A DNA stretch of 64,000 nucleotides from Candidatus Kaiserbacteria bacterium RIFCSPHIGHO2_01_FULL_46_22 (GTDB lineage: Bacteria > Patescibacteriota > Minisyncoccia > Phycocordibacterales > UBA918): positions 22,279 through 86,278 of the forward strand of contig MFKO01000002.1 in the NCBI GenBank assembly GCA_001779595.1. Reading direction: 5' to 3'. Positions within the stretch are counted from its first letter, which is position 1. Each line of letters starts with the position of its first letter. This document shows, piece after piece, positions 1-64,000 of the stretch. The position numbers and the translations under genes are program-made. The notes beneath the pieces were generated by a model. That model was not told the origin of the DNA, did not search any database, and was given only the letters and a program-made list of their open reading frames with translations.

Positions 1-50
1 ATCTTACAACTCGTTCGGTAGAATTTGTTGAGGTACTTTAGTTCCCAAGT

Positions 51-102
51 AAATTCCAACTTCGTCCAGACGGCCAGTAACAGCTTTTTAGTCTTATTTC
101 CA
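51..102 (+). repeat. Copy 1 of a ~50-nt intergenic repeat (core ...cgtccagacggccagtaacagctttttagtcttattt...), upstream of the peptidase S51 gene
   Basis: About 45/51 identical to 1706..1758 by eye; ends in GGCCAGTRACAGCTTTTTAG. Confidence 0.6.
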
Positions 103-128
103 GCTTAGATTCAGTTCGAGTCTTAGGT

Positions 129-728
129 TTGTTATACTCTCTGCACATGACTAAATATATCCTTCATGGTGGGTACACTAGTCCGGACAACGAATTGAAC
201 CGTACTTTCTACGAAGAGATTGCTCGTGATGTTCCAGATGGAGGCACAATATTACTTTGTTACTTTGCTTCTAAAGATGAAGACAACTCCCGAAGGTTTC
301 AAGAGGATAGTCAAAAACTAAGGGAGCAATCTCATGGTAAGACTTTCAAGTTCATACTTGCAAGCGAGGAAGACTTTTCTGAACAACTGAAGCAATCAGA
401 CGCTCTTCATATACGCGGAGGTAGTACCCCTAAACTTCTTGGGATATTGAATAAATATCCTGATCTCAAGGAAAATCTGAAAAATAAAACAATATCAGGA
501 TCTTCCGCCGGAGCATATGCAATTGGCGCTTATAGCGCTTTTCATGACGATGAATCTGGTGGGAAAATACGCAAAGGAGTCGGGCTTCTCCCAATAAGAG
601 TGGTTTGTCATTACGAAAGTAAAGACTTGCCCCCAAACCCAGAAGCATTAACCTCTTTAATGGAAATGGAGCAAGCACTTGATCTGGTGCTACTCAAAGA
701 CTTTGAATGGAAGGTGTTTAGAGTTTAA
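129..728 (+). CDS. Peptidase family S51 (dipeptidase E / cyanophycinase-like) protein
   Basis: IRGGSTPKLL (GGNT-like motif) and ISGSSAGAYA (GxSAG nucleophile motif); 199 aa. Confidence 0.6.
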   Translation: MLYSLHMTKYILHGGYTSPDNELNRTFYEEIARDVPDGGTILLCYFASKDEDNSRRFQEDSQKLREQSHGKTFKFILASEEDFSEQLKQSDALHIRGGSTPKLLGILNKYPDLKENLKNKTISGSSAGAYAIGAYSAFHDDESGGKIRKGVGLLPIRVVCHYESKDLPPNPEALTSLMEMEQALDLVLLKDFEWKVFRV

Positions 729-741
729 TAAAATTTTTACT

Positions 742-1665
742 ATGAATATGAAATGGCTTCTTATTGCGCTTGGCGCGATCATCGTACTCTTCGCGGGCTT
801 CTTTGCTTTTAACTCCTATATTTACAACGAGAAGCAGGCAGATACGGCAACCGATTATAAAAATGCTGAATATATTATCGACGGACAGCGCGTGAAGCTT
901 GAAGACGGCTTGGCCGAAATCGAAGCGGCACCTGGCTCCGCGTCAAAGATTGTTACTCGTTACTTCGGCAATGAGGTGATCCGAGACCTAAATGGTGACG
1001 GACGCGATGATGTTGTTTTCATTTTGACACAGCAGTCAGGTGGTAGCGGCACTTTCTTCTACGTTGTTGCGGCCCTTAATACTGAGGATGGATACATCGG
1101 ATCGGAAGCGTATCTTCTTGGCGATCGCATCGCTCCCCAGACCACGGAGCTAAGTCAGAACCCGAATCACCAGAATGTCATTGTCGTAAACTATGCAGAT
1201 CGTGCATCCGGCGAGGCTATGACAGTAGCACCTTCTGTGAGTAAGAGTGTATGGCTTAAACTTGATCCGGCCGCGATGCAGTTCGGCATAGTGGAACAGA
1301 ATTTCGAGGGCGAAGCTGAGCCTACTCGTATGTCGCTCGTTATGAAAGATTGGACTTGGATTTCAGCGCTCTACGAAGACGGTCGCAGTATTGAGCCGAA
1401 CCAACCTGATAGCTTCGTTCTTTCCTTTGACGAAGACGGCACTTTTTCTGCAACCACGGATTGTAACGGCGTGGGTGGAAAATATACTGTCAGTGGGAAT
1501 TCCATTTCATTCGGCGAGATGGTTACGACTTTGATGTTCTGTGAAGATTCAAAAGAGACTGAATTTCATCAGATTCTTGAAAACACAGCAGGGTACCACT
1601 TCACTTCGCGCGGCGAGCTGATTCTCGATCTTAAATTCGATAGCGGAACGGCGACGTTCAGATAA
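742..1665 (+). CDS. Membrane-anchored META/HslJ-like (DUF306) domain protein
   Basis: N-terminal TM helix (MNMKWLLIALGAIIVLFAGFF); C-terminal ...TTDCNGVGGKYTVSGNSISFGEMVTTLMFCEDSKETEFHQIL... typical of the META domain; ATG at 742 preferred over the ORF-track start at 679, which overlaps the upstream gene. Confidence 0.55.
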   Translation: MNMKWLLIALGAIIVLFAGFFAFNSYIYNEKQADTATDYKNAEYIIDGQRVKLEDGLAEIEAAPGSASKIVTRYFGNEVIRDLNGDGRDDVVFILTQQSGGSGTFFYVVAALNTEDGYIGSEAYLLGDRIAPQTTELSQNPNHQNVIVVNYADRASGEAMTVAPSVSKSVWLKLDPAAMQFGIVEQNFEGEAEPTRMSLVMKDWTWISALYEDGRSIEPNQPDSFVLSFDEDGTFSATTDCNGVGGKYTVSGNSISFGEMVTTLMFCEDSKETEFHQILENTAGYHFTSRGELILDLKFDSGTATFR

Positions 1666-1705
1666 TGTGGATAAAGAAGGTGGTTTGAGCAAGATTTAGT
1701 AACAA

Positions 1706-1758
1706 AAATTCTAACCTCGTCCCAGGCGGCCAGTGACAGCTTTTTAGGCTTATTTTTC
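1706..1758 (+). repeat. Copy 2 of the ~50-nt intergenic repeat, upstream of the 1791 gene
   Basis: Aligns to 51..102 with about 6 mismatches or indels. Confidence 0.6.
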
Positions 1759-1790
1759 AACGCAAATTACAAAGGTTGCGGTAGGTATTC

Positions 1791-2726
1791 ATGCTAAGAT
1801 TTACGAATATGTTATTAAAAATCACAGGCTCTATACTGCAAGGTTTTGGTCTACTCTACTTCCTCTTGTTCTCAGTTGGTGCTAGCGCGCTTAGCTTGTA
1901 CACATTATTTACAGGTCAATCTGGTGCTGTTACTACTGAACTCGGAGGTCTACTCACCGTACTTTCATTTTTTGGAGCAGTTCCTTTAGGGCTCCTTGTT
2001 GTTGGTTTTATCCTTGTAAAGAATGCAACGGGCAACTCCTACTTTCCCAATAAGGCGTTTGAAACTGTCGGCAAGCTTGCTTTTGTACCTATAAGTATTG
2101 CCCTCGGCAGCTCTTTTTTTATTATTACAGTTCCTTTTCTTATCTATACTTTTTATCGGTACAAAATGGGTGTAGAAACTAACACCGTACGTTTTATTAA
2201 GTGGGCGGTAAAAGACTGGTACATTACACTTTTTATCTATGCCGTTATCGTTGCCTGTACGGCGTTCTTCTTGTTTATTCAGGAGCCACCAACGCAAAGT
2301 AATAATGTGATTACAGAACGCGCTTACGATGTTTCCGAAACTGTGGTTGACTCAGAGCCAACAGATATGAAAAAGGAGTTTGCTAATGAGTACAGCATCA
2401 AAATCTCTAGCATTGATGATTCAAAACTTTATACTCTCGAATCTTCAATTCCAGTTACTTGGAACCTCTCAGGTGAATCTAAGTATCCTAATGTTGATGT
2501 ATGGGTGGGGTTTATGTTAGTTGATGCGGAAACTGGCGAAGAATTTTTTATAACAGATGCTTTATGGGACGAAAGTAGAAGTGTGAACGTTTCCCTGAAG
2601 GAAGCCGTAAGCGGTTCTAGCGTAATTGATACCGGTAAATATCAACTAAAAGCATACATATATGGCTCAGATCAACGCGAGTATCCTTCCGTGCTTAGTA
2701 ATCAATTCAATGTTGTTGTGAATTAA
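1791..2726 (+). CDS. Hypothetical polytopic membrane protein with C-terminal soluble domain
   Basis: Several hydrophobic helices in the first ~170 aa; no recognised domain. Confidence 0.4.
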   Translation: MLRFTNMLLKITGSILQGFGLLYFLLFSVGASALSLYTLFTGQSGAVTTELGGLLTVLSFFGAVPLGLLVVGFILVKNATGNSYFPNKAFETVGKLAFVPISIALGSSFFIITVPFLIYTFYRYKMGVETNTVRFIKWAVKDWYITLFIYAVIVACTAFFLFIQEPPTQSNNVITERAYDVSETVVDSEPTDMKKEFANEYSIKISSIDDSKLYTLESSIPVTWNLSGESKYPNVDVWVGFMLVDAETGEEFFITDALWDESRSVNVSLKEAVSGSSVIDTGKYQLKAYIYGSDQREYPSVLSNQFNVVVN

Positions 2727-2787
2727 TTCAGCCGCCACACTCTCGTTCCAGACAGACAAAAAAAGATCGCCATCATGATGATGGCGA

Positions 2788-3396
2788 TCAAATCCTGGAA
2801 TGCTCTAAGTAACTCAGAAATTTCTTATATTCTGGAGATGTACGCGACCACGGGAAGTAGTAAACGCCGTTTAGTAGGCAGTAGTCCGCCTTTCCTTGGC
2901 CGACATTTACCAGCACCGCGGTCCTGATAGTTGCGCCTTGAAGCGCTTCACGGCCAACCTCAAGTGTCAGACCTTTTGCTACAGCATCGTCTACGAGTAG
3001 TACCCGTTTGCCTTGGATGAACAGTCTGCTTGATTCACTTAGCCCCTTCTGCAAAACAGGTTTGGTAAACCTAAAAAGTATCCACCGAACTGCCAGTCTG
3101 AGAATAGACGGAAGTCTATTAATAAAGGGCATGTTGTAGATATCTCTGCAGACGTAGATGCTTAGGTGGGGGAGGCCTAATATTCTTGATATTTTTTCGC
3201 CTACGTATCGTCCACCGGTATCAATGCTTACGATGCATTCTGGCTCAAAGGTCTCGGTTGCGTAAGCAAGAGCCTTGCAGAGCGAATCGACTTTGAGAAA
3301 CGTAAGTTGTTTACTTCGAAACAACAACATGGACCCGCTCCTTTCTAACGAGAACTGACTAAGACATAAAATGTCACTCTGCCTTAAGTCTGTCAA
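2788..3396 (-). CDS. Phosphoribosyltransferase (type I PRTase) domain protein
   Basis: VLLVDDAVAKGLTL PRPP-binding-like motif. Confidence 0.5.
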   Translation of the reverse strand: MTDLRQSDILCLSQFSLERSGSMLLFRSKQLTFLKVDSLCKALAYATETFEPECIVSIDTGGRYVGEKISRILGLPHLSIYVCRDIYNMPFINRLPSILRLAVRWILFRFTKPVLQKGLSESSRLFIQGKRVLLVDDAVAKGLTLEVGREALQGATIRTAVLVNVGQGKADYCLLNGVYYFPWSRTSPEYKKFLSYLEHSRI

Positions 3397-3459
3397 GCAA
3401 GGCGGGCGTAACCTCGTCTGGGGCGGTCATCCGTGTGAACCTTTTGCTATACTTTTTAA

Positions 3460-3852
3460 ATGGTCAAAGAAATAAAGTCATATAACACAGCTCAGTCTAA
3501 AGAGGACAAAAAGATTTGTAACCTTCTTGCTGAGGTTATTGATACAAATCTCAAGAATGCTGAAAACAAAATTTGGCATCGACATCCGGTGTGGTTTCTT
3601 GAAGGCAACCCTATTGTTGGGTACAGCAAACTTAAAGCGGGTGTTCGGCTGATGTTTTGGAGCGGCGCTGACTTTGACGAAGATGAATTGAAGGTTGGCA
3701 CAGGAAAGTTCAAGGACGCTTCCATCAACTATACCGACGTGAATCAAGTCAGTGAGTCAGATCTAAAACGATGGTTGAAGAAAGCGGTGAAGATCCAGTG
3801 GGACTATAAAAATATAATAAAGAGAAAAGGGAAACTGGAGAGATTAAAATAA
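3460..3852 (+). CDS. DUF1801 (YdhG-like) domain protein
   Basis: Pattern ...NAENKIWHRHPVWFLEGNPIVGYSKLKAGVRLMFW... resembles DUF1801; 130 aa. Confidence 0.4.
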   Translation: MVKEIKSYNTAQSKEDKKICNLLAEVIDTNLKNAENKIWHRHPVWFLEGNPIVGYSKLKAGVRLMFWSGADFDEDELKVGTGKFKDASINYTDVNQVSESDLKRWLKKAVKIQWDYKNIIKRKGKLERLK

Positions 3853-3954
3853 ATTTCTTCATGAAGATTTTTAAATAAGAGAAAACCGTAAGGTCAAGAC
3901 ACTTCATGTAAATTACATGATAAAATTATTGTCAAAGAGGCACGGATTAAGCAA

Positions 3955-3978
3955 GCAGTGCTCCGGCACTGTTTTTTA
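3955..3978 (+). terminator. Rho-independent terminator
   Basis: cagtgc-tccg-gcactg hairpin followed by TTTTTT. Confidence 0.55.
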
Positions 3979-4019
3979 GTTGCTTCTGGATTAGAAATCG
4001 CAGTACAAAAAATAAAATC

Positions 4020-4901
4020 GTGATGAAAGAAGAACATACGCGGACCATCGACTTATCAACTATAATCGGTTTGCGTAATTGGAGCCTAGTGCTCCTATTG
4101 GCGGCAGCTTTGTTTGTGGGATTGCCTGGTGTTGCTGGGGCAACCACGGCTGCAAGTGTTGGCAGTGATTTTTACTACAACTTCAATTCATCTGGCACTT
4201 TGAATGAGTCAGGTAGCATGGATGAAAGCAATAGCCCTTACTTCTATCTAAATTCCGGCGGTCAATTCCTGATAGAAGGGGGTGTGGGCAAGACAATACA
4301 AGACGAATTGGCAGAGTCTACCCAGACTTACTTACTCTATGCTTTGTCTAACGCTCTTGATACTGACGGAGGTCATCAGCCGCAGAATCTATTCAGACTT
4401 TTGACCAGATCGAAGTGGGAAGACGCGTCTAATAAAGTGAGTTGGCGAATAACTGACTTGAACTTATCCTCGTCACCAAACCGCGATGGTCATAACGGCA
4501 TACTGTTGTTCAGTCGTTACCAAGATCAAGATAATCTTTACTATGCTGGTGTTCGAAGTGACGGCTCGGCAATCATTAAAAAGAAGATTGGCGGCACATA
4601 TTACACCTTGGCGAGTGTGCAGGTATTTGGCACTAAAGGAAAGTATGATCGTGATACCACGCCGTCGTTGCTACCTTTAGAGAGGTGGACTGGTATGAAG
4701 CTCGAAACTTACAACCTTAAAAACGGAGGGGTTAGGCTACGCTTGCTCTTGGATAGAGAAAATGATGGATCGTTTGTTTCGATACTGTCAGCAGATGACA
4801 CGGGGTTAAATGGAAATGCCTTTACCGAAGCAGGATATAGCGGAATAAGAACGGACTTTATGGACGTGGAATTCGATAACTATCGCTTGACTGGTATGTA
4901 G
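4020..4901 (+). CDS. Hypothetical secreted/membrane-anchored protein
   Basis: N-terminal hydrophobic segment LVLLLAAALFVGLPGVAGA; no recognised domain. Confidence 0.4.
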   Translation: MMKEEHTRTIDLSTIIGLRNWSLVLLLAAALFVGLPGVAGATTAASVGSDFYYNFNSSGTLNESGSMDESNSPYFYLNSGGQFLIEGGVGKTIQDELAESTQTYLLYALSNALDTDGGHQPQNLFRLLTRSKWEDASNKVSWRITDLNLSSSPNRDGHNGILLFSRYQDQDNLYYAGVRSDGSAIIKKKIGGTYYTLASVQVFGTKGKYDRDTTPSLLPLERWTGMKLETYNLKNGGVRLRLLLDRENDGSFVSILSADDTGLNGNAFTEAGYSGIRTDFMDVEFDNYRLTGM

Positions 4902-4915
4902 CAGAAGATAAAAAA

Positions 4916-4946
4916 CGCCCGGCCGCAAAGCGGCCGGGCGTTTTTT
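4916..4946 (+). terminator. Rho-independent terminator
   Basis: cgcccggccg-caaag-cggccgggcg perfect hairpin followed by TTTTTT. Confidence 0.8.
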
Positions 4947-5004
4947 GCAGTCATTCTAGGCCTATAAATATAGCCTAAGCGGATTATGTTAAAATTAGCT
5001 CACT

Positions 5005-5928
5005 ATGAAATATCTAGTTATTGCAGTTGTAGTGATCTTAGTTCTCGGTGTGGGAGGGTTCTTTGTCTACAAGAACATCGCCAATCGTGCAGACATGGAG
5101 AATGATCGAGCATTTGAGGAAGCGAAGCCTGATACAGCAGCAGAACAGGAAAAAACAGTGGACGATACCAAAACGGTTATCGGTAAGTCAGCAGACGGAC
5201 ACGAGATAACTGCGTATCACTATGGTAAGGGAGACACGAATCTTCTATTTATCGGTGGTATTCACGGCGGTTACTCATGGAATACCGCTCTCGTTGCATA
5301 CGAACTGATGGAATATCTTGAAAAGACTCCTGATGCTATTCCAGAGAATATGCGCGTGACAGTTATTCCAGTTATGAACCCTGATGGACTTAATACCGTC
5401 GTTGGAACCACAAGCCGCTTCTCTATGGCGGATGTTCCAGAAGAATCGGCAGACACTATACCGGGACGTTTTAACTCGAATGAAGTAGATCTCAACCGAA
5501 ACTTTGATTGTGATTGGCAGGCGGAGAGTAAATGGCAGAACCGCACAGTGAGCGGTGGCAGTGAAGCTTTCTCTGAGCCGGAGAGCAAGGCAGTGCGTGA
5601 CTTTATCGCAACAAGCAGTCCGGATGCTGTAGTGGTTTGGTACAGTTCTGCCGGCGGTGTATTTGCATCAAATTGTCACGATGGTGTATTGGCCGAGACG
5701 ACTGAGTTGACGAGCTTGTATGCGGAAGCTTCTGGATACCGCGCGTTTAAAGAATTTAATTTCTACGAGATCACTGGCGATATGGTGAACTGGATGGCAA
5801 AGCAGGGAATCCCAGCCATCAGCGTGCTCCTCACTACTCACCGCGATGTCGAATGGAACAAGAACCGAGCTGGTATTGAAGCGCTATTCAAACACTATTC
5901 CGATGAATCTGCCGACCTTCCTGAATAA
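5005..5928 (+). CDS. M14-family zinc carboxypeptidase-like protein, membrane-anchored (paralogue 1)
   Basis: N-terminal TM; GGIHGGYSWN, PVMNPDG, EVDLNRNFDCDWQ motifs. Confidence 0.6.
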   Translation: MKYLVIAVVVILVLGVGGFFVYKNIANRADMENDRAFEEAKPDTAAEQEKTVDDTKTVIGKSADGHEITAYHYGKGDTNLLFIGGIHGGYSWNTALVAYELMEYLEKTPDAIPENMRVTVIPVMNPDGLNTVVGTTSRFSMADVPEESADTIPGRFNSNEVDLNRNFDCDWQAESKWQNRTVSGGSEAFSEPESKAVRDFIATSSPDAVVVWYSSAGGVFASNCHDGVLAETTELTSLYAEASGYRAFKEFNFYEITGDMVNWMAKQGIPAISVLLTTHRDVEWNKNRAGIEALFKHYSDESADLPE

Positions 5929-6793
5929 AAAAGTTGTCACAGCAGGATTAATACTGCTAGTGATTTGTGTTGGTGTTTTCGTATTCTTCTTTAAGCAGAC
6001 GGAGGAATATATTCCTCAAGTTGTGAATGAACCAGAGGAAGCAATTACAGTTCGACACGAGGTTATAGGCACATCCGTTGAGGGTCGTACTATCGACGCT
6101 TACACTTATGGCGATGGTGAAACACATCTTCTGTTTGTGGGTGGAATCCACGGTGGGTACGAATGGAACAGTGTCGTGCTGGCATACGAAATGATGGATC
6201 ATTTTGAAGAAAATCCAGAGCTTATTCCGCAAAATGTGTCGGTCACTATTGTGCCCTCTGCCAATCCAGACGGTCTCTTTGCTCGGGTTGGTATAGAAGG
6301 CCGCATTACTTCACTCGACGTGCCAGCTGAAACAATAAGTGGCGAGGGACGGTTCAACGCCAATGATGTTGATCTTAATCGCAACTTCGACTGCAAGTGG
6401 CAGCCTGAAAGTATGTGGCGTGGAAAAGTTGTGAGTGCTGGAACAGCTGCATTCTCAGAACCGGAGGCGCAGGCTATACGTGATATCGTTTCTGCAACCA
6501 ACCCTGTGGTTGTGGTGTTCTGGCACAGTCAGGCAAATGCTGTTTACGCATCGGAATGTGAAGAGGGAATTTTGTCTGGCACGCGAGCGGCGATGAATGT
6601 GTATGCAACTGCCGCGGAATATCCGGCAGTGGATGTGTTTGACAGCTATCCGGTCACTGGCGATGCAGAAGGCTGGCTGGCGTCGATCGGCATACCGGCG
6701 ATTACAGTAGAATTGGCGACTCATGAAAGTACTGAATGGAGCCGGAATTTGGCCGGCGTGATTGCGCTAATAGCGTCTTATAAAGGAAACTAA
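5903..6793 (+). CDS. M14-family zinc carboxypeptidase-like protein, membrane-anchored (paralogue 2)
   Basis: Same motif set (GGIHGGYEWN, PSANPDG, DVDLNRNFDCKWQ); ATG at 5903 (MNLPTF...) chosen; overlaps the stop of paralogue 1 by ~26 nt in another frame. Confidence 0.55.
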   Translation: MNLPTFLNKKVVTAGLILLVICVGVFVFFFKQTEEYIPQVVNEPEEAITVRHEVIGTSVEGRTIDAYTYGDGETHLLFVGGIHGGYEWNSVVLAYEMMDHFEENPELIPQNVSVTIVPSANPDGLFARVGIEGRITSLDVPAETISGEGRFNANDVDLNRNFDCKWQPESMWRGKVVSAGTAAFSEPEAQAIRDIVSATNPVVVVFWHSQANAVYASECEEGILSGTRAAMNVYATAAEYPAVDVFDSYPVTGDAEGWLASIGIPAITVELATHESTEWSRNLAGVIALIASYKGN

Positions 6794-6826
6794 CGTTATC
6801 CGTTGGTGGTATATACTTGATTTGTA

Positions 6827-7249
6827 ATGCAAGAATTCTTTAGAAAAATATACGATTTTTTTGAAACTCTCCCTGATCGTCTTTATCCTTTTGCGAGTGA
6901 GATAGAAGGACGTTGGGTTAGAGGAAGGAGGTCTTACCTGCACGCGCTCAATCATGCTGTTCTAACTTATGGCCCGCATCGGTTTGGTTACAAGCTGACC
7001 GTCTATCGCGCTACTTTTCATTTTCTTGGAGCTGTATTATTTATCATATTTGCGGCGTTGATATCTCAAAAACTCCTTGGCAGTGAGGCGGCGCTTTATG
7101 TCCTGTTGGGTGCAGCAATAGTTGCGTTATTTCTTCAAGAATTTCATTTTCATCCAAAGCGGTACGGACAATCCAGACAAAAAGGCGTCATCGACTGGCT
7201 TACGTGGGTAATTCCAATGGTGGTCTATATTTCTATCCATACGTTATAG
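6827..7249 (+). CDS. Hypothetical small membrane protein
   Basis: Two or three hydrophobic helices; no recognised domain. Confidence 0.35.
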   Translation: MQEFFRKIYDFFETLPDRLYPFASEIEGRWVRGRRSYLHALNHAVLTYGPHRFGYKLTVYRATFHFLGAVLFIIFAALISQKLLGSEAALYVLLGAAIVALFLQEFHFHPKRYGQSRQKGVIDWLTWVIPMVVYISIHTL

Positions 7250-7309
7250 AGTCCGAGCAGGTGATTCATACGGTACTGTGAGAAACATCAATAACATTCA
7301 AATAAAAAA

Positions 7310-7344
7310 GCCGGGCGCGTGAGCGTCCGGCGTATTGTTTTTTT
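7310..7344. terminator. Rho-independent terminator (possibly bidirectional)
   Basis: gccgggcgc-gtga-gcgtccggc hairpin (one mismatch) followed by a T-run; sits between convergent ORFs. Confidence 0.65.
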
Positions 7345-7575
7345 GTCGATTCGTCACATCCGGCTCACATAGTGTCGCAATGCCGGAGTATATTCGGTCG
7401 ACATTTCCGCAAACACGACCGCGCTTATTACGAGACTGGCGCCTAGTGCGACCAAGATCAAGTTTCTCATTGGATTCCTCCTGACTTTACTCAGTACACA
7501 CCCGTTCATTGGTTGTGTCAAACACGGTAGTAATAAAAAACCATCGATCACTTCAGACTTAACCTCCATCACCGT

Positions 7576-8550
7576 ATGTTAAAATCGTGGCTAATGAAGA
7601 ATCTACTTCTCGGCATCATTGGATCCTGCGCGGTTGTTTGTATTACATGGTATCCAGCTACCGCTTCGGCCGTGATTTCGGTGCAAAATGAATCTTCACG
7701 CGCTGTCAGTGTTGCTGATGAGAAAAAAATACAAGATGCAACTGTAAATCTTTATTGTCGGACAAAGGTCGGCAACAAAGAAGTCAGCTCAACCGGTAGT
7801 GGCGTACTGATAGATTCTCGGGGCATCATTCTTACAAACGCTCACGTGGCCCAATATTTTCTCTTAAACGGTAAGGATTCGAAACTGACAGCTAATTGCA
7901 GTGTACGCACCGGTTCTCCGGCAAAAACGAGCTATAAAGCAGAAGTACTCTATATGCCAAAGAGTTGGCTGACGGAAAATGCTAGTAAATCAACAAAAGA
8001 ATTTTCTAAGAGCACTGGAGAAAATGATTTTGCCATACTTTACATTTCTGATGCAGAAAAAGGTGAGCTTCCAGAACAGTTTCCAACACTCGCACTTGGT
8101 ATCCTTGTACAGCTGAAGAAAGATGACGCCGCCACTGTGGCGGGGTATCCAGCCGGTAGTCTAAAATTCAATGATGTACGTAATAAATTAAAATTTCTTT
8201 CGGCCAGTACTACGATCACTACGACACAATCTTTTCAGTCCGGCACGGTTGATTTGATCAGTCTTTCTCCTTCCAAAGTAGCAAGTGCTGGAGTTTCAGG
8301 TGGTCCAGTGGTGTCGTCGAGTACTGTGATTGGTCTTGCGACCACTATGGGTACATCAAAAAAGAAAGAAGGAGCGAGCCTGCGTGCCATTACAGTTCCT
8401 TATATTGATAGGGTAGTGCGTGCGGAAACAGGTTTGTCGCTAATGTCTATATACAGCACAGATTTATCCAACCGGGCAGCGACTACACGAGCTGGCCTAT
8501 CAGCCAAAATGTTTACAGCTATCGAAAAACGTCTTCGGGCCACTAGGTAG
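7576..8550 (+). CDS. Secreted trypsin-like serine protease (S1 family)
   Basis: ILTNAHVA (His motif) and GVSGGPVV (GDSGGP-like Ser motif); N-terminal signal/TM. Confidence 0.55.
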   Translation: MLKSWLMKNLLLGIIGSCAVVCITWYPATASAVISVQNESSRAVSVADEKKIQDATVNLYCRTKVGNKEVSSTGSGVLIDSRGIILTNAHVAQYFLLNGKDSKLTANCSVRTGSPAKTSYKAEVLYMPKSWLTENASKSTKEFSKSTGENDFAILYISDAEKGELPEQFPTLALGILVQLKKDDAATVAGYPAGSLKFNDVRNKLKFLSASTTITTTQSFQSGTVDLISLSPSKVASAGVSGGPVVSSSTVIGLATTMGTSKKKEGASLRAITVPYIDRVVRAETGLSLMSIYSTDLSNRAATTRAGLSAKMFTAIEKRLRATR

Positions 8551-8617
8551 TTTTTTTTAAATAGTGCCTGGTTGACGTTGACGTAGTGCAGTAACCGGAC
8601 TTTAATGGATTGAAGTT

Positions 8618-9166
8618 ATGACTTGGATTGAAAGACACTATAGGCTACTTGGGGTTATTGCAGTACTCGTTACCTTAAACGTTTTTTTATTTTTTCTAGG
8701 ACCGCAACAAGTAGTGGATAGTATCGGTGTTAGTAATACTTATCTTATAGTTTTTATTATCGCCACTGTGGGCGGGATGTCCTCCTTCACCGGCGCTACT
8801 TACGCAAGTGCAGTAATTACCTTTACTGCAGGTGGCGCCAATCCTTGGCTGATTGGTCTGTGTGGAGGGGTGGGCGTGTTCATTAGTGACAGTCTGTTCT
8901 ATCTGTTAGCTGAATATGGCCGTCGCGTGGTGCCTCACGACTGGAAGCCAACGCTAGAGAGGGTAGCGAGAAAGATGCGGGTGCTCCCCACCAAGACGGT
9001 GCTTCTTTTAAGCTACGTATATCACTCGTTGCCACTTCCAAGTGATCTGATGATGTTAGCGCTTGTGCTGGGTAAATATAGCTATCGCACAGTAGCGCCG
9101 GTAATTTTCTTGGCCGCGCTAACTTATTCAATTTTGATAGCCCACTTCGGCAGCCTGTGGTCCTGA
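8618..9166 (+). CDS. Hypothetical membrane protein
   Basis: Multiple hydrophobic helices; no recognised domain. Confidence 0.35.
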   Translation: MTWIERHYRLLGVIAVLVTLNVFLFFLGPQQVVDSIGVSNTYLIVFIIATVGGMSSFTGATYASAVITFTAGGANPWLIGLCGGVGVFISDSLFYLLAEYGRRVVPHDWKPTLERVARKMRVLPTKTVLLLSYVYHSLPLPSDLMMLALVLGKYSYRTVAPVIFLAALTYSILIAHFGSLWS

Positions 9167-9178
9167 TTGATCAGTGTC

Positions 9179-9207
9179 TTGACAAGATTGCAATAACGGG
9201 TTAATTT
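9179..9207 (+). promoter_or_regulatory. Sigma-70-like promoter (TTGACA-17 nt-TAATTT) preceding the GC-rich cassette
   Basis: TTGACA at 9179-9184, 17-nt spacer, TAATTT at 9202-9207; a perfect 8-bp hairpin (ctttggcg-acag-cgccaaag) follows at 9214-9237 in the 5' UTR. Confidence 0.45.
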
Positions 9208-9253
9208 ATTGTCACTTTGGCGACAGGCGCCAAAGAAGATGAGGAGTTCTTCA

Positions 9254-9655
9254 ATGACCAAGACCACGCTGCCCCTGTATGCACTTTTGATCTCGACAGT
9301 ATCGTCCGTCGATGGTTCGCCCAAGTCGCTCGAGGACGCGAAGTTCGCGGCGAAACTCGCCGCCAACGGCGAAATCCCGGCCGACAAGCTGCCCGAAGTT
9401 GCGAGTGCCATCGACCAGCAGCTCGGCATGATCGCCGGCGGTGACGGCATCCATGTATGCGAAGCTCACCAGATGCTGATGCAGGCACGCGCGAGCATCA
9501 GCGGCCAGGTCGATTTCTACAAGCAGCAGCTCGATATGTTCGACGATGACAACCAGCTTTCGCTCGGTATCGACAACAAGCTCGGCGCGGCCGCCAGCAT
9601 CATGCCGACCGCCGGCATGATCCGCGATGGCGCGGTGCATCATCCCGCCGAATGA
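9254..9655 (+). CDS. Orphan 133-aa protein encoded in a GC-rich island
   Basis: GAGGAG, 7-nt spacer, ATG; strongly GC-rich third positions unlike the flanks; no family recognised. Confidence 0.4.
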   Translation: MTKTTLPLYALLISTVSSVDGSPKSLEDAKFAAKLAANGEIPADKLPEVASAIDQQLGMIAGGDGIHVCEAHQMLMQARASISGQVDFYKQQLDMFDDDNQLSLGIDNKLGAAASIMPTAGMIRDGAVHHPAE

Positions 9656-9688
9656 TCGGTCCTTGACAGCATTCGCTGTCGCATAACA

Positions 9689-9728
9689 GAGCCTTTCCCG
9701 ATACGTTATCGGGAAAGGCTCACTTTTT
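9689..9728 (+). terminator. Rho-independent terminator
   Basis: gagcctttcccgata-cgt-tatcgggaaaggctc perfect 15-bp stem followed by TTTTT. Confidence 0.8.
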
Positions 9729-9763
9729 AAGTCATACACAAACAAAGGGAGGAGGTGTTTAAA

Positions 9764-9910
9764 ATGTCGCATCCCCGTAATAAGTCCGATGGCGAACCCA
9801 ATCGGGCGAAACGGCGAAAGAAGGAGTTGAAGGAAAAGCAGGGCGGAATCCTGCAGCCGCGTGGCGCACCCGTTGGCCCAGGCAAGAAAAGAAGGGTCAG
9901 GAAGCCTTGA
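9764..9910 (+). CDS. Orphan 48-aa Lys/Arg-rich small protein (MSHPRNKSDGEPNRAKRRKKELKEKQGGILQPRGAPVGPGKKRRVRKP)
   Basis: AAAGGGAGGAGG Shine-Dalgarno 7 nt upstream of the ATG; 17 of 48 residues are K/R; flanked by exact-stem terminators on both sides; not in the ORF track because it is under 60 aa. Confidence 0.35.
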   Translation: MSHPRNKSDGEPNRAKRRKKELKEKQGGILQPRGAPVGPGKKRRVRKP

Positions 9911-9916
9911 TCCACA

Positions 9917-9952
9917 GGCCCGATCGCGATAGCGATCGGGCCATATTTTTTT
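9917..9952. terminator. Rho-independent terminator (bidirectional position)
   Basis: ggcccgatcgc-gata-gcgatcgggcc perfect stem followed by TTTTTTT. Confidence 0.8.
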
Positions 9953-10100
9953 AATCTCTTTTTTCCTTGTTAAACATTTCTCCAATAATCCCAAACATCA
10001 CACCAAGGAAAATGAAGCTCACTACATTATCTGTGAGAATGCCCATTACAGCTCCCACAAATGTACCTATAGCTATTACTGATCCCCAAGGAAGATTCAT
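9951..10100 (-). CDS. Possible small single-TM protein
   Basis: MNLPWGSVIAIGTFVGAVMGILTDNVVSFIFLGVMFGIIGEMF; weak RBS. Confidence 0.25.
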   Translation of the reverse strand: MNLPWGSVIAIGTFVGAVMGILTDNVVSFIFLGVMFGIIGEMFNKEKRD

Positions 10101-10185
10101 ATAAAAAACTGTACGCCTTTTTAGGTGAAGGAATAATGTAGGTATTTCCAATTTGCATCCATTATTTTTGCGTTATTATTGAATT

Positions 10186-10584
10186 ATGGAAAAAATACCG
10201 GCTGATCTTAAAAAAGCGCTTGCATCAGCACAGAAAGCAAAAACTATCTGGGACGGTCTGACACCTATTGCCCGCCGAGACTTCATTAGCTGGATAGAAA
10301 GTGCCAAGCAAGTAGAAACACGTAAGCGTCGCGTTGACAGCGTTCCTTCGAGACTTATATCAGGTAAACGTCGTCCGTGTTGTTACGCGCTGGTGCCGAT
10401 GAATCTTTATAAAGCAATTGGACTTAGCGCAAAAGCGAAAACTACTTGGAAAGCGCTTACTCCGGACGAGCGCAGAAATTTCAATGATTTTGTAAATGGA
10501 GTAAAGAATAAAGATCTGCAGAGTGAACGAATAGCAAAGGTTATTTATATACTGGCCTCCGGCAAGAAAAGTCTAGTGAAGTAA
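10186..10584 (+). CDS. YdeI/OmpD-associated family protein (DUF1905-associated)
   Basis: Duplicated KAKTxW..LTP..RR.F..W motif characteristic of the YdeI-like family. Confidence 0.45.
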   Translation: MEKIPADLKKALASAQKAKTIWDGLTPIARRDFISWIESAKQVETRKRRVDSVPSRLISGKRRPCCYALVPMNLYKAIGLSAKAKTTWKALTPDERRNFNDFVNGVKNKDLQSERIAKVIYILASGKKSLVK

Positions 10585-10666
10585 TGATGAAGATGGTAAT
10601 AGAGATCAGTAGGGGTCGTCATCACTATTGTAGGGAGATAGATTACTAACTAAATAACACGATACT

Positions 10667-10900
10667 ATGTTAAAGAATACGCCAGCCGTATTCTTGGCGG
10701 CGATTGTGGCTGTAATCGTAATAACCAGTCCATTAGGCATCAACTATGCCTCGGCCCGTGCTGTCTCCGACCAAGATATCGACTCCCAAGAGGTTGTTGT
10801 TCGAACCGCATCAAGAGAGATGATTGAAGAGTACACACGGTTGTTGCTCTATATGATCATTTTTAAGTTGGAGACCAGAATAGCGGACCAGCAAAAGTAG
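10667..10900 (+). CDS. Hypothetical small protein with N-terminal TM
   Basis: ORF only. Confidence 0.25.
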   Translation: MLKNTPAVFLAAIVAVIVITSPLGINYASARAVSDQDIDSQEVVVRTASREMIEEYTRLLLYMIIFKLETRIADQQK

Positions 10901-10977
10901 AGATTTGAATTGCAACGTTCACAATCTCCATACGCAAATGATGTTTGTCTAAATACAGTATAGACATCTGTGTAAGC

Positions 10978-11009
10978 AAAAAGCTCGCCTTGCATTGGCG
11001 AGCTTTTTG
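10978..11009 (+). terminator. Rho-independent terminator
   Basis: aaagctcgcc-ttgcattg-gcgagcttt hairpin followed by a T-run. Confidence 0.7.
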
Positions 11010-11085
11010 TATCATAGCCCACTATTTATGGGTAAGATACGCATATAATATTGAAAAGCTGACAAAGAGGTAATATTGTTTCAAT

Positions 11086-11415
11086 ATGACAAACACTAAA
11101 ATTATAGTAGCAACCACTGAAAAGATAGCCGGCAGAGAAGTGACAGAGATTTTAGGACTGGTCCGCGGCAACACCATAAGGGCAAGGCATATTGGCAGTG
11201 ATATCGGAGCGAGCCTGAAGAGTCTGGTCGGAGGAGAAATAAAAGGTTATGTAGTGGCAATGACTGACGCCCGCGAAGAGGCATTGTCCAGAATGCTTGA
11301 TGAAGCATCTTTGCTAGGCGCGGATGCGGTAATCGGAATGCGTTTCACTACTTCACAAATAATGACTGGTGCCGCGGAAGTTCTAGCGTACGGCACAGCG
11401 GTAAAATTAAATTAG
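11086..11415 (+). CDS. YbjQ/UPF0145 (DUF74) family protein
   Basis: 109 aa; ...VRGNTIRARHIGSDIGASLKSLVGGEI..YVVAMTDAREEALSRM...GADAVIGMRF... matches the UPF0145 pattern. Confidence 0.6.
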   Translation: MTNTKIIVATTEKIAGREVTEILGLVRGNTIRARHIGSDIGASLKSLVGGEIKGYVVAMTDAREEALSRMLDEASLLGADAVIGMRFTTSQIMTGAAEVLAYGTAVKLN

Positions 11416-11427
11416 CTTCTGACTAAG

Positions 11428-11787
11428 ATGAGTAATGTGTTCCGGACGGATAAAATGGTGGTACGTTATGACGACTATAAGAAAACCGCTGCTTTTCTAA
11501 GCAGGTGTGTGCTTTGTAATAAATCAGCACTCCAGGATTTTAAGTATTGGCGGATTACTAAAAACGACTTTCCTTACGATCGTATCGCAAAGGTGCACGA
11601 TATGATAATCCCGCTTCGTCACACGAATGAGGCCGGTTTGACTGCCGATGAGACAGCCGAATTGTTGATGATCAAACAGCAGTATTTGCAGGATTATGAA
11701 TACATAATAGAAGCAGCTGAAACACGTCGTTCAATACCGGAACATTTTCACTTACATCTTATACAGAGCAAGACTGAATACACCTAA
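11428..11787 (+). CDS. Hypothetical protein, possibly HIT-like
   Basis: C-terminal EHFHLHLIQ resembles an HxHxHxx histidine triad; N-terminal CxxC. Confidence 0.35.
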   Translation: MSNVFRTDKMVVRYDDYKKTAAFLSRCVLCNKSALQDFKYWRITKNDFPYDRIAKVHDMIIPLRHTNEAGLTADETAELLMIKQQYLQDYEYIIEAAETRRSIPEHFHLHLIQSKTEYT

Positions 11788-11816
11788 ACTTCATAAAGTA
11801 TTACTAGAATAATAAG

Positions 11817-12314
11817 GTGTATAATTTTGGTATGAAACCTACGATCATCATTTTCTTGGCGATGTCGTTGTTAGTGGGTGCAGGTTTTTTAACTTGGAGG
11901 AAAGATACAGCGTCTCTGAATGATGATGCGACAAAGAACATTCAGGCAGAAGATCAAAACCAGAGCTTGGAGTTGGAAGACAATGAGTGGGTGTGGCTCT
12001 ATACCGAACTACAGAATGGACAAAAGGTGACTGCGCCAGAAGGAAACGAATTTGTAATTTCTTTTGATTCAAAAGCCGGACGCATTGTCAGTCGTACAGA
12101 CTGCAATAGCTTGTCAGGTATTTTTGCCAAGGATGGAGAGGTGTTAAGTATGGGTGAATTCGTCTCTACTAAAATGTATTGCGAAGGATCTATGGAAGGC
12201 GTGTACGTCGATCATTTAGCGCTAGTTAACTCATTTGTTATTGAAGGCAAGACACTTCGCCTTATCCAGAATCGTGATTACGGCGTAATGGTTTTTGAGC
12301 TAGTCAGCTCATAA
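11817..12314 (+). CDS. META/HslJ-like (DUF306) domain protein (paralogue of 742..1665)
   Basis: N-terminal TM; ...VISFDSKAGRIVSRTDCNSLSGIFAKDGEVLSMGEFVSTKMYCEG... Confidence 0.5.
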   Translation: MYNFGMKPTIIIFLAMSLLVGAGFLTWRKDTASLNDDATKNIQAEDQNQSLELEDNEWVWLYTELQNGQKVTAPEGNEFVISFDSKAGRIVSRTDCNSLSGIFAKDGEVLSMGEFVSTKMYCEGSMEGVYVDHLALVNSFVIEGKTLRLIQNRDYGVMVFELVSS

Positions 12315-12324
12315 TGTAATTAGT

Positions 12325-12612
12325 ATGGATTGGATATATCAAAGTAATTTGAACGGAGGACCGGAATGGTTTGGTCTTGGTTTGTGGCCAGCCTTAACCA
12401 TTCTGCCATTGATTCTCTGGGGCTTAGGATGGAAAGGTTGGGCTATGTGGTTGGCAGCTCGGCGGGGAGAAACACCGTGGTTTATCGCCTTGCTCATCAT
12501 CAACACAGCTGGTCTTTTGGAAATCTTCTACATTTTTGTGATTGCCAAAAGAAAAGATACGGAAGAAGAAGCATTGAAAGTAGTGCCAGAGGAACAGTCT
12601 AATAAATCATAA
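12325..12612 (+). CDS. Hypothetical small membrane protein
   Basis: Two hydrophobic helices. Confidence 0.3.
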   Translation: MDWIYQSNLNGGPEWFGLGLWPALTILPLILWGLGWKGWAMWLAARRGETPWFIALLIINTAGLLEIFYIFVIAKRKDTEEEALKVVPEEQSNKS

Positions 12613-12616
12613 ATCT

Positions 12617-13195
12617 ATGAAAATTTTTGCTTTCATCGCGATAATAGTTGCGGCTATCGGTGTGTGGTATATCTGGGCGGCGATGCTAAATGGCGGTAGT
12701 AGTTTAGTCGATATAAATCCTGATCCATCACCGCAGGATATACGTTCTTTCGAGGATTGTGAGAAGGCTGGTTATCCGGTGATGGAAAGTTATCCTCGTC
12801 AGTGTGCCGTGCCAGACGGTCGCACTTATACAGAAGAAATTGTGGTTGAGGCCACTTATGAAAATGCCGATGAGGATATGATTGTAGTTGACCTACCTAA
12901 TCCTGGCGCAGTGGTAGGGAAGGAATTTAAAGTAATTGGTGAGGCGCGCGGCAATTGGTTTTTTGAAGCGTCGTTTCCTGTAGAAGTTGTGGCGGATAAC
13001 GGAACAGTGTTAGCGCGTACTTATGCCACAGCCGTCGGGGACTGGATGACAACTGAATTTGTAGATTTTACCTCTGATATCAAAGTTCCTGATTCATATA
13101 TTGGCCCAGCTACTTTGATATTGCGAAAAGATAATCCTTCAGGTTTGCCAGAAAATGACGCGTCGGTTTCTTTCCCGATTGTGATTGAGTACTAA
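12617..13195 (+). CDS. Gmad2 immunoglobulin-like domain protein, membrane-anchored
   Basis: ...GKEFKVIGEARGNWFFEASFPVEVVADNGTVLARTYATAVGDWMTTEFVDF... pattern of the Gmad2 domain. Confidence 0.45.
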   Translation: MKIFAFIAIIVAAIGVWYIWAAMLNGGSSLVDINPDPSPQDIRSFEDCEKAGYPVMESYPRQCAVPDGRTYTEEIVVEATYENADEDMIVVDLPNPGAVVGKEFKVIGEARGNWFFEASFPVEVVADNGTVLARTYATAVGDWMTTEFVDFTSDIKVPDSYIGPATLILRKDNPSGLPENDASVSFPIVIEY

Positions 13196-13210
13196 TAGAG
13201 AGGTATTAAG

Positions 13211-13507
13211 GTGAAAAATTTATCGTTCAAAGCAAAGGTATGGCTGTGGCCTGGGGAATCAGCTAGTTGGCATTTCACATCAGTGCCTAAGGAAGAAAGT
13301 GTTAAGTTGCGTGAGAAGTATAAAGGGCTACACCGCGGCTGGAACTCTATTAAAGTACAAGCAAAGGTTGGAAAAACAGTATGGGAAACATCCATCTTTT
13401 TCGACAGTAAGAGTGCGCAGTATATGTTGCCGCTCAAAGCTTCTGTCCGTAAAGCGGAAGGGATATTTCACGGTGATCCAATTCAGGTTAAACTAAAGAT
13501 TCTATAA
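13211..13507 (+). CDS. DUF1905 domain protein
   Basis: 98 aa; ...VWLWPGESASWHFTSVP... beta-rich small domain; GTG start likely. Confidence 0.45.
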   Translation: MKNLSFKAKVWLWPGESASWHFTSVPKEESVKLREKYKGLHRGWNSIKVQAKVGKTVWETSIFFDSKSAQYMLPLKASVRKAEGIFHGDPIQVKLKIL

Positions 13508-13508
13508 A

Positions 13509-14387
13509 TTGAAACTGTCAGATATGTTGAAGCCGGAAAATCGAACGGTTAAAGGATGGTCAGACTACGCCCTTTTGGACAGTGGTGAAGGAATGAAGTT
13601 GGAACGTTTTGGTGATCTCACTTTGGCGCGTCCAGACACCCAGGCGATTTGGCAAAAGCATTCTCCTAAAGAATGGCGTGAGGCCGACGCAACTTTCAGC
13701 TTGAAAGAAGGTAAGGGGCGATGGCAGAAAAAAGCATCCGCGCCGGAACGTGCTTTGATGAGCTTTGGCGATGTGCAGTTCAGTATTCGTCTTGGTAGCT
13801 TTAAACACATTGGTGTATTTCCTGAGCAAGCTGATAACTGGCGGTTCATCAAAGAACAAGTAGAAAAGCAGAAGGAGCCAAAGGTATTAAATCTTTTTGG
13901 TTATACCGGTGTAGCTACTTTGGTGGCAGCAAAAGCTGGCGCACACGTTACTCACGTTGATGCGTCTAAGCAATCTCTAGACTTGGCGAGTGCTAATGCT
14001 GGTTTATCGGAGTTGCCTAAAGATCGCGTGCGGTGGATTCCAGACGACGCTTTAGCATTTGTAAAGCGTGAGGCTCGACGCGGTACTCGTTACGACGGCA
14101 TTGTACTCGATCCACCAGCCTTCGGCCGTGGCGCCAAGGGACAGGTGTGGCATATTGAGCAGGATCTACCAAAGCTTTTAGTTGTTCTCAAAGACCTGCT
14201 ATCTGAAAAGCCCAGCTCGTTTTTGGTATTAAATGGGTATGCGGCCGGTTATAGCGCAACAACATTTTCTCAGCTAGTACTGGAACAGTTTCCGACTCTG
14301 AAGGGCACGTACGGCGAGCTACTACTGGCTGAAGAAAACGGAAATCGTCAGTTGCCGAGTGGTATCTATGTGCGTGGTCAGATATGA
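13509..14387 (+). CDS. Class I SAM-dependent rRNA methyltransferase (RlmI/RlmK-like)
   Basis: LNLFGYTGVATLVAAKAGAHVTHVD (SAM-binding) and IVLDPPAFGRG motifs. Confidence 0.6.
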   Translation: MKLSDMLKPENRTVKGWSDYALLDSGEGMKLERFGDLTLARPDTQAIWQKHSPKEWREADATFSLKEGKGRWQKKASAPERALMSFGDVQFSIRLGSFKHIGVFPEQADNWRFIKEQVEKQKEPKVLNLFGYTGVATLVAAKAGAHVTHVDASKQSLDLASANAGLSELPKDRVRWIPDDALAFVKREARRGTRYDGIVLDPPAFGRGAKGQVWHIEQDLPKLLVVLKDLLSEKPSSFLVLNGYAAGYSATTFSQLVLEQFPTLKGTYGELLLAEENGNRQLPSGIYVRGQI

Positions 14388-14710
14388 AGCGGAAAGTATT
14401 AGGAAAAACTTTTTCTGAAAGAGTAGTCGAACTAGCCTGTAGCGTGCCTTCAGGCCGAGTGACAACCTATGGTGACTTGGCGAGAGCGGCTGGCGGTACA
14501 CCAATGACAGCACAGGGGATTTCGGGAATTTTAGGTAAGGCAGAAAAAAACGGTGTGAAAGGTATTCCTTGGCATCGGATTGTTTATAGTGACGGTCGAG
14601 TTTGGCTTGATGAAGAACATCGAGATGCTCGATTGAAGCTTTATAAAAAAGAAAAAATTAAACTTGATGAAAAGAATCGAGTGATTGATTTTGATTTAAA
14701 AAGGTTTTAA
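14384..14710 (+). CDS. Alkyltransferase-like (ATL) protein: MGMT DNA-binding domain with Trp replacing the active-site Cys
   Basis: ...VTTYGDLARAAGG...GIPWHRIVYSDGRV; PWHR in place of PCHR. Confidence 0.6.
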   Translation: MKRKVLGKTFSERVVELACSVPSGRVTTYGDLARAAGGTPMTAQGISGILGKAEKNGVKGIPWHRIVYSDGRVWLDEEHRDARLKLYKKEKIKLDEKNRVIDFDLKRF

Positions 14711-14790
14711 CCTCGGTTTAATCGTGATAGGGTGTTTATAGAAGGACAGACTCGCTGTACTTCGCAAAAACCTGTACAAGGAGAATAGAA

Positions 14791-15144
14791 ATGTTACCTG
14801 ATTGGACAGGAAAGGCTGTGGCAGGTGCCGCAGTGGGCGCCGTAGCTGCTATGATCGTCGGCTTCGCGTGGGGTGGTTGGATGACCAGTGGGTCGGCTGC
14901 GACGATGGCGAAAGCCGAATCGCAGAAGGCAGTAGTTGCTGCCCTTACTCCGATCTGCGTCAAGCAGGCGGAAGTTGATCCGGAACGCACGGTGAAGCTC
15001 GCGGCGTTGGGCGCGTTATCTTCGTACCAGCGGAGCGACGAGCTCGTGAAGACCGGCTGGGCAACAATGCCTGGTCACGACAAGCCGGCCGACAGGGCCG
15101 TCATCTCAGCTTGTCTCAACGAACTGGCCAAGAGTCTGAAGTAG
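14791..15144 (+). CDS. Orphan 117-aa protein in GC-rich island; N-terminal Gly/Ala-rich TM helix
   Basis: AAGGAG, 7-nt spacer, ATG; GC-rich; GKAVAGAAVGAVAAMIVGFAWGGW helix; no family recognised. Confidence 0.4.
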   Translation: MLPDWTGKAVAGAAVGAVAAMIVGFAWGGWMTSGSAATMAKAESQKAVVAALTPICVKQAEVDPERTVKLAALGALSSYQRSDELVKTGWATMPGHDKPADRAVISACLNELAKSLK

Positions 15145-15163
15145 TTCAGACGAGAACACAATA

Positions 15164-15203
15164 GTGCGCCGTTCGGTTATACCGAACGGCGCATATTTTA
15201 TTT
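15164..15203. terminator. Rho-independent terminator (bidirectional position)
   Basis: gcgccgttcgg-ttata-ccgaacggcgc perfect stem followed by a T-run. Confidence 0.8.
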
Positions 15204-15935
15204 GTATGGGTCCTTTTGAGCGTAAATGGAGACGGTGCGACGCTTGCGGGCTTTGCCGTGAGCGCGATGCTTGTGTGAACGGTATATCTTTTTGACGATG
15301 AATTTTTCGGACAGAAATTCAAGCAACTCATTTTCGCCATAGGCGTGTTCGGGCACACCGATCACTGGGTGGATGTAGCTTCCAGGTTCATTGGCTGGAA
15401 ATTCTTTGAGTAATCGTATCGTGTGGAGGTCGTCGTCACGCAAGAAAGTTTTCATAAACAACCAACCACCTGGTCGTAAAACTCGATGTATTTCATTTCG
15501 TAGCACTTCGCGTTCGGACGCAACTAAAAAGTGCGATGTCATCATATCGAGAACAAGATCTTGCGAAGCGTCGGGAAGATCAATTGTTCCTGCAATACTG
15601 CGGGCCTCGTAAGTGATTGGCAGGCCTGAAGACAAGCGTTTAGCCTCAGCCACAGCCGCGGTTGAAAGGTCATAACCTACACCAGTGACGCCAAACTCAC
15701 GTGCCAAAAAAATGAGGTTACGGCCGTTGCCGCTGCCTAGGTCTAGAGCCTTGGCGTGCTTATTTAATGCCAGCTCATTTTTTTGGCGCGAGAGCCAACG
15801 TGTAAATTTGGCAAAGTCCTCGCTCTCGTCTTCTGACAACGCCAAATGCTCCCCGCCAGAGGCGTACTCGCTGTCCCAGAAAGTAACACCGTGTTGCTTT
15901 CGCTTCTGTTTTCGTATGAAAGGTCTCTTGGCCAT
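15198..15935 (-). CDS. Class I SAM-dependent methyltransferase
   Basis: ALDLGSGNGRNLIFLAREFGVTGVGYDLS motif I; basic C-terminal tail. Confidence 0.6.
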   Translation of the reverse strand: MAKRPFIRKQKRKQHGVTFWDSEYASGGEHLALSEDESEDFAKFTRWLSRQKNELALNKHAKALDLGSGNGRNLIFLAREFGVTGVGYDLSTAAVAEAKRLSSGLPITYEARSIAGTIDLPDASQDLVLDMMTSHFLVASEREVLRNEIHRVLRPGGWLFMKTFLRDDDLHTIRLLKEFPANEPGSYIHPVIGVPEHAYGENELLEFLSEKFIVKKIYRSHKHRAHGKARKRRTVSIYAQKDPYK

Positions 15936-15977
15936 ATAACAAGGCGAATCCTACCATATTATGCTAGGATTTGGCGG

Positions 15978-16721
15978 ATGGAAATCTATATATATGGCCG
16001 CCATGCCGTCGAAGAGGCTTTACAGCGCCGGCCTGACATTGTGCTTGGTGTGCATTTGGCGAGCGCTATCGCTATCGACCCGGATTTGTTAGGTGAATAC
16101 TTAAAGAAGGGAGGACGGGCTGATGACCTGACTAAGCGCGCATTATCGGAGATTCCTAAAGATGCCGCGCACCAGGGAGCAGTGGCTCGCCTCAATATCG
16201 ATAAATTCCTTATACCTTTTAAGGAGTTTAAGAATGATTTTGTCCCGACCCAGGACACCTCGATCATTGTGTTGGGTGAATTGACTGATCCACATAACGT
16301 TGGCGCGATTATTCGTTCCGCCGCCGCATTCGGCGTTAGTGCTGTGTTGATACCAGAGCACCGTCAGGCTCCGATTAACGGTACGGTTATAAAGGTATCA
16401 ACCGGCACCGCTTTTAGTATCCCGCTCGTTTTGGTTGGCAATGTGAACAGCGCACTTCGTGATCTCAAAGATAAAGGTTGCTGGGTCTATGGGCTCGATA
16501 TGGAAGGAGACGCTCCTTTACCAACTGAAGATTTCCGCCGGCCAAGTGTCTTTGTGGTAGGCAATGAAGGCAAGGGAATCCGTGAAAAGACAGTTGCATT
16601 GTGCGATTCAATTTTGACCATCCCTATTCATTCACGAGCGGAGTCATTAAACGCCGCAGCCGCAGCCGCGACAGTTATGTACGCCTGGAGTGCTCGACAC
16701 CCTGATGCTGTTAAGAAATAA
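15978..16721 (+). CDS. TrmH/SpoU family RNA 2'-O-methyltransferase (RlmB-like)
   Basis: DPHNVGAIIRSAAAFGV, VFVVGNEGKGI, IPIHSRAESLNAAAAAATVMY SpoU motifs; ATG at 15978 preferred over 15846. Confidence 0.7.
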   Translation: MEIYIYGRHAVEEALQRRPDIVLGVHLASAIAIDPDLLGEYLKKGGRADDLTKRALSEIPKDAAHQGAVARLNIDKFLIPFKEFKNDFVPTQDTSIIVLGELTDPHNVGAIIRSAAAFGVSAVLIPEHRQAPINGTVIKVSTGTAFSIPLVLVGNVNSALRDLKDKGCWVYGLDMEGDAPLPTEDFRRPSVFVVGNEGKGIREKTVALCDSILTIPIHSRAESLNAAAAAATVMYAWSARHPDAVKK

Positions 16722-16739
16722 GTTATAATATTTGTCATT

Positions 16740-17369
16740 ATGCTAAAGAAACATTTTTGGAAGATCGCCGCTCTTATTGCTGTTTTGGCTTTAGGCGGAG
16801 CAATTTATTACTCAAAACAAGCCTCAGAGAAAGCCAATGAAGGGGTAACTATTTCTTCTCACATCAAAGGCAATCCGGAAGCAAGAGTTGAACTTGTTGA
16901 GTATAGTGACTTTCAGTGTCCAGCCTGCGCTCAGTTCTATCCTTATGTAAAAGACTTGCTGGACGAACACGGATCATCAATACGTTTTGAATACCGACAC
17001 TTCCCGCTGGTGACAGTTCACCCCGTAGCTATCCCGGCAGCACGTGCCGCCGAAGCCGCCAGTCAGCAAGGCAAGTTTTGGGAAATGCATGACAAGTTGT
17101 TTGAAAACCAAAGTGCTTGGAGTAAGGCAAGTAATGCAAACGCACTTTTTGTTCAGTATGCCGAAGAACTTGATCTTGACGTCTCGTTATTCAAGAGTCA
17201 TATGAACGCTTCACTAATCGACGAAGCTATCAGCAAGAGCTTTGAGGACGCACGCACTCGCGGTTTCTCCGGTACTCCTACCTTCCTCCTAAACGGAGAA
17301 CTGATGCAGTTCACAACCTTCGACGAATTCCGAACAGCTATCGAGGAAGCAATTGCAGAGGCTTCATAG
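16740..17369 (+). CDS. DsbA-like thiol:disulfide oxidoreductase, membrane-anchored
   Basis: N-terminal TM; CPAC CxxC motif in a thioredoxin-like context. Confidence 0.6.
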   Translation: MLKKHFWKIAALIAVLALGGAIYYSKQASEKANEGVTISSHIKGNPEARVELVEYSDFQCPACAQFYPYVKDLLDEHGSSIRFEYRHFPLVTVHPVAIPAARAAEAASQQGKFWEMHDKLFENQSAWSKASNANALFVQYAEELDLDVSLFKSHMNASLIDEAISKSFEDARTRGFSGTPTFLLNGELMQFTTFDEFRTAIEEAIAEAS

Positions 17370-17459
17370 AGGTTTTTAGACTTTCAAAGAAAGCGTGTCC
17401 TAATGCGGGTGGAGTACAAGACCGTGTTAGGATTTTGCACACTTTAGCTATTGAACTAT

Positions 17460-18743
17460 ATGCCCAAGGCCAAAAAGAACATCATAGCCTATGTCTCCAG
17501 AGTGCCGTTGGAAGCGGTCGTCGATATTCGTGCTTGGGAAAAAGAAACCGGCGAGAAGTATCGGATAATGCTGATAGAGAATTCAGTCCGCAAATTAACC
17601 AAAAGGCAAAGCGGGGCTTCGCTATCAGGCGTTGATATCGTTTTATCTTTAGACTTTGACAGCGAGGATTCTTTGCAGGAAGGTATTGCTCCTTATCAAG
17701 ATCAGCTTTGTGCCATTTCGAGTCGAGTCGAGTCGTATTTGGCTGATTTCATAAAGATAATCCCCTTCGTACCGTATCTACATACACCAACACCTGAGTC
17801 TCTAAAGTGGGCTAGTGACAAACGCTTAATGCGTCGTCATTTCAAGATTGCCGATTCATCCCTTTCACCAAAATATACTTTGGTTAAAAGCGCGGAAGAT
17901 GCGGAGTTGGATAGGGTTATTAATAAGGTTGGCTTGCCACTTATTGTAAAACCCACCAACTTAGCTCAGAGCTTGCTGATCACTGTATGTCACCATCGTG
18001 ATGAACTGCGAAAAGCTGTAAAGGACATACTTAAAAATATCGACAAGGTGTACGAAGAAAACGGTCGTACCGAAAAACCACGTGTTATTGCCGAGCATTA
18101 TATGGAGGGCCTGCAGTATTCTATTGATGCGTACGTATCGGCTCGCGGAAAGGTTATTTGTTGCCCTCTGGTAAGACAAAAGACCGGTCACGATATAGGC
18201 CGTGATGATTTCTTTGGTTATTTGCAGTCAACTCCAACTGCTCTATCTTCTGCGACTGTCAACAAAGCGGAAGATGTTGTCCGAAGAGGAGTTTATGCTC
18301 TTGGTCTTCGCAATACCACCGTGCACGTAGAGTTGATGAGGATAGATAACGATTGGAAAATTATAGAAATTGGCGCACGTATAGGTGGTTTTCGGCCGCA
18401 GCTGCACCGACTCTCTTGTGGTATCAATCACGGCATGAACGACATCTTAGTTAGAATGGGTAAACCACCAGTGGTACCTCGTCGTTGCAAGCGTTTCTCT
18501 GCAGCAATCAAATACTATGCGAAAGAGGAGGGTGAAATAGTCAGTATTCTTGGTTTGAAGAAAATTGAAAAGCTGAACTCCTTTCACCAGATAGAAATGC
18601 GTAAAAAGCGTGGAGATAAAAGTGTGTTTGCCAAAAACGGCGGCGGCGCCATATTTGTCCTATATTTGGTTAATGACAGCCGCGCGGAACTTCTAGCTGA
18701 TATTCGTCGCGTTGAAGCAACAGTGAAAGTGGAAGTAGATTAG
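17460..18743 (+). CDS. ATP-grasp domain protein with N-terminal extension
   Basis: ...VGLPLIVKPTNLAQSLLITV..., ...VHVELMRIDNDWKIIEIGARIGG... ATP-grasp fold signatures; alternative TTG start at 17451. Confidence 0.5.
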   Translation: MPKAKKNIIAYVSRVPLEAVVDIRAWEKETGEKYRIMLIENSVRKLTKRQSGASLSGVDIVLSLDFDSEDSLQEGIAPYQDQLCAISSRVESYLADFIKIIPFVPYLHTPTPESLKWASDKRLMRRHFKIADSSLSPKYTLVKSAEDAELDRVINKVGLPLIVKPTNLAQSLLITVCHHRDELRKAVKDILKNIDKVYEENGRTEKPRVIAEHYMEGLQYSIDAYVSARGKVICCPLVRQKTGHDIGRDDFFGYLQSTPTALSSATVNKAEDVVRRGVYALGLRNTTVHVELMRIDNDWKIIEIGARIGGFRPQLHRLSCGINHGMNDILVRMGKPPVVPRRCKRFSAAIKYYAKEEGEIVSILGLKKIEKLNSFHQIEMRKKRGDKSVFAKNGGGAIFVLYLVNDSRAELLADIRRVEATVKVEVD

Positions 18744-18764
18744 TTTTACTCGTATCCATTATTT

Positions 18765-19640
18765 ATGAAAATCGCACTAGTTGCTGCTCGTCCGATATTC
18801 GAAATCAAAGAACTTCACAAAGAGTTGTCTTCGCGTGGACACGAAGTGGTCATGTGGCCTTTGGATGATCTGACACCGGAACAATTTGTAAATGGAAGCC
18901 TAGTTGAGGCCTGGAGCGGATTTGATTTGATCTATTACCGGTCGGGGATGTCAGACGCAGGAATCGAGATGTTGCCACGTCTTCTTGGAGACAGGCCAGA
19001 TCGACTCGTAAACCAGGTGTTCATAAAGTACCCTTTATCTCGACATAAAATTTACCAAGCGTTTGCAGCGATAGAGGGAGGTCTGCCTGTACCACCAATG
19101 TTTATAGGGCGTAATGTTCCATTCGCCAAGCTGACAGCCGAACTAGGATTACCTTTCATTGTTAAGGGTGCGCAAGGGATACAAGGTAACAGAGTATTCT
19201 TGGCTTCTGATGAACAAAACTATACGACTTTACTTGAAACTGTCGAAGGTGATGTTTTGATGCAAAAGTTCATCCCTAATAATGGTGACTATCGAGTCTT
19301 TACAATCGGAGGAGAAGTCTATCAGATATTTAAACGGGTAGCAGAGAACGGAAGTTTCAAAAACAACATGTCACTTGGTGCTAAAGGTGAACCAGTGGTT
19401 GACCTTGAACTGCGAGAGCGACTTGGCAACATAGCGACCAAGATTGTACGTGCTCTAAATATCGAAATCGGCGGCGTCGATATCATCGAGTCCGCAGTTG
19501 ATGGAAACTTGTTCTTCTTGGAGGTTAATGTGAACCCAGGTTGGGCTGGGCTTGATTCTACACTAGGTACAAATACCGCTTCAGCTATTGCTGACTATTT
19601 TGAATCTCGCATCAAATCATCTAGTACTGCTACGCTGTAG
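18765..19640 (+). CDS. RimK-like ATP-grasp ligase (alpha-L-glutamate ligase family)
   Basis: ...LPFIVKGAQGIQGNRVFL..., GDYRVFTIGGEV, FFLEVNVNPGW. Confidence 0.6.
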   Translation: MKIALVAARPIFEIKELHKELSSRGHEVVMWPLDDLTPEQFVNGSLVEAWSGFDLIYYRSGMSDAGIEMLPRLLGDRPDRLVNQVFIKYPLSRHKIYQAFAAIEGGLPVPPMFIGRNVPFAKLTAELGLPFIVKGAQGIQGNRVFLASDEQNYTTLLETVEGDVLMQKFIPNNGDYRVFTIGGEVYQIFKRVAENGSFKNNMSLGAKGEPVVDLELRERLGNIATKIVRALNIEIGGVDIIESAVDGNLFFLEVNVNPGWAGLDSTLGTNTASAIADYFESRIKSSSTATL

Positions 19641-20500
19641 GTTTTCTCTAGATCAAAGCCAACAAAAGGATTAAATATATCCATCTGTGGTGCCTTGTTA
19701 ACTTCAAACACTAAAGGTCCACGCGGAGAACGGACCAGATCTACACCAGCTAGACGCAACTGTGCTATCTCCGCTGCTTTGATGCATATATCGCGCTCTT
19801 GCTCGGAGATCTCTGCCTTTTCACCCTGACCGCCTTGTGAGAGGTTGTTATAGAAGCCATCTGCGCTACTTCTCCTTACAGCGGCTATTACCTTTCCATC
19901 CAATACGAAGACGCGTAAGTCGTAATCGTTTTCTATGTACTCCTGAATAAGTGTAAGGTTGTCGTCGGTTCCTAGTTTTTCTTCGAGCTCAGCCAGAGTA
20001 TTAACTTTCCAAACCTGCTTACCTTTCGAGCCGGTTTTTTTGATCACAGAAGGGAAGGTCAGATGAGTGGAGAGAAACTGCTGGTTTACTTTGTATGAGT
20101 GATTTGTCAATAAGATTGACTTCGGTACTTGTATGCCTGAAAGGGGTAGAAGGACACCGATTGTCATTTTGTCGGCAGTCTTGTCCGAAAGCAGATTTGC
20201 GTTGTCGATATAAGCAGGAGCTTGTTTGCTGAGGATTGTAGCAATCAGATAGGTTCGATAAGTGTCCTGATTGGTTCGTCTAAATACAAAACCGGTGTCT
20301 TTAGTGACTAAGGGAAGGTTGTTGTAGATGACGGAGACAGCCTTATTGTCCTCATTATGACCAATAGTTATAAGACAGTCTTTAGTGTCGATGTTCTCTG
20401 TAGTCAGACTCCGGGCAGCGGCTGCTTCGTGAAAAGTAGAAATGAAATGTTCCAGGTCACCGGCGTTCAATACAACTATTTGTTTCAACATAATGGTCAA
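19595..20500 (-). CDS. RimK-like ATP-grasp ligase (second, convergent copy)
   Basis: DYDLRVFVLDGKVIAAVRR, GVDLVRSPRGPLVFEVNKAPQM; 3' end overlaps the previous gene by 46 nt. Confidence 0.6.
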   Translation of the reverse strand: MTIMLKQIVVLNAGDLEHFISTFHEAAAARSLTTENIDTKDCLITIGHNEDNKAVSVIYNNLPLVTKDTGFVFRRTNQDTYRTYLIATILSKQAPAYIDNANLLSDKTADKMTIGVLLPLSGIQVPKSILLTNHSYKVNQQFLSTHLTFPSVIKKTGSKGKQVWKVNTLAELEEKLGTDDNLTLIQEYIENDYDLRVFVLDGKVIAAVRRSSADGFYNNLSQGGQGEKAEISEQERDICIKAAEIAQLRLAGVDLVRSPRGPLVFEVNKAPQMDIFNPFVGFDLEKTYSVAVLDDLMRDSK

Positions 20501-20549
20501 ATCTTATGTTTATTATGAAGGATGGTCAATCTTTTGTTATAATAGCCAT

Positions 20550-21101
20550 ATGATACGCACGCGTGATTTTTTGCTGTTTGGAGCAGTCGTGCTCTTTCTT
20601 TTTACTGGCCTAAGCGTGACTGTGTTGATGGATGCATGGCAGGAAGGAGGTCAATTGGCTACTGTGGTTGAATTTGAACGACCTAAGGAAGTTGCGGGCG
20701 CTGAGGCAGAAGATCAAGTTAAAGACTACGAAGGCAATGCTGAACGTTTACGGGGCAAAATTGCACAAGGGGAAGGTATCGTAGCAGGCGGTCCGGTGTT
20801 TACATCGGTCGATGACTTGATGGCTGCGTCCAGCACGACAATTACCGATCAGACTGCGCCGACTTCAATTTTGATCGGACAAACAATGGATGGTTCACCT
20901 TTATCGAGCGATGAGCTTTGGCGCTATGTGGGTTTTACACAAACCGATCAAATTGGTGTTGCGATAAATGGTTACCCGATCTTCGGTTCTCATTCGAACG
21001 TGGCAGTACTTGATGCTTGCGGGGGAGTTGATGAGGGATCAGGTTATCGTTACTACATACAGCCGGGCAAAGAGGTTGCTGAGGGGTGCTTTGTGAAGTA
21101 A
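20550..21101 (+). CDS. Hypothetical membrane-anchored protein
   Basis: N-terminal TM (FLLFGAVVLFLFTGLSVTVLM); ATG at 20550 preferred. Confidence 0.35.
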   Translation: MIRTRDFLLFGAVVLFLFTGLSVTVLMDAWQEGGQLATVVEFERPKEVAGAEAEDQVKDYEGNAERLRGKIAQGEGIVAGGPVFTSVDDLMAASSTTITDQTAPTSILIGQTMDGSPLSSDELWRYVGFTQTDQIGVAINGYPIFGSHSNVAVLDACGGVDEGSGYRYYIQPGKEVAEGCFVK

Positions 21102-21130
21102 TATCCCAGATTGATTTAGTATTGTAAATG

Positions 21131-21139
21131 TGTTATAAT
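21131..21139 (+). promoter_or_regulatory. Extended -10 promoter element (TGtTATAAT)
   Basis: TG at 21131-21132, TATAAT at 21134-21139, ~17 nt upstream of AGGAGG. Confidence 0.45.
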
Positions 21140-21167
21140 ACAGAAAGTCTGCACGCAGGAGGAAAAA

Positions 21168-21668
21168 TTGGATTGGATCAATGTACGTCCACTGAGCAAG
21201 CCTGAAAAATTGGCTGACGTCGCAATGGCTCCGTTGATGCGAGTCATTTCTGGAGCACCCAGTGAAGTTCCCCAAAGTACGCATCGTTGGAACAATGCAA
21301 AGCTAGATGCTGAGATTTGTTCCAGTTTTCGTGATGATTGTATGGTCGAGATCGCTGGTGACCCGGCCGCCAAGAGAATGTGGTACGGCTCACTCCCTCT
21401 TTTTCATTTACCCATTCTGGGTGGATGGAAAAGATATGTTGTACTTCAGTCAGAAAGACCACACATCAAATGGTATGTGGGCTGGATAACACAGGAAGTT
21501 TGCGGCTACTCGAGAATACCGAGTCTAGGAGCAACGCGATCATTGATTGGACCGGGGAATGTGAAATTCTTTGGTCTGAACGCCGCTGGTCTCCAGATAC
21601 CAATCCGCATGGTCGGTGAGGGAAAGATCGGCGACGGTGGGGAGTGGCGGAATTTGCCGCTACGCTGA
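21168..21668 (+). CDS. Orphan 166-aa ORF (TTG start) of uncertain coding status
   Basis: AGGAGG then a 5-nt spacer then TTG; Trp/Cys-rich sequence without recognisable domain; region carries overlapping 60-85-aa ORFs on both strands. Confidence 0.3.
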   Translation: MDWINVRPLSKPEKLADVAMAPLMRVISGAPSEVPQSTHRWNNAKLDAEICSSFRDDCMVEIAGDPAAKRMWYGSLPLFHLPILGGWKRYVVLQSERPHIKWYVGWITQEVCGYSRIPSLGATRSLIGPGNVKFFGLNAAGLQIPIRMVGEGKIGDGGEWRNLPLR

Positions 21669-21673
21669 GGTTG

Positions 21674-21702
21674 GGGCGCGAGAAAATACTCGCGCCCTTT
21701 TA
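21674..21702 (+). terminator. Rho-independent terminator
   Basis: gggcgcgag-aaaata-ctcgcgccc perfect stem followed by TTTT. Confidence 0.75.
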
Positions 21703-21718
21703 CGTATCAGGCATCTGC

Positions 21719-21724
21719 TATAAT
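21719..21724 (+). promoter_or_regulatory. -10 box (TATAAT) 6 nt upstream of the GH1 ATG; possible leaderless transcript
   Basis: TATAAT at 21719-21724, ATG at 21731. Confidence 0.3.
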
Positions 21725-21730
21725 TTTGCT

Positions 21731-22960
21731 ATGCAAAGTAAGCGAATTTTTCCGGAAGGCTTTTATTGGGGTTCTGCAACATCAAGTTTTCAGACAGAGG
21801 GTGGCGTGGAAAATATGGACTGGGCCAAAGGCGCAAAGGAGGGCCGAGTACCAATGATTGGACGTGCTTGTGATTTCTACAATCGTTATGAAAGTGATTT
21901 TGATATCGTAAAGGAGCTTGGGCATAACTGTCATCGTATTTCCATAGAGTGGGCTCGAGTCGAGCCAGAGGAGGGAAAATTTGACGAAAATGAAATTCAG
22001 CACTATTTGAAAGTGTTGGCCGCAATGCGAGAGCGTCGTATTAAACCTTTTATAACCATTTGGCATTTTTCACTACCGCTTTGGTTTTCTGAGAGTGGCG
22101 GTTTTGAACGCAGTGATTCTCCTGAGATTTTTGCTCGTTTTTGCGGTTATGTAGCCAAAAAGCTTGGCAATGACTGTCGCCATTTTTCTACCATCAATGA
22201 ACCCACTGTTTTAGCCAGCAATGGTTGGGTGCGTGGTACCTGGCCGCCATTTAAGGAAGTGCCAGGTATGGGTTGGGCATTATCTAATGTTCCTGGACAT
22301 CAAGAAAACAAAAAAGATAAGGGCTGGCGAAATTTGTTTTTATACTTGCGTGTGCTCAAAAATCTTGCCCGTGCCCATAACGCCGCTTACGACGCAATAA
22401 AGAAAAATGCTTTCGGCGCTGAAGTGAGTATTGTGCATCACATTATCCTTTTTCATGCCAATTGGAATCCGATAAATAAATTCAAAGCTTGGTTTATGAA
22501 TTGGTTTTGGACGCACCGCTTTATTAAGCAAGTGTACAAAAAATGCGATTCAATCGGTGTTAACTATTACTTACACAAGAAGTTTGGAGGCACAGAAACT
22601 TACGCCAAGACTGATATGAATTGGGATGTCTACCCTGAAGGTTTGTGTGGCGCACTAAAGATGGTTGGTAGATACGGAAAACCGCTTTGGGTGGCGGAGG
22701 CTGGAGTGGCTGATGCTGATGACGATATTCGCGGTGACTACATCAAGGGTTTAGTGAGCTGTATGTATACCGCAATTGAACAAGGTGTCGATCTACGCGG
22801 CTATATGTACTGGTCTCTTCTTGATAACTACGAATTGGCACACGGATACGACAAGCGTTTTGGTCTAGTTGAAATTGATTACGATACTTTGGAGCGAAAG
22901 ATTCGTCCGTCTGCATATGTGTACAAGCAGATAATTGAGAACAACGGGTTGGTAGAATAG
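21731..22960 (+). CDS. Glycoside hydrolase family 1 (beta-glucosidase-like)
   Basis: FYWGSATSSFQTEGG N-terminal signature, TINEP acid/base motif, ...WVAEAGVAD nucleophile region. Confidence 0.75.
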   Translation: MQSKRIFPEGFYWGSATSSFQTEGGVENMDWAKGAKEGRVPMIGRACDFYNRYESDFDIVKELGHNCHRISIEWARVEPEEGKFDENEIQHYLKVLAAMRERRIKPFITIWHFSLPLWFSESGGFERSDSPEIFARFCGYVAKKLGNDCRHFSTINEPTVLASNGWVRGTWPPFKEVPGMGWALSNVPGHQENKKDKGWRNLFLYLRVLKNLARAHNAAYDAIKKNAFGAEVSIVHHIILFHANWNPINKFKAWFMNWFWTHRFIKQVYKKCDSIGVNYYLHKKFGGTETYAKTDMNWDVYPEGLCGALKMVGRYGKPLWVAEAGVADADDDIRGDYIKGLVSCMYTAIEQGVDLRGYMYWSLLDNYELAHGYDKRFGLVEIDYDTLERKIRPSAYVYKQIIENNGLVE

Positions 22961-22966
22961 ATCTAA

Positions 22967-23899
22967 ATGTCTTGGATTCTTCTTGCGACCAGCGCGCAGT
23001 TTATAAACGCGGTTGTTGCTGTTGCAGATAAATACTTAGTGTCGGACGAGAAGCGGATGCCTCGGCCGTTTGTTTATGCTTTTTACACCTGTCTAGTGAC
23101 GGGGTTTTGGCTTGTCATTTATCTTTTTGGGTTTATACCGGGCTTGTCGGCGTTAGGAGTGCCTAGTTTTTCCAACATCAAAATTCCTACCCTAGAGGTA
23201 GTGGCGCTTTCTTTCTTTGCAGCGTACACATTCTTCATTGCTGTCGTGTCTCTGTACGGTAGTTTGAAACGGGCAGACACTTCTGATGTGATGCCGGTAA
23301 TTGGTGCTATATCTGCCGCTGCCTCTTTTGGCCTGACTTATATCTTCTGGGAGGTCAGCTATTCGCCAAATTTTATTTGGGGCATAGTGCTATTAGCGAC
23401 AGGCACTTTTGCTGTTTCTAGTATTCGCTTTTCTACCAATATCGCTCTGGCGGCCATTCATAGCGGTTTATTTTTTGCACTCCACTACATTGCAATGAAA
23501 GGGTTGTTTGAAACGAGCAATTTTGATAACGGATTTTTCTGGTCTCGGGTGGCGTTAGTACTGTTCGCCCTATCTTGGCTCTTGGTACCTAATTATCTAG
23601 AGCTTATAAAAGAACAAAACCAGAAGACAAGCAAACGCACGGGGATGTTGGTGTTTGGTACCAAGATTCTTGCTGGCGTGGCTGCATTTATGATTCTTAA
23701 AGCAACTGATCTGGGTGACGTGGCCGTTGTACAGGCTTTGGATGGCGTGAAATTTGTATTTATCCTGTTCATTACTTTCTTCTTGGGACGATGGCTTCCG
23801 GAGTCTGTTGGTGAACGCTACAGTGACTCCAAAACATTAGTACAAAAATTTGTTTACGTTACCATTATCTGTCTAGGGTTTACTCTTTTGTTTTTATAA
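22967..23899 (+). CDS. Polytopic membrane protein (possibly DMT/EamA-like transporter)
   Basis: About 10 predicted hydrophobic helices, 310 aa; assignment to DMT is weak. Confidence 0.35.
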   Translation: MSWILLATSAQFINAVVAVADKYLVSDEKRMPRPFVYAFYTCLVTGFWLVIYLFGFIPGLSALGVPSFSNIKIPTLEVVALSFFAAYTFFIAVVSLYGSLKRADTSDVMPVIGAISAAASFGLTYIFWEVSYSPNFIWGIVLLATGTFAVSSIRFSTNIALAAIHSGLFFALHYIAMKGLFETSNFDNGFFWSRVALVLFALSWLLVPNYLELIKEQNQKTSKRTGMLVFGTKILAGVAAFMILKATDLGDVAVVQALDGVKFVFILFITFFLGRWLPESVGERYSDSKTLVQKFVYVTIICLGFTLLFL

Positions 23900-23902
23900 A
23901 CA

Positions 23903-24919
23903 ATGAAGAAAAACAAAAAAACTAATAAATGGTTCTGGTGGATTGCGGTTCCGGTTTTGGTACTCGCCTTGATAGCCGTGTTTGTATGGTGGTTATCAGA
24001 GAAGCCAGTGCCTAAAAAAATAGTGTACGGAATGTCGTTTAATACACTTTACGCCAGAGAGCTCAATCTGGATTGGCGAGAAGTTTACGACGCTATTCTT
24101 GATGATCTTGGAGTGCGCCATCTTCGTTTGGCCGCGCATTGGCCGATGGTTGAACCCTCGCCTGGAGTTTATAACTGGACGGAACTTGATTACCAGATTG
24201 AGAAAGCGGAGGCAGTAAATGCCGATGTGATTTTTGCTGTTGGTCGTCGTTTGCCGCGCTGGCCAGAATGCCATGTACCGGAATGGGGTACTAATTTATC
24301 CTGGGATGAGCAAAAGGAAGAAATCCGTGAATATCTCAAAGCGGTTGTAGAACGATATAAAGACAGCCCGGCCATTGTGTATTGGCAAGTAGAAAACGAA
24401 CCTTATCTAGAAGTGTTTGCAAAAGAACACTGTAATGAATTGGACGAAGAATTTCTAATTGAAGAAATTAAACTTGTCCGCGCACTTGATCCGACTAGAC
24501 CGGTCCTCGTGACTGATAGTGGTAACTTAGGTTTATGGGCAGATGCGTACAAACATGGTGATGCTTTTGGGACGAGTGTCTATGTTTATTTTTGGAATCC
24601 GGAGCTAGGTCAGTTCAAAACAGCGTTGCCGCCGTGGTTTTATCGAGTAAAAGAAAATTTCATTAAACTTTTCTACGGTGATAAGCCGACTTTTCTAATC
24701 GAATTATCTGCCGAACCGTGGTTGGTGGAGCCGATAACGAATGTCGATTTGGAGACTCAATATTCCCGAATGGATCTAAGTAAAATTAATGAGATCATTG
24801 ATTATGCAAGGGAAACCCGTTACGATAAACAATATCTATGGGGAGCCGAATGGTGGTACTGGCTTAAGGTTCAGGGGCATACAGAAATTTGGGATAGAGG
24901 AAAAGAGTTGTATAAATAA
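23903..24919 (+). CDS. Membrane-anchored TIM-barrel glycoside hydrolase (GH5-like, ENEP motif)
   Basis: N-terminal TM; ...WQVENEPYLE... catalytic acid motif. Confidence 0.5.
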   Translation: MKKNKKTNKWFWWIAVPVLVLALIAVFVWWLSEKPVPKKIVYGMSFNTLYARELNLDWREVYDAILDDLGVRHLRLAAHWPMVEPSPGVYNWTELDYQIEKAEAVNADVIFAVGRRLPRWPECHVPEWGTNLSWDEQKEEIREYLKAVVERYKDSPAIVYWQVENEPYLEVFAKEHCNELDEEFLIEEIKLVRALDPTRPVLVTDSGNLGLWADAYKHGDAFGTSVYVYFWNPELGQFKTALPPWFYRVKENFIKLFYGDKPTFLIELSAEPWLVEPITNVDLETQYSRMDLSKINEIIDYARETRYDKQYLWGAEWWYWLKVQGHTEIWDRGKELYK

Positions 24920-24938
24920 TTAAAAGCAGAAATTTAAA

Positions 24939-26087
24939 ATGAAAAACCAAACTTTAAGATTTGCACTAGCGGGCGGCAGTATTTGCCTGTCGATCGGTAT
25001 AGTGGCCGCTTTTATGCTGGCCATTGTTCCACTTTACGCGTCAGCCGAGACAGTGGTTCGTACTGGTGGAGATGTATCAATAAACGCCGGGCAAGTTGTA
25101 GAGAATGATTTTTATGCAGCAGGCGGAGGAGTCGTGCATTCTGGTGAAGTGCAAGGTGATATGTATGTTGCCGCTGGTTCGGTCACAGTGAATGGCGAGG
25201 TTGGTGAGGACTTGACGGTGCTCGGCGGAACGATAAACGTACATAACACTATCGGTGACGACTTGCGAGTAGTAGGCGGAGAAGCTGTTATTGCTGGAGA
25301 AGTTAAGGACGACGTTTTTGTTCTGGGTGGCAAATTACACATCCTATCTACAGCTAAGATTGGCGGTAATGTTTATTTCTATGGTGGGGAAGCAGTGATA
25401 GATGGTGAAGTATTGGGTACTGTAATGGGTCACGCAGAGCGCTTCACTATCAATTCTGCTGTTAGTGGCGTTGATGTGGTTGGCGTTTTAGAGTTGCAGG
25501 ACAATGCTTCAGTTAAAGGCGATGTTCGCTACCAAAGTGAAAAGGAAATTACTCGTTCACAGAGTGCAGCAGTATCAGGACAGATAGTTCGTGGAGACGC
25601 TGCTGATGCGGAAAGTAGTAAGAAAAGTAATTTTGGTTTGTTTGCTTTGTTGGCATGGTTTTTCACAACACTTTGTTTGTTTTTCTTGTTCCGAGGTAAG
25701 CTCGAACAACTTTGGCGTCGTCTTCGACGAGAGCCAGCAAAAAGTGGCATCTTTGGTTTGGTCGCCATTATCGCTGGGCCGATCCTAACCTTTATTTTAT
25801 TTGTGACTGTTTTAGGTGCTTGGCTCGGCTTACTTACTTTGATAGCACTGACCGCATTAATACTTGTAGGTATGCTGTTGTTGCCAATAATGTTGGGCCG
25901 ACTAACTGTTTCGATTTTCCCACAATGGGACAAAATGAATTTTGGTACGGTTTTGGTTGGTTTTATTGGTACCGCTCTTCTTTGCTCTTTGCCTTGGTTT
26001 GGAGGGTTGTTGATCTTCGCAGCTCTAGTGATAACTATGGGCGGCTTATTGCTTGTTGTGTATCGGGGCATTAAAGACCAGTTTTAG
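24939..26087 (+). CDS. Bactofilin/CcmA-like beta-helical repeat protein with C-terminal TM segments
   Basis: Repeated GGxVxVxGEVxGD units (…GDMYVAAGSVTVNGEVGEDLTVLGGTINVHNTIGDDLRVVGGEAVIAGEVKDDVFVLGG…); 4-5 C-terminal hydrophobic helices. Confidence 0.45.
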   Translation: MKNQTLRFALAGGSICLSIGIVAAFMLAIVPLYASAETVVRTGGDVSINAGQVVENDFYAAGGGVVHSGEVQGDMYVAAGSVTVNGEVGEDLTVLGGTINVHNTIGDDLRVVGGEAVIAGEVKDDVFVLGGKLHILSTAKIGGNVYFYGGEAVIDGEVLGTVMGHAERFTINSAVSGVDVVGVLELQDNASVKGDVRYQSEKEITRSQSAAVSGQIVRGDAADAESSKKSNFGLFALLAWFFTTLCLFFLFRGKLEQLWRRLRREPAKSGIFGLVAIIAGPILTFILFVTVLGAWLGLLTLIALTALILVGMLLLPIMLGRLTVSIFPQWDKMNFGTVLVGFIGTALLCSLPWFGGLLIFAALVITMGGLLLVVYRGIKDQF

Positions 26088-26212
26088 GAAGGACTGAGTG
26101 AATTGGTATCAGGTTGTTAAAGTAGCATTGACTTTAGTCATTTTTTGATTTAGTGTTCGTTACAGACCATTCCATGAGGAGTGGCAAATGCACCTAGAAA
26201 AGGAGAATATCA

Positions 26213-26593
26213 ATGGGGATACTTATTAGGAGGTCAGATGGACTTCGGATTCGTGTGACCGGCACCGGCGTGGATGGTGACCCGATCGGTGAGGTTATCG
26301 ACGATCAGGACAGCATCGTCACGGTCCGTCGCCTCAACTTGGCCGAAAGGGACGCCTACTACCGCGCCCAGAAAAGCGGGAAGATAGAAGTTGCGGTTAT
26401 CAAACACCACAACGGCGTCATCAAGACTCAGCGCTACTGGAGCCCGAGCAGCGGGAAACGTTCCGTTGCTCCGCAGAGATCTTCTCTGCGGAGCAACAAA
26501 TCCTCGACCACTTACAGGGTCGTCGAGATCGAAAGCCAGTTTTCTGTGCGGATCGGCACCAAGCACTTGGACTTTCCGAAGGGTCTCTATTGA
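26213..26593 (+). CDS. Orphan 126-aa protein in GC-rich island
   Basis: AGGAG, 7-nt spacer, ATG; GC-rich; contains a 15-bp-arm inverted repeat; no family recognised. Confidence 0.4.
   Translation: MGILIRRSDGLRIRVTGTGVDGDPIGEVIDDQDSIVTVRRLNLAERDAYYRAQKSGKIEVAVIKHHNGVIKTQRYWSPSSGKRSVAPQRSSLRSNKSSTTYRVVEIESQFSVRIGTKHLDFPKGLY
26465..26497 (+). repeat. Perfect inverted repeat inside the orphan ORF (15-bp arms, 3-nt spacer)
   Basis: gttgctccgcagaga-tct-tctctgcggagcaac. Confidence 0.8.
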
Positions 26594-26653
26594 TCTGATT
26601 CCAAGCTTACTGAGGTAAGCGCAAAGCCATTCGGTTTTTGCTACAATTATTGT

Positions 26654-27340
26654 ATGCAGAAACCGGTGGCTTTTTTTGATATAGATGGAACGGTCTTTCG
26701 CTCAAGCTTATTAATTGAGTTGGTAGAGAAGCTGGTAGAACATAAAATCTTTCCGGCCGAGGCCGAGGAATATTATTTAGAGGCTAAACAGAACTGGATT
26801 GATCGTGAAGGCGACTACGAAACATACATTGATGCAGTTGTAGAGTCTTTTCGGCATAATATCAAAGGCGTTTTTTATGGTGACTTGGCAGACATAGGTC
26901 GCGAAGTCGTTTCACTTCATAGTAAACGCGTTTACCGCTATACTCGTGACTTAATCGCTTCACTTAAAAGGGAAGGTTACTACTTAGTTGCTATATCGCA
27001 GTCGCCAAAAACTGTGCTGGATGAGTTTTGTCGTCAGTACGGTTTTGATAAGGTCTATGGCCGCATTTATGAAATTGGTCCACAGGATCGCTTTACCGGC
27101 GTGGTAGAAGGCGAGCATTTGATTGCCAACAAAGCCAATATAGTAGCCCGTGTTTTAAGTGAAGAAGGATTAACAGACAAAGGCTCAATTGGAGTTGGAG
27201 ATACTGAAGGTGATATGTCTTTGCTTGAAGCTGTAGAAAATCCGATTTGTTTCAATCCCAACCAAACGCTTTTCACTCACGCAAAACGTCGCAACTGGAA
27301 AGTTGTAGTGGAAAGAAAGGACGTGATTTATGAACTATAG
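26654..27340 (+). CDS. HAD-superfamily hydrolase (HAD-IB / SerB-like)
   Basis: FFDIDGTV motif I, GVGDTEGDMSLLE motif IV. Confidence 0.65.
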   Translation: MQKPVAFFDIDGTVFRSSLLIELVEKLVEHKIFPAEAEEYYLEAKQNWIDREGDYETYIDAVVESFRHNIKGVFYGDLADIGREVVSLHSKRVYRYTRDLIASLKREGYYLVAISQSPKTVLDEFCRQYGFDKVYGRIYEIGPQDRFTGVVEGEHLIANKANIVARVLSEEGLTDKGSIGVGDTEGDMSLLEAVENPICFNPNQTLFTHAKRRNWKVVVERKDVIYEL

Positions 27341-27355
27341 TTTACAATTAGTTCT

Positions 27356-28021
27356 ATGGAGATCGATAGGCACCAGAAACATAAATCGCAGGCAGGAATG
27401 AAGTCGTTGCCGGCCCGTACCTACATCATCAGGACTCTGACTGCTAATGATGTGGCATTCTGGGGCGCGGATGCATTTGTGTCAGTAGCACTGGCCCTGT
27501 TTGTAGTTTCTTTTATTGAAGGCGCAACAATACTTAATGTTGGTGTTGCTTTGATGATACATCGAGTGGTTGGAGCGTTTGCAGCGATTCCGATCGGGCG
27601 TTGGTTTGATAAACATAAAGGTCATCTGGACGAAGTCTGGGGCTTGTCTATTGCGTGTATGTTAGGTGGCTTCACTTACGTACTGCTTAGTTTTTCTACA
27701 GCGGTTTGGCAACTGTACGTAGCGATGTTCTTTTTGGGCATTTTTGCGGTCGTCAATCTTGCCTCTTGGCGCATTCTTTTTTATAGCAACGTCGATAGTG
27801 ATCAATTTGGACAAACAGTAGGTATTTATCAGACGATGTATTCCTTTGGCATTGGTCTTTTTTTGGTGATTGGAGGTTTTACCGGGGAACGTTTCGGCTA
27901 CGACACTGTACTGCTTGTGGGCGGATTGTTAATGGTTTTTGGCAGCACCTTGCCACTTCTGATCAGGGGATATTTCGATGAAGGAAACAAGAGTCATCGT
28001 CGGTCGAAGCGTTTAAAGTAA
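27356..28021 (+). CDS. Hypothetical membrane protein (about 6 TM)
   Basis: Hydrophobic helices; start uncertain. Confidence 0.35.
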   Translation: MEIDRHQKHKSQAGMKSLPARTYIIRTLTANDVAFWGADAFVSVALALFVVSFIEGATILNVGVALMIHRVVGAFAAIPIGRWFDKHKGHLDEVWGLSIACMLGGFTYVLLSFSTAVWQLYVAMFFLGIFAVVNLASWRILFYSNVDSDQFGQTVGIYQTMYSFGIGLFLVIGGFTGERFGYDTVLLVGGLLMVFGSTLPLLIRGYFDEGNKSHRRSKRLK

Positions 28022-28056
28022 TTTCATTTTGCCAGTGGCATTAATTGCATCCAACA

Positions 28057-28593
28057 ATGAACCTACTCAACTTACGACAATCTGCAAAAGGCTTCACTTT
28101 GATCGAATTGCTGGTGGTTATTGCAATTATTGGCATCTTAGCGAGTGTGGTAGTAGCGAGTCTTAGTACTGCCAGAGCAAAAAGTCGAGATGCCTGGAAG
28201 AAGAGCCAGCTTAAAACCATGCAAACTGCATTGGAGTTGTATTTTACTGACAACGGTCGTTATCCTGCGGGTGGTTGCGACAACGGTTCATGGTCACGAT
28301 CTTCTGATTGTCCGACAACATATATAACCGGTTTATCTTCTCAAATGTCTACGTTGCCTACTGGTCTGCAAACCGGCCACTCTTTCTTGTACTCTGCGCG
28401 TGCCAGCGACAATTATCAGAGCTATAAGTTGATGTACAGTCTTCCAGAAACAGAAACAGTTGATGGATCGCATCCTTTGGCTCGTTGTTCAAGTTCCTGC
28501 GCCGCAGGCACGTGGTGTATAACCACTGGTCTTTCTAGTAACCCGAGTTACTACGCAGTCGCAGCTGGAACAAATGCTGCTTGTAACTACTAA
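28057..28593 (+). CDS. Type IV pilin / pseudopilin (prepilin N-terminal methylation domain)
   Basis: AKG|FTLIELLVVIAIIGILASVVVASL class III signal peptide. Confidence 0.7.
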   Translation: MNLLNLRQSAKGFTLIELLVVIAIIGILASVVVASLSTARAKSRDAWKKSQLKTMQTALELYFTDNGRYPAGGCDNGSWSRSSDCPTTYITGLSSQMSTLPTGLQTGHSFLYSARASDNYQSYKLMYSLPETETVDGSHPLARCSSSCAAGTWCITTGLSSNPSYYAVAAGTNAACNY

Positions 28594-28602
28594 GGTTCAA
28601 AA

Positions 28603-28636
28603 AAGCCGCCGCGTCTGACGCGGCGGCTTTTTATTT
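28603..28636. terminator. Rho-independent terminator between convergent pilin and RNase J genes
   Basis: agccgccgcgtc-tga-cgcggcggct followed by TTTTT. Confidence 0.8.
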
Positions 28637-28644
28637 GTTTAAAT

Positions 28645-30672
28645 TTAGATACCAATCAGTACTGGAATCACCATCGGAGTCTTGTTGGTCTTTTGCATTA
28701 GGAAGCCAGAAACAGTGTTGGAAAGTTCATCCTTCACATAATCTAGATCAAGAGGATGCATTTTCTCAGTATGCTTCTCAACAGTTTTTTTGATGAGAAT
28801 GCGGGCTTCTGATAGTAGCTGTTGGTTCTCACGCAAGTAAACGAAGCCACGAGAAATAATGTCAGGCGACTTACGCAGCTTTCCGTTCTTGGTATTGACG
28901 GTCGCGATGATAACGAACATACCGTCTTCAGCGAGTGTCTGGCGGTCACGCAGCACCACTTCCTGCTTGGTGCCCACTGTGAAGCCATCTACCATCACAA
29001 GTTCGGTAGGGGCCTTTGCTTTTTGTACGGTCATCTCACCATTCTTGAAGTCGATTAGGAAGCCGTTGTCTGGTACCACAATGTTTTCGCGAGGGAAACC
29101 GTTTTCGATTGCCGTATACATATGGCTCTTCAAGTGGTAATGGTGGCCGTGTACTGGGATCAAGAATTTCGGACGAATCGCCTGACGTACCCAATTTAGT
29201 TCACCAGCATTACCGTGGCCAGAGGAGTGCACTGCCGCGCTGCGGTAGTTGATAACCTTCACATTCTTGCGGTAGATATTGTCCTTTAATTTCTGAACAG
29301 CAATCTCGTTACCGGGAATCACCGATGAAGACAACACAATAGTGTCGCGTTCAGTTAGTGTGATCTGCTTATGCTTATCGGTTGCGATTCGCATCAGAGC
29401 AGCAAATTCCTCACCCTGCGCACCAGTGGAAAGGATAACGATGCGATCTGATGGGTAGTCGCCCATATCACCAGCATTGATAAATATTTTATCGTCAACT
29501 TCCAATAGTTTTGCTGTCCGAGCGATGTCTATGTTGGTTTTGATACTGCGACCTTCCAGTACGACTTTTTTGCCGTATTTCTCGCAGGATTTTATGATCG
29601 AAGTTAGTCGCTCAAATTGTGAAGCAAACGTACCAATGATCATACGGCCGGTACTGTTTTTGATGATGGCATCAAGATTTGAAAGAACCAAACCTTCCGA
29701 TGCAGAAAATCCCTCACGGTCAGCATTGGTCGAGTCACAAATCAAAACTAGGTTGTTGTTTTTGCCCATCTTCTCCCAGCTCTCACGTTCATCCAAATCC
29801 ACTTCACCATCTTCATGAGTAAGGCGGATGTCACCAGTGATTACAATATCGCCCTGGTTGGTCTCCACAGATACTCCCATCGCGTCAGGAATTGAGTGAG
29901 TGACAGGGAAGGTTTTGATTCTCATCTTGCCAACAGTGAAAGAATCACCCTCTTTGACAACGTGCATATCAACAGGGTCTAGATGAGGAAATTCTTCTTG
30001 ACGCTTCTTGATCATTAGTGAGGTCAAGTACTGGGTGTAAATTGGCGGGTTACCAATACGTTCCATTACAAATGGAATACCACCGATGTGATCGAGGTGT
30101 CCGTGAGTGACTACTAGAGCTCGGATCTTATGCTTTCGTTCCTCGACATACTGAGTATTAGGCAAGATGTAGTTGATACCTGGAGCGTTAGATTCTTCGG
30201 ATACGAATTGAAAACCAATGTCGAAAATAACCATGTCGTCCTTTGTTTCAACCACTGTCATGTTACGACCGATTTCTTCAACGCCGCTCATCGGAATCAC
30301 ACGTACAGTCTCGTCATCAGTAATTTCTGGCAGGCGAGGAGATTTCTCGTCAGTGACAGAAATACGGTGTTGAAGAGCCGGCGCTTTGTTGGAGCGGCGT
30401 TTGTTCGCAAAGCGAGAAGGACGGCGAGAGCCACCGCGTCGCTCGCCGGCACTGTCATTGGTGCGGCCAGCAGGGCGGGGTGCGGCGCTTTTTGTTTCTG
30501 TGCTGACACCAGTAGCACTACCTGTGCCTGTACCAGCTACATTGTTGCGGGAGGGCGCACCACGATAGTTACTGCGTGAGCCAAAACGGGTTCGGCTTCC
30601 GCCGCTACCACCAAATGGACGTCGGCGACTACCGCCTGTGGCCTTTGGTCCATTATTTTGATTATTATCCAT
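28645..30672 (-). CDS. rnj: Ribonuclease J (beta-CASP metallo-beta-lactamase) with ~110-aa Arg/Gly/Ser-rich N-terminal extension
   Basis: VTHGHLDHIGGIP HxHxDH motif and beta-CASP region; N-terminus MDNNQNNGPKATGGSRRRPFGGSGGSRTRFGSRSNYRGAPSRN... Confidence 0.8.
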   Translation of the reverse strand: MDNNQNNGPKATGGSRRRPFGGSGGSRTRFGSRSNYRGAPSRNNVAGTGTGSATGVSTETKSAAPRPAGRTNDSAGERRGGSRRPSRFANKRRSNKAPALQHRISVTDEKSPRLPEITDDETVRVIPMSGVEEIGRNMTVVETKDDMVIFDIGFQFVSEESNAPGINYILPNTQYVEERKHKIRALVVTHGHLDHIGGIPFVMERIGNPPIYTQYLTSLMIKKRQEEFPHLDPVDMHVVKEGDSFTVGKMRIKTFPVTHSIPDAMGVSVETNQGDIVITGDIRLTHEDGEVDLDERESWEKMGKNNNLVLICDSTNADREGFSASEGLVLSNLDAIIKNSTGRMIIGTFASQFERLTSIIKSCEKYGKKVVLEGRSIKTNIDIARTAKLLEVDDKIFINAGDMGDYPSDRIVILSTGAQGEEFAALMRIATDKHKQITLTERDTIVLSSSVIPGNEIAVQKLKDNIYRKNVKVINYRSAAVHSSGHGNAGELNWVRQAIRPKFLIPVHGHHYHLKSHMYTAIENGFPRENIVVPDNGFLIDFKNGEMTVQKAKAPTELVMVDGFTVGTKQEVVLRDRQTLAEDGMFVIIATVNTKNGKLRKSPDIISRGFVYLRENQQLLSEARILIKKTVEKHTEKMHPLDLDYVKDELSNTVSGFLMQKTNKTPMVIPVLIGI

Positions 30673-30713
30673 ATTAGTTAGTTAAATTTTTAATTAAGTT
30701 GATTTTCAATAAG

Positions 30714-32450
30714 TTAGTTTTGCTCGGTAAAAAATGGCCAAACTCCATTCTCGTTGGTGTACCATTTTGTTACGTTGGCGAATCGTTCGCTCGGTCGCTG
30801 CAATCGTTTCATCTCCGTAGTCTTGATGCGAGAACTTACAACGTATTCAAAAGAGGGAGCAAATAAGAAGGTGGCCGGTTGTTCATTGGCGATCTCGGTA
30901 GCAAAGCGTCCTAATAGATCGTTGCGTGAATCGCTGGATGTGGCAGTACGTAGTTCTGCTACTAGTTGATCAACTGCGATGTTGGCGTAAAGAGAGACGT
31001 TCAGTCCTGGGTCTTCTCTTTGTGATGAGTGCCAAAACGGATAGAGATCAAGCGAGCGTCCAATGTCAGCTCCGAAAAGCAAAACCTGATAGTCACGTGG
31101 TCGAATGATAGTTTGCACTAGGTCACTCTGTTCGTATAGTTCCACTGATACATCTACTCCTAGTTCCTGCCAGACCCTTGTCAGATAGCTGCTAACCGTT
31201 TCGAAAAGCAGACTGTTTCCTGAACGCATAGTCAATGTTAGCGGAGTGTCGATGTCGTCGATATTCTTTTCATAGCGGCCGTTTTCACCGATTGACCAAC
31301 CGCCAGCTTCAAGGATTTGTCGAGCGGCCTGTATACGTTCTTCTTCTGTGGAATAACCTGATTCCGTCTCTGGTATATCAGTGAAGTCAGGAGGAAGAGG
31401 AGAGTTGGCGACTCGGCCATAACCGTTCACAGCAAGCTTGAGTAACTCGTTGCGGTCAACCACTACAGATAGTGCTTCACGAACCGCCTTGTCTCGCAGG
31501 GCAGAGTTTTTGTTCTGGTTATAAAAAACTGAAAAGATGCGCGGAAGTGGTTCGCTGATGAAATTAAAATCAGCTCGGGGTACCTCTGGAAGCCAACGTT
31601 CCGTCAGAGCCGCAGTGGCGTTGATCTCGCCTTCTTTAAGTGCATTTAAAATTGCTTCTTCGTTTTGATAGAAACGAATAGTTATATGATTGAGATTGGT
31701 TTTCTCATTGTAGTGCGGCGATACGCGTAGCTTGTATTCAGATACCAATCCGGCTGGATTACGGCCGATTTCTTCAACTTCGTAAGGACCGCTACCAATT
31801 GGCTCGATATTGCGTTGGCTGAATGGCAACTCTTCATCAGACAATGTCTCCCAGATGTGTTTTGGCAAGATGCCAACAGTTAGGTTTTCTGCGAACGGCG
31901 CATAGGGGTTTTCCAACACAAAGTTTATTTCGTGTCGCCCAATTAGTTCTACCGTCACGCCGCTCCAGTTGCCCAAAAGCGGGGATTTCAAACTAGGATT
32001 CTGAATTAAGGCCACTGTGTAAGCGACGTCTTCAGCCGTTACTGATGAACCGTCATGCCATTTGCGATCTTGGCGCAAAATAACGTTATAGACCCTTCCA
32101 TCATCTGAGACTGTGACTGACTCAGCCAAATCATTCTCGAACTCACCCGTTGGAGACAGCTTTAGGATTCCGCTGTAAGTGAGCGCGACTAAGTCATGAT
32201 CAGCGCGGGTAATTGCAAGGACAGGATTAATGAAACGCGGACTACCTACAGAGCCTTCTACCAAACGTCCACCATCTTCGGGAACGCTCACCAAAAAGGA
32301 CCGGTTGAGAGAAACAACGTTGATGATAAGTGAGACAAAAAAGATCAGAAATAACGCACCGAAAATTAGTCGGTCGAAAGGTCTTAGTTGGTCAAGATAG
32401 TTGAACCAGCGGTCCAACCAGCTTGAGCGAGGGAGTAGGGGCAGGCTCAT
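30714..32450 (-). CDS. ABC transporter substrate-binding protein, family 5 (peptide/nickel type), membrane-anchored
   Basis: Size, N-terminal TM and overall SBP_bac_5-like pattern. Confidence 0.55.
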   Translation of the reverse strand: MSLPLLPRSSWLDRWFNYLDQLRPFDRLIFGALFLIFFVSLIINVVSLNRSFLVSVPEDGGRLVEGSVGSPRFINPVLAITRADHDLVALTYSGILKLSPTGEFENDLAESVTVSDDGRVYNVILRQDRKWHDGSSVTAEDVAYTVALIQNPSLKSPLLGNWSGVTVELIGRHEINFVLENPYAPFAENLTVGILPKHIWETLSDEELPFSQRNIEPIGSGPYEVEEIGRNPAGLVSEYKLRVSPHYNEKTNLNHITIRFYQNEEAILNALKEGEINATAALTERWLPEVPRADFNFISEPLPRIFSVFYNQNKNSALRDKAVREALSVVVDRNELLKLAVNGYGRVANSPLPPDFTDIPETESGYSTEEERIQAARQILEAGGWSIGENGRYEKNIDDIDTPLTLTMRSGNSLLFETVSSYLTRVWQELGVDVSVELYEQSDLVQTIIRPRDYQVLLFGADIGRSLDLYPFWHSSQREDPGLNVSLYANIAVDQLVAELRTATSSDSRNDLLGRFATEIANEQPATFLFAPSFEYVVSSRIKTTEMKRLQRPSERFANVTKWYTNENGVWPFFTEQN

Positions 32451-32539
32451 TTAAGTAAGCGAAGTTGTTAACAAAACCCGTTTAGGGTCAATACAATACA
32501 TTCCAAGGAAATTCGACCGTCTGCCGAAGGGAAATTGGT

Positions 32540-32782
32540 CTAGAAGGCTATGTTGAGGAGTGCGGAAAGCACAAACAAAACCGCCAAGACTATGGTAAGA
32601 CGGAAAAGGAAAAGTTCACTGCCGCGGCGCTTATGAAAAGCCGCAGAGAAATTATCACCTCCAAAAGCTCCGCCCAAGCTCGATCCGCGTTGCTGCAATA
32701 GAATAGTTGCAATCAATAATACGGAGAGAGCGATCTGGATGTAAGGCAGTACCGGAAGTACGACTGATCGGACGAATTCCAT
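32540..32782 (-). CDS. secG: Preprotein translocase subunit SecG
   Basis: ...ILLQQRGSSLGGAFGG... and second TM ...RLTIVLAVLFVLSALL...; internal Met chosen as start (81 aa). Confidence 0.65.
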   Translation of the reverse strand: MEFVRSVVLPVLPYIQIALSVLLIATILLQQRGSSLGGAFGGDNFSAAFHKRRGSELFLFRLTIVLAVLFVLSALLNIAF

Positions 32783-32965
32783 GTCGTTGACAACGATATC
32801 ATAGCGACTTAAAAACGGCAAACGAACAAGGGGTGGTCAAAATATACCCGGAAATATTGAGATCGTTGAGAGTTTATACAGTTTCAACTATAATCAGTGC
32901 GCTACGGTGGAGTGTGTCCGAAATGTCTTGGTCTACCGAGTATTAAAATTAAAACTTTTTTATCT

Positions 32966-33277
32966 ATGTCAGAAATCAATCTCAAGCCACTCGCTGATCG
33001 TGTTGTGGTCCGTCCGCTGACCGATGAAGAAGCGGGAAACGTGTCTGCATCCGGAATCATTATTCCTGATACTGCAAAGGAGGAAAAACCAGAGCAGGGT
33101 GTGGTAATGGCAGTAGGTGCTGGTAAGTGGGACGAAGATGGCGAAAAGCGTTTGCCACTCGATGTAAAGGTGGGTGACCGGATAGTGTTTTCGAAGTATG
33201 GCTACGACGAAGTGAAGTTGAGCGGTGAAAAGTACTATATTCTGTCTGAAACAAGTATCTTAGCGATTATTAACTAG
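32966..33277 (+). CDS. groES: Co-chaperonin GroES
   Basis: MSEINLKPLADRVVVRP...GDRIVFSKYG; directly upstream of groEL. Confidence 0.85.
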   Translation: MSEINLKPLADRVVVRPLTDEEAGNVSASGIIIPDTAKEEKPEQGVVMAVGAGKWDEDGEKRLPLDVKVGDRIVFSKYGYDEVKLSGEKYYILSETSILAIIN

Positions 33278-33304
33278 ACCTGAAAGTAAAACCAAATAAA
33301 AAAT

Positions 33305-34960
33305 ATGGCAAAGCAGGTTATTTTCGATGAAGAGGTAAAGAAGAAGCTCAAGGCTGGTGTTGATACTGTCGCCAATGCTGTGAAAGTAACACTGGGTCCG
33401 CGCGGCCGTAATGTGGTTCTTGATAAAGGTTATGGCGGCCCTACTATCACGAACGATGGTGTTTCGATTGCTAAAGAGATCACTCTCCGCGACAAATTTG
33501 AAAATATGGGTGCGGAGATTGTGAAGGAAGTTGCCAACAAGACCAATGAACAAGCTGGCGACGGTACTACTACTGCTACTGTTCTGACTCAGGCATTGGT
33601 ACACGAAGGTCTGCGGCAGACTTCGATGGGCCTTAATTCAATGGCGGTTCGTCATGGAATGGAGCATGCGGCCGCTGACGTGGTAGAGACTTTGCGTAAG
33701 ATGGCGACGCAGGTTTCAAATTCCGACGAGATCAAACAAGTCGCTACCATCTCAGCAGAATCAGCCGAGATTGGTGAGAAGATTGCTGAAACCATTGAAA
33801 AGGTTGGTAAAGACGGTGTGGTAACTGTAGAGGAAGGCCAGACAATGGGCATCGAAACTGAATACACCGAAGGAATGGAATTCGATAAGGGATTTGTCTC
33901 GGCTTATATGGTGACCAATACCGAGAGAATGGAAGCTGAGTACAAAGACGCGCAAATTCTGATTACTGACAAGAAGGTTTCCAGTGTTAAAGATATCTTG
34001 CCACTATTGGAAAAGGTGGCGCAGGCTGGCCGCAAAGAACTCGTCATTATTGCTGACGATGTTGATGGGGAAGCACTGACCACTTTTGTTGTGAATAAGT
34101 TGAAAGGTGGATTCTCAGTATTGGCTATCAAGGCCCCGGGCTATGGCGACCGAAAGAAAGAGATGTTGCAAGACATCGCGGCTTTAACTGGAGGTCAGTT
34201 GGTCAGCGAAGAACTTGGCCGTAAGCTTGAAAACACGGAACTTTCCGATCTTGGTCGGGCCGATCGTGTTACCTCTAATAAAGACAAAACCATTATCGTT
34301 GGTGGCGCAGGTGACAAGAAAGCAATCGAAGACCGGGTGGCTTCTTTGCGAAAGATATTGGAGGATACAACTTCCAAATACGATAAAGAAAAACTAGAAG
34401 AACGGATTGCAAAACTCACGGGCGGAGTGGCTGTACTTCGAGTTGGTGCTGCGACTGAGACAGAAATGAAGTATCTAAAGCTCAAGATCGAAGATGCTGT
34501 TAATGCTACTAAGGCAGCTCTCGAAGAAGGTATTGTGCCAGGCGGCGGTATTGCGCTCACTCGTGCCGCGGCGATCGTTGAAAAAGAAATTCTTGATAAA
34601 AAAGATCTAGAGCGTGAAGAGATGGTTGGTTACAACATTGTGCTAAAGGCACTTGAAGTGCCTTTGCGACAGATTGCAGACAACACCGGCAAGATTGACG
34701 GTGCCGTCGTGGTGCAAAAAGTTAAAGAATCCGGTGGCAACAGTGGTTACGATGCTTACAAAGGCGAGTTTGTGGAAGATATGATTGCAGCTGGCATCAT
34801 TGACCCAGTTAAGGTAGAACGCGCGGCGGTACAAAATGCTGTGTCGGCCGCTGCTATACTGCTCACTTCGGAAGTGGCGATTGCTGATGAGCCGGAAGAT
34901 TCTAAACATTCACATGGTGGAGGCGGTGGAGGAATGCAAGATATGGGTGGGATGTATTAA
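33305..34960 (+). CDS. groEL: Chaperonin GroEL
   Basis: [10 protein letters not shown]...[11 protein letters not shown]...; C-terminal [14 protein letters not shown] tail. Confidence 0.95.
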
Positions 34961-35102
34961 AACTTTCAAAATCCGCCCATAAGCACCAGTTTCGGAAATT
35001 TTACTCGGTCAATGTAGGAGCCTCTACACCTCCCTCATAAAATTTCCTCCAACTGGCACTTCTGCATCCAATTTTGAAAGCTTTAAAATTTGAGAATAAT
35101 AA

Positions 35103-35146
35103 AACGGGGCGAGACTCATCTGAGTCCGCCCCGTTTGCGTTTATTC
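35103..35146. terminator. Rho-independent terminator (bidirectional position)
   Basis: acggggcgagactca-tc-tgagtccgccccgt stem with one bulge, followed by a T-rich run. Confidence 0.75.
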
Positions 35147-35587
35147 TCGCGCGATCCTTGCGATTGTCTCGGCAAGAACCTTTGAGACGACCGGAGTTCG
35201 TATGAACTCAACTCTTGCCTTGTTGAAGTCAAAGTTGAACAATGTCTCCCTTTCGGGGGTCATAAAGAGAATCGGTCCATCCTTCCAATTTGTGTTTCGT
35301 AGATGTTGGATGTCCCTTATGCCGACCTGCCGACTGGCGATCCAGTCGTAAACGACAACCAATTTAAACTCGCCGAACGCGGTGGTTTCGGTGAGTTCGA
35401 TCAGTTTCTCCGCTACTTCTCCGGAGGGACTGAAAACAACCCTACAACCTACATTGGACAGGTTGGTTTGTGCCTCGTGCGATTCTCCAATGCATAAGAC
35501 TTTGACCATTTGCTCAAACATCGCGCATTCTCCTTGTTGCGAGGTGACAATCTGGCCGTATCGTACAATAACTTGCATTTGTGTCAA
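35141..35587 (-). CDS. Possible receiver (REC)-like domain protein, likely pseudo-receiver
   Basis: KVLCIGES...KLVVVYDW...ILFMTP... follows the REC-fold spacing but with Glu in place of the first acidic pair. Confidence 0.35.
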   Translation of the reverse strand: MTQMQVIVRYGQIVTSQQGECAMFEQMVKVLCIGESHEAQTNLSNVGCRVVFSPSGEVAEKLIELTETTAFGEFKLVVVYDWIASRQVGIRDIQHLRNTNWKDGPILFMTPERETLFNFDFNKARVEFIRTPVVSKVLAETIARIARE

Positions 35588-35634
35588 AAATGCTAAAATG
35601 AAGGTATTAAAATAATTTCCTAATAATTCTCTCT

Positions 35635-36222
35635 ATGAGCCCAATGATTATTGCTGTAGTTGTCCTAGTTGTTGTTGGAGTGTGGATAGTTTGGGCGTAC
35701 AACCGTTTTGTTCGTTTGGTTCAACACACTAGCGAAGCTTGGGCGGACATTGATGTGCAGTTGAAGCGACGTTACGACCTCATTCCAAACTTGATCGAGT
35801 CGGTAAAAGGTTATATGGGTCATGAGCGAGGAACTTTGGATGATGTTACTGAAGCACGCGCCAAGGCTACTCAAGTTCATGTTGATCCAACTAACATAAC
35901 TCCAGATCAGATTAGAGCCATGGCAGAGTCAGAAGGTGCTCTATCTGCTTCGCTTGGAAAGTTGCTGGCAGTAGCGGAAAGTTACCCTGACCTTAAAGCC
36001 AGTCAGAACTTCGTTGAGCTGCAACGGGAACTTACCGATACTGAAAACAAAATCCAAGCTGCTCGCCGCTTTTACAACGGCAATGTGCGCGACCTTGGTA
36101 TTGCACTAGAGTCATTCCCAAATAATATCATCGGCAATGCATTCAACTTCAAAGGTCGAGAATACTTTGAACTTGGTGAAAACGAAGAAGCTGCTCGTGA
36201 ACCAGTGAAGGTACAATTCTAA
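35635..36222 (+). CDS. lemA: LemA family protein
   Basis: N-terminal TM then ...AWADIDVQLKRRYDLIPNLIESVKGY...NFVELQRELTDTENKIQAARRFYN... Confidence 0.8.
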   Translation: MSPMIIAVVVLVVVGVWIVWAYNRFVRLVQHTSEAWADIDVQLKRRYDLIPNLIESVKGYMGHERGTLDDVTEARAKATQVHVDPTNITPDQIRAMAESEGALSASLGKLLAVAESYPDLKASQNFVELQRELTDTENKIQAARRFYNGNVRDLGIALESFPNNIIGNAFNFKGREYFELGENEEAAREPVKVQF

Positions 36223-36228
36223 TCAGTT

Positions 36229-36654
36229 ATGAAGCGCTACACGGTAGGGTTGATATTTAACTCAACTTTAACTGAGGTGGTGTTGATGGATAAGACTCAT
36301 CCTGATTGGCAGAAAGGAAAGCTAAATGGAATCGGTGGTCGCATTGAGGATGGAGAGTCTAGCGTAGATTGTATTGTGCGCGAAACAAGGGAGGAGACTG
36401 ATCTGGAAACCATATCTTCGAATTGGCAGTTGTTTGCAACTATCGCAGAAGGTGACTCCGAGGTTGATTTTTTTGGTTTAGTACATTTTGGCTCAAAAGA
36501 TGATATCAAAACAGTTACTGATGAAAAAGTGAGTTGGTATCCAGTCAAAGCAATACCTGAAAATGCGATCATGAACATACATTGGCTTATTCCGATGGCG
36601 ATGGAAAAGTTGAAGGGAGGAATTTTTGATATTGCAAAAATAAAGTATAAATAG
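36229..36654 (+). CDS. NUDIX hydrolase
   Basis: Nudix box GIGGRIEDGESSVDCIVRETREETDL. Confidence 0.7.
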   Translation: MKRYTVGLIFNSTLTEVVLMDKTHPDWQKGKLNGIGGRIEDGESSVDCIVRETREETDLETISSNWQLFATIAEGDSEVDFFGLVHFGSKDDIKTVTDEKVSWYPVKAIPENAIMNIHWLIPMAMEKLKGGIFDIAKIKYK

Positions 36655-36657
36655 AAT

Positions 36658-37557
36658 ATGGCCACTCTATATACACAACAGTCAAAGAATGTGCGAAAGA
36701 CTTGGTTCTTGATGGCAATGTTTTTTGCGATCGTGATAGCAATTGGATATTTTCTCAATTGGTACTATGGCAATCCATTAATAATGTATGTGGCGATTGG
36801 TTTTGCTCTCTTTATGAACATCGCGAGCTACTGGTGGAGTGACAAGCTCGTTATAAAGATGACTGGTGCAAAGGAGGCTGATCCGCGCGAGCATTATGAT
36901 CTTATTAAAGTGGTAGAAAATCTTTCTATTACTGCCGGCCTGCCAATGCCTAAGGTGTACTTTGTAGAAGATCCTGCACCTAATGCTTTTGCGACTGGTC
37001 GTGATCCTAAACATGCTGTAGTGGCTGCAACCACAGGCCTTTTGGCTATTCTTGATCGCACCGAATTGGAAGGGGTGATGGCACACGAACTTTCGCACGT
37101 TGGTAACCGCGATATGCTAGTTTCCACAGTGGCGGTTGTGCTAGCTGGCTTTGTAGCGATAGTGGCGGATATGTTTATGCGCTCAATGCTGTGGGGCGGC
37201 AATGACCGAGATAACAAAGCAGGCGCAATCCTACTTATAGTAGGCATTGTCGGTATCATTCTTGCACCGATCGCCGCGCAACTCATACAAATGGCGATTT
37301 CACGAAAGCGTGAGTATTTGGCTGATGCGACTGGTGCACTGCTTACTCGTTATCCAGAAGGTTTGGCTTCGGCTCTTGAAAAGATCAATGCCTATGGCCG
37401 ACCGATGGCCCGCGCTAACAACGCCACCGCACACCTTTTTATCGCTGACCCTTTTGGTCCAGAAAAGCACACATTGGGGCAGAAGATTTCCAATCTTTTC
37501 CAGACGCATCCGCCAGCAGGCGAACGTATTCGTATTCTTCGCGAAATGAATCATTGA
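36658..37557 (+). CDS. htpX: Zinc metalloprotease HtpX (M48)
   Basis: HELSHVGNRD HExxH motif; TM topology; C-terminal ...HPPAGERIRIL... Confidence 0.85.
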   Translation: MATLYTQQSKNVRKTWFLMAMFFAIVIAIGYFLNWYYGNPLIMYVAIGFALFMNIASYWWSDKLVIKMTGAKEADPREHYDLIKVVENLSITAGLPMPKVYFVEDPAPNAFATGRDPKHAVVAATTGLLAILDRTELEGVMAHELSHVGNRDMLVSTVAVVLAGFVAIVADMFMRSMLWGGNDRDNKAGAILLIVGIVGIILAPIAAQLIQMAISRKREYLADATGALLTRYPEGLASALEKINAYGRPMARANNATAHLFIADPFGPEKHTLGQKISNLFQTHPPAGERIRILREMNH

Positions 37558-37714
37558 GATTGGTGAAAATCGCGATCTGCGTCGTTGAGCTACGGAAAAT
37601 AACACTCACTGAACAGTCCTAGTTCACCTCGTGTTATTTTCCTTACTCGCCTTGCATCTCATCGATTTTCAACAATCTCAAACATAAGATGCCTTTGTGT
37701 TATAAAGTAAGTAT

Positions 37715-38068
37715 ATGGTCCGCCGCCACAGCATAAAAAGAGAAAAAGTCCTGAACGTGCTTCAACGTCACCACGGTGCTCTTTCTGCGGCAGAGATTCA
37801 CTTGAAGCTTAAAGATATGGACATCACTACGGTTTACCGTAATCTCGAATTGTTCGTAAAAGATGGGACAATCAAGAAGTTAAACCTGGGAGGAGATGAG
37901 GCGCAGTACGAATACACAAAAGAACCGCACCATCACGCGATTTGCAGTGACTGCAATAGAGTTCTACATTTTTCAGTGCCTACAGATATGTTGAAAGAAT
38001 TGCTCAAGCTGCCGGACTTTGAAACCAAATCAATAGAAATCACAGTCCGTGGGAACTGCAAGCATTAA
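37715..38068 (+). CDS. Fur-family transcriptional regulator
   Basis: Winged-helix N-terminus and HHHAICSDCNRV metal-site motif. Confidence 0.75.
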   Translation: MVRRHSIKREKVLNVLQRHHGALSAAEIHLKLKDMDITTVYRNLELFVKDGTIKKLNLGGDEAQYEYTKEPHHHAICSDCNRVLHFSVPTDMLKELLKLPDFETKSIEITVRGNCKH

Positions 38069-38079
38069 GAAAATAAAGA

Positions 38080-38112
38080 AAACCGCCGCATCAGATGCGG
38101 CGGTTTTCTTCG
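38080..38112. terminator. Rho-independent terminator
   Basis: aaccgccgcatc-aga-tgcggcggtt followed by TTCTT. Confidence 0.75.
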
Positions 38113-38123
38113 CTGTAATTGAG

Positions 38124-38510
38124 CTACATAAAGTACGCACTCCAGGTGAGATACACACCGATTATAGCTATTATCGCGCTGGCGATAATAAGCATTTGAG
38201 AATTTTCAGTCATCCACTTGCCAGAGCGCTCGGCCCAGGCCGGCATTATTGTGCAAGCCAAACCTTTGAGTAGAAGAAGCCAACCGAAAAGACTCAACAG
38301 CATTTCCGGTAATGTCTCCCACATATTATGTGCATTGATTTGGGCTACACCGATGACAATCGCCGCCATACCAAACAACCAGACTGCGAATGGTTCTCTT
38401 CCGAATTCACGATAGATTTTTATGTAGTGGTCACGATTGATAAACATACCAAGTCCTACGGCCAACATAGCTGGTCCCCAGAGCCCGGCGAGGAACATAG
38501 TTATCTCCAT
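38124..38510 (-). CDS. Hypothetical membrane protein (4 TM)
   Basis: Hydrophobic helices; no recognised domain. Confidence 0.35.
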   Translation of the reverse strand: MEITMFLAGLWGPAMLAVGLGMFINRDHYIKIYREFGREPFAVWLFGMAAIVIGVAQINAHNMWETLPEMLLSLFGWLLLLKGLACTIMPAWAERSGKWMTENSQMLIIASAIIAIIGVYLTWSAYFM

Positions 38511-38692
38511 ACGTTTGAAATTAGTTTTTAATATCCGTCACTTATATTTTAATCCTTTCATCACACGAATTATGCTTTCGCAAGTTGGAAAGTGTGCATA
38601 AGTCACGAGTAATTTCATGCACTCTTCATGCTTGTTGCTCATTTAGTGCATGCTAATCTGATAACAGGAAAGAAAATTCAAGGGAGGAGTAG

Positions 38693-39004
38693 ATGATTCA
38701 TGTCTACGTACAAATAATCGATGTGCCTCCCGGCTTTGCTCCGCCGGAAATCAGGGAGCAGTGGAAGAAGATTGTTCTTCCTGTAATTACTGAGAGTGAA
38801 ATGGCGACTAATCCTCCCAATACGAGATACGGGGTGGACGCCGCAAATGTGGGAGGGTTTACAGTGTCTAGACCCAGGGCAGTGGCCGCTTTAACAAAGC
38901 GTGGCAGAAGCGAAGCCGCTGGATTTTGGACAGGATTCCCATTTGGTCCTTATTTGCAGTTCAGGAAAGATGTCTGTCGGGTGATAAGAGTGGTCAGCCG
39001 ATGA
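38693..39004 (+). CDS. Orphan 103-aa protein next to tRNA-Ser
   Basis: GGGAGGAG Shine-Dalgarno immediately upstream; own terminator; no family recognised. Confidence 0.3.
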   Translation: MIHVYVQIIDVPPGFAPPEIREQWKKIVLPVITESEMATNPPNTRYGVDAANVGGFTVSRPRAVAALTKRGRSEAAGFWTGFPFGPYLQFRKDVCRVIRVVSR

Positions 39005-39022
39005 AAGGTCTGCACAAAGTTA

Positions 39023-39056
39023 AAACCGCCGGCAAGCTTACCGGCGGTTTATGTTT
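39023..39056 (+). terminator. Rho-independent terminator
   Basis: aaccgccgg-caagctta-ccggcggtt followed by TTATGTTT. Confidence 0.65.
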
Positions 39057-39057
39057 G

Positions 39058-39072
39058 GCGGAGGGTGAGGGA
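39058..39072 (-). repeat. 15-nt direct copy of the tRNA-Ser 3' end (gcggagggtgaggga)
   Basis: Identical to 39216..39230. Confidence 0.6.
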
Positions 39073-39146
39073 ACTTTTCTCTTACAGAGCAGTACACCTT
39101 TTGGCTAAAATTTTCTTAAAATTAATTTTAGCTCAAAAGGTTTTCA

Positions 39147-39170
39147 AATCCCTCCCGTCTCACTCAAAAT
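39147..39170 (+). repeat. Degenerate inverted fragment resembling the tRNA-Ser T-arm/acceptor (gttttcaaatccctcccgtctcac)
   Basis: 12/12 match to TTCAAATCCCTC of the tRNA in the opposite orientation. Confidence 0.45.
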
Positions 39171-39216
39171 ATAATCACACAAAACTCCAGATGTTCGTTT
39201 TGTGTTCATTATTTTG

Positions 39217-39303
39217 CGGAGGGTGAGGGATTTGAACCCTCGAAGGAGTTTCCCCCTTACCGCCTTTCCAAGGCGGCGCACTAGACCACTATGCGAACCC
39301 TCC
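39217..39303 (-). tRNA. tRNA-Ser (anticodon GGA), type II with long variable arm
   Basis: Reverse complement folds as a cloverleaf: acceptor GGAGGGT/ACCCTCC, anticodon stem CCGCC/GGCGG with loop TTGGAAA, long variable arm, T-arm GGGTTCAAATCCC; CCA not encoded. Confidence 0.8.
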
Positions 39304-39394
39304 TAATGTTGCGGTCGTTATGATAGCGCAAAGTAGTTCCTTTACCAACCTTGAGAAGGGTAGATTCGTTTGTACTCAATGTATAATTTACCTA

Positions 39395-39961
39395 ATGAAA
39401 CGTGATGATTGGATGCTCCTTACTCTGACCTTCTTAACTGGTGCAGCGATTGGAATGTATATGTATGTTGCGGTCTGGAAGCCGGTTTATTTTCCTGAAG
39501 ATTTAGGAAATGAAGAAGCAGAGGCTTCTGATTGGAGTATCGTCGGTGAAAGACGGCAAGGTGGAGCCACCGAAGCTTCTTTCCGACTTCTTTCGGATGG
39601 TAGTTATAGTTATATAGCCATTGACGATCTCTCTGGTGAGCCAGAAGCGCGCAAAGAAGGATCAATCAAGAAAACGCTGGTTAAGGAATTGATGGTGTCG
39701 GAAGATGAGATTGCTTCTTACGAAGAAGAAACAGAGTGTCTGGCATCAGATAAAGTTGAATATGAGTATCGTTTTACAATCGACAACTACACTTATTTGC
39801 TCGATACTTGCAACACTGAACTTGGACACGACACCGAGTTGTCTCTCTTATTGAAAAAAGCGTGGCATCAAATGGAAGGTAGTGTTGACGGAACTGCTAC
39901 GCCGTCAGAATGGCTAACGAACTGGCTTAACGAAAGGATTGGAGCAAATAAAAATAATTGA
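39395..39961 (+). CDS. Hypothetical membrane-anchored protein
   Basis: N-terminal TM (MLLTLTFLTGAAIGMYMYVAVW); ATG at 39395 preferred. Confidence 0.35.
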   Translation: MKRDDWMLLTLTFLTGAAIGMYMYVAVWKPVYFPEDLGNEEAEASDWSIVGERRQGGATEASFRLLSDGSYSYIAIDDLSGEPEARKEGSIKKTLVKELMVSEDEIASYEEETECLASDKVEYEYRFTIDNYTYLLDTCNTELGHDTELSLLLKKAWHQMEGSVDGTATPSEWLTNWLNERIGANKNN

Positions 39962-39971
39962 AAGTAAGTAC

Positions 39972-40004
39972 AAAGCCGGCCACGTCTAACGTGGCCGGCT
40001 TTTG
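39972..40004 (+). terminator. Rho-independent terminator
   Basis: agccggccacg-tcta-acgtggccggct followed by TTTT. Confidence 0.8.
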
Positions 40005-40104
40005 AAATACAAAATATATCTGTGCGTAACAATAACCGAGGCGATCAGGATAATGCAGATCAATCGCCTTTCCGTAACGCAGAGTTAATCAATATTTCAT
40101 CTCT

Positions 40105-40758
40105 ATGAACTTAAGATCAGTATTAATCCCAGTGGCAGCGTTTGCTGTTACTGTGACTGGCGCTAGCGCCTTTAATAGCGAGCTCTTGCAAAAAGCAGGA
40201 CTCACAGAGGATCAAATCAGTGCTTTCGAGGAAGCCAAAGAACTTCGTGAAGCAGGTGATTTAGATGCGGCCCGAGATGTGCTCGAAGAAGCTGGAGTTG
40301 ATGAGGGTGTAATGGAGCGACTTCGCGACACGATGCACGGCCACCATAAAGCACTCAGGGCTGCGATCGAGGACAATGATTACGAAGCTTTCCGTGAAGC
40401 AATCGAAGGCTCACCTCTTGCTGACATCATTAATACTGAGGAAGAATTCGAACGTTTCGTTGAGGCTCACAATCTAATTAAGAATGGTGACAAAGAGTCT
40501 GCCAAAGAAATTTTTGATGATCTAGGAATCGAAGGTCCAGGTAAGCACATCAAAATGTTCAACGGTGACAAGGAACCTCCATTCTTTGAACAGTTAACAG
40601 ATGAACAAAAAGAAGAGCTTAAAGCAGCTTTTGAGTCACGTGATCACGACAAAGTGAAGGAACTACTCGCTTCGTATGGCATAGAATTGCCGGAGAAATC
40701 AGAAGGGAAAGGCTTTGGTTTTGGTCGGGGAATGCATAAAGAAATGAATAACGATTAG
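40105..40758 (+). CDS. Secreted acidic alpha-helical protein (hypothetical)
   Basis: Signal peptide MNLRSVLIPVAAFAVTVTGASA; E/D-rich. Confidence 0.4.
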   Translation: MNLRSVLIPVAAFAVTVTGASAFNSELLQKAGLTEDQISAFEEAKELREAGDLDAARDVLEEAGVDEGVMERLRDTMHGHHKALRAAIEDNDYEAFREAIEGSPLADIINTEEEFERFVEAHNLIKNGDKESAKEIFDDLGIEGPGKHIKMFNGDKEPPFFEQLTDEQKEELKAAFESRDHDKVKELLASYGIELPEKSEGKGFGFGRGMHKEMNND

Positions 40759-40928
40759 GCAACCGATCGACTTAATAAAAAGGCCGGCAACCTGCGGGGT
40801 GGAGACTTCTGCGACTCCATCTCGCGGGCTGCCGGCTTTTTTGTAATTTAGTGGACAATACGATGATTTTAATGTAGGATTTCGTGCACTTACAGCTGTG
40901 CCCGAGGGCACTTTTTCTTTTTTTGATT

Positions 40929-42710
40929 ATGGAAATACGCAATATCGCAATCATCGCTCACGTGGACCACGGTAAGACAACCCTTACTGATGCTTTAATG
41001 GAGCAGACCGGCGCCCGTGCCGAAGGACAGTCAATGGACTCAAACGCTCTTGAAAAGGAACGCGGCATTACTATTTATGCCAAAAACACCTCCATTGAGT
41101 ACAAGGGTACCAAGATCAACATCGTTGACACTCCAGGCCACGCCGACTTCGGCAGTGAAGTGGAGCGTGTTTTGCGTTCGATCGACTCTGTTTTGCTCGT
41201 AGTGGACGCTCAGGAAGGTCCGATGCCACAGACACGTTTCGTACTTAAAAAGTCGCTTGAGCTTGGTCTTAAGCCGATTGTGGTCATTAATAAGATCGAC
41301 AAGCCTGCCGCTAACCCACATCACGCTGAGGAGCAGGTTCTCGAACTCTTCCTAGAACTTGGCGCAAATGATGAACAGTCCAATTTCACTACCGTATTTG
41401 CTATCGGACGTGAGGGTATCGCTAAGCGGTCTCTTGAAGACGATTCAAAGGACCTTTCACCACTCCTAGACGTCATCTTGGAGCAGGTACCAGCAGCTAA
41501 GGCCTACGTAGAGGGCGAGCCGCTAGCAGCTCAGGTCTTCAATCTTGGTTACGACAACTTCCTCGGCCGTTTGGCAGTAGCGCGTGTTTACAGCGGAAAG
41601 TTGAGCAAGGGACAGACTTTGTTTGTTGCTGCGGAAGGAAAGGAAAAATGGAGTAGCAAGGTAGTTAAAATTTCTACCTTCAAAGGCACTAGTCAGGTGG
41701 AATCCGATACCGTTTACGCTGGTGATATCGCATTGATCGCTGGTTTTTCTAAAATCGACATCGGTGAGACATTGGTGGACAACGAAGCGACTGAACCGCT
41801 AACTGCCATTCACGTTGATGAGCCGACTATCGGCCTCAGCTTTATGCCAAATGCTTCGCCTTTCGCTGGGCGAGAAGGTAAGTTTGTTACTGGTCGCCAG
41901 ATCAGAGAGCGTCTTGAAAAGGAACTCGAAATTAACGTGGGTCTTAAAGTAGACTTTTCAAAGGGAGACTTTTTTGAAGTATACGGACGTGGAGAAATGC
42001 ACATCTCTATCTTGTTGGAAAACATGCGTCGAGAAGGTTACGAAATGGCCGTGTCTCAGCCGCAAGTAATCATTAAGGAGGAAAACGGACAAAAAACTGA
42101 ACCGTTTGAAGAAGTAGTTGCTGATATTCCGTCTGAATTCCAGGGACCGGTAATCGAAAAGTTATCGAACCGTGGTTTCGTGATGCAGAATATGATCACT
42201 CACGAAAATCAGGTTCGTTTGGTCTTCGTTGGTCCTACACGAGGTCTTCTTGGTTACAAAGGTCAGTTCATTATCGACACCAGAGGTGAAGGAATTTTGG
42301 CTTCACAATTCGTTGGCTTCCGTCCATACGCTGGTGAGATCAAGAAGCGTCAGGCTGGCAGTATGGTTTCAATGACGGCAGGTAAAGCACTTGGATTTTC
42401 ACTTTGGAATTTGCAAGATCGCGGACAGCTCTACATCAACCCAGCCACAGAAGTATATGAGGGTATGGTGATCGGAAATACTTCTAAGGGTGAAGAAATG
42501 ATGGTAAACCCGACTAAGGGTAAGCAGCTCACCAACATGCGCTCTTCGGGAGCTGATGAGGCAATCAACCTTACTCCACCACGAATCCTTAGTATTGAAA
42601 TCGGTTTGGAAACAATGGCTGACGATGAGTATTTGGAAGTAACACCACAAAGTGTACGTTTGCGTAAAGCTCTTTTGAAAGAGAGTGAGCGTAGGAAGGG
42701 TGGTAAATAA
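40929..42710 (+). CDS. typA: Translational GTPase TypA/BipA
   Basis: [23 protein letters not shown]1 motif, [13 protein letters not shown]. Confidence 0.9.
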
Positions 42711-42722
42711 TATTGGGTATTA

Positions 42723-42757
42723 AAACAGCCGGCCCCGAAGGGGCCGGCTGTTTTAAT
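42723..42757 (+). terminator. Rho-independent terminator
   Basis: acagccggcccc-gaa-ggggccggctgt followed by TTTT. Confidence 0.85.
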
Positions 42758-42859
42758 ACCCATACACAACGGCCACATTGACACTTTTTAATACTGTAAT
42801 ACTCTGGTTGGTACCAGGCAATAACGCACTGGTAACGCCAACCAAAAAGGAGTTTTTCG

Positions 42860-43003
42860 ATGACCTGGAAAACGCATTTTTCGGCCAACTTCAGCCCCCA
42901 TATCGGCGACACCACTTCTTTGGCCCGCGCGCAGAATTCGCACAGCGTCGCTATCGGCACCGGCGTGTCGGACGGTTCGGTCAAGGACATCTCCAAGAAC
43001 TGA
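42860..43003 (+). CDS. Orphan 47-aa ORF in GC-rich island (MTWKTHFSANFSPHIGDTTSLARAQNSHSVAIGTGVSDGSVKDISKN)
   Basis: AAGGAG, 7-nt spacer, ATG; GC-rich; followed by a second SD-like site (AAAGGGGA, 7 nt, ATG at 43040) and a 21-codon ORF (43040..43105). Confidence 0.3.
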   Translation: MTWKTHFSANFSPHIGDTTSLARAQNSHSVAIGTGVSDGSVKDISKN

Positions 43004-43196
43004 TTCAAGGCCAGGGTCTCCCAGAAAGGGGAAACGCACATGTCTATCCGCAAGGGTATGGTGAGACGATATTCGTCTCAAGGTGATCAGGTTCTTTCTG
43101 TCTGAAATTTTTCAGACTCGAGCACAAAAGGGCGATCGTGAGTTATCTCCGAACGCCCTTTATTATTTTTTTATACCCTCACTTCGGCGAGGTTTT

Positions 43197-43898
43197 TTAA
43201 ACCATCCCCAACGCTTTCAAAAAATCTTTAAGCTCTTTTCCAACAATCTTTCTATATTGATTCGGTTTCAGTTTGCCTAGTTCAATATTCACAATGCGAA
43301 CACGTTTCAAATTATCTACTTGCCAGCCGAGAGCGGCGCACATTCGTCTGATTTGGTGTTTTTTGCCCTCAGTCAGTACCAGACGAAAGACATTTCGTCC
43401 TTTTGGTACTGCTAGCGCTGGCTTAGTCTTGTAACCTTCAATGTTCACACCAAGCGCCAGTTGTTTCAATAGACCAATTGTCACCGGTTTATCTACGGTC
43501 ACTTCGTACTCTTTCTCGTTGTCATTTTCAGAGTCTAGAAGTGGTCCGGTAATGAGACCGTCGTCAGTAATGATAAGAAGACCTTCTGAAGCTTTATCTA
43601 GTCGACCGATCGGGAAAAGACCAGACAGTCCGTAGTCTTTCTTGAGGCGAGTGATTACATCAACTTCGCCCTCGCTCGGTGAGTGGGTAATGATACTAAC
43701 GCCTTTGTAGTAGGCGAGATAGGTGCGCGGCTTGGTAGCGCCGGGAGCCAGGCGAACTATGTCGTCATCTCCAATTTGTTGCCCTAGGGTGGCCTTTTTA
43801 CCGTTTACCAGCACCTTGCCTTCGGCAATCAGTCTATCTGCTTCGCGCCTAGAAGCGAGTTTTCTATCCGCCAAATATTTATTCAAACGAACAGCCAT
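43197..43898 (-). CDS. rRNA pseudouridine synthase (RsuA/RluB family) with S4 domain
   Basis: N-terminal S4 (...LNKYLADRKLASRREADRLIAEGKVLVNGK...), catalytic GRLDKASEGLLIITDDG. Confidence 0.8.
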   Translation of the reverse strand: MAVRLNKYLADRKLASRREADRLIAEGKVLVNGKKATLGQQIGDDDIVRLAPGATKPRTYLAYYKGVSIITHSPSEGEVDVITRLKKDYGLSGLFPIGRLDKASEGLLIITDDGLITGPLLDSENDNEKEYEVTVDKPVTIGLLKQLALGVNIEGYKTKPALAVPKGRNVFRLVLTEGKKHQIRRMCAALGWQVDNLKRVRIVNIELGKLKPNQYRKIVGKELKDFLKALGMV

Positions 43899-43934
43899 CG
43901 CAGTATTCTAGCACTAATAGATTGAAATATTTAC

Positions 43935-44531
43935 TTGAGAAAAGCGTATAATTTCAAGATGGCCGCAGAGACAGCATCGCCCTCGGACAACGAGGTAGTC
44001 AAACTAGCGCTCGAAGAGCGGTCGTCCTTTGGCCTTATCGTAGAGCGGTATCAGGAAAAGTTGTCCCGTTATGTTACCCGTCTCGGAATCAAGGATTCGG
44101 ACGACCGCGATGATGTTCTTCAGGAAGTGTTTATAAAAGTTTATCGCAACTTAAATGATTACGATGAGCATTACTCATTTTCTGCTTGGATTTACCGCAT
44201 TGCGCACAACGAGGCAATTTCTTGGTATCGTAAGAAGAAGGTAAGGCCAGAGGGCAACTTGGTGGTGGACAGTGAAGAGGTTTTGGCTTTTTTAAATAAT
44301 AATGAAGAAGACGCCGCTGTGCGTCTTGATCAAAAAATCAACGCTGCATATTTAGAGGACGCGCTTGCAAAGCTTGATCCTAAATACCAAGCCGTATTAA
44401 TTCTCCGATATTTTGAACATCTTGAGTATGAAGAAATATCTGATGTGCTTGAGTTGCCGACCGGTACAGTTGGCACTTTAATTCATCGTGCCAAGAAGCA
44501 GCTTCGTGAAGCCTTAGAAAAATATGAGTGA
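43935..44531 (+). CDS. ECF-type RNA polymerase sigma factor (sigma-70 family)
   Basis: Region 2 (...VFIKVYRNLNDYDEHYSFSAWIYRIAHNEAISWYRKK...) and region 4 (...EEISDVLELPTGTVGTLIHRAKKQLRE...). Confidence 0.75.
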   Translation: MRKAYNFKMAAETASPSDNEVVKLALEERSSFGLIVERYQEKLSRYVTRLGIKDSDDRDDVLQEVFIKVYRNLNDYDEHYSFSAWIYRIAHNEAISWYRKKKVRPEGNLVVDSEEVLAFLNNNEEDAAVRLDQKINAAYLEDALAKLDPKYQAVLILRYFEHLEYEEISDVLELPTGTVGTLIHRAKKQLREALEKYE

Positions 44532-45477
44532 TACACAAAAACAACCAAATAAAGACTTAAAAGAAAGTGTTCTTTCACGCTTGGAGAAAGAGGGAATTGA
44601 GCCCCGCTCACGCCTTTATTGGCTTTCACACGAATACGCCCTTTGGGGCGCTTGGGGTCTTGCGGTATTGTGCGGCGCCTTGGCGCTTTCGGTAGCTTCT
44701 TTTGCCTCTTTGCACATAGGCTACGCACTATATGAGGCTTCACATAACGATTTTCTAACCTTCGTCTTTGACGCCCTGCCTTATCTCTGGCTGGTAGCTT
44801 TCTTCTTACTAATAGCTGTTTCCTATTTCAATCTCAGGCACACTAAAAGAGGCTATCGCTACCCGATCATTCTAGTGGTGGGCAGTAGTATTGGTTTTAG
44901 TGTTCTTGGCGGTGGTTTCCTTCACTGGCTGGGTGCTGGTTGGTATTTTGATCAAATGTTGGGTGAAATAGTGCCTGCGTATCAATCAAGGGCTAAGTTT
45001 GAAGAGGAAATCTGGCAAAAACCGATGGCGGGACGTTTAGTTGGTAAAGTGGTTCAGCAGCCCGAAGAAGTTGATTATGCTGCTTTTGTAGATGCAGAAG
45101 GAGAGTATTGGCGTCTTAATACTGAAGAGTTGCGTGAACATGACGTTGATTTACTTCAAAGCGGTCGAAAGGTCCGCATCTTGGCCGCTACCTCCAGCGA
45201 GTTCGCTGAAGGTTCGCTTTATGTCTGTGCCGTTTTTCCTTGGATACTCGACCACGCTCCCGGTCTCAAGGAATGGCGCGCTGATCGGGCAGGGTTTATC
45301 GAAGACGTAAAGGCGTCTAAGGAAATGATCCACATCATACGTACTCCATCAGGTGAGGGCAGACCAAACGATATTCCTCCACCTGAAGTGATGGAAAAAG
45401 TTGCTTCAGAAACCTCTTCACGTTGCTACAACTTGTCCGTTTTCAAACGCGCCAGGCCGGGCATTGTGGCGGAATAG
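44524..45477 (+). CDS. Putative membrane-spanning anti-sigma factor (by position)
   Basis: Start overlaps the sigma stop by 8 nt; 4-5 TM helices; no recognisable domain. Confidence 0.35.
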   Translation: MSDTQKQPNKDLKESVLSRLEKEGIEPRSRLYWLSHEYALWGAWGLAVLCGALALSVASFASLHIGYALYEASHNDFLTFVFDALPYLWLVAFFLLIAVSYFNLRHTKRGYRYPIILVVGSSIGFSVLGGGFLHWLGAGWYFDQMLGEIVPAYQSRAKFEEEIWQKPMAGRLVGKVVQQPEEVDYAAFVDAEGEYWRLNTEELREHDVDLLQSGRKVRILAATSSEFAEGSLYVCAVFPWILDHAPGLKEWRADRAGFIEDVKASKEMIHIIRTPSGEGRPNDIPPPEVMEKVASETSSRCYNLSVFKRARPGIVAE

Positions 45478-45694
45478 TGCCAAAAAGTACGGCAAAGAAA
45501 ACATAGTCACGACTTAATTATGGATTACTGTCAAGCTTACTAAGTTCTGGCGTACTGCTAGAATGCAGACATTATGAACGCAGAACTCATACCTCTTCGG
45601 GGGTCTGTTTTACGAAAGCATCTCGGCATTTTTTAATTGCCTAGATGCTTTTTGCGTTCAAATATCCAAATTTAAAAATTTTTATACCAATTAT

Positions 45695-48600
45695 ATGAAT
45701 TCCCACACCGCGCACTTCTTGAACCGAGTTCTTTCATTTGTGACCATAATCGCTCTCGTTTTGGTCATGGTGCCGGTTTGGCCACAGATAGCACATGCAG
45801 ATAATCTTTTTTCCACGAGCTTCGAAGGAACTCCGCCACTTGATGAATGGACAAGTGACGATCCTCATTGGGGAGTAAACGCGAGTGATTCAAGAACTGG
45901 CTCAAAGCAGGCGCAAGCAGTGGGAAGTAATTCTGGCGCCGGGACTCTTCTCAAAGAAGTCAGTACGGAGGGCTACGAAAACATCTCTCTAAGTTTTTGG
46001 TACAAACAGCTAGGCATGGACGTTGGCGATAGTATTACAGTGGAATGGTTTGATGGATCAAGTTGGAACCCTGTAACCGCAATCAATGGGCTTGAACTTG
46101 AGGCGGACGACGATGCTGTGTGGGTTGAGTGGTCAGGACTTCTGGGTTCCGAAGCTGACGACAACACCGCCTTTGCCGTAAGGTTTGTGTCGAATATGAA
46201 TTCCGCTGGGAACGATAAGTTTTTCTTAGAGGACGTTAATCTAGAGGGTGAAGAGGAAGAAGTTGTGGGGCCTGTTCCAGATTGTAGTCTCACAGACAGC
46301 GTGTCGATGACTACTTTTGACACTTTTGCTACAGGTACTGTAAATGCGCAAAACTCATGGAGCTCAACTGGCTCTTATGACCAGGAGGTTGTTCCAAATA
46401 CTTATGGCTTTGAAGAGTTCGGTTGTAAATCACTTCGCATCTCAAATGCTGTAACAAGCGGTGCTTTCGGGAATCAGACGTTTGCCGCTCCAACTGCGGG
46501 TACAGCAGGCGAATCAAGTGTTGCGGCCAATAATCATTTTGAGGCAGAGTTTGATATTGCTTCAACAATGCCTGGTTTGCAGTCAGGTCTGACACTTTCA
46601 GTGTCTCCTGATGACGGAAATGGTTCACGTATGAGCTATTTGAGCTTCACTGACACCGCAGATGGTATCGATGTGGTCTTTTATGACGTAACAAACACCG
46701 GCCCTCTTCCGAGCGTAACTTCATGGAATGATACAGAAGTTGCAACACTTGATCGCGATGAGTCCCATACAATCAAATTTGTAATGGACTTCGTAGATGG
46801 TCCAGGTAACGATGTTGTGAAGATTTATATAGATGACGTACTTGCACATACAGGCACCAGCTGGGAGGACTATTATCGCTATGACGCAGAACAAAACGGC
46901 AACGGAAACGCATTGTTCGGAGTAGATACTCTTATCTTCCGTGCTGGAGGGACAGCTGTTCCTGCAAACGATAGCAACGGTTTCCTGTTCGACAATATGT
47001 CTATGTCAGTTTCAGACATTAGTTCTGGCAGCAGTACTTCTGAAACCATAGTGGTTTCCAGCAACACATCTGCAGGTGAGAATCTACCAGGATGGATGTT
47101 CAACCGTGATCCAGGCACAGATACTCCATTTGTGTTCAACACTGATCAATCATCTATCGGTGCTGGTAGTCTCTACGTGTTGCCGATTGGCTCATCTAGC
47201 CCAAGCGATAAATTTATCGCGGAGAACTTCATCAATGCACCAATTGCCGATGTCGATTCTATTTCTTACGACTTTATGATCGGCAGTGGCGGCGAGAACA
47301 CTGATGAGGAACAGTTCTATATGAATGTATACGCCAACTTCGGCGTATCTGACGACAATAAGTTTTACGACTGTCGATACAACATCGTGCCAACAACTGG
47401 TTCTACTGGCGGATTTACGACTGTTACATTTGACCCAAATCAGAGCTATCCAGTTACCACCCGAACCGGAGGCTCTGCGTCACCATTTACCTGTCCTTCT
47501 GTACCAGCTCAGATGGATAACTTAAGTCCAGGCTCCAATATCCGTGTCTTCTCCCTAAATCTTGGTGATACCACCGTGAGCGATGAAGGTATAGACGGTT
47601 ACTTTGATCGAGTGGTTACAGTTATTGACGATGGAGACAATACTCATACCACCACTTATGATTTCGATCCTGAATCTGAAGCTCCAACTGCCGCTGTAAC
47701 AATGTGTAAGTACAATCCATCTGAACAGACAATGGATGGTTGGACTTTGATGTTGGAGGGTGAACATATAGAAGACGTTGTTGTGCCAGCTGGCGCTATT
47801 GGAGGTATAGACACCACCGCTTCTCTTGAGGCTGGTAAGTCCTACTTCGCGGTAGTAAATGGCGTATGGCTAAACGATCGTACTCCTGACAATCACGTGG
47901 ATGCAGAGTACTCAACTGAAGACAGTTGGCTTACTCAAATGGACGGATTCACTGGTTACGGTGAAAACATTCTTGATCTACAAGTAGGAGAAGAGTTTGT
48001 AGAATGGGGTCCATACAACAGCACTCATACTTACTCAGCATCATTCACTCCAAGTGTTGATGGCTCTGTGAACTTCCGTATCTTTGACGGTACAGGCGAC
48101 ACACCGAATGCTTCTTGGTACGGAGATAACTCTGGTTCACTCAGCGTATCTATTTATGAAGGTTTTGCCGGAGTAACTGACGATGGTTGTGTTACTTTCG
48201 ATGCTGTACCTTACGGTTCCTATGAAGTTGACGAAGTGATGCAGGAAGGTTGGGTCAACACATTTGGTCTTGTAGAGGTTGAAGTAGATGAACCGACTGA
48301 AGAGTTCAATGTAGTAAACGATGAGATTGGCGAACCAGAAATGTGTTACGTGACAGTTGTTTCAGATGAGAGCAACTATGTAGAAGAAACTGAAGACGAT
48401 GCGGAATTGACTTGGGCGCATCCAGCCTGGACTGCTGTGATCGACTTGGCTGAATGGATCTGGGGTACTGAAAATGTAGAAGATCCAACTGTTACTGAAG
48501 TACAGACTTTTGTTAAAACATTTGAATGGAGCGGCGGTGTTGCATCTTCATCACTTGTAATCGCTACTGATAACTTCTATGAAGTTTACCTAAACGGCAA

Positions 48601-50524
48601 CTTCGTAGCTTCGAGTACAGAAGCCAGCCTCTTCACTGATGCAAACAAGGACACGATTGATGTTTCTGGCTTTATTGAGATGGGAGAAAACACTTTGGAG
48701 ATCAAGGTTACCAACCTCGGTGTTCCAGGCAGCTCACCTACCAGCAATCCAGCTGGTTTGAAATACAACCTCACTGTTGTATCAGACGAAGAGGGTGAAG
48801 ATTGTATGTATGCTCCTGACGAACCTAGTCTTGAGATCACTAAGCCAGAAATAGATGACATGGTACTGGCTGGTATTTACACCTTTGAAGCTGAATACGT
48901 TGATGCAGATGAAAACCCTGATCCTGTACAGTGGGCGATCCGTGCTGGTACTTGTAACGCAGGTACAAACACTGTTGCAGGAAACGTTGATGGATTCTTT
49001 AGCTCATCAACACCACACACATGGAATGGAGCAAGCTTCTCTAGCACCATTGATATGAGTGACTGGGATGATGGCGAATACTGTTTCGTCGTTAATCCAA
49101 CTGAAGATGGCGGCACAAACTTCCGTGAGACTCGTCTATTTACTCTTGAAAACGCTGCACCTACACAATGTCTAGTAGTGAGCGACACAAGTACTGTAGT
49201 GGTAGAGAACAACAATTACGCTGTTGCTACTTGGGATGAGCATCATAACTGGACTCATGACATTCTTGGAGCTACTTGGATCTGGGATAACCTCTACGTT
49301 GTAGATCCTGAGGCTACAACCACGTTAACCTTCAAAGAATCATTTACTGCAACTGATATTGAAGAAGCGTCGTTTGAAATCGCAACCGACAATGCATACA
49401 AGGTATTCATTAACGGTGTATTGCGATATGAGCAGTCAAACTCCAACAACTTCCAAACTCCTGATGAGCATGAGGACGTCCTCGACTTCCTAACTGAAGG
49501 AGAAAACGAACTACTTGTAGAAGTGACCAACTTCGCAGTGGAAGACAGTATTCCTAAGACCAACCCAGCTGGAGCGTTGTTCAAACTAGATATGGAAGTT
49601 GGTGGTGTTTGTGAAATCACTACTGACCTAGAGGATGAATCAGAACCTCAGCCTGAAATCGGAGAGAATGAAGTCTTTGGCTTCGTCTGGGTGGACGATA
49701 ATGAAGATACCTCTAAGAATAACGACGAAGACTATCGCTCAGGTATCGGTATTTCGATTAATAATGGTTCAACCACAGTTTCTACCAGCACTGATGCAGG
49801 TGGTCGTTACTTCTTTAACATCGATGATGGTAGCTGGACTATCAGTGCCACAACTGGAGGAGAGTGGAGTCTAACTTACCCGTCTGATAACGGTGGTGAA
49901 CACGACGTCAGTGTAAGCACTAGCTCTGGTCCTTATGACTTCGGTATTGTCGAAAACGGTTCTACCGATGGAGGTGGTGACGGTGATGGGGATGGCAATG
50001 GCGATGGGGACGGTGATGGCGACGAAGGTGGCGGAACTGGTGGTGGCGACACAACTATCGATTCACCTAGTGGCGATGCCGGCGGTAACCCACAAATAGC
50101 TGGCGTTACGACAAGTGGCGGCCTCTTCTCACGTGGAGATTCTGGTCCGGACGAAAAGGTATTGGGTGAAAGTACTTCGACCGAAGATGGAACAGATGAC
50201 TCTATTGAAGAATCGACATCCACAGCAAAAGCTTTGACTGCAATGGTAGATTGGATTGATGAGTGCTGGTACTGGTGGCTCTTGGTCTTCGCTTGGATCG
50301 TATCAAGCGGCGTTGTTTACTACTGGAAAGGTTGGAGCAATGAACCAATTTCTCTAATGAGCGTTGAACTATTGTTCAGTATTCTTGGATTGCTTGGACT
50401 GATGTCCTACCTAGTGTTTGGCTTACATTGTGCATTGTGGCCTTCTCTAATCACTATGTTGGGCTCAGCGATACTGTACTATGTCAATAACCGTGAGATC
50501 CCTTCGTCCAAGACCGTGCTATGA
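45695..50524 (+). CDS. Giant (1609 aa) cell-surface protein with N-terminal signal/TM, internal duplicated beta-rich domains, DG/NG repeat and C-terminal TM anchor
   Basis: Signal-like N-terminus; two ~120-aa paralogous segments; (DG)n/(NG)n low-complexity; C-terminal hydrophobic helices. Confidence 0.6.
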   Translation: MNSHTAHFLNRVLSFVTIIALVLVMVPVWPQIAHADNLFSTSFEGTPPLDEWTSDDPHWGVNASDSRTGSKQAQAVGSNSGAGTLLKEVSTEGYENISLSFWYKQLGMDVGDSITVEWFDGSSWNPVTAINGLELEADDDAVWVEWSGLLGSEADDNTAFAVRFVSNMNSAGNDKFFLEDVNLEGEEEEVVGPVPDCSLTDSVSMTTFDTFATGTVNAQNSWSSTGSYDQEVVPNTYGFEEFGCKSLRISNAVTSGAFGNQTFAAPTAGTAGESSVAANNHFEAEFDIASTMPGLQSGLTLSVSPDDGNGSRMSYLSFTDTADGIDVVFYDVTNTGPLPSVTSWNDTEVATLDRDESHTIKFVMDFVDGPGNDVVKIYIDDVLAHTGTSWEDYYRYDAEQNGNGNALFGVDTLIFRAGGTAVPANDSNGFLFDNMSMSVSDISSGSSTSETIVVSSNTSAGENLPGWMFNRDPGTDTPFVFNTDQSSIGAGSLYVLPIGSSSPSDKFIAENFINAPIADVDSISYDFMIGSGGENTDEEQFYMNVYANFGVSDDNKFYDCRYNIVPTTGSTGGFTTVTFDPNQSYPVTTRTGGSASPFTCPSVPAQMDNLSPGSNIRVFSLNLGDTTVSDEGIDGYFDRVVTVIDDGDNTHTTTYDFDPESEAPTAAVTMCKYNPSEQTMDGWTLMLEGEHIEDVVVPAGAIGGIDTTASLEAGKSYFAVVNGVWLNDRTPDNHVDAEYSTEDSWLTQMDGFTGYGENILDLQVGEEFVEWGPYNSTHTYSASFTPSVDGSVNFRIFDGTGDTPNASWYGDNSGSLSVSIYEGFAGVTDDGCVTFDAVPYGSYEVDEVMQEGWVNTFGLVEVEVDEPTEEFNVVNDEIGEPEMCYVTVVSDESNYVEETEDDAELTWAHPAWTAVIDLAEWIWGTENVEDPTVTEVQTFVKTFEWSGGVASSSLVIATDNFYEVYLNGNFVASSTEASLFTDANKDTIDVSGFIEMGENTLEIKVTNLGVPGSSPTSNPAGLKYNLTVVSDEEGEDCMYAPDEPSLEITKPEIDDMVLAGIYTFEAEYVDADENPDPVQWAIRAGTCNAGTNTVAGNVDGFFSSSTPHTWNGASFSSTIDMSDWDDGEYCFVVNPTEDGGTNFRETRLFTLENAAPTQCLVVSDTSTVVVENNNYAVATWDEHHNWTHDILGATWIWDNLYVVDPEATTTLTFKESFTATDIEEASFEIATDNAYKVFINGVLRYEQSNSNNFQTPDEHEDVLDFLTEGENELLVEVTNFAVEDSIPKTNPAGALFKLDMEVGGVCEITTDLEDESEPQPEIGENEVFGFVWVDDNEDTSKNNDEDYRSGIGISINNGSTTVSTSTDAGGRYFFNIDDGSWTISATTGGEWSLTYPSDNGGEHDVSVSTSSGPYDFGIVENGSTDGGGDGDGDGNGDGDGDGDEGGGTGGGDTTIDSPSGDAGGNPQIAGVTTSGGLFSRGDSGPDEKVLGESTSTEDGTDDSIEESTSTAKALTAMVDWIDECWYWWLLVFAWIVSSGVVYYWKGWSNEPISLMSVELLFSILGLLGLMSYLVFGLHCALWPSLITMLGSAILYYVNNREIPSSKTVL
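48419..48790 (+). repeat. Intragenic domain repeat, copy 1 (…HPAWTAVIDLAEWIWG…TNPAGLKYNLTV…)
   Basis: Shares WxxxxxxxxxWIW, …FExxxxxxxSSLxIATDNxYxVxxNGxxV…, …KDTxDxSxFxxxGENxLxxxVTNxxV…TNPAG… with copy 2; approximate coordinates. Confidence 0.55.
49240..49615 (+). repeat. Intragenic domain repeat, copy 2 (…HHNWTHDILGATWIWD…TNPAGALFKLDM…)
   Basis: See copy 1; approximate coordinates. Confidence 0.55.
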
Positions 50525-50547
50525 TTTAGGAGACATTAGTCTCCACT

Positions 50548-51537
50548 ATGAAGGATTATTCTAGGCGTCTATTCGTTCCGAACGAAGCCAATAATTTCCA
50601 ACCCCACAGTCTGCAGAAAGCAGCTATGGTAGGGATGTTGGTGTTGACCCTGATTACCTTCTCAGTAGTGAATTTACAGTCGATACTTTGGCTGGCATCT
50701 GAATATTTGGTGGCCGCTGTACTGCCAGCTGTCGTACTCGAAGAGACAAATGCGTCGCGTGAACGCGAGCAACTACCGACGCTTCGAAGAAATTCAGAGC
50801 TCGATGAAGCGGCGCGTTTAAAGGCAGAGAATATGGCCGAGGTAGGATACTTCTCACACTGGAGTCCGGATGGTATTTCTCCGTGGCATTGGTTTGAAGA
50901 GGTAGGATATAGCTACGCTCATGCAGGAGAAAATTTAGCCGTGCACTTCACTGATTCTACCGCGGTCGTGGATGCCTGGCTCAATTCTCCTTCGCACCGC
51001 GCCAATATATTGAACGAGCAGTACACAGAAATGGGAATCGGTACGGCAGTAGGGCAGTTTGAAGGTTATGACACAGTGTTCGTGGTCCAATTGTTCGGTG
51101 CGCCCGCGGCGGCCATACCGGTCGTGGAGCCCGCTGATACCCTAGGCGCTACGGCGGATACTCCCCTTACGGAGGACGTGGCCGCCGCAGGCGCACCGAC
51201 AATCGCTGGAGAAAGTGATGATGTAAGAAATGTCGAATTAACAGAATCTGGGACAGTGGTTTTGGAAAGTTTTGCTACCACTTCCGACAAGACAGCTCTG
51301 GCTGCCACAGCAGCCCCGTCTGGATTTTGGAAGTTAGCCACATCTCCGCGTATGGTTCTGCAGATTGTGTATTCGATGATCGGACTGTTTGTAATGGGTG
51401 CGCTACTAATGGCTCTGGTACTCGAATGGCGACGGCATCATCCAATACAGATCGCTTACAGCGCAGCGCTACTTGCTGTAATGATCGTACTTTTTGAGAT
51501 ACACCTAGTTTTCTCTGGTGCCGTTACGATAGCTTAA
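50548..51537 (+). CDS. CAP/SCP (cysteine-rich secretory protein-like, YkwD-type) domain protein with C-terminal TM anchor
   Basis: ...GYFSHWSPDG...YAHAGENLA...AWLNSPSHRANIL...EMGIG... CAP motifs. Confidence 0.65.
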   Translation: MKDYSRRLFVPNEANNFQPHSLQKAAMVGMLVLTLITFSVVNLQSILWLASEYLVAAVLPAVVLEETNASREREQLPTLRRNSELDEAARLKAENMAEVGYFSHWSPDGISPWHWFEEVGYSYAHAGENLAVHFTDSTAVVDAWLNSPSHRANILNEQYTEMGIGTAVGQFEGYDTVFVVQLFGAPAAAIPVVEPADTLGATADTPLTEDVAAAGAPTIAGESDDVRNVELTESGTVVLESFATTSDKTALAATAAPSGFWKLATSPRMVLQIVYSMIGLFVMGALLMALVLEWRRHHPIQIAYSAALLAVMIVLFEIHLVFSGAVTIA

Positions 51538-51576
51538 TGACTTAGGTAGCAAGACGCGGAGGAGCTCTAATCTTAT

Positions 51577-51879
51577 ATGGGAAAGGTTTTTAACGTGATG
51601 AAAGACGAAACGAATGATCGACCTCTCGACATTCATGACTACTTAGTAAAACATCCAGCCTCCACATTTTTTATGAAGATGGAAGGAGACGGTCCTGAAG
51701 GAAGTGGTATTGAGGAAGGAGATGTATTGGTAGTTGATCGCTCTGTAACCGCAAAGCGCGGCAGTATTGTTGTGATGACTGAAGATGGTGAATTAAAGGT
51801 CACTAAATTTCCTTCATCAGATGACTCTGCAGAGTCATCTTTGTGGGGTGTAGTAATAGGATTACTGCGTAATTTTTAA
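51577..51879 (+). CDS. umuD: UmuD'-like (peptidase S24 C-terminal domain) protein lacking N-terminal arm and with Gly at the nucleophile position
   Basis: Aligns to E. coli UmuD from about residue 30: KHPASTFFMKMEGDGPEGSGIEEGDVLVVD vs [30 protein letters not shown]; Ser of GDSM is Gly here; Lys (KVTKF) retained. Confidence 0.6.
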   Translation: MGKVFNVMKDETNDRPLDIHDYLVKHPASTFFMKMEGDGPEGSGIEEGDVLVVDRSVTAKRGSIVVMTEDGELKVTKFPSSDDSAESSLWGVVIGLLRNF

Positions 51880-51895
51880 AGCGTATAATTCCTAG

Positions 51896-53155
51896 GTGAA
51901 TCTTTTTGGATTGGTGGATTGTAATAATTTTTTCGTCTCGTGTGAGCGGTTGTTTAGACCTGACCTAATTGGTCGGCCGGTAGTCGTACTCGGTAGTAAT
52001 GATGGCGTAGTGGTGTCGCGAAGCGAAGAAGCCAAAAAGTTTGGCGTGCCGATGGGCGTTCCGTTTTTTAAAGTGAGAGATATTGTGAAAGATAATAAGA
52101 TCACTCTTTTCTCATCCAACTTTGAACTATATCGAGATGTGTCCGACCGGATTATGTTTGTGCTCCAAGAAGAGCTTGGTGAAATTTACCAATACTCTGT
52201 CGACGAAGCGTTTTTTCAGTTTACAGAGAAAAGCAGCGCCGTGGCGAAAATACAACTCACCGATTTAAAACAGACTATTGAAAAGAAAATTGGAGTACCT
52301 GTCTCGCTTGGTGCTGGCAAAACCATGACAATCGCCAAGTACGCTAGTGAAATGGAAAAAAGAAAAAGTGGCGTATGTGTTCTTTCAGGCACGGCGTGGC
52401 AAAAGTTAACGCCGCAGATACCACTTAGTGAAATTTGGGGCATTGGTGGGAAAACCTCCGTTAATATGCGTAATCATAAACTCAACTTCGTAGCGGATTT
52501 GTTATCCGCACCTGAAAGTTTCATTAAGGAAGAGTATGGCGTGCACGGGCTCCGACTTCGTTCAGAATTGTCCGAAAATCCTGCCCATCAACCTACTGAA
52601 CGTGAAGGACTGCAGAAAAGTATTATGCATACTCGGTCGTTTTCTAAAACGACAGAATCCTTAGCCGCCTTAGAAACTGCTGTGACATTCCATATTGAGC
52701 GGGCGGCCGAAGAACTGAGAGCTATTGGAGGAAAGGCTGGGTCACTTTCGGTGCAAATTCAAACGAGCCGTCATGGTGATTGGCTTCTTCAGAGCGGTAG
52801 ACAAGAAATAATTCTGCCAGCACCGATGTCTGACACCAGAACTTTGTTGCGCTATGCGTTGTCTTTGACAAAAGCTCTGTATCGCAGTGGGGTGCCGTAC
52901 AAAAAAGCTGGTGTCGTGTTGGGCCGCATCATATCCGAAAATTTTGTACCGGTATCACTGTGGGATCAGTATGAAAAAACTGATGAAGATGCGCTGCTGA
53001 TGAATGTTATAGATAATCTAAATGCAGAATGGGGGAATGACGCAGTAACTTTCGGTCGTCTGAAAAAAGGGGGTCAACTGGATCACGATCAACATCGTTC
53101 ACCCAGGTACACTACTAGCTGGAATGAAGTGCGAAAAGTTGAAAGAAAAATATGA
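51896..53155 (+). CDS. umuC: Y-family DNA polymerase (UmuC/DinB-like)
   Basis: MNLFGLVDCNNFFVSCERLFRPDLIGRPVVVLGSNDGVVV... Y-family N-terminal signature; immediately downstream of umuD'. Confidence 0.8.
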   Translation: MNLFGLVDCNNFFVSCERLFRPDLIGRPVVVLGSNDGVVVSRSEEAKKFGVPMGVPFFKVRDIVKDNKITLFSSNFELYRDVSDRIMFVLQEELGEIYQYSVDEAFFQFTEKSSAVAKIQLTDLKQTIEKKIGVPVSLGAGKTMTIAKYASEMEKRKSGVCVLSGTAWQKLTPQIPLSEIWGIGGKTSVNMRNHKLNFVADLLSAPESFIKEEYGVHGLRLRSELSENPAHQPTEREGLQKSIMHTRSFSKTTESLAALETAVTFHIERAAEELRAIGGKAGSLSVQIQTSRHGDWLLQSGRQEIILPAPMSDTRTLLRYALSLTKALYRSGVPYKKAGVVLGRIISENFVPVSLWDQYEKTDEDALLMNVIDNLNAEWGNDAVTFGRLKKGGQLDHDQHRSPRYTTSWNEVRKVERKI

Positions 53156-53159
53156 AAGG

Positions 53160-53197
53160 CTAACGGCCGGCCTGCAGGCCGGCCGTTAACTAATTTT
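53160..53197 (+). terminator. Rho-independent terminator
   Basis: taacggccggcctgcaggccggccgtta perfect palindrome followed by a T-rich run. Confidence 0.8.
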
Positions 53198-53255
53198 TAT
53201 TCACTAAATAATTATCCACTGCAAAAAATAATTTTATAAGCATTACATTTGTATA

Positions 53256-54284
53256 ATGAATGCAATAGTTATGCGCGCTCTTCTTTCGTTTGGTTTTGCA
53301 AGTCTACTACTCTCTCCTTTTTTTGCGCTTGCACAGATTGCCGAAATAACACCGGAAGAACTTTATGCTGGAGGCCCTGAAGCGCCGACCATTTTATCTT
53401 CTACCCACCCAGATCCTGATCGTTGGTATAAAAGCGGGCCGGTAGAATTCAGCTGGGATTTGCCATCAGATATAACTGCTATTGCGGCGGACATCTTTAT
53501 ATCCTCGGGCCGTGAGCCGATGCAGCCGTATCGGCCTGCAGTCGACACTCTTTCATTCACGGCTGAGGATCTGTCTGAAGGAATCAACTACTTAGTTGTT
53601 CAATTTCGTAACTTTGACAAGTGGGGAATGATCGCAGAACGGACAATTAAGATTGACGACACTGCTCCGAGCGTACCGGTTATAGATGTCAGTCAATTTG
53701 ATAAAGAAGGGGGTATGTTGGTTAAACTAACAGCTAGTGACCAATTGTCCGGCTTATCTCATTTTGAATTAGCTTTTGGAGATCGCCAGTCAAAACGATT
53801 GGATGTAGCAGAGGCGTCGCGCGGACATCTACTCACGCTGACTCCAGGACAATCTTCTCGACTGCAGGTCACTGCTTACGACCAGGCTGGTAACAGTAGT
53901 GAAGCCTCGCTCATTGTCTGGCCAACGTCCTATAACGCATCCTCTATCGCCGCTACAATGGCAGATGAGCCGGCTTCCTTCTTGGTCACGTTGCTGACCT
54001 TTCTCTTAACTTTGATGTTTGGATACTTAATTTACGAACGCCTGCGATACGCTCGGGCACTCGCTGCATTGCGTAAAGAAACAGCCGATGTTCATAATCA
54101 AATGATTCGTATCTTTACCGCTCTTCGTGAAGAGATATATGATCAAATACGTGGTATCTCAAAGAAATCCCGTCTGTCCAAAGGCGAGAAACAGGCTGTT
54201 GATGGGTTAAATCAGGCTTTAGCCGTGTCAGAATCTCTTCTTGAAAAAGAGGTTAAGGATGTAAAGAAGCTTCTGGCTCCGTAA
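53256..54284 (+). CDS. Hypothetical secreted protein with C-terminal TM and coiled-coil tail
   Basis: Signal peptide; TM near residue 240; no recognised domain. Confidence 0.35.
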   Translation: MNAIVMRALLSFGFASLLLSPFFALAQIAEITPEELYAGGPEAPTILSSTHPDPDRWYKSGPVEFSWDLPSDITAIAADIFISSGREPMQPYRPAVDTLSFTAEDLSEGINYLVVQFRNFDKWGMIAERTIKIDDTAPSVPVIDVSQFDKEGGMLVKLTASDQLSGLSHFELAFGDRQSKRLDVAEASRGHLLTLTPGQSSRLQVTAYDQAGNSSEASLIVWPTSYNASSIAATMADEPASFLVTLLTFLLTLMFGYLIYERLRYARALAALRKETADVHNQMIRIFTALREEIYDQIRGISKKSRLSKGEKQAVDGLNQALAVSESLLEKEVKDVKKLLAP

Positions 54285-55373
54285 TTGCGCTTTTGGCCGA
54301 ATAGGCTACTATTTCAAATAAATATGCTACTGAATCGGATGGTTGAATACGTTTTCTTTTTCGGCCTGATGGCCGTGATTGGTTATTTGATATGGCTGAT
54401 GTTTTCTCCTTTTATCACGGCGCTGGCCTTGTCAGCGGTGATTGTGACCATTTGTTACCCGATATACGAATATATTCAAAAGAGAATACCTCGTCAGAAC
54501 GAAACAGCTGCTGCATTTCTCACCACCATTCTAGTCTTAACGATCGTGGTCCTTCCTTTGGTTTGGCTTACTTCAATTTTGGTTAGCGAAGCGGTATCTA
54601 TTTATAAGATATTGGGCAACGGACAATACTCGTTGGTAGGTACCTTGAATGACCTAGAAGAGTTAGCAAGAACGCTGGTTCCTGGACTTGAGCTGGATTT
54701 GGCAAGTTATTTACGTCAGGGTGCCCGCTGGTTTGCTGGTAATCTCGGGGCAATCTTTGCTGGTACTGCAGCTACTTTGTTTTCGTTTTTTATTGCCTTG
54801 ATCGGCTCTTTCTACTTTTTTCGAGATGGTAAGCGCTTCACCAAGTCATTAGTTAAGATTAGTCCACTTTCTGATCTAGATGACACTTTGATTTTGCACA
54901 GAATGGCTATGGCGGTGCGTGGAGTAGCAACAGGAACTGTTTTGATCGCCATTATTCAAGGCACTTCAGCGGCCATCGGCTTCACTTTGTTTGGTTTTGA
55001 GCGAGCTGTCTTATTTGGCACAGTTGTAGCGCTAACTGCCTTGGTGCCTGGGATTGGTGCATCGGCTGTCTTTTTGCCAGCTGCTGGATATTTGGCATTT
55101 ACAGGCGAATACGTCGCTGCGGGTGGATTGTTGGTATGGTGGCTTTTGGCAGTTTCTATTGTAGACAATATCCTAGGTCCATACTTAATGAGCCGTTCAC
55201 ATCCAATGCATCCTTTTTTGGTTCTACTTTCAGTGCTTGGTGGTTTGGTGTTGTTTGGACCAATCGGTTTCATTGTTGGTCCCGTGGTGACAAGTGTCTT
55301 CTTGGTGTTGTTGGAGATTTATGCCTTACATATCGCTCCAGACAAAGTGGATGACGATGAGTTAGTTGCTTGA
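54285..55373 (+). CDS. AI-2E family transporter (PerM/YhhT-like)
   Basis: 8 TM, ~350 aa, ...IGSFYFFRDGKRF... signature region. Confidence 0.6.
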   Translation: MRFWPNRLLFQINMLLNRMVEYVFFFGLMAVIGYLIWLMFSPFITALALSAVIVTICYPIYEYIQKRIPRQNETAAAFLTTILVLTIVVLPLVWLTSILVSEAVSIYKILGNGQYSLVGTLNDLEELARTLVPGLELDLASYLRQGARWFAGNLGAIFAGTAATLFSFFIALIGSFYFFRDGKRFTKSLVKISPLSDLDDTLILHRMAMAVRGVATGTVLIAIIQGTSAAIGFTLFGFERAVLFGTVVALTALVPGIGASAVFLPAAGYLAFTGEYVAAGGLLVWWLLAVSIVDNILGPYLMSRSHPMHPFLVLLSVLGGLVLFGPIGFIVGPVVTSVFLVLLEIYALHIAPDKVDDDELVA

Positions 55374-55815
55374 TTCTATTATGATCGATCGCAGTTACCT
55401 TGAAAGAATATTGAAGATGAATGGCTCGTCTCCGACTGCGCCAGATGAGGAAATACGTTCTGTTTTAATTTCTGCCCGCTGGAAGAAGGATGATGTTGAA
55501 AGCGCGATCACTGTTTTGCGTGAAAACGTAAACACTCACCAGAGTCGAATTGAGCGTGTTGACAATGTGTTTCTTACCGACAAAAGACTTAGCCCTGAGG
55601 CTATTCACGCTCTCTTAGGTATAGACGTTAAAGTAAATGCTGAAGACCTCTCTACGCTTCGGGCTCGTCAAAGCTTTATGTATTGGGCACAGGTTAGTTC
55701 TATTTTTGTGATAGCTTTTGTTATAGCGGCGGCATCCTTGCTGGGCGTTATGTATGCACAAGGTGTTGGAATCTTTCATCCTTCATCCTCTAGCCATTTT
55801 CCTGCTAATAAGTAA
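55366..55815 (+). CDS. Hypothetical protein with C-terminal TM
   Basis: ORF with start overlapping the previous stop. Confidence 0.3.
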   Translation: MLDSIMIDRSYLERILKMNGSSPTAPDEEIRSVLISARWKKDDVESAITVLRENVNTHQSRIERVDNVFLTDKRLSPEAIHALLGIDVKVNAEDLSTLRARQSFMYWAQVSSIFVIAFVIAAASLLGVMYAQGVGIFHPSSSSHFPANK

Positions 55816-55827
55816 GATAGCTGTCAA

Positions 55828-56904
55828 ATGAATATTTCATTGTTCAAGACCATTTTGCTGGGAGTCTCTATAGTTTTACTTTTTTCGGCCACTGCTGTAG
55901 TTGGCTATTCTTTTTACCAACTTCATTTTAAAACTCTGGTTGGTGAATCACTTTCTATTAAACAAGGATTTTTGGAAGTTGTTTATAATTCTGCCGAAGA
56001 AGATGACGAAAAAATTATCCTTACAGGCGACATAATGCTGGCGCGAGATGTAGAGAGGCGACAGTCTCTGCTGTCGCCAGGGCACTCGCTGAGCGAACTA
56101 GAAGACTTGTTTAAGTCCAGCATTGTTGTCGGCAACTTTGAGGCCAGCATTCCAGTTCTTCATGAGCCTACACCTAGTATGGTTATGAAATTTTCTGTGA
56201 CGCCACAGAATCTCGATATTCTCGTTCAGGGAGGACTCACACACCTATCGCTCGCTAACAATCATTCGCTTGATCATGGTTTGCTTGGTTACGAAAATAC
56301 TTTAACTGAACTGCATGAACGTGGTTTTGTTGCAGGAGGTTACCCGGTCGGTTTGTCTAGCTCCTCAGTTTCCTATGTGGAAGCAAATGATAAAAAATTC
56401 GCGTTGGTTTTTATAAACGCCACTTTCAGTTACCCTGATACGGCAATTTGGCATCCGTTTATAAAACAGGCTGAATCAAGTAGCGATGCTGTAATTGTTT
56501 ATATTCATTGGGGAGACGAATATGAACTAATACACAACAATGCGCAGGAAAGGCTGGCCCATGAGCTTATTGATGCCGGAGTTGATTTAATTGTTGGGCA
56601 TCATCCCCATGTGGTGCAGGATATTGAGCTGTATAAGGGTAGATTAGTTTTTTATTCTCTTGGCAATTTGGTTTTTGATCAGTATTGGAACAATGATGTC
56701 TCTGAAGGTCTAATATTAGAGCTGGAGAAGGTTGATGCTATGTGGCGGGCTGAACTCCATCCTGTGGAAAGTCGTACGGTTAAGACACAGCCACAGGAAA
56801 TGACGGCGGAAGAAAGCCAAGCTTTCTTCCGCCGCCTCGCAGAGCGCAGTGACGAGGCACTTTATGAGCAAATCCTCGACGGTTCTCTCTCGTTGCAATT
56901 TTAG
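55828..56904 (+). CDS. CapA/PGA_cap family metallophosphatase-like protein, membrane-anchored
   Basis: ...ILTGDIMLARDV..., LSLANNHSLDHG, IVYIHWGDEY, LIVGHHPHVVQ, SLGNLVFDQ. Confidence 0.7.
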   Translation: MNISLFKTILLGVSIVLLFSATAVVGYSFYQLHFKTLVGESLSIKQGFLEVVYNSAEEDDEKIILTGDIMLARDVERRQSLLSPGHSLSELEDLFKSSIVVGNFEASIPVLHEPTPSMVMKFSVTPQNLDILVQGGLTHLSLANNHSLDHGLLGYENTLTELHERGFVAGGYPVGLSSSSVSYVEANDKKFALVFINATFSYPDTAIWHPFIKQAESSSDAVIVYIHWGDEYELIHNNAQERLAHELIDAGVDLIVGHHPHVVQDIELYKGRLVFYSLGNLVFDQYWNNDVSEGLILELEKVDAMWRAELHPVESRTVKTQPQEMTAEESQAFFRRLAERSDEALYEQILDGSLSLQF

Positions 56905-56930
56905 ACAGTCTATTCTATTCTGATGCCATT

Positions 56931-57473
56931 ATGTTAAAGCTGAACAAATATGAAGCGGCGGGTATAGGTTTGTCGATCGGTGCGATGGCCCTAGCTCTGT
57001 TCGTTATGCGATTTGACGGTACTTTAGAAAATCAAGTTGCTCTAATAGATCGTTTGTTTGCTGAAAATCAGACAGCTGGAGTTGTCTTTTCCGAAGGGGG
57101 AGTTGAGGGCGCACCAGCTGCACTAGCGAGCGCTATGTCTGGCAATCGAGTTGCGAAGCTTGTTGTTACTGACGTTAAGATTGGTAGCGGCGATGCTGTG
57201 GCAAAAGGAGACACTGTTGAGGTGAACTTCATCGGTACTTTGCAGAACGGTCAGGAGTTCGACAACACTTACAAAAAGGGTGAGACTTTTACATTCACCG
57301 TAGGTGATGAAAAAGTAATCAAGGGTTGGGAAGAAGGTGTGGTTGGTATGCAGTTGGGTGGTCAGCGTATCTTGGTCATTCCATCGGAAATGGCCTACGG
57401 CAGTGAAGGTTATGGCCAGATCCCAGGCAACGCCACTGTTGTCTACGCAATTGAACTGGTTTCTATTAAGTAA
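56931..57473 (+). CDS. FKBP-type peptidyl-prolyl cis-trans isomerase, membrane-anchored
   Basis: GDTVEVNFIGTLQNGQEFDNTYKKGETFTFTVGDEKVIKGWEEGVVGMQLGGQRILVIPSEMAYG. Confidence 0.8.
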   Translation: MLKLNKYEAAGIGLSIGAMALALFVMRFDGTLENQVALIDRLFAENQTAGVVFSEGGVEGAPAALASAMSGNRVAKLVVTDVKIGSGDAVAKGDTVEVNFIGTLQNGQEFDNTYKKGETFTFTVGDEKVIKGWEEGVVGMQLGGQRILVIPSEMAYGSEGYGQIPGNATVVYAIELVSIK

Positions 57474-58681
57474 TGCAGCAAACTCCGATCTCATTTGAAA
57501 TAGTGAAGCGTCAGCCCGGGTCTATGGCCCGGGCTGGTGTTATTCATACTCCACACGGCGACATTGAAACGCCGGCCTTTGTGACTGTTGGTACCAAAGC
57601 GACAGTAAAGGCCCTCAAGTCAGAAGATTTGAAAGACTGGGTAGGTGCTCAAGTTGCCTTAGCTAATACCTATCATCTTTATTTGCAGCCAGGTCACGAA
57701 ATAATTAAAGAAGCTGGAGGATTGCAGAAATTCGCCAATTGGGATTTGCCGACCATGACCGATAGTGGTGGCTTTCAAGTGTTTTCGCTTGGAGCGGCTT
57801 TTGGTAAAGGTGTTACCAAATTTGCCAAAGGCGAAGTGGAAGATGATGAAAAGCCACACGTGCATGGACTCAATGTGTATTCACGAGCCTTGGCAGAGAG
57901 TCACGGCAAACTTTGTGTAGTTGATGAGGAAGGTGTGACGTTTACTTCGCATCACGACGGTTCTATGCATCGCTTTACAGCTGAGCGTTCGATTGAAATT
58001 CAGCACGCAATCGGTGCGGATATCATTGTTGCTTTTGACGAATGTACCAGCCCGACTGCAGATTTTGATTATCAAAAAGAAGCGATGGAGCGTACGCATC
58101 GTTGGGCAAAGCGCTCAATAATGGCTCATAAGCAAAACTACGAAGCCCTAAAGAAACAAGGGCTTTACGGTGTGGTGCAAGGCGGACGCTTTCTAGACCT
58201 CCGTCTAGAAAGCGCCCGTACCCTCGCTTCTATGGACTTCGACGGCTTCGGCATTGGTGGGAGTTTCTCCAAAGAAGACTTAGGTGATGCTCTTAAGGTT
58301 GTGAATGAAAACCTGCCGGAAGATAAGCCACGGCACTTGCTTGGTATCGGTGAGCCAGAAGATATTATGGAGGGAGTACGACTCGGTTGCGATACTTTCG
58401 ACTGTGTGGCGCCTACGCGTATTGGACGCACTGGTACTATCTATATCCATACCAGAGACGGAATTAAAAAAGTCAGTATCAAGAAAAGCGAATACGCACG
58501 GGACTTCAGTAAGTTGGACGAGGGTTGTGACTGTATGGTTTGCCAACGTTATACAAAGGCTTACGTATCGCACTTAGTACGCTCAGGTGAGATTTTAGGT
58601 GGCCATCTTTGTTCGATTCATAATCTTTATACGATAGTCAATTTCACCAAGCAGCTGCGTGAGAGTATTTTGCGCTCCTAA
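57473..58681 (+). CDS. tgt: Queuine tRNA-ribosyltransferase
   Basis: ...LANTYHLYLQPG..., catalytic region, zinc site CDCMVCQRYTKAYVSHL. Confidence 0.9.
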   Translation: MQQTPISFEIVKRQPGSMARAGVIHTPHGDIETPAFVTVGTKATVKALKSEDLKDWVGAQVALANTYHLYLQPGHEIIKEAGGLQKFANWDLPTMTDSGGFQVFSLGAAFGKGVTKFAKGEVEDDEKPHVHGLNVYSRALAESHGKLCVVDEEGVTFTSHHDGSMHRFTAERSIEIQHAIGADIIVAFDECTSPTADFDYQKEAMERTHRWAKRSIMAHKQNYEALKKQGLYGVVQGGRFLDLRLESARTLASMDFDGFGIGGSFSKEDLGDALKVVNENLPEDKPRHLLGIGEPEDIMEGVRLGCDTFDCVAPTRIGRTGTIYIHTRDGIKKVSIKKSEYARDFSKLDEGCDCMVCQRYTKAYVSHLVRSGEILGGHLCSIHNLYTIVNFTKQLRESILRS

Positions 58682-58773
58682 CAAACATGCTAGACTTTAT
58701 ATGTAACCGAGGACCTGGGCCCGCCATGGCCCTTCCGCCCTCGGTCGCAGAGCATACCAACCTACGAATCCTG

Positions 58774-58807
58774 GCGGGCAACTCAAATTGCCCGTCTTTT
58801 TTTATTG
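58774..58807 (+). terminator. Rho-independent terminator
   Basis: ggcgggcaa-ctcaaa-ttgcccgtc (one G.U pair) followed by TTTTTTTTAT. Confidence 0.75.
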
Positions 58808-58832
58808 CCCAACTTCGGATACACTGAGGCCA

Positions 58833-60866
58833 ATGAAATTTGAGCTCGCAACTGACAAAACACCAGCTGGTGATCAGCCACAAGCTATAGAGAAGCTAAT
58901 CGCTGGATTGAAGGCTGGAGCAGAACACCAGACCCTACTTGGTGTGACTGGCTCCGGTAAGACCTTTACCGCGGCCAATGTGATAGCTTCTGTGCAGAAG
59001 CCTACTTTGGTGATCGCCCATAACAAAACTTTGGCTGCTCAGCTAGCGCAAGAATATCGTGACTTTTTTCCTAATAACGCAGTGCACTACTTCGTTTCTT
59101 ATTACGACTACTACCAGCCGGAAGCCTATATGCCGGTGTCCGACACCTATATTGAGAAAGAAGCTCAAATCAATAAGGAAATCGACCGCCTACGTCATGC
59201 TAGTACTCAGGCATTGCTGACGCGCAAGGATGTAATTATCGTAGCTTCGGTTTCTTGTATCTATGGTTTAGGTTCACCGATTGAGTACGAAAAAGTACAT
59301 AAAAAATTTGAGAAAGGTTTTAAAACCAATCGAGCAGAACTTTTGCGCACTTTAGTTTCGATGTATTTTGAACGAACTACCGCTGATCTGATGCCGGGCC
59401 ATTTTCGCGCTGTCGGCAACACTGTGGAAATAATGCCCACCAACGAGAAGGCAATCTATCGCCTAAGCTTTGATGGTGATGTCGTCTCCAGTATCACTAA
59501 GATTGATGCAACGACGCGAGCTATCATTGAAGAATCGGAAAACTTTTTTCTTTTTCCTGCTAAGCATTTCGTTACTCCAGAAGCAGAAAGAGCACGAGCG
59601 ATTGAAGACATTAAGTTAGAACTAGACGAGCAGCTAAAGAAATTTAAGAAGGAAGAAAAGCTGTTGGAAACAGAGCGTTTAAAGCGTCGTACTGACTACG
59701 ACCTCGCAATGATTCGAGAGATCGGTTACTGCAATGGCATTGAGAACTACTCAAGGCATTTCGATGGACGACAGGTGGATGAACCGCCTTATACCTTGCT
59801 CGATTATTTCCCACACAAAGCGGATGGATCTGCAGACTTTCTAACCATTATCGATGAGTCGCACGTAACTATTCCTCAGATCGGTGGTATGTACGCTGGA
59901 GACCGCGCGCGCAAGGATACTTTGGTTGACTATGGTTTTCGCTTGCCAAGTGCAAAAGATAACCGACCGCTGAAGTTTGATGAGTTTGAAAAACGAGTTG
60001 GTCAGCGTATTTACACCTCTGCAACGCCAGGCAAATACGAGTTTGAGAAAGCAGAGACCACGGGATTTCCGATGGTTGAGCAAATCATCCGCCCGACTGG
60101 CTTGGTAGATCCAGAAATTGACCTGCGACCGATTGTTGAGAAAGGCAGTTACCCCGGACAGGTAAAGGATTTCATTGAGGAAGCTGAAAAAATAATCAAA
60201 GGGGGAGCACGCGTGCTTACTACTGTACTCACCAAACAGATGGCTGAAGACTTGGCTGAATTCCTTGAAGGAAAAGGAATCAAAACCAAATACATTCACA
60301 GCGATGTTGAGACATTGGAGCGAATTGAAATTTTGACAGACTTCCGCAAAGGAGTGTTTGACTGTCTCGTTGGAGTGAACCTACTTCGTGAAGGACTCGA
60401 CTTACCAGAGGTTGAGCTTGTGGCAATTCTAGATGCTGACAAGACGGGTTTCTTGCGCAGTGAGACGGCCTTGATTCAGACTATCGGTCGTGCCGCACGT
60501 AACGTAAATGGTCGCGTGATTCTATATGCTGACGAAATCACAAAAGCTCTAGAATTTGCGATAGGCGAGACTAATCGCCGCCGTAGCATCCAGCTGGCTT
60601 ACAACAAAGAACACGGCATTACACCGCAAACCATCAAGAAAGAAATAAAATCAATTGCCGATCAACTCCGAACTGTACACGACGAAACTGTTCATACGCT
60701 GCTTACTGTAGATATGGATTTGTTTAAAAAGAATCCTAAGAAAGTTCTGAAAGAAAAACGCCAGCAAATGAACGAGGCGGTTTCTCTTCTCGACTTCGAA
60801 ACCGCCGCCATCATTCGAGACGAGATCAAAGTTTTGGAGGAGTCTGCCAATCGCAAGAAAAAATAA
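58833..60866 (+). CDS. uvrB: Excinuclease ABC subunit B
   Basis: ...LLGVTGSGKTFTAANVIA... Walker A, helicase motifs, C-terminal UvrB/UvrC-interaction helix; ATG at 58833 preferred. Confidence 0.9.
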   Translation: MKFELATDKTPAGDQPQAIEKLIAGLKAGAEHQTLLGVTGSGKTFTAANVIASVQKPTLVIAHNKTLAAQLAQEYRDFFPNNAVHYFVSYYDYYQPEAYMPVSDTYIEKEAQINKEIDRLRHASTQALLTRKDVIIVASVSCIYGLGSPIEYEKVHKKFEKGFKTNRAELLRTLVSMYFERTTADLMPGHFRAVGNTVEIMPTNEKAIYRLSFDGDVVSSITKIDATTRAIIEESENFFLFPAKHFVTPEAERARAIEDIKLELDEQLKKFKKEEKLLETERLKRRTDYDLAMIREIGYCNGIENYSRHFDGRQVDEPPYTLLDYFPHKADGSADFLTIIDESHVTIPQIGGMYAGDRARKDTLVDYGFRLPSAKDNRPLKFDEFEKRVGQRIYTSATPGKYEFEKAETTGFPMVEQIIRPTGLVDPEIDLRPIVEKGSYPGQVKDFIEEAEKIIKGGARVLTTVLTKQMAEDLAEFLEGKGIKTKYIHSDVETLERIEILTDFRKGVFDCLVGVNLLREGLDLPEVELVAILDADKTGFLRSETALIQTIGRAARNVNGRVILYADEITKALEFAIGETNRRRSIQLAYNKEHGITPQTIKKEIKSIADQLRTVHDETVHTLLTVDMDLFKKNPKKVLKEKRQQMNEAVSLLDFETAAIIRDEIKVLEESANRKKK

Positions 60867-60921
60867 AGAGTCTTTTTGCTGGATTGAAAAAAGACTCTAA
60901 AAGGGAAAGAACAAACAGTTT

Positions 60922-61641
60922 CTATTGAGTAAAGGCTGACGCTGAACCGTAGCTTACAGCAGCTATGTTGGTCCGGCGAAAGTCGAACTCCAGTTGTTTT
61001 TTACGGAAACGGAAGACCGGCGCGCATGAGAAGACGCCGTCAGCATCGGGAGCATACTCGTCTCCGGCAAAGTCTATCCAGAGGTCGTTGTTATCCTCTA
61101 CAAATTCTGGGAAACGTTCCGGATGAGTGAGTAGTATAATGCCGCCCGCAAATGCACCAAGTCCGAATTCGTTGTGAGCGAATTTTTCCCGCGAAAGACG
61201 AGTGGAATGTCCGCGGTACTTTATGCCTGTTTGTGCCGGGAGCAGAATAACATTGCTTTTCTGTTTTCGGCCCAACCTTCTCCAGGCATTTTCAGACCTT
61301 ACAGACTGCCGAAGCTCACCTTTGCCAAATGAATACTTCTGGTAATTGTAGAAATTACCATCGTAGCGTTTTTCCAGCTTATCCAGCAGCATTTTTAATG
61401 CTTCGTTGTAGCTGGGTGAAAACGTCTCGAATCTAGGGATCAGAAACGCCCCGTCTGCACCGGGCGCGCTGTAGTTTGCGTCCAGATTGCCAGTGACGTG
61501 TTCGATGCCTGTAAATTCCTTCCGCAAAATCCGCATTTGCTCTGCTAAAGGCTTCGGTTTGTATTCCGACGGGTATTTGTACTCCGAGGCCACGTGCTCA
61601 CTCTCGAACTTTCCGGTGGTATTTTGTACAACCTTGTTCAT
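60922..61641 (-). CDS. Hypothetical protein
   Basis: 239 aa from internal Met (MNKVVQ...); no recognised domain. Confidence 0.4.
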   Translation of the reverse strand: MNKVVQNTTGKFESEHVASEYKYPSEYKPKPLAEQMRILRKEFTGIEHVTGNLDANYSAPGADGAFLIPRFETFSPSYNEALKMLLDKLEKRYDGNFYNYQKYSFGKGELRQSVRSENAWRRLGRKQKSNVILLPAQTGIKYRGHSTRLSREKFAHNEFGLGAFAGGIILLTHPERFPEFVEDNNDLWIDFAGDEYAPDADGVFSCAPVFRFRKKQLEFDFRRTNIAAVSYGSASAFTQ

Positions 61642-61800
61642 AGCGCATCTCCGTTTCTGTTGTAAGGTACCGCCTAGTAAAAATATGAACCTTATACATT
61701 TAAGCGTCAAGTCTCTCCTCATCTGTGCCAGAAAAAACACTTTATGCTATACTCGCTTCCGTAATAAAACCTTCGGCTCCAACCGGAGGCGGTGTGCTAT

Positions 61801-64000
61801 ATGGCTGTAAAAAAGACCAAAACAGAGATGAACGAAAGAAGCGAGAAAATCGTGGTGCGTGGTGCGCGTACCCATAATTTGAAGAACATTGACGTTGAGA
61901 TGCCTCGCGGGAAAATGATTGCCATCACCGGACCATCTGGTAGCGGCAAGTCTTCGCTGGCATTCGACACCATTTTTGCTGAAGGACAGCGTCGTTATGT
62001 GGAATCGCTTTCGCCTTACGCACGACAGTTTTTGAACAAACTGCAAAAGCCAGATGTCGATGAGATCAGCGGTCTTTCACCGGCTATCTCGATCGATCAG
62101 AAGTCTGCTAGCCGCAACCCGCGCTCCACTGTTGCAACTATTACGGAGATTTATGATTACCTTCGTATTCTTTATGCTCGAGTTGGTCAACCATACTGTC
62201 TTACCGAAGATGTGGCGATCGAGAAGCTTTCACAAGATGAGATTCTTGGCATTGTACTGAAGTCAATCGAAGAGCATGAAGTGAAGGACGCGAAGAAGGA
62301 AAAAGTGTTGGGAATTGAAGTTTCGAAAGGAAAGGTGGCAATTTTTGCACCATTGGTTGTTGGTCGTAAAGGCGAGTACTACCAGTTGCTTTATGATTTG
62401 CTCAACAAAGGTTACGAAACAGTGAAGATCGACGGACAAGTTAAACAACTTCGTGAACGAATTGAACTGAAGAAAAATCAACGACACGATATCGACGTGA
62501 TGATTGATGCTATTTACGTGAGCGAATTCACTGATGATGCCCGAGGTTCACGCGAACGATTGTCAGAAGCAGTCGAATTGGCACTCAAAGAATCGAATGG
62601 TTTGGTAAAAGTGGAGCGACCGGATGGTACTGACCGAACGCTTTCAGCCAAATTCATTTGCCCTATTGACGGCTCGTCTTTTCCAGAGGTTGAACCGCGA
62701 CTCTTTTCATTCAACTCACCTTACGGAGCTTGTCCAGAATGTAACGGTCTTGGAGTCGTAGGTATTTTCCAATCTGATGAGTGTCCGGCCTGTAAGGGTG
62801 CACGTCTGCGTCCAGAAGCCCTTCGTGTTTATCTAGGTGGTGGACCGAAAGACGGAAAGAACGTCGTTGATTTCACTAATATGTCGGTCAATGAGGCGAG
62901 TGACTTTATTGCAAAGTTAAAACTCACTAAGCAACAGCAGGATATCGCTTGGCCAGCCTTGCGCGAGATCATTGAACGCCTAGAGTTTATGAAAAACGTC
63001 GGTATCCAATACCTGACTCTCAATCGTCGTGCCAACACACTTTCTGGCGGCGAGGCACAACGTATTCGTCTTGCTTCTCAGTTAGGAAGTGGATTAGTTG
63101 GCGCGCTTTACGTGCTTGATGAACCTACTATTGGTCTTCACCAACGTGATAATGATCGTTTGATCAGCACGCTCACTTCACTCCGCGATCTCGGCAACAC
63201 CATCATTGTGGTGGAGCACGATGAGGACACTATTTACGCTGCAGACTACCTCATCGATATTGGTCCTGGCGCCGGTGTACATGGAGGAGAAGTAGTAGTA
63301 GCTGATTACTTGGAAAAACTACTCTCTGATAAGAAGAATGAGTCTGGTTCAATTACACTCGATTACTTGCGTGGAGATAAAAAGATCGAGATACCAGAGC
63401 GTCGAGACAGCGAGAAGGGCAAGATTCAGATTAAAGGCGGCAAGGCTTTTAATATCAAGAACTTAAATGTCGATATTCCTCTTGGTCGGTTGATTGCAAT
63501 CACTGGCGTGTCTGGTAGTGGCAAGTCCACTTTTATGTACGAGATTTTGCATAAAAATCTTTTGGCGCGGCTGGAGCGTCGTTATCGTACGGCGAAAACA
63601 TTCAACGTAGCTTCGATCACTGGCACCGAATACCTTGGCCGTTCAGTTCTTATTGACCAATCACCGATCGGACGAACACCACGTTCGAACCCGGCTACAT
63701 ACACCGGTGCCTTCACTCATATACGAGATATGTTTGCCGCTACGGGAGAAGCACGAGCCCGCGGTTGGAAACCTGGACGCTTCTCATTCAATGTTAAAGG
63801 CGGACGCTGTGAGGCTTGTCAGGGTAATGGCGAGATTGCAGTTGAGATGCACTTTTTGCCAACTGTGTATGTGACCTGTGATGTTTGTGACGGAAAACGA
63901 TTTACAAAGGAAACTCTCGAGGTTACTTATCGTAAGAAAAATATTTACGAAGTTCTTCATCTTACTATTGAAGAGGCTTACAACTTTTTTAATGATGTTC
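61801..64000 (+). CDS. uvrA: Excinuclease ABC subunit A, 5' part (continues past window end)
   Basis: MAVKKTKTEMNERSEKIVVRGARTHNLKNIDVEMPRGKMIAITGPSGSGKSSLAFDTIFAEGQRRY...; later LSGGEAQRIRLASQLGSGL and GVSGSGKST; no in-frame stop seen to 64000 (absent from the ORF track, presumably because it is open-ended). Confidence 0.9.
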   Translation, partial: MAVKKTKTEMNERSEKIVVRGARTHNLKNIDVEMPRGKMIAITGPSGSGKSSLAFDTIFAEGQRRYVESLSPYARQFLNKLQKPDVDEISGLSPAISIDQKSASRNPRSTVATITEIYDYLRILYARVGQPYCLTEDVAIEKLSQDEILGIVLKSIEEHEVKDAKKEKVLGIEVSKGKVAIFAPLVVGRKGEYYQLLYDLLNKGYETVKIDGQVKQLRERIELKKNQRHDIDVMIDAIYVSEFTDDARGSRERLSEAVELALKESNGLVKVERPDGTDRTLSAKFICPIDGSSFPEVEPRLFSFNSPYGACPECNGLGVVGIFQSDECPACKGARLRPEALRVYLGGGPKDGKNVVDFTNMSVNEASDFIAKLKLTKQQQDIAWPALREIIERLEFMKNVGIQYLTLNRRANTLSGGEAQRIRLASQLGSGLVGALYVLDEPTIGLHQRDNDRLISTLTSLRDLGNTIIVVEHDEDTIYAADYLIDIGPGAGVHGGEVVVADYLEKLLSDKKNESGSITLDYLRGDKKIEIPERRDSEKGKIQIKGGKAFNIKNLNVDIPLGRLIAITGVSGSGKSTFMYEILHKNLLARLERRYRTAKTFNVASITGTEYLGRSVLIDQSPIGRTPRSNPATYTGAFTHIRDMFAATGEARARGWKPGRFSFNVKGGRCEACQGNGEIAVEMHFLPTVYVTCDVCDGKRFTKETLEVTYRKKNIYEVLHLTIEEAYNFFNDV

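Follow-up and report, generated by a model that had tools for sequence, protein, structure and literature searches.

ATP-grasp enzymes convert a carboxylate into an acyl-phosphate, which then undergoes attack by the amino group of the amino acid to be added. Among them, the known L-amino-acid ligases (LALs) reside in antibiotic clusters, and those that have been characterised couple free amino acids, not protein termini. RimK adds glutamate to the C-terminus of RpsF and also makes free poly-alpha-glutamate, while RimB trims the glutamate chains and stimulates RimK, and hybrids of RimB and RimK occur (PMC11957791, PMC10092738). In Pseudomonas aeruginosa, the RloABC system combines a retropepsin (RloA), an inactive transglutaminase with a 7TM domain (RloB), and an ATP-grasp enzyme (RloC) (PMC11957051). 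Linked peptide ligases typically work successively, and their products include peptidoglycan, teichuronopeptides, and O-antigen (PMC4431377).

The locus described here lies in a window from Candidatus Kaiserbacteria (Patescibacteria), a tiny bacterium of symbiotic type; the window means the whole 64,000-nucleotide stretch of DNA that was analysed, and the locus consists of three adjacent, uninterrupted ATP-grasp ORFs. ORF1 (17460..18743, plus strand) encodes an LAL-type ATP-grasp protein of 427 aa from its ATG and is identical over its full length to database protein P0001; a TTG at 17451, upstream of this ATG, is unlikely to be the start. The co-directional ORF2 (18765..19640, plus strand) starts 21 nt downstream and encodes a RimK-type ATP-grasp ligase of 291 aa in the "type-2" clade, identical to database protein P0145. 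ORF3 (19595..20491, minus strand) encodes a second RimK-type ligase, of 298 aa from its ATG, in the "type-3" clade. The three ATP-grasp ligase genes reported in a preliminary description of this DNA were thus borne out, as all ORFs are intact and each carries Pfam ATP-grasp domains. The coordinates given there also stand for ORF1 and ORF2, but its ORF3 (19595..20500, minus strand) is the maximal ORF, which opens with a TTG at 20500. Because the 298-aa database protein P0121 begins at the ATG at 20491, we place the gene at 19595..20491.

ORF2 and ORF3 converge in a 46-nt 3' overlap (19595..19640), which had been described before and which we confirmed by inspecting the sequence. This stretch codes on both strands, and there is no space for a terminator between the two genes. 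The overlap is also 46 nt long in three other species (L011, L012, L016), the corresponding lengths for L005 and L008 are 25 nt and 6 nt, and mean column identity in the overlap region is 76% (five species). Upstream of ORF1, the 90-nt gap that follows the DsbA gene (17370..17459) may hold the promoter of an ORF1-ORF2 unit; in many of the relatives among the 80 loci compared, it is the space between DsbA and ORF1 that the accessory genes occupy. The promoter of ORF3 probably lies in, or just beyond, the intergenic region (20492..20549) that separates it from the divergent ORF4 (20550..21101), a conserved gene for a membrane-anchored protein. Two weak sigma-70-like matches occur in this region on the minus strand (20540-20512 and 20529-20501), and the total count of such matches in 20492..20549 was not above that of shuffles.

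ORF1 matched the Pfam domain ATP-grasp_4 with 75 bits (cut-off 27) and, over residues 356-429, the whole LAL_C2 profile (PF18603, positions 4-77 of 78), though at 23.1 bits the latter match is below the gathering score of 29.4. Its best PDB sequence matches were the L-amino-acid ligases 3vot and BacD. The AF2 model (pLDDT 87.9) placed the same enzymes at the top of a Foldseek search, with 3vot first (E 4e-28, TM 0.74-0.79), then BacD and RizA, all matched over their full length (E 4e-28 to 2e-22 and TM 0.67-0.79 across the three). Going by this model, ORF1 is an LAL-type enzyme with the three-domain LAL fold from end to end, and the ~130 aa previously regarded as an N-terminal extension are the N-terminal domain that LAL-type ATP-grasp enzymes ordinarily have. 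Dipeptide formation from unprotected L-amino acids is the activity predicted from membership of this class. The family is narrow, with 180 representatives at E<=1e-30 among 1.84 billion. In near relatives ORF1 is 80-85% identical, while DsbA, GH1, ORF2, and ORF3 there are mostly 55-68% identical.

ORF2 and ORF3 scored 102.4 and 117.3 bits against the RimK Pfam domain (PF08443, gathering cut-off 21) and 42 and 38 bits against GSH-S_ATP (threshold 23). The GVD...EVN.NPG motif of ORF2 aligns with RimK, and ORF3 aligns with E. coli RimK over residues 19-281 and keeps AGVD...EVN..P. Residues K95, K134, D239, E253, and N255 are invariant in the ORF2 family, as are K108, K151, D251, E263, and N265 in that of ORF3; these ATP/Mg-binding residues (two lysines and the D, E, and N of GVD...EVN) match E. 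coli and Pseudomonas RimK. The arginine of the RimK FRSN motif is replaced by an invariant tyrosine in the ORF3 family and by lysine in the window's ORF2. For the ORF3 model (AF2, pLDDT 91.9), the nearest solved folds were RimK, followed by ArgX/LysX and then graspetide ligases. Judged by their residues, both proteins are catalytically intact RimK-type ligases. Their description as RimK-like paralogues therefore holds, but a recent origin of the pair does not, as the two share 30% identity over 158 aa and belong to separate, ancient clades.

None of the curated equivalog cut-offs considered (RimK-S6, MptN, CofF, LysX, CphA, Ddl, Pur enzymes, graspetide maturases) was reached by ORF1-3. Both RimK-type proteins matched TIGR00768 (rimK_fam) over its full length at 118.1 (ORF2) and 138.2 bits (ORF3), below the cut-off of 143.4, and the RimK-S6 equivalog NF007764 at only 62.6 and 85.4 bits (cut-off 331). 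Their respective scores were likewise a fraction of the cut-offs for MptN (83.6 and 102.6 vs. 350 bits), CofF (39 and 73.7 vs. 300), and LysX (71.1 and 87.6 vs. 275.6), which lends no support to a specific addition of alpha-linked glutamate to S6 or to a cofactor. Since the scores lie below TIGR00768 and far below the RimK-S6 equivalog, glutamate specificity is an extrapolation for either protein. The cofactors of MptN and CofF are those of the methanogen and F420 pathways, and Patescibacteria are not expected to have these pathways. Cyanophycin synthetase, which has G and M domains and a cut-off of at least 850 bits, was matched with 26.7 (ORF2) and 34.8 bits (ORF3), and the Mur-like protein of a related locus (L054) found no match among the window ORFs when used as a phmmer query. 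Scores were also low for graspetide maturases (17.8-31.7 bits, cut-offs 350-425), glutathione synthase equivalogs (38-48 bits, cut-offs 272-299), and Ddl models (16-27 bits, cut-offs >240), and TIGR02291, the RloC-type model, was absent from the NCBIfam matches of ORF2 and ORF3. ORF1 in turn scored 27.3 bits vs. 245.7 for Ddl, 24.7 vs. 502 for PurT, 20.4 vs. 288 for PurD, and 17.7 vs. 327 for PurK, and no CPSase cut-off was reached either. The trio thus falls outside the housekeeping clades, such as Ddl and PurK, that had been named as the alternative.

The acceptor was sought in the gene content. The window and 90 related loci contain neither rpsF, nor a LysW-like carrier, nor a small ORF, no window ORF ends with an acidic C-terminal tail, and the intergenic gaps are empty of free-standing small ORFs. 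This agrees with the preliminary description, which had seen no precursor-like small ORF nearby and considered a microviridin-type product unlikely. The peptidase S51 and CapA-family genes that it pointed out elsewhere in the window are indeed present (34 bits, and 175 bits to PGA_cap). Their suggested link to the trio found no support, however. The distances to the trio are 17 and 36 kb, the S51 match is weak, CapA has no adjoining CapB or CapC, and neither gene belongs to the families that were met repeatedly inside 3 kb of ORF1 at related loci.

A census of 80 species-representative loci, covering the genes within 3.5 kb of each ORF1 orthologue, showed a variable slot beside ORF1 with zero to three accessory genes, bounded by strongly syntenic backbone genes (DsbA ... 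ORF4, GH1). At least one extra amidoligase, peptidase, or gene of an uncharacterised 250-aa family (Fam256) occurred near ORF1 in 59 of the 80 loci. RimK-like genes were the content in 41 loci, Fam256 in 14, cyanophycin-synthetase-like G proteins in 10, Mur/CphA-M-like proteins in 3, an LAL paralogue in 2, MATCAP-like peptidases in 6, and a RimB-like peptidase in 1. The remaining 21 loci had ORF1 without a slot gene, 8 of them on truncated contigs. All annotatable slot genes are makers or cutters of peptide bonds. At three loci (L013, L026, L054), the slot genes encode separate proteins that match the M domain of CphA (145-155 bits) or its G domain (53-62 bits) better than any other NCBIfam model, with the Mur-like ones scoring only 12-73 bits against MurC-F and MurT; slot ATP-grasps of 317 aa match the C-terminal module of GshAB as well as they match CphA.

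The trio itself recurs in L005, L011, L012, and L016. In L008 and L009, ORF3 is only 36% identical, and the ORF1 orthologue stands on the opposite side of the still-convergent RimK pair. In L019, all three genes are co-directional, ORF1 shares an ATGA stop/start overlap with the first RimK-like gene, and no more than a few nt separate the two RimK-like genes, while in L028, one RimK-like gene flanks ORF1 on each side. ORF overlaps of 4 nt occur in L010 and L018. Among species whose ORF1 is 80-85% identical, the accessories turn over between the pair, a single type-3 gene, another single RimK-like gene (28-30% identical to ORF2), and a Mur-like ligase. These comparisons identify ORF1, not the RimK pair, as the conserved core of the locus, with the RimK-like genes as interchangeable accessories. 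Their clustering with ORF1 is not due to chance, given their presence in 41 of the 80 loci, and adjacency outlasts rearrangement (L008, L019, L028).

Relatives also connect ORF1 with peptidases. In three remote relatives (P0244, P0256, P0284; 31-35% identity), the LAL domain is fused to a RimB-like protease. L091 has such a fusion in a 4-nt overlap with a near-canonical RimK gene, which scores 315.3 bits against the S6-Glu ligase equivalog (cut-off 331) and 248 against the RimK family (cut-off 143). At L092, one operon combines a fusion of a remote ORF1 relative and a RimB-like domain with a RloB-like 7TM_transglut gene and a TIGR02291-type ATP-grasp gene. Closer to ORF1, an orthologue with 59% identity (L001/L017) is followed by a RimB-like gene (DTG) and a MATCAP-like gene (EG[LV]A, QEGLA-like), with no RimK at all at these loci. 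Because peptidases are here paired with ORF1 without RimK, the peptidase link is to ORF1 itself. In the window, no RimB-like or MATCAP-like peptidase stands beside the trio, and the genes called in the 10 kb on each side of ORF1 include no PF05618 (RimB) gene. Two other remote relatives (P0277, P0297) are fused to a GT4 glycosyltransferase instead.

Taken together, we tentatively favor, with somewhat less than even confidence, a reading in which the trio is one Rim-like module that works independently of the ribosome and either builds an alpha-linked peptide or lengthens one. Each of the three enzymes would activate a carboxylate as an acyl-phosphate for attack by the amino group of the incoming amino acid. 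ORF1, conserved in every relative, would make the first bond or primer, by forming a dipeptide or by placing the initial residue on the carboxylate of an acceptor. ORF2 and ORF3 would then add further alpha-linked residues to the growing C-terminus, most likely acidic ones such as glutamate or aspartate, and each may have its own preference for acceptor or residue. Such a module would yield a short oligo- or poly-amino-acid chain, which could be free or could form the tail of a protein at its C-terminus. The partners of the core ligase in sister lineages are other extenders (CphA-like G/M proteins, another LAL) or peptidases that would trim such chains (a RimB-like retropepsin, a MATCAP-like carboxypeptidase). 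The integrity of the genes, their families and folds, the catalytic residues, the linkage, and the fusions or translational coupling among relatives are observed; the order of action, the residues added, the acceptor, and the role in the cell are inferred. Poly-amino-acid tailing, as previously suggested, is the direction in which the comparative evidence points. Several points weigh against this reading. No acceptor turned up in the window or related loci, the FRSN arginine is replaced in both RimK-type proteins, the window has no RimB-like or MATCAP-like peptidase beside the trio, and characterised LALs couple free amino acids. In roughly one quarter of relatives ORF1 stands alone, so it can work without RimK-like partners and could have an independent housekeeping role. 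The GT4 fusions point elsewhere, and the RimB-like fusions are in remote relatives.

Other readings of the locus have to be weighed against this module. The ligases could decorate the cell envelope by adding amino acids to a peptidoglycan precursor (as a side-chain branch or cross-bridge) or to a uronic-acid surface glycopolymer, with ORF1 as the conserved step and the variable ligases giving lineage-specific envelope chemistry. Accessory turnover beside so conserved an ORF1 is the pattern expected of a surface trait, and Mur-ligase-like slot proteins, GT4 fusions, conserved flanks encoding exported proteins (DsbA, membrane-anchored ORF4, TM-anchored M14 carboxypeptidases), and the envelope products of linked peptide ligases fit this picture. 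We nevertheless consider it unlikely. The Mur-like proteins fit the CphA M domain far better than MurC-F or MurT, Ddl scores are low, mur, mraY, and fem genes are absent from the window and from the loci examined, and the flanks may merely reflect clade-wide gene order. Moreover, the associated peptidases are of RimB and MATCAP types, which act on protein or peptide tails, and appear cytoplasmic, their N-termini being unlike signal peptides when judged by eye. A graspetide (microviridin-type) RiPP or LysW-type amino-group-carrier pathway seems far-fetched: graspetide ligases and LysX/ArgX are among the structural neighbors of ORF3, behind RimK, and NCBIfam matches exist but are weak, while the gaps, the window, and the related loci contain no precursor or LysW-like ORF and no lysine or arginine biosynthesis genes lie near the trio.

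The product could also be a discrete small metabolite, a defined di-, tri-, or tetrapeptide assembled from scavenged amino acids in the manner of GshA/GshB, RizA/RizB, or BacD and serving as a compatible solute, glutathione-like thiol, or bioactive peptide. The nearest ORF1 relatives form dipeptides or oligopeptides, ORF2 and ORF3 exceed the threshold for the glutathione-synthetase ATP-grasp domain, the 317-aa slot proteins resemble GshAB, and no gene for a protein or carrier substrate occurs in the window or related loci; the DsbA gene upstream of ORF1 in 61 of 89 loci might, speculatively, be a thiol-redox link. However, the glutathione synthase equivalogs are not approached, the cluster is not accompanied by a GshA-like, transporter, or tailoring gene among related loci, and the association with endo- and carboxypeptidases and the RimB-like fusions fit chains or tails better, so that we regard this reading, too, as doubtful. 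It is very unlikely that the genes have no joint function, with ORF1 as a clade housekeeping ligase and RimK-like genes (e.g., S6 glutamylases) that landed in a recombination-prone slot. Partnerless ORF1 genes in about 21 of 80 loci, the far greater conservation of ORF1 than of its neighbors, the separate promoter that convergent ORF3 must have, and the syntenic borders of the slot are compatible with such an accident. Yet the annotatable slot genes are not a random sample, adjacency to ORF1 is kept through changes of order and strand, the ATGA and 4-nt overlaps join neighbors, and independent fusions and operons unite LAL, RimB-like, and RimK in unrelated contigs.

Compared with RimK/RimB (the RimABK system of Pseudomonas and E. 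coli), the favored module shares the RimK domain and motif of ORF2 and ORF3, with RimK as the nearest solved structure, and the RimB-like retropepsins that adjoin or fuse with ligases in relatives parallel RimB-RimK hybrids (PMC11957791). It differs in having two divergent RimK-types instead of one (63 and 85 bits vs. 331) and an LAL-type core, where rim operons are described as rimA, rimB, and rimK (PMC10092738), in the altered FRSN arginine, in the lack of RimB, RimA, and rpsF in the window, and in its Patescibacterial host. ORF1 resembles the LALs (BL00235, BacD/YwfE, RizA/RizB, DdaF) in its three-domain fold, ATP-grasp_4, and weak LAL_C2, but is only 15-18% identical to them, scores 39 vs. 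850 for the BacD and 26 vs. 840 for the DdaF equivalog, and stands as a single, highly conserved gene in a reduced genome, amid RimK-type ligases and peptidases. With the RloABC system, the theme in common is a cytoplasmic ATP-grasp together with a retropepsin; L092 has a RloB-like gene and a TIGR02291 ATP-grasp, and the window lacks RloA-like and RloB-like genes. Relatives with G and M slot proteins recall cyanophycin synthetase CphA1 (G + M) and its C-terminal chain extension, although these genes are split, score far below the cut-off of 850, and are not in the window.

ORF1-3 do not match the TTL Pfam model, and the window has no MATCAP-like gene; even so, six related species pair an ATP-grasp ligase with a MATCAP-family metallopeptidase (PF08014, HExxxH, QEGLA-like), as in the tubulin tyrosine ligase/MATCAP cycle. 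By analogy only, the locus may be likened to the writer and eraser of the eukaryotic tubulin tail cycle. A bolder and quite unlikely version would have an LAL "writer" nucleate rapidly exchanging extenders (RimK-types, split CphA-like G/M proteins, a second LAL) and erasers (RimB-like, MATCAP-like), giving Kaiserbacteria-like Patescibacteria lineage-specific non-ribosomal tails on a protein C-terminus. If true, this cassette would be to prokaryotes what the tubulin-tail code is to eukaryotes, or else a device for amino-acid storage or tagging, which would suit organisms unable to make their own amino acids.

We confirmed the trio of adjacent ATP-grasp genes reported in the preliminary description because all three reading frames are uninterrupted, each carries the expected Pfam domain (ATP-grasp_4 in ORF1, 75 bits; the RimK ATP-grasp domain in ORF2 and ORF3, 102 and 117 bits), and the 46-nt convergent overlap of ORF2 and ORF3 is present in the sequence. 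ORF1, the L-amino-acid-ligase-like (LAL-type) member (17460..18743, plus strand), encodes 427 aa from an ATG and matches, without a single difference along its whole length, hypothetical protein A2837_00950, listed under Candidatus Kaiserbacteria bacterium RIFCSPHIGHO2_01_FULL_46_2... The RimK-type ORF2 (18765..19640, plus strand; 291 aa) is identical to A2837_00955. The RimK-type ORF3, first drawn to 20500, is a real gene, but that start is an in-frame TTG upstream of the ATG at 20491, leaving 298 aa (19595..20491, minus strand). The 46-nt overlap has the same length in three other species, with a mean column identity of 76% across the region, and measures 25, 6 or 4 nt elsewhere. Because its length varies and RimK-like pairs are co-directional in some lineages, we regard it as compact gene packing at clade level rather than a defining property; an antisense effect is speculation. 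GC content was unremarkable and gave no hint of a foreign origin for the RimK pair. The source organism belongs to the Patescibacteria (CPR). Promoter-like sites were at background in a promoter scan, while terminator-like sites were commoner (9 vs. a shuffle mean of 3.8), nearly all of them within coding sequences.

The ~130-aa N-terminal extension earlier ascribed to ORF1 did not hold up, as its matches to NCBIfam models and PDB sequences run collinearly with it from the N-terminal domain on. An AlphaFold2 model of ORF1 (pLDDT 87.9) best matched full-length L-amino-acid ligases, led by BL00235/3vot (E 4e-28, TM 0.74-0.79) and followed by BacD/YwfE and RizA, with biotin carboxylases and PurK/PurT ranking behind. 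No NCBIfam equivalog cut-off was reached by ORF1, which scored 39 bits against BacD (cut-off 850), 26 against DdaF (840), 27 against Ddl (246), and 25 against PurT (502). When 1.84 billion representatives were searched exhaustively with HMMER, only 180 passed E<=1e-30 and 494 passed E<=1e-10, indicating that the ORF1 subfamily is narrow.

ORF2 and ORF3 share 30% identity across 158 residues only. Alignment with the RimK proteins of E. coli and Pseudomonas shows the Mg/ATP motif GVD...EVN..P preserved in both, and the ATP-binding lysines and D/E/N triad are invariant inside each family, so their active sites are intact. At the position of the RimK FRSN arginine, ORF3 has Tyr and ORF2 has Lys. 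A model of ORF3 (pLDDT 91.9) was nearest to RimK, then to ArgX/LysX, then to graspetide ligases. Both proteins fell slightly below the RimK-family cut-off of 143.4 (ORF2 118, ORF3 138) and stayed far below the equivalog cut-offs for RimK-S6 (63 and 85 vs. 331), MptN (84 and 103 vs. 350), LysX (71 and 88 vs. 276), CofF (39 and 74 vs. 300), and CphA (27 and 35 vs. 850). With every equivalog score below its cut-off, none of the three ligases fell into a housekeeping clade, so the outcome named in the preliminary description as refuting it did not occur. In a neighbour-joining tree of 54 RimK-like proteins, ORF2 and ORF3 occupied two old clades, which we call type-2 and type-3, alongside a third clade, and RimK-like pairs consisted of one type-2 and one type-3 member.

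We compared 80 species-representative loci from GTDB genomes, plus the contexts of homologues, after annotating them by our own ORF calling and classing genes with BLAST and phmmer. A backbone of DsbA, ORF1, ORF4, and, further along, GH1 was kept throughout related loci. Conservation among these neighbouring genes peaked at ORF1, with 80-85% identity in near relatives; most of these (locus L016 excepted) showed 63-68% for DsbA, 59-68% for GH1, 58-59% for ORF2, and 54-59% for ORF3. ORF4 (20550..21101) encodes a membrane-anchored protein of 183 aa with no Pfam match and weak similarity to YHYH-domain proteins (E 1e-5). In ~59 loci it comes after the ORF1 orthologue, and in ~10 others full YHYH proteins replace it. 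Between ORF4 and GH1, an ORF of ~147-166 aa from an unannotated family (21168..21668 in the window) is kept in 18 loci.

Directly adjoining ORF1, on either side, lies a variable slot, whose content turns over even where ORF1 is 80-85% identical. The slot held one or two RimK-like genes in 41 of the 80 species and was empty in 21, eight of which are truncated contigs. The RimK-like pair occurs in the window and in L005, L011, L012, and L016; L007 has a type-3 gene only; L010, L014, and L015 each carry one RimK-like gene of another sort, whose identity to ORF2 is just 28-30%; and L013 has a Mur-like ligase. Such Mur-ligase-like proteins occurred in three species (L013:8674-9933, L026:7611-8864, L054:6545-7840), with the cyanophycin synthetase M domain as best match (145-155 bits). 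A 317-aa ATP-grasp occurred in 10 (L054:7891-8847, L044:7792-8745, and others), its best NCBIfam matches being the cyanophycin synthetase G domain (53-62 bits) and the GshAB C-terminal module. Judged by these domain matches, the separate M-like and G-like genes may constitute a split, cyanophycin-synthetase-like system of Patescibacteria. A second LAL paralogue filled the slot in 2/80 species and a RimB-like retropepsin with a DTG motif in one.

Six species carried a MATCAP/QEGLA-type metallopeptidase adjoining the ligase (L001:9819-11219, minus strand; L068, L070, L084, L087, L088). These proteins keep a QEGLA-like EG[LV]A motif, with HExxxH visible in L084, and look cytoplasmic, having no obvious signal peptide. 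In 14 species, the slot contained Fam256, a family of ~250 aa (L076:93-887, minus strand; L015:3736-4506, plus strand; L056, L060, L062-L064, L074, L075, L086-L088; alignment A2). It directly adjoins ORF1, mainly upstream and divergent, does not occur in the window, and has the invariant motif HGxDxNxYG...G....K. Neither Pfam (E<=10) nor NCBIfam contained a match to Fam256, and profile searching of PDB sequences yielded none; we suspect it to be a candidate FemAB/GNAT-like amidoligase.

The adjacency of ORF1 and RimK-like genes survives rearrangement. In L008/L009, the LAL lies on the opposite side of a still-convergent, overlapping RimK-like pair (ORF3 identity only 36%); in L028, ORF1 is flanked by one RimK-like gene per side; and in L019, the trio is co-directional, with an ATGA stop/start overlap joining ORF1 and the first RimK-like gene. 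Mere co-location of the ligase genes, set beside these arrangements, has little probability in our estimate. Remote ORF1 relatives are also fused to a RimB-like protease domain, C-terminally in proteins P0244 and P0256 and N-terminally in P0284. One LAL-RimB-like fusion (L091) overlaps by 4 nt a RimK gene scoring 315 bits against the 331-bit cut-off of the S6-Glu-ligase equivalog, and another (L092) is encoded in one operon together with an RloB-like 7TM_transglut protein and two ATP-grasp proteins, one of them TIGR02291-type. In L001/L017, RimB-like and MATCAP-like genes follow the ORF1 orthologue and RimK is absent; therefore, the peptidase link is to the LAL itself. Separately, a GT4 glycosyltransferase is fused to remote ORF1-family LAL domains (768 aa; P0277 and P0297), and a LAL-GT4 fusion at L093:7001-9307 stands alone, adjoining a sigma-70 gene. 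EF-P, a protein known for unusual post-translational modifications, divergently adjoins the ligase in a few loci where ORF1 is 59-60% identical (L001:7333-7974, minus strand; L018), which may be coincidence.

RimK attaches Glu to the C-terminal end of RpsF and synthesizes free poly-alpha-glutamate; RimB trims such chains and stimulates RimK, and RimB-RimK hybrids exist (PMC11957791, PMC10092738). A related system, pairing an ATP-grasp with a retropepsin, is encoded by the rlo operon (PMC11957051), and linked peptide ligases as a rule carry out ligations one after another (PMC4431377). Our leading reading, held at somewhat short of even chances, is that the trio forms a Rim-like, ribosome-independent peptide-building module. 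The data establish the families and folds, the intact active sites, and the linkage of its members, and from these we infer order of action, residues used, acceptor, and role. The initial bond, or a primer, would come from ORF1; ORF2 and ORF3 would append alpha-linked and probably acidic residues at the C-terminus, yielding a protein tail or a free oligo- or poly-amino-acid. Against this mechanism stand the replaced FRSN arginine, the frequent occurrence of ORF1 alone, and the lack in the window of an eraser peptidase adjoining the trio. No acceptor gene was found either: no window ORF has an acidic C-terminal tail, and phmmer searches of all six frames of the window and 90 related loci matched neither S6 (E. 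coli and B. subtilis queries) nor LysW (T. thermophilus query). As first described, no precursor-like small ORF lies nearby, since every ORF of 20 aa or more in 17300-20700 overlaps a large gene and the gaps are empty; ORF2 and ORF3 scored 18-32 against graspetide maturase models (cut-offs 350-425). A RiPP or LysW pathway is thus highly improbable.

Decoration of the envelope by the ligases would fit the fast turnover of accessory genes, the Mur-like ligases in the slot, the LAL-GT4 fusions, and neighbours encoding exported proteins. However, the Mur-like proteins are closer to CphA than to MurC-F and the associated tail-type peptidases are apparently cytoplasmic, and we consider this reading unlikely; no Ddl or Mur ligases were found in the window. 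That the trio makes one defined small peptide metabolite is likewise doubtful.

The peptidase S51 (129..728; a weak match, 34 bits) and the CapA/PGA_cap protein (55828..56904; a solid one, 175 bits) are both present as described. Their proposed tie to the ligases was not borne out: the genes are unlinked, and neither is among the families that recur at up to 3 kb from ORF1 in relatives of the locus. We also rejected a PgsBCA operon containing CapA, because CapB/CapC do not adjoin it and it lies next to genes for an AI-2E transporter, a 149-aa protein without Pfam match, an FKBP isomerase, and a tRNA-guanine transglycosylase. Elsewhere, the window encodes tandem M14 zinc carboxypeptidases with N-terminal transmembrane segments (5005..5928 and 5846..6793), a pair also present upstream of the ORF1 orthologue, at 2-10 kb, in L004, L025, L036, L048, and L057, and a very large ORF of 1609 aa (45695..50524, plus strand).

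Patescibacteria have minimal genomes and almost no biosynthesis. Three ATP-consuming ligases kept in such genomes, one among the best conserved genes locally, therefore imply an important product. Should this be a protein tail, post-translational tail-writing systems would reach into an uncultured radiation; an envelope decoration would instead bear on surface variation in these episymbionts. Either way, the trio is a concrete, expressible three-enzyme set for product discovery. We found no paper on this cluster or on the pattern of a LAL core with a variable slot. The chemistry and the single families are already known; new is their combination in Patescibacteria, an invariant LAL core with combinatorial RimK-type and CphA-like extenders, RimB/MATCAP erasers, and LAL-RimB fusions. 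The invariant core, its combinatorial accessories, and the fusions coupled to RimK tie LAL-type ligases to RimK/RimB tailing, an enzyme class new to ribosome-independent peptide tailing. The bacterial MATCAP-like gene and its ATP-grasp ligase neighbours are, in turn, a formal parallel to the tubulin ligase/MATCAP pair of eukaryotes.

What the first reader, a model, noticed from the sequence alone, without database searches (positions are those of the whole stretch)
26195..26640. Third GC-rich cassette; orphan 126-aa ORF containing a perfect 15-bp-arm inverted repeat
Seen: AGGAG-7 nt-ATG (26213) and a GC-rich ORF. Inside the coding sequence there is gttgctccgcagaga-tct-tctctgcggagcaac at 26465-26497, which encodes ...APQRSSLRSN... 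A 33-nt perfect hairpin inside an ORF is unusual. It could be a recombination site, a protein-binding palindrome, or a strong mRNA hairpin that stalls ribosomes. Alternatively the ORF is not real and the locus encodes an RNA or regulatory palindrome. Only a weak hairpin (agcttac-tgag-gtaagc) follows the stop.
Basis: seen in the sequence. Interest (0 to 1): 0.6.

Follow-up and report, generated by a model that had tools for sequence, protein, structure and literature searches.

The report
Conserved stem-loop inside small orphan gene
A small, fast-evolving gene found only in a few Kaiserbacteria (tiny uncultured bacteria) carries, inside its coding sequence, a strong hairpin that evolution has preserved by changing the encoded amino acids rather than breaking the base pairs; what the hairpin does is not known.

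Summary
A 126-codon GC-rich ORF (26213-26593, +) contains a perfect 15-bp-arm, 3-nt-loop inverted repeat at 26465-26497.

- **The ORF is a real gene.** Only this frame is open in five lineages, variation is concentrated at third codon positions, and dN/dS is 0.13-0.26.
- **The family is tiny.** I found five long-form lineages and one 60-aa short form, all Candidatus Kaiserbacteria. All sit in one slot between a DUF8173 membrane-protein gene and a HAD hydrolase gene. In relatives the same slot is empty or holds a rod-like non-coding RNA, and close relatives carry different alleles.
- **The hairpin is under selection.** It is positionally homologous in all five long forms, nine codons in register. 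Its 9-bp core pairs in 45 of 45 cells, and four core pairs covary through non-synonymous changes (CAG/CTG, TCC/GGA, CCC/GGG). Among the three close lineages, whose silent sites are saturated, 7 of 8 arm codons are identical, against 12 of 59 elsewhere in the gene.
- **What it is not.** It is not a chance feature, an assembly artefact, a terminator, a frameshift signal or a repeat element.

The function is unresolved. I favour a cis-acting mRNA structure, but a DNA-level role is not excluded. There is no match in Rfam, Pfam, NCBIfam, PHROGs or PADLOC, and no significant fold-search hit.

The parts
26128..26156 (+). Putative promoter of the cassette: TTGACT (26128-26133), 17-nt spacer, TAGTGT (26151-26156). 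It lies shortly after the DUF8173 stop codon (26087).
   Evidence: Read from the sequence. The same TTGACT-17-TAnTnT arrangement is at the equivalent place in L001 and L002/L010. TTGACA lies upstream of the cassette in L007, L011, L014, L016 and L018. The consensus scan did not call it because the -10 matches only 3 of 6. It is therefore inferred, not shown.
26167..26184 (+). 5'-proximal stem-loop of the transcript: CCATTCC-atga-GGAGTGG.
   Evidence: Predicted in the minimum-free-energy fold of the transcript and in the RNAalifold consensus of three lineages, with one compensatory pair. From reading the sequences, the other cassette alleles carry a different-sequence stem-loop at the same place: L007 TCTCTCAC/GTGAGAGA, L014 GCTGGTC/GACCGGC, L018 GGTCGC/GCGACC.
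26200..26206 (+). Shine-Dalgarno sequence AAGGAGA, six nt upstream of the ATG.
   Evidence: Sequence. GGAGA is conserved in L001 and L002.
26213..26593 (+). Protein-coding gene of 126 aa, basic (pI 10.2). The N-terminal ~60 aa are predicted as beta-beta-beta-beta-alpha. Residues 62-108 have no confident structure.
   Evidence: Homologues at 99, 62 and 60% identity, 35% (L014, E = 9e-12) and about 20% (L018). dN/dS is 0.13-0.26 among the three close lineages. Variable columns by codon position are 0.37/0.30/0.66, and only this frame is open in all five lineages. AlphaFold model.
26465..26497 (+). Perfect inverted repeat, or stem-loop, specific to this lineage: 15-bp arms and loop TCT.
26468..26494 (+). 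Family-wide conserved nine-codon hairpin module, GCT CCG CAG AGA TCT TCT CTG CGG AGC. Its outer 9 bp (26468-26476 with 26486-26494) pair in every lineage.
   Evidence: The in-register alignment of five lineages shows the 9-bp core paired in 45 of 45 cells, with 4 of the 9 core pairs covarying (6 of 15 pairs in the full stem). The covariation score is 0.36 against 0.15 in shuffles (0 of 500 reach it) and 0.07-0.18 with slid partners. In the three close lineages 7 of 8 arm codons are identical, against 12 of 59 elsewhere.
26605..26639 (+). 3' end of the unit: the weak hairpin GCTTAC-tgag-GTAAGC (26605-26620), then the terminator-like AAAGCC-attc-GGTTTTT (26623-26639).
   Evidence: Sequence and the minimum-free-energy fold. 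AGCCAnTnGGTTT(T/C)T is conserved in L001, L002 and L007. The terminator scan did not call it, so it is weak.
26639..26656 (+). Right border of the variable slot: the extended -10 promoter TGcTACAAT (26639-26647) of the HAD gene, seven nt before its ATG (26654).
   Evidence: TGCTACAAT-N6-ATGCAGAAAC is conserved in the window, L001, L002, L007, L010, L011 and L018. L014 and L016 carry variant -10 boxes. L001 and L007 become near-identical from here rightwards.

Best explanation
**What is shown.**
- The locus is a self-contained, single-gene transcription unit with its own promoter, 5' stem-loop, ribosome-binding site and weak terminator.
- It encodes a real, fast-evolving, basic 126-aa protein known only from a subclade of Candidatus Kaiserbacteria.
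- It sits in a dispensable, recombination-swapped slot between a DUF8173 membrane-protein gene and a HAD-IB hydrolase gene.
- Inside the coding sequence, in a basic linker with no confidently predicted structure, lies a nine-codon module whose two ends are reverse complements in frame.
- Selection acts on the base pairing itself. Across five lineages the 9-bp core always pairs. Its sequence changes only by compensatory double changes, which alter the amino acids (Gln/Ser/Pro opposite Leu/Gly/Gly; Ala codon third base opposite Ser/Gly first base). Over these nine codons (aa 86-94) the peptide largely follows the nucleic-acid structure. The window's clade has extended the stem to 12-15 bp and closed the loop to 3 nt.

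**What is inferred.**
- The sense strand is the one that is certainly transcribed, and the hairpin is single-copy.
- It therefore most likely acts in cis in the mRNA, as a stable internal stem (-21 to -29 kcal/mol). It could be a barrier or entry point for RNA decay and processing, and it could slow ribosomes between the N-terminal domain and the C-terminal segment. Either way it would set how much protein the cassette makes.
- The exact molecular role has not been demonstrated.
For: **The gene is real.**
- Homologues were found.
- dN/dS is 0.13-0.26, with silent sites saturated.
- Third-position variation dominates and the + frame alone is open in all five lineages.

**The hairpin is selected.**
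- In three lineages at about 60% aa identity, 7 of 8 arm codons are identical, against 12 of 59 elsewhere (Fisher p = 0.0004).
- The only arm change is CTG to TTG. By my enumeration it is one of just 3 of the 21 possible synonymous changes that keep an RNA pair (G-U).
- The loop codon is free (TCT/AAA/TTC).
- In the five-lineage, in-register alignment the core is paired in 45 of 45 cells. Of the 15 stem pairs, 6 have changes on both sides. The covariation score is 0.36, against 0.15 in shuffles and 0.07-0.18 in slid controls.
- Every lineage folds the hairpin at -21 to -29 kcal/mol, z = -4.1 to -9.0.
- Synonymous shuffles reach the observed stem in 0-13 of 1000 for the four all-Watson-Crick stems. 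L001 is not comparable because its stem contains a G-U.

**It is single-copy.**

**The slot is variable.**
- Empty in L012, L020 and L022.
- An RNA in L011 and L016.
- The short form in L007.
- Long forms elsewhere.
- L001 and L007 have HAD genes 97% identical but carry different alleles.

**Transcript architecture.**
Against: - **No direct evidence for RNA over DNA.** Sense and antisense hairpins are about equally stable. Only one G-U pair in the core (L001) favours the sense RNA.
- **No precedent located.** I found none for a decay or translation function of a hairpin about 250 nt into a bacterial coding sequence of this kind. No expression data are available.
- **Protein constraint also operates here.** Ala86, Pro87, Ser91 and Arg93 are invariant, so part of the conservation could be protein-level.
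- **Small sample.** There are only five independent lineages, and the alignment was centred on the hairpin.
- **A mutational route exists.** Template switching can create and re-perfect hairpins in single events (PMC8794818), which weakens the link from covariation to selection.
Confidence: 0.6

Rival explanations
1. DNA-level element. The palindrome would be a binding site for a dimeric protein (possibly the cassette's own basic product), a cruciform, or a site used in recombination or cassette exchange.
For: - The outermost bases GCnCCG...CGGnGC are invariant and at fixed spacing in all five lineages.
- The central bases are variable, as in many operators.
- The slot is exchanged between genomes.
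- The protein is basic, with pI 10.2 overall and 10.8 for the C-terminal half.
- Strand energetics do not favour the sense RNA.
Against: - Inner stem positions covary among three different sequences while keeping complementarity. Base pairing predicts this; recognition of half-sites does not.
- The loop grows from 3 to 9 nt in L014 and L018. From general knowledge, this is unfavourable for cruciform extrusion.
- The breakpoints between L001 and L007 lie at the end of the DUF8173 gene and at the HAD promoter, not at the hairpin.
- No second copy was found. None of the neighbouring proteins scanned against Pfam is a recombinase.
- The 3-nt odd spacer does not fit Xer or invertase sites (general knowledge).
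Confidence: 0.15
2. The hairpin has no function. It would be created and kept perfect by replication template switching between the arms (quasi-palindrome correction) and tolerated because it lies in a permissive linker.
For: - Template switching is documented to create hairpins and to produce apparent compensatory changes in one event (PMC8794818).
- The window's clade has a longer, perfect stem (12-15 bp) than L014 and L018 (9-11 bp), as expected from arm-to-arm copying.
- The region has no confident predicted structure and tolerates radical residue changes.
Against: - The module is retained at the same codons in five lineages whose silent sites are saturated and whose proteins are only 20-62% identical.
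- Without selection, point mutations and indels, which are frequent right next to it, should have destroyed it in at least some lineages.
- Each correction event would impose amino-acid changes on a gene that is under purifying selection.
Confidence: 0.1
3. Recoding signal. The hairpin would stimulate programmed ribosomal frameshifting, as in dnaX or IS3-family elements.
For: In the window a GGGAAAC heptamer (26453-26459) lies 5 nt upstream of the 15-bp stem. That is the classical spacing for -1 frameshifting.
Against: - The heptamer is out of phase. The zero frame reads GGG AAA C, not G GGA AAC.
- It is absent from L001, L002, L014 and L018.
- The other frames are interrupted by 1-6 stops in every lineage.
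Confidence: 0.03
4. Protein-level motif only, or chance. Selection for the peptide AP...S.R, plus GC-rich codon usage, would happen to give a palindrome.
For: Ala86, Pro87, Ser91 and Arg93 are invariant across the family. The gene is GC3-rich.
Against: - Given the peptide APQR-x-SLRS, only 8 of 248,832 codon combinations pair perfectly (my enumeration from the genetic code).
- Synonymous shuffles almost never reproduce the stem.
- The residues at module positions 3, 4 and 7 change radically (Q/S/P, R/S/H, L/G/G) while complementarity at positions 3 and 7 is kept.
Confidence: 0.02
5. The ORF is spurious and the locus is a non-coding RNA or a fossil terminator. Alternatively, the palindrome is an assembly artefact.
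For: - In relatives the same slot holds a rod-like non-coding RNA.
- The hairpin has the same geometry as this genome's intrinsic terminators, a perfect stem with a 3-nt loop.
- The whole transcript is more structured than its shuffles, z = -5.3.
Against: - The codon-position pattern, the single open frame and dN/dS below 1 all show translation-level selection.
- No T-run follows the hairpin on either strand.
- The excess stability of the transcript, about 32 kcal/mol, is of the same order as the hairpin's own stability of about 29 kcal/mol (my reading).
- The hairpin is found in independent assemblies from several projects.
Confidence: 0.02

Closest known systems
Conserved cis-acting stem-loops embedded in coding sequences (for example the bacterial SECIS hairpin, or the frameshift-stimulating hairpins of dnaX and IS3-family elements)
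   Same: A stable hairpin is translated as part of the ORF. It is maintained by selection on pairing on top of coding constraint, so synonymous sites are frozen.
   Different: There is no in-frame UGA upstream, so it is not a SECIS. There is no conserved, in-phase slippery heptamer and no open alternative frame, so it is not a frameshift site. No Rfam family matches.
Intrinsic (Rho-independent) terminators of the same genome
   Same: The geometry is identical: perfect GC-rich stems of 13-23 bp with loops of 1-7 nt, mostly 3 nt, for example 9689-9721, 15165-15193 and 28600-28632.
   Different: Those are intergenic and followed by a T-run. This hairpin is 96 nt upstream of the stop codon and has no T-run on either strand.
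Rickettsia palindromic elements and other palindromic repeats (MITEs) inserted in frame into genes (from my own knowledge; reviewed in PMC10969869, listed but not read)
   Same: A palindromic DNA segment is translated in frame within a protein, in a permissive region, in a reduced-genome bacterium.
   Different: - Those elements are 100-150 bp repeats present in many copies, and they are polymorphic insertions.
- This module is 27-33 nt and single-copy.
- It is present in every long-form family member, and it evolves by compensatory change.
Hairpins created and maintained by replication template switching (PMC8794818)
   Same: Perfect stems, stem extension and apparent compensatory double changes are all seen here.
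   Different: That is a mutational mechanism, not a function. It does not by itself explain retention at the same codons across saturated divergence in a gene under purifying selection.
mRNA stabiliser stem-loops (5'-terminal stem-loops and stabilising hairpins that block exonucleases; general knowledge)
   Same: The cassette mRNA has a 5'-proximal stem-loop in every allele. An RNase J gene lies nearby, at 28645-30672. The internal stem is strong enough to impede exonucleases.
   Different: Known stabilisers sit in untranslated regions or between cistrons. An internal coding-sequence position has no established stabiliser role. This is untested here.
Integron gene cassettes with attC sites
   Same: A small, compositionally odd gene occupies a variable slot and is associated with an inverted repeat.
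   Different: - The cassette has its own promoter.
- The repeat is inside the ORF, not at the 3' end.
- It is perfect and short, not an imperfect 57-141-nt attC.
- The slot holds one unit, not an array.
- None of the neighbouring proteins scanned against Pfam is an integrase.
- Exchange appears to go through flanking homology.

Membership tests
Intrinsic terminator | GC-rich stem-loop immediately followed by a run of T/U | tested here: not met
   The stem is followed by AACAAATCC on the + strand and GGAACGTTTCC on the - strand. The terminator scan does not call it.
Intrinsic terminator | Located downstream of a stop codon, at the end of a transcription unit | tested here: not met
   The hairpin ends at 26497 and the stop codon is at 26591-26593.
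-1 programmed ribosomal frameshift site | In-phase slippery heptamer X XXY YYZ, 5-9 nt upstream of the structure, conserved among homologues | tested here: not met
   The window's GGGAAAC is read as GGG AAA C. It is absent from L001, L002, L014 and L018.
-1 programmed ribosomal frameshift site | Open alternative frame downstream | tested here: not met
   The +1 and +2 frames contain 1-6 stops in each lineage.
Bacterial SECIS element | In-frame UGA immediately 5' of the hairpin | tested here: not met
   The ORF has no internal stop. The codons before the stem are CGT TCC GTT.
Palindromic repeat elements (RPE, REP, MITE) | Multiple dispersed copies in the genome | tested here: not met
   The only matches to the arm in the 64 kb are the hairpin's own two arms. 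The covariance model finds no other copy in the window or in 12 related loci. Only 64 kb of this genome was available.
Palindromic repeat elements (RPE, REP, MITE) | Presence/absence polymorphism of the insert among orthologous genes | tested here: not met
   All five long-form lineages carry the module at the same nine codons.
Integron cassette / attC | Imperfect attC palindrome at the 3' end of a promoterless ORF, with an integrase nearby | tested here: not met
   The repeat is inside the ORF. The unit has its own promoter-like site and ribosome-binding site. None of the neighbouring proteins scanned against Pfam is an integrase.
IS200/IS605-type element | HUH/Y1 transposase or TnpB, with subterminal hairpins | tested here: not met
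   No Pfam, NCBIfam or PHROG match for the protein. The His-His pair at residues 65-66 is not conserved. The unit is single-copy and always at the same locus.
Any Rfam RNA family | Score at or above the gathering threshold | tested here: not met
   Only a tRNA elsewhere in the window reaches threshold. In 26080-26660 the best hits score about 18 bits, E of 0.5 or more, against unrelated snoRNA and miRNA models.
Any curated protein family (Pfam, NCBIfam, PHROGs, PADLOC) or known fold | Significant profile or structural match | tested here: not met
   [not shown]
Selected RNA/DNA secondary structure (general criterion) | Base pairing maintained by compensatory substitutions across homologues, above shuffled and shifted controls | tested here: met
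   The core is paired in 45 of 45 cells. Six pairs have double changes. The covariation score is 0.36, against 0.15 (0 of 500 shuffles reach it) and 0.07-0.18 with slid partners.
RNA-level (as opposed to DNA-level) structure | G-U pairs tolerated on one strand only, with a strand-specific stability advantage | tested here: inconclusive
   There is one G-U pair in the L001 core on the sense strand. The antisense fold is equally or more stable in 4 of 5 lineages.

The most novel reading that the evidence does not exclude
The cassette would be a previously unrecognised kind of self-contained RNA-protein module that circulates among Kaiserbacteria by homologous replacement of one slot. The in-frame hairpin would be the essential recognition or processing site, bound or cut by the cassette's own basic protein or by a host factor. 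The module as a whole could be, for example, an addiction, defence or regulatory unit. The alternative occupants of the slot (the short protein form and the rod-like RNA) would be functional equivalents.
Probability: 0.1. Interest if true: 0.75.

Novelty: new member of a known kind. Interest (0 to 1): 0.5.

Why it matters
- **A clean natural example.** Selection on a nucleic-acid structure here overrides the amino-acid sequence of a bacterial protein. The stem is kept by non-synonymous compensatory changes. Such cases are well known in RNA viruses but rarely documented in cellular genes.
- **A tractable system.** The locus is small: one promoter, one 126-codon gene and one hairpin. It could be used to ask what internal coding-sequence stem-loops do in Candidate Phyla Radiation (CPR) bacteria, whose post-transcriptional control is essentially unexplored.
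- **A hypervariable slot.** The position can be empty, hold an RNA, or hold a short or long protein. It may be useful as a marker of recombination among Kaiserbacteria.
- **Limits.** The family is tiny, the organism is uncultured and the function is unknown. The immediate impact is therefore modest.

Tried and rejected
**Searches for more relatives**
- A scan of GTDB species genomes with the protein alignment found nothing.
- The palindrome pattern hit GTDB only in two unrelated intergenic, terminator-like hairpins, in Brevibacterium and a Eubacteriales MAG.
- IMG/VR gave nothing for the protein or for the palindrome.
- The JGI metagenome scan returned only copies of the L002 lineage.
- A full HMMER scan of 1.84 billion cluster representatives returned only the family itself and a spurious 1317-aa translated tandem repeat, P0004.
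- A profile search that included the short form added only the short form's own cluster, P0125.
- The divergent long forms L014 and L018 were found only by walking the synteny through HAD-gene neighbours.

**Family and fold searches**
- Pfam, PHROGs, NCBIfam, PADLOC and Rfam gave no matches.

**Ideas tested and dropped**
- Frameshifting via GGGAAAC: out of phase and not conserved.
- An internal translation start after the GGAG in the 3' arm: no conserved start codon.
- A diversity-generating-retroelement-style or other repeat partner elsewhere in the window: none.
- A shared feature with the other two GC-rich cassettes: their perfect hairpins are ordinary terminators with T-runs.
- Pairing between the ribosome-binding site or start region and the 3' end of the ORF: suggested for three lineages. 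On inspection of the sequences it is not evident in L014 or L018, so it was not pursued.
- Sense-versus-antisense energetics to decide the strand: uninformative.
- Within-lineage polymorphism: the paired assemblies are identical across the cassette.
- The identity of the rod-like RNA in L011 and L016: no Rfam match, and the two sequences are too divergent to align.
Full report
**1. Observation**

The features described are present at the stated coordinates.
- AAGGAGA lies at 26200-26206, six nt before the ATG at 26213.
- The ORF 26213-26593 encodes 126 aa.
- The arms 26465-26479 and 26483-26497 form a perfect inverted repeat around a TCT loop.
The 45-nt core folds at -28.9 kcal/mol, z = -9.0.
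- GC rises to 0.54-0.61 inside the ORF, against 0.37-0.46 around it. The excess is mainly at third codon positions: GC3 is 0.69, against 0.38-0.45 in the neighbours.
- GroEL and an elongation-factor-like GTPase gene in the window have ordinary GC3 of 0.44-0.47. Expression-linked codon bias is therefore not the explanation.
- The arm sequence occurs nowhere else in the 64 kb, and no part of the cassette is repeated.

**2. The ORF is a real gene with a very small family**

- The 5.8-billion-protein search gave three clusters, at 99, 62 and 60% identity.
- The full HMMER scan of 1.84 billion representatives added only a spurious translated repeat.
- GTDB genomes and IMG/VR gave nothing.
- The neighbouring HAD hydrolase is 93% identical to that of Candidatus Kaiserbacteria bacterium RIFOXYB1_FULL_46_14. 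The organism is therefore a Kaiserbacterium, a member of the Candidate Phyla Radiation (CPR).
- Walking the synteny through HAD-gene neighbours uncovered two more divergent long forms: L014 (108 aa, 35% identity, E = 9e-12) and L018 (126 aa, about 20% identity).
- It also uncovered a 60-aa short form, L007, which shares only the N-terminal ~45 residues (E = 0.002).
- Among the window, L001 and L002, silent sites are saturated in the flanking genes and nearly so in the ORF (pS 0.58-0.79). ORF dN/dS is 0.13-0.26, against 0.01-0.06 in the neighbours.
- Variable columns by codon position are 37%, 30% and 66%. Only the + frame is open in all five lineages.
- The antisense 110-aa ORF and the overlapping 75-aa ORF are therefore by-products of GC-rich coding sequence.
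- The protein is basic (pI 10.2). It has a roughly neutral N-terminal half and a very basic C-terminal half.
- AlphaFold gives a moderately confident four-strand-plus-helix N-terminal domain and no confident structure for residues 62-108.
- No profile library or fold search gives a significant match.

**3. The hairpin is under selection as a structure**

*Close lineages.*
- In the three lineages at about 60% aa identity, the 12-nt arms GCTCCGCAGAGA and TCT(C/T)TGCGGAGC are conserved base for base. The loop codon is free: TCT, AAA or TTC.
- Of 67 invariant, degenerate amino-acid columns, only 19 keep the same codon in all three lineages. Seven of those 19 are among the eight arm codons. That is 7 of 8, against 12 of 59 elsewhere (Fisher p = 0.0004).
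- The single arm difference is CTG to TTG. It is synonymous and gives a G-U pair. By enumeration, only 3 of the 21 possible synonymous single changes in the arms would keep an RNA pair.
- At the base of the stem, the window's T-A pair is replaced by C-G in L002.

*Divergent lineages.* This is the decisive evidence. The module is nine codons long in every lineage and follows a shared CGT-TNC in four of the five:

| Lineage | Nine-codon module |
|---|---|
| window | GCT CCG CAG AGA TCT TCT CTG CGG AGC |
| L014 | GCC CCG TCC AGC CGA TCC GGA CGG GGC |
| L018 | GCC CCG CCC CAC AGA TCA GGG CGG GGC |

- MAFFT aligns the proteins the same way without being guided.
- On the 45-column alignment, the 9-bp core pairs in 45 of 45 cells, and four of the nine core pairs covary.
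- Over the 15-pair stem, six pairs show changes on both sides. The covariation score is 0.36, against 0.15 for shuffles (0 of 500 reach it) and 0.07-0.18 with the partners slid by 1-3 columns.
- The compensations are non-synonymous: Gln/Ser/Pro opposite Leu/Gly/Gly, and the Ala third base opposite the Ser/Gly first base. Here the peptide gives way to the pairing.
- Every lineage folds the hairpin at -21 to -29 kcal/mol, z = -4.1 to -9.0.
- Synonymous-codon shuffles reach the observed perfect stem in 0, 2, 2 and 13 of 1000 trials for the window, L002, L014 and L018.
- The window's clade has lengthened the stem to 12-15 bp and closed the loop from 9 to 3 nt.

**4. Context: a hypervariable slot**

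- In all the loci examined, the gene order glycoside hydrolase, DUF8173 membrane protein, [slot], HAD-IB hydrolase, MFS transporter, RNase J is conserved.
- Some relatives carry a small PspC-domain gene between HAD and MFS. Some, like the window, carry a pilin-like gene before RNase J.
- The slot has four states:

| State | Where seen |
|---|---|
| Long form with the hairpin | window, L001, L002/L005/L006/L010, L014/L015, L018/L019 |
| 60-aa short form | L007-L009 |
| About 150-nt rod-like RNA with its own promoter and terminator, no ORF, no Rfam match | L011, L016/L017 |
| Essentially empty, 10-36 nt | L012/L013, L020, L022 |

- Each occupant starts with a TTGAC(A/T) -35-like box just after the DUF8173 stop, followed by a 5'-proximal stem-loop of different sequence.
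- Most loci end at the extended -10 box TGcTACAAT, which sits seven nt before the HAD ATG. L014 and L016 have variant -10 boxes.
- L001 (long form) and L007 (short form) have HAD genes 97% identical (dS 0.46) and MFS genes 98% identical (dS 0.45). Their slot contents are nevertheless only distantly related. Similarity breaks down in the last ~15 codons of the DUF8173 gene and resumes at the HAD promoter.
- Alleles of the slot are therefore exchanged by recombination in the flanks.
- The occupant is GC-richer than its flank in every lineage, the RNA occupants included. The persistence of this excess GC3 despite saturated silent divergence is not explained.

**5. What it is not**

- **Terminator.** There is no T-run on either strand and the stop codon is 96 nt further on. 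The perfect hairpins of the other two GC-rich cassettes (9689-9721 and 15165-15193) are ordinary terminators with T-runs.
- **Frameshift site.** GGGAAAC at 26453-26459 has the right spacing but the wrong phase. It is absent from the other lineages, and the other frames are closed.
- **SECIS.** There is no UGA upstream.
- **Repeat element.** It is single-copy in the window and the loci and is never absent from a long-form gene.
- **Integron, IS200/IS605, Xer or invertase site.** It does not fit any of these (see the membership table).
- **Matches elsewhere.** The two exact matches to the palindrome in 596 Gb of GTDB genomes are unrelated intergenic, terminator-like hairpins.

**6. Mechanism**

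*Shown:* a nucleic-acid stem is maintained by selection inside a translated, purifying-selected gene.

*Inferred:* it acts in the mRNA. The reasons are:
- The sense strand is the one with a promoter, a ribosome-binding site and coding constraint.
- No promoter-like site was found on the opposite strand.
- The one non-Watson-Crick core pair is a sense-strand G-U.
- The inner stem covaries freely, which a protein reading duplex half-sites would not allow.
- The 9-nt spacer in L014 and L018 is, from general knowledge, poor for cruciform extrusion.

The cassette mRNA has a 5' stem-loop in every allele and only a weak terminator. The organism encodes RNase J close by.

My best guess is that the internal stem shapes the decay or processing of the mRNA, slows ribosomes between the N-terminal domain and the C-terminal segment, or does both. 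That would tune the output of a strongly promoted, dispensable gene.

This step is not demonstrated. Sense and antisense stabilities do not discriminate between the strands. A DNA-level role, such as binding by the basic product, remains possible. Template switching during replication (PMC8794818) may explain how the stem was extended and kept perfect. I doubt that it suffices to explain retention across this much divergence.

**7. Verdict**

The 'ORF not real' alternative is rejected.
- The element belongs to no described family. It is a new example of a known kind, a selected stem-loop embedded in coding sequence.
- It stands out for how clearly the peptide is subordinated to the stem, and for its setting in a recombining slot of a CPR genome.
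- Interest is moderate. The evolutionary signal is clean and unusual, but the function is unknown, the family is tiny and the host is uncultured.

Noticed in passing
L011:2742-2900 and L016:1260-1400 (same slot as window 26088-26653): In two relatives the slot holds no ORF. It holds a GC-rich RNA of about 150 nt that folds into a long rod closed by a 12-13-bp terminal stem (GGTCTGGTCC.../...GGGCCAGACC). It has its own TTGAC-type promoter and a strong terminator. The fold z-scores are -4.5 and -2.6. No Rfam family matches. Its shape recalls 6S-like RNAs, but this was not established.
   Followed up: partly
window 26639-26656 (also L001, L002, L007, L010-L012, L018): The HAD gene has an extended -10 box (TGcTACAAT) ending seven nt before its ATG, and no Shine-Dalgarno sequence. 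This suggests a leaderless mRNA. The arrangement is conserved across most of the loci examined, including the empty slot L012 (TGgTAAAAT, seven nt, ATG).
   Followed up: no
window 9180-9960: The first GC-rich cassette is two small + strand genes: 9255-9655 (133 aa) and 9765-9910 (48 aa, extremely basic). They are separated by the perfect hairpin 9689-9721 followed by a T-run, and the unit ends with a second terminator at about 9919-9950. The 247-aa ORF on the - strand (9251-9994) looks spurious. Neither protein was tested on its own. The - strand ORF had no significant Pfam or PHROG match.
   Followed up: partly
window 14791-15193: The second GC-rich cassette is a 117-aa ORF (GC 0.60, GC3 0.67) that starts with a hydrophobic Gly/Ala-rich segment. 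It has no Pfam or PHROG match. It is followed by a perfect 13-bp, 3-nt-loop terminator (15165-15193) with a T-run.
   Followed up: partly
window, whole: Intrinsic terminators in this genome are typically perfect stems of 13-23 bp with loops of 1-7 nt, mostly 3 nt, flanked by A-runs and T-runs. Examples are 4910-4946, 28600-28632, 38076-38110 and 42714-42762. Many look bidirectional.
   Followed up: no
window 26453-26459: A GGGAAAC heptamer lies 5 nt upstream of the hairpin, a textbook frameshift spacing. It is out of phase with the ORF and absent from relatives, so it is judged coincidental.
   Followed up: yes
window 26202-26208 and 26582-26588 (alignment A9 columns 67-73 with 450-456): RNAalifold pairs the Shine-Dalgarno region (GGAGAAT here, GGAGACC in L001 and L002) with GGTCTCT near the stop codon in the window, L001 and L002. 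The window's own minimum-free-energy fold instead pairs the start-codon region 26209-26220 with 26581-26594. Either pairing could occlude translation initiation. The 3' partner also encodes the conserved C-terminal KGLY, so conservation alone is not evidence. By eye the pairing is not evident in L014 or L018.
   Followed up: partly
[not shown]
   Followed up: partly
L014:2177-2413, L016:2206-2400, L018:2205-2423: Some relatives carry an extra small PspC-domain gene between the HAD and MFS genes. It is absent from the window, so this is a second variable position in the same neighbourhood.
   Followed up: no
L010:2518-2943 and L002:2052-2462: In the L002 lineage the conserved 5' leader is open in frame with the ORF, so gene callers report 141- or 136-aa products. 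In the window the same leader contains a seven-codon upstream ORF (26175-26198) ending in TAG. In L001 a 15-codon upstream ORF overlaps the start codon (ATGA). The leader is conserved as nucleotides, not as protein.
   Followed up: partly
all long- and short-form cassettes: Cassette GC3 exceeds that of the adjacent HAD gene in every lineage, by 0.05 to 0.31, even though silent sites are saturated between lineages. This is unexplained. It could reflect selection on RNA stability or repeated import from GC-richer Kaiserbacteria.
   Followed up: partly

Follow-up and report, generated by a model that had tools for sequence, protein, structure and literature searches.

CIMEs are att-flanked remnants of integrative elements that lack an integrase; they are kilobases long, bear genes and have known cognate elements. 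3'ETS-leuZ of E. coli is a sponge RNA that comes from a functional tRNA 3' external transcribed spacer. In the phylum to which the genome studied here belongs, group I introns are found in tRNA genes; these ribozymes are located at 35/36 in the anticodon loop and interrupt the gene. Islands and prophages inserted into tRNA genes by tyrosine integrases are recognized by an intact, regenerated tDNA together with a displaced, directly oriented 3' fragment of the cognate gene (Islander, PMC4383910, citing Williams 2002). Of the 3919 islands in Islander, 3760 show a 3' fragment, and in 1836 the crossover falls in the T-stem region; among integrase footprints, 3' tDNA fragments that start in this region form the most frequent class (PMC4383910). 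In Aciduliprofundum boonei, a casposon at the 3' end of a tRNA-Pro gene is accompanied by a 15-bp direct duplication beside the part that encodes the T-psi-C loop (PMC5137440). Free-standing GIY-YIG homing endonucleases, for example T4 SegB, are encoded by small genes in tRNA gene regions (PMC2330249).

The stretch of 64,000 nucleotides analysed here (the window) comes from a groundwater Kaiserbacteria genome, and a second Kaiserbacteria species, L014, carries the module described below at 92% identity; these two species are the only carriers found. An intact tRNA-Ser(GGA) gene without an encoded CCA is located at 39216-39303 on the minus strand. It was called by both ARAGORN and Rfam (57.5 bits), which bears out the initial annotation. 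L014 and L003 have the identical gene, and L001 has it with 1 nt changed. Just upstream, a sigma-70-like promoter (TTGGTA-17-TATCAT, 39320-39348, minus strand) is predicted solely from its consensus match, and its hexamers are kept in L014 and L001. The last 15 nt of the tRNA gene (39216-39230), GCGGAGGGTGAGGGA, recur on the same strand at 39058-39072. The initial annotation had reported this repeat, and it is exact: there are two copies and no third in the 64 kb. When up to three mismatches are allowed, 4 matches are found against 0.77 expected, a count reached by 0 shuffles. The full direct repeat is 19 nt with one mismatch (39054-39072 versus 39212-39230). The distal copy (39054-39072, minus strand) consists of the T-stem 3' strand, the acceptor 3' strand and GC; it is directly followed by CAAA and so reads G-CCA. 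Identity between the copies runs from the last T-loop base and the T-stem 3' strand through the discriminator and one further base, and it ends abruptly at the T-loop with no gradual decay. Both 15-mers are perfect in the window species and in L014.

This arrangement resembles that of tDNA islands in several respects. An intact tRNA gene and a fragment of the same gene lie in direct orientation, the fragment is on the downstream side as its type predicts, and it starts at the canonical crossover sublocation, the T-stem/T-loop boundary, and reaches the end of the gene. Comparison of the tRNA-Ser locus among relatives, which the initial annotation had proposed as a check, revealed an empty site. 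L001 and L002 have ORF107, its terminator, a 46-nt trailer and the tRNA gene with no duplicate, whereas L014 carries the module; the gene order of L001 and L002 is otherwise identical (HtpX-Fur-TM128-ORF107-tRNA-p188-p217-BipA). L001 is an equally distant relative, and the three roughly equidistant species differ in presence or absence of the module, with BipA and TM128 placing the window species and L014 as sisters. The fragment has also stayed on its native flank. The sequence next to the distal copy in L014, CAAGATTCA, matches the native trailer of L001, AAAGATTCA, at 8 of 9 nt, and the flank of the proximal copy matches at only 3 of 9; we therefore read the distal copy as the original 3' end, moved from its former place. 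Window and L014 become homologous precisely where the distal copy starts (39055 in the window, 2810 in L014). In the window, 7 nt separate the distal copy from the terminator of the neighbouring gene ORF103, which is orthologous to the ORF107 terminator of L001.

Taken together, these comparisons support the view that the tRNA 3' end was the site of an insertion, of which the direct repeat is the mark and by which the gene was regenerated. A crossover over the block from the T-loop/T-stem boundary to the gene end would have joined incoming DNA to the tRNA body. If the incoming DNA brought its own copy of the 3' end, an intact tRNA gene would have been regenerated, and the original 3' end, with the native trailer and the ORF103 terminator, would have been displaced 158 bp downstream. 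This geometry is that of integrase-mediated tDNA integration, and it is from the geometry alone that we infer the recombination mechanism. Once the module was present, homologous exchange anchored in the tRNA body and the 15-nt copy could have given the same result. Reversal between the 15-mers would give the empty-site junction tRNA-CAAACATAAACCG and the circle junction GAGAAAAGT-TCCCTCACCCTCCGC-AAAATAATG.

In other respects the locus is unlike a tDNA island. No integrase lies between the tDNA and the fragment; the interval is only 143 nt long and contains no conserved ORF, no cargo and no recognizable att arms. A recombinase or integrase domain was found neither in the 37 window ORFs tested, in agreement with the initial annotation, nor in the neighbourhoods of relatives, and searches beyond ORF103 and beyond the DUF305 gene found no third repeat. 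Where islands are variable or decaying, this interval is strongly conserved between species and includes an inverted copy of the target. Like CIMEs, the module is bounded by attL/attR-like repeats, has no recombinase of its own and could in principle be mobilized in trans; unlike CIMEs, it has no cognate element or integrase in the DNA surveyed. The initial annotation had read the locus as a possible relic of site-specific integration. Its core, an insertion that regenerated the tRNA gene, is upheld by the empty site in L001 and L002 and by the flank homology, whereas the notion of a decaying relic is not: the insert is 92% identical in L014 where neutral DNA is ~47-60% identical, it is predicted to be stable in the tRNA sense, and no integrase, cargo or third repeat was found.

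The gene-less insert between the two copies (39073-39215, 143 nt, minus strand) is 91.7% identical to positions 2828-2971 of L014. The alignment has 132 identical columns out of 144, the remainder being 9 transitions, 2 transversions and 1 indel. Elsewhere, the same pair of species is 47% identical at 720 four-fold sites and 48-73% identical in five other intergenic regions, and bipA DNA is 86% identical. Against the four-fold-site rate, the conservation of the insert has a binomial probability of ~1e-30. The identity is uniform over stems, loops and junctions, and the transition/transversion ratio is 4.5, compared with 0.93 at four-fold sites (183 transitions, 196 transversions; Fisher p=0.03). 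A module younger than the species split would fit this uniform, transition-rich conservation at least as well as selection does.

The insert also contains an inverted copy of the T-loop, the T-stem 3' strand and, in degenerate form, the acceptor strand (39143-39170, plus strand), which forms an anti-T-arm in the tRNA sense. Its first 12 nt, TTCAAATCCCTC at 39143-39154, are 100% complementary to 39225-39236, and a degenerate continuation reaches ~39168; the inverted, degenerate T-arm/acceptor fragment pointed out in the initial annotation is thus real. The 12-nt perfect match is kept in L014. The inverted copy belongs to a long imperfect palindrome (39143-39236) with arms of 43 and 40 nt, perfect for 12 nt and 9 nt at the two ends and centred on the loop of the hairpin at 39177-39205. 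Simple integration leaves the inverted copy and the long palindrome unexplained. Two pairings are predicted for the anti-T-arm segment, one with the distal copy, which would serve as the 3' strand of a long-range helix P1 (39149-39168), and one with the tRNA's own 3' end. With the latter pairing, the whole precursor reaches its predicted energy minimum; in that fold the 158 nt resemble a T-loop insertion and the distal copy acts as a 3' exon.

Three hairpins are predicted in the insert, all on the minus strand. Hairpin A (39171-39212), the pivot of the long palindrome, has a 9-bp core at 39177-39205 and an outer 5-bp extension and is followed by UGAUUAUAUUUU; it lies directly after the tRNA and may serve in termination or processing. 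Hairpin B (39096-39141) has 17 bp, one bulge and an 11-nt loop, and hairpin C (39079-39089, CUCU-GUA-AGAG) is invariant between the window and L014. For the window, the fold in the tRNA sense has an energy of -50.6 kcal/mol (z -6.1). For L014 the value is -47.4 (z -4.8), and the opposite strand of L014 reaches only -37.9 (z -3.2). Between the window and L014, 4 of the 5 changes at paired positions keep the pairing as G·U in the tRNA sense, a wobble-only pattern read from a structure fitted to these same sequences. They include an A-U to G·U change in the stem of hairpin A and one stem change in hairpin B, and in both cases pairing is tolerated in the tRNA sense only. Two-sided, compensatory changes are seen at 0 of the 52 predicted pairs in a comparison of two species only, and 2 pairs are broken, one in L014 and one in the L020 variant of the window population. 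The latter, the G-C pair of hairpin B at 39103, is the site of the one population SNP out of three that falls inside the module. With no compensatory changes seen, the stable RNA structure in the tRNA sense remains a prediction.

Searches for relatives of the insert centred on its sequence and its predicted fold. No second copy was found in the 64-kb window and 30 related loci by blastn-short or a covariance model, and the multiple dispersed copies that mark a MITE were likewise not seen in this set. Three exact-pattern scans of viral contigs and BLAST searches of phages and plasmids returned chance matches only. A covariance model, R1, built from the window, L014 and the L020 variant, had no significant match beyond its own sources. 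A single metagenome scan yielded only L014 and the known L002 contig. Among Rfam families, including tRNA, tmRNA, group I intron and known sRNAs, none but tRNA itself reaches its gathering threshold; the best other match in the module, NsiR4, lies on the terminator and has 21.8 bits, its threshold being 40.

Several candidate identities were rejected. A 53-aa ORF on the plus strand of the insert is frameshifted in L014, and a 21-aa ORF on the minus strand has only non-synonymous changes and, by inspection, no ribosome-binding site. A tRNA-like element, an intron or another known RNA finds no match in Rfam, and ARAGORN sees only the real tRNA. A phage attP with the tRNA end was considered; in each of the six viral contigs with the 23-mer, this sequence belongs to a complete phage tRNA-Ser gene and not to a partial att site. 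A pseudo-3'-end taken from another tRNA is explained better by alignment of the palindrome arms, and its 19-mer, TTCAAATCCCTCCCGTCTC, is absent from viral contigs.

We propose, with about an even chance of being right, that a gene-less module entered across the 3' identity block of the tRNA, now forms the structured trailer of the tRNA, and has either been kept by selection or spread laterally via tRNA homology. The module would be the 3' trailer, presumably transcribed from the tRNA promoter; we infer this transcription from the predicted promoter and the terminator-like hairpins. In this transcript a hairpin with a U-rich tail would come first, followed by the helix between the inverted copy and the displaced fragment, which encloses two hairpins, and then by the ORF103 terminator. 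The module may function in tRNA termination or processing, or as the source of a trailer-derived small RNA. Like 3'ETS-leuZ, it is a conserved structured segment right after a tRNA, presumably released during tRNA processing; it differs in having no sequence or Rfam relationship to 3'ETS-leuZ, and in that the 3' end of its own tRNA recurs within it both in sense and in antisense. It shares with the group I introns of the phylum the presence of extra RNA inside or next to a tRNA gene, but here the tRNA gene is contiguous and intact, and the segment is too short and has no group I intron match. Against its own reading of a relic, the initial annotation had set identical fragments in a conserved structured leader of relatives; the conserved, structured trailer of L014 comes close to this.

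The insert could instead be a still-mobile, non-autonomous miniature element, moved by an integrase in trans or by double crossover via the tRNA body and the 15-nt copy, in which case its 92% identity would reflect recent lateral transfer and not selection. This is possible, if on the unlikely side. Such transfer would account for an identity far above neutral that is uniform over stems, loops and junctions, for the unsaturated pattern of 9 transitions and 2 transversions, and for the lack of compensatory changes although genomic divergence is saturated. Boundaries exactly at the repeats, 15-mers that are perfect in both species, and presence or absence among three roughly equidistant species also fit. 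However, no second copy was seen in the window, the fetched loci or the viral, phage and plasmid collections, and no integrase was seen. Since the window species and L014 are sisters by BipA and TM128, one ancestral insertion suffices, and 15 nt are very short for homologous exchange.

Growth of the trailer in place, with no foreign DNA, is an unlikely alternative for which the palindrome and the fold speak. Here the palindrome would have been extended by strand switching at a trailer hairpin, a short duplication of the tRNA end would have been added, and the product would have been kept as a structured trailer or small RNA. The inverted copy is indeed an arm of a long imperfect palindrome that includes trailer sequence, the conservation is strong, and the stable fold is better in the tRNA sense. 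In the more distant L029, tRNA-Ser(GGA) also has a long (~240 nt), highly structured trailer, with a motif similar to hairpin C (CUUCU-GUA-AGAAG). This similarity is marginal (p ~0.05 for the local similarity; 15 bits and E=0.13 for the R1 match in the L029 trailer). In addition, nothing else in the locus could have been the source of hairpins B and C (~70 nt), and a direct copy at the far end, on the native trailer, is what insertion gives and local duplication does not.

A bolder form of our proposal, which we consider quite improbable, is that an element of ~160 nt without genes spreads among Kaiserbacteria by tRNA homology on both sides, with no dedicated recombinase, and that its bistable transcript modulates maturation of the single tRNA-Ser(GGA). 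The anti-T-arm would pair either with the displaced 3' end, giving a normal tRNA, or with the real 3' end, giving a cloverleaf closed by the CCA-bearing distal copy.

ORF103 (38693-39004, plus strand), a small conserved gene for a protein of 103 aa, adjoins the module and is not part of it. Its strong Shine-Dalgarno sequence, AGGGAGGAG, and its terminator, a 14-bp GC-rich hairpin at 39023-39050 (14-nt arms, 93% complementarity), are as the initial annotation had them. The hairpin has T-runs on both strands and could also end a readthrough transcript that crosses the module in the tRNA sense. The gene was called an orphan and possible residual cargo, and neither description holds. Its homologues form six clusters with 54-70% identity, and its family lies beside Fur in relatives, including one without the repeat, with the link to Fur seen in four lineages; in L003-L006 it follows Fur. 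It also lies outside the repeat pair and is present at the empty site. A scan of genome contigs with an ORF103 profile found one distant locus, which lacks the tRNA-Ser(GGA) arrangement. ORF103 is ancestral at the locus, linked to Fur and unrelated to the module.

It is very improbable, then, that the locus is what decay has left of a genomic island, with att repeats as its limits and ORF103 as the last of its cargo genes. The tRNA 3' end does recur as a direct repeat, and the 3' side of this tRNA is a variable slot in the clade, with a different gene in almost every relative. But ORF103, outside the repeats, has the same neighbours in the repeat-less L001 and its place after Fur in L003-L006, the composition is unremarkable and there is no match in PHROG; no third repeat lies to the left of ORF103, and the interval is conserved, not decaying.

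Hardly tenable is the footprint of a casposon-like transposon, with a 15-bp target-site duplication beside the T-loop sequence, the insert having since shrunk to 143 bp. The duplication does measure exactly 15 bp and begins immediately behind the T-loop, as beside the A. boonei casposon, although its length alone is not diagnostic. Unlike that casposon, the module has no terminal inverted repeats (in register, the insert termini agree at 10 positions out of 30, and their local score is below the shuffle mean), Cas1 and PolB are absent among the ORFs tested, and the duplication lies wholly inside the tRNA gene, where that of A. boonei overlaps the tRNA by only 5 bp (PMC5137440). To our knowledge, no casposon is known in this phylum.

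That the repeats arose by chance, assembly error or decay of a tandem tRNA gene, for which only their short length speaks, can be practically discounted: an exact 15-mer is expected ~1e-4 times in 128 kb and window shuffles never reached the observed count; the repeats, whose loss on re-sequencing the initial annotation had allowed for, are present in all six further, independent assemblies of the same population, five with an identical arrangement and the sixth (L020) with one SNP, at 39103, and are therefore not an assembly artefact, the second species also sharing the arrangement; and ARAGORN and Rfam find no tRNA-like gene in the interval, and identity drops sharply at the T-loop.

If our reading is correct, the footprint of an insertion into a tRNA gene can last as a discrete, highly conserved non-coding module and need not erode, here in a phylum of tiny genomes with few recognized mobile elements. 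For annotation, it suggests that islands should not be delimited by short tDNA fragments alone and that a gene adjoining such a fragment need not be cargo. The module would represent a new kind of element if it proved to move with no recombinase of its own or to regulate maturation of the tRNA; for now this is no more than a possibility.

In L001 this tRNA gene was the target of a separate, independent insertion, that of a GIY-YIG gene, which left behind a displaced 5' fragment; the window shows no counterpart. As with T4 SegB, a small GIY-YIG gene lies in a tRNA gene region; unlike SegB, the L001 gene lies inside a duplicated 5' segment of the tRNA, behind the tRNA promoter. The tRNA-Ser(GGA) gene would then be a recurrent insertion target in Kaiserbacteria, at its 3' end here and at its 5' end, by the GIY-YIG gene, in a sister lineage.

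In this aquifer-derived Candidatus Kaiserbacteria genome, the tRNA-Ser(GGA) gene lies on the minus strand at 39216-39303 (ARAGORN; Rfam, 57.5 bits). It is the only tRNA at the locus and does not encode CCA. Its last 15 nucleotides, GCGGAGGGTGAGGGA on the plus strand, occur a second time at 39058-39072, exactly and in the same orientation. There are no other exact copies in the 64 kb; if one mismatch is allowed, the match covers 19 nt. The DNA separating the two copies also includes part of the tRNA in inverted form: TTCAAATCCCTC (39143-39154) reproduces the T-loop and the T-stem 3' strand perfectly and runs on as a degenerate acceptor strand. The duplicate and the inverted T-arm/acceptor fragment described in the initial annotation are thus both present, the latter with a perfect core of 12 nt. 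Nor are the repeats specific to one assembly: of six further assemblies from this population, five are identical at the locus and one (L020) has a single SNP, in the 143-nt, gene-less module (39073-39215) between the proximal and distal copies. A CCA follows the distal copy (ACCCTCC-G-CCA) both in the window (39054-39060) and in a second Kaiserbacteria species (L014, 2810-2815); it is not encoded by the functional tRNA-Ser(GGA) or any of its orthologues, where the sequence is G-CA(A/T/C).

Comparison with relatives provided insights into the origin of the repeats. L014, from the metagenome contig Ga0208958_1000551, has the same arrangement of repeat, insert and tRNA: its distal 15-mer (2813-2827) is separated by 144 nt of insert from the tRNA (2972-3059). 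In another relative (L001 and L002), whose distance from the window is similar to that of L014 (orthologue identities 65-96%), the site is empty: a trailer of 46 nt runs from the terminator of ORF107, the counterpart of the 103-aa gene ORF103, to the tRNA. The distal copy in L014 is followed by CAAGATTCA and the tRNA in L001 by AAAGATTCA, which match at eight of nine positions. In the window, CAAACAT separates the distal copy from the orthologue of the L001 terminator. After the proximal copy comes AAAATAATG..., of which only 3 of 9 positions match the L001 trailer. The homology between the window and L014 has its left edge exactly at the distal copy (39055 and 2810, respectively), to the left of which the two are unrelated. 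The empty site, the flank match and the start of homology at the distal copy suggest that the gene originally ended in this copy, which was then displaced, and that the present tRNA 3' end came with the insert. Judged by these alignments, the repeats mark an insertion. A displaced 3' fragment starting in the T-stem region, as here, is the standard footprint of tyrosine integrases in tRNA genes; in Islander, 3' fragments were found in 3760 of 3919 islands and T-stem-region crossovers in 1836 (PMC4383910).

ORF103 (38693-39004, plus strand) is preceded by a strong ribosome-binding site and followed by a GC-rich hairpin terminator (39023-39050), both as initially annotated. It had been called an orphan and possible residual cargo. 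Its homologues share 54-70% identity with it, 40 columns of the alignment are invariant, and genes for the HtpX protease and the Fur regulator precede them in every context recovered (L001/L002, L003-L005 and L006, the last with CobW and CbiA genes upstream of Fur). ORF103 is outside the repeat pair, and L001/L002 share the gene order of the window throughout (HtpX, Fur, a 128-aa membrane protein, ORF107, tRNA-Ser(GGA), p188, p217, BipA) despite having no duplicated 15-mer. By homology and gene order, ORF103 is neither orphan nor cargo. Base composition near the locus is unremarkable. In L014 (2252-2809; L022, from the same contig, 3174-3569), an unrelated DUF305 gene takes the place of ORF103 with its promoter and terminator (window 38557-39054). 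The exchanged stretch is bounded by the membrane-protein gene on one side and the distal tRNA fragment on the other, and has no flanking repeats. Since both genes adjoin Fur, this suggests a swappable metal-related slot. A perfect 17-bp hairpin directly 3' of the Fur gene (38076-38110) is common to the convergent membrane-protein gene; its Thr_leader and rnk_pseudo Rfam matches are weak, below threshold, and were rejected as terminator look-alikes.

The insert is strongly conserved between the two species, with 132 of 144 columns identical (91.7%). The tRNA and both 15-mers are 100% identical, bipA DNA is 86% identical, five other intergenic regions are 48-73% identical, and four-fold degenerate sites (n=720) are 47% identical. 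At the four-fold-site rate, so few differences in the insert have a binomial probability of ~1e-30. The 11 insert substitutions comprise nine transitions and two transversions, and the transition/transversion ratio at four-fold sites is 0.93. On this comparison, the insert is not a decaying relic. Of the site-specific integration relic initially proposed, the insertion footprint stands (the empty site, the native-trailer flank and the T-stem start), and the decaying island does not. The module is of moderate note, mainly for this unexplained conservation.

Several identities were rejected. The insert has no Rfam match to a known RNA family, and ARAGORN finds no second tRNA in it. Nor is it coding: its plus-strand ORF has a frameshift in L014, and the differences in a 21-aa ORF on the minus strand are all non-synonymous. 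The 15-bp duplication beside T-loop sequence resembles the A. boonei casposon target (PMC5137440); the insert termini are not inverted repeats, however, which argues against a transposon or casposon footprint. The insert is also unlike the group I introns known in Patescibacteria tRNA genes, which interrupt the gene, at 35/36 (PMC13011429).

In the tRNA sense, the 165 nt past the tRNA are predicted to fold into four elements: hairpin A (39171-39212), with a U-rich stretch after it; a long-range helix, P1, in which 39149-39168 of the inverted copy pairs with the distal copy at 39054-39072; and, inside P1, hairpins B (39096-39141) and C (39079-39089). Fold energies in the tRNA sense and on the opposite strand are -50.6 kcal/mol (z -6.1) and -47.2 (z -5.6) for the window, and -47.4 (z -4.8) and -37.9 (z -3.2) for L014. 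Four of the five paired-position changes between the species stay paired as G·U in the tRNA sense and are A·C mismatches on the opposite strand, which weakly favours transcription in the tRNA direction, presumably driven by a conserved promoter-like site at 39320-39348. Two-sided compensatory changes are absent in this comparison of two species, from whose sequences the structure was derived. The whole-precursor minimum differs from the trailer fold: the last 21 nt of the tRNA pair with the inverted copy, and the distal copy with its CCA closes the cloverleaf. The precursor RNA is therefore potentially bistable in these models. A more distant relative (L029, 1120-1371, minus strand), whose tRNA-Ser(GGA) is of a different sequence type, has a highly structured trailer of ~240 nt (z -6.0) that ends in a terminator. 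It holds CUUCUGUAAGAAG, like hairpin C plus one base pair, a marginal likeness (p ~0.05; covariance-model E=0.13).

The module probably originated by insertion. We propose that recombination across the identity block of 15-19 nt placed it in the tRNA 3' end, an event that would have regenerated the tRNA gene and made the module its 3' trailer. Whether this footprint has been retained as a structured trailer we regard as evenly balanced. One ancestral insertion would suffice, because BipA and the 128-aa membrane protein place the window and L014 as sisters. Conservation would then possibly reflect purifying selection on the trailer RNA, acting on tRNA termination or processing or on a trailer-derived small RNA; the better tRNA-sense fold and the wobble-only stem changes favour this explanation. 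Alternatively, the module may be younger than the species split and have spread laterally, which could do without an integrase because tRNA homology flanks the module on both sides. Its loops and junctions are conserved uniformly, the substitution pattern is transition-rich and unsaturated, and compensatory changes are absent, all in line with recent spread. So is the population SNP (39103; G in the window, T in L020), which breaks a G-C pair of hairpin B and is one of three in 4.9 kb between these assemblies. A module that is still actively mobile is unlikely: as initially noted for integrases, no integrase, serine recombinase, Cas1 or GIY-YIG gene was found by Pfam among 37 ORFs spread over the window and taking in all those within ~20 kb of the tRNA, and no further module copies were found in the window, 30 related loci, viral contigs, phages or plasmids. 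A purely local origin of the trailer is more doubtful still, even though the inverted copy forms one arm of an extended, imperfect palindrome (39143-39236) that pivots on the hairpin A loop and takes in trailer sequence besides the tRNA end.

The 5' side of the locus, tRNA-p188-p217-BipA, is kept down to relatives at 45% protein identity, and the 3' side carries a different gene in nearly every lineage. It is ORF103 in the window and L001, DUF305 in L014, a 214-aa protein of unknown function in L028 (3092-3736), MscS with an AAA_15/AAA_21 ATPase in L026 (1868-3700), a 333-aa unknown protein in L027 (2721-3722), and ORF114, a DEAD helicase and GrpB in L003 (5366-7377). AAA_15/AAA_21 ATPases are typical of defence genes. 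Relatives with other 3'-side genes have no second tDNA fragment. In L001 (5406-5830; L002 5329-5750), an 80-aa GIY-YIG gene (L001 5500-5742, minus strand) lies inside tRNA-Ser(GGA), at about nt 28/29. The native promoter stays upstream of it, along with tRNA nt 1-28 as a displaced 5' fragment that has a 20-nt GC-rich palindrome in the D-loop, and an intact tRNA is regenerated downstream; from this layout, the nuclease gene apparently uses the promoter of the tRNA. The variable 3'-side genes, together with this insertion from the other end, point to the locus as a recurrent target. Two further differences lie nearby. In L003 (3294-3650), L004 and L005, the DUF2207 and HtpX genes are separated by an inserted 118-aa gene that has 23S_rRNA_IVP / bAvd-like domains; the window, L001 and L014 lack it there. 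A segment of ~435 bp between bipA and an RluB-like pseudouridine synthase gene (42759-43192) is missing from L014, where its flanks are contiguous; in the window it opens with a strong terminator hairpin and includes an ORF of 47 aa.
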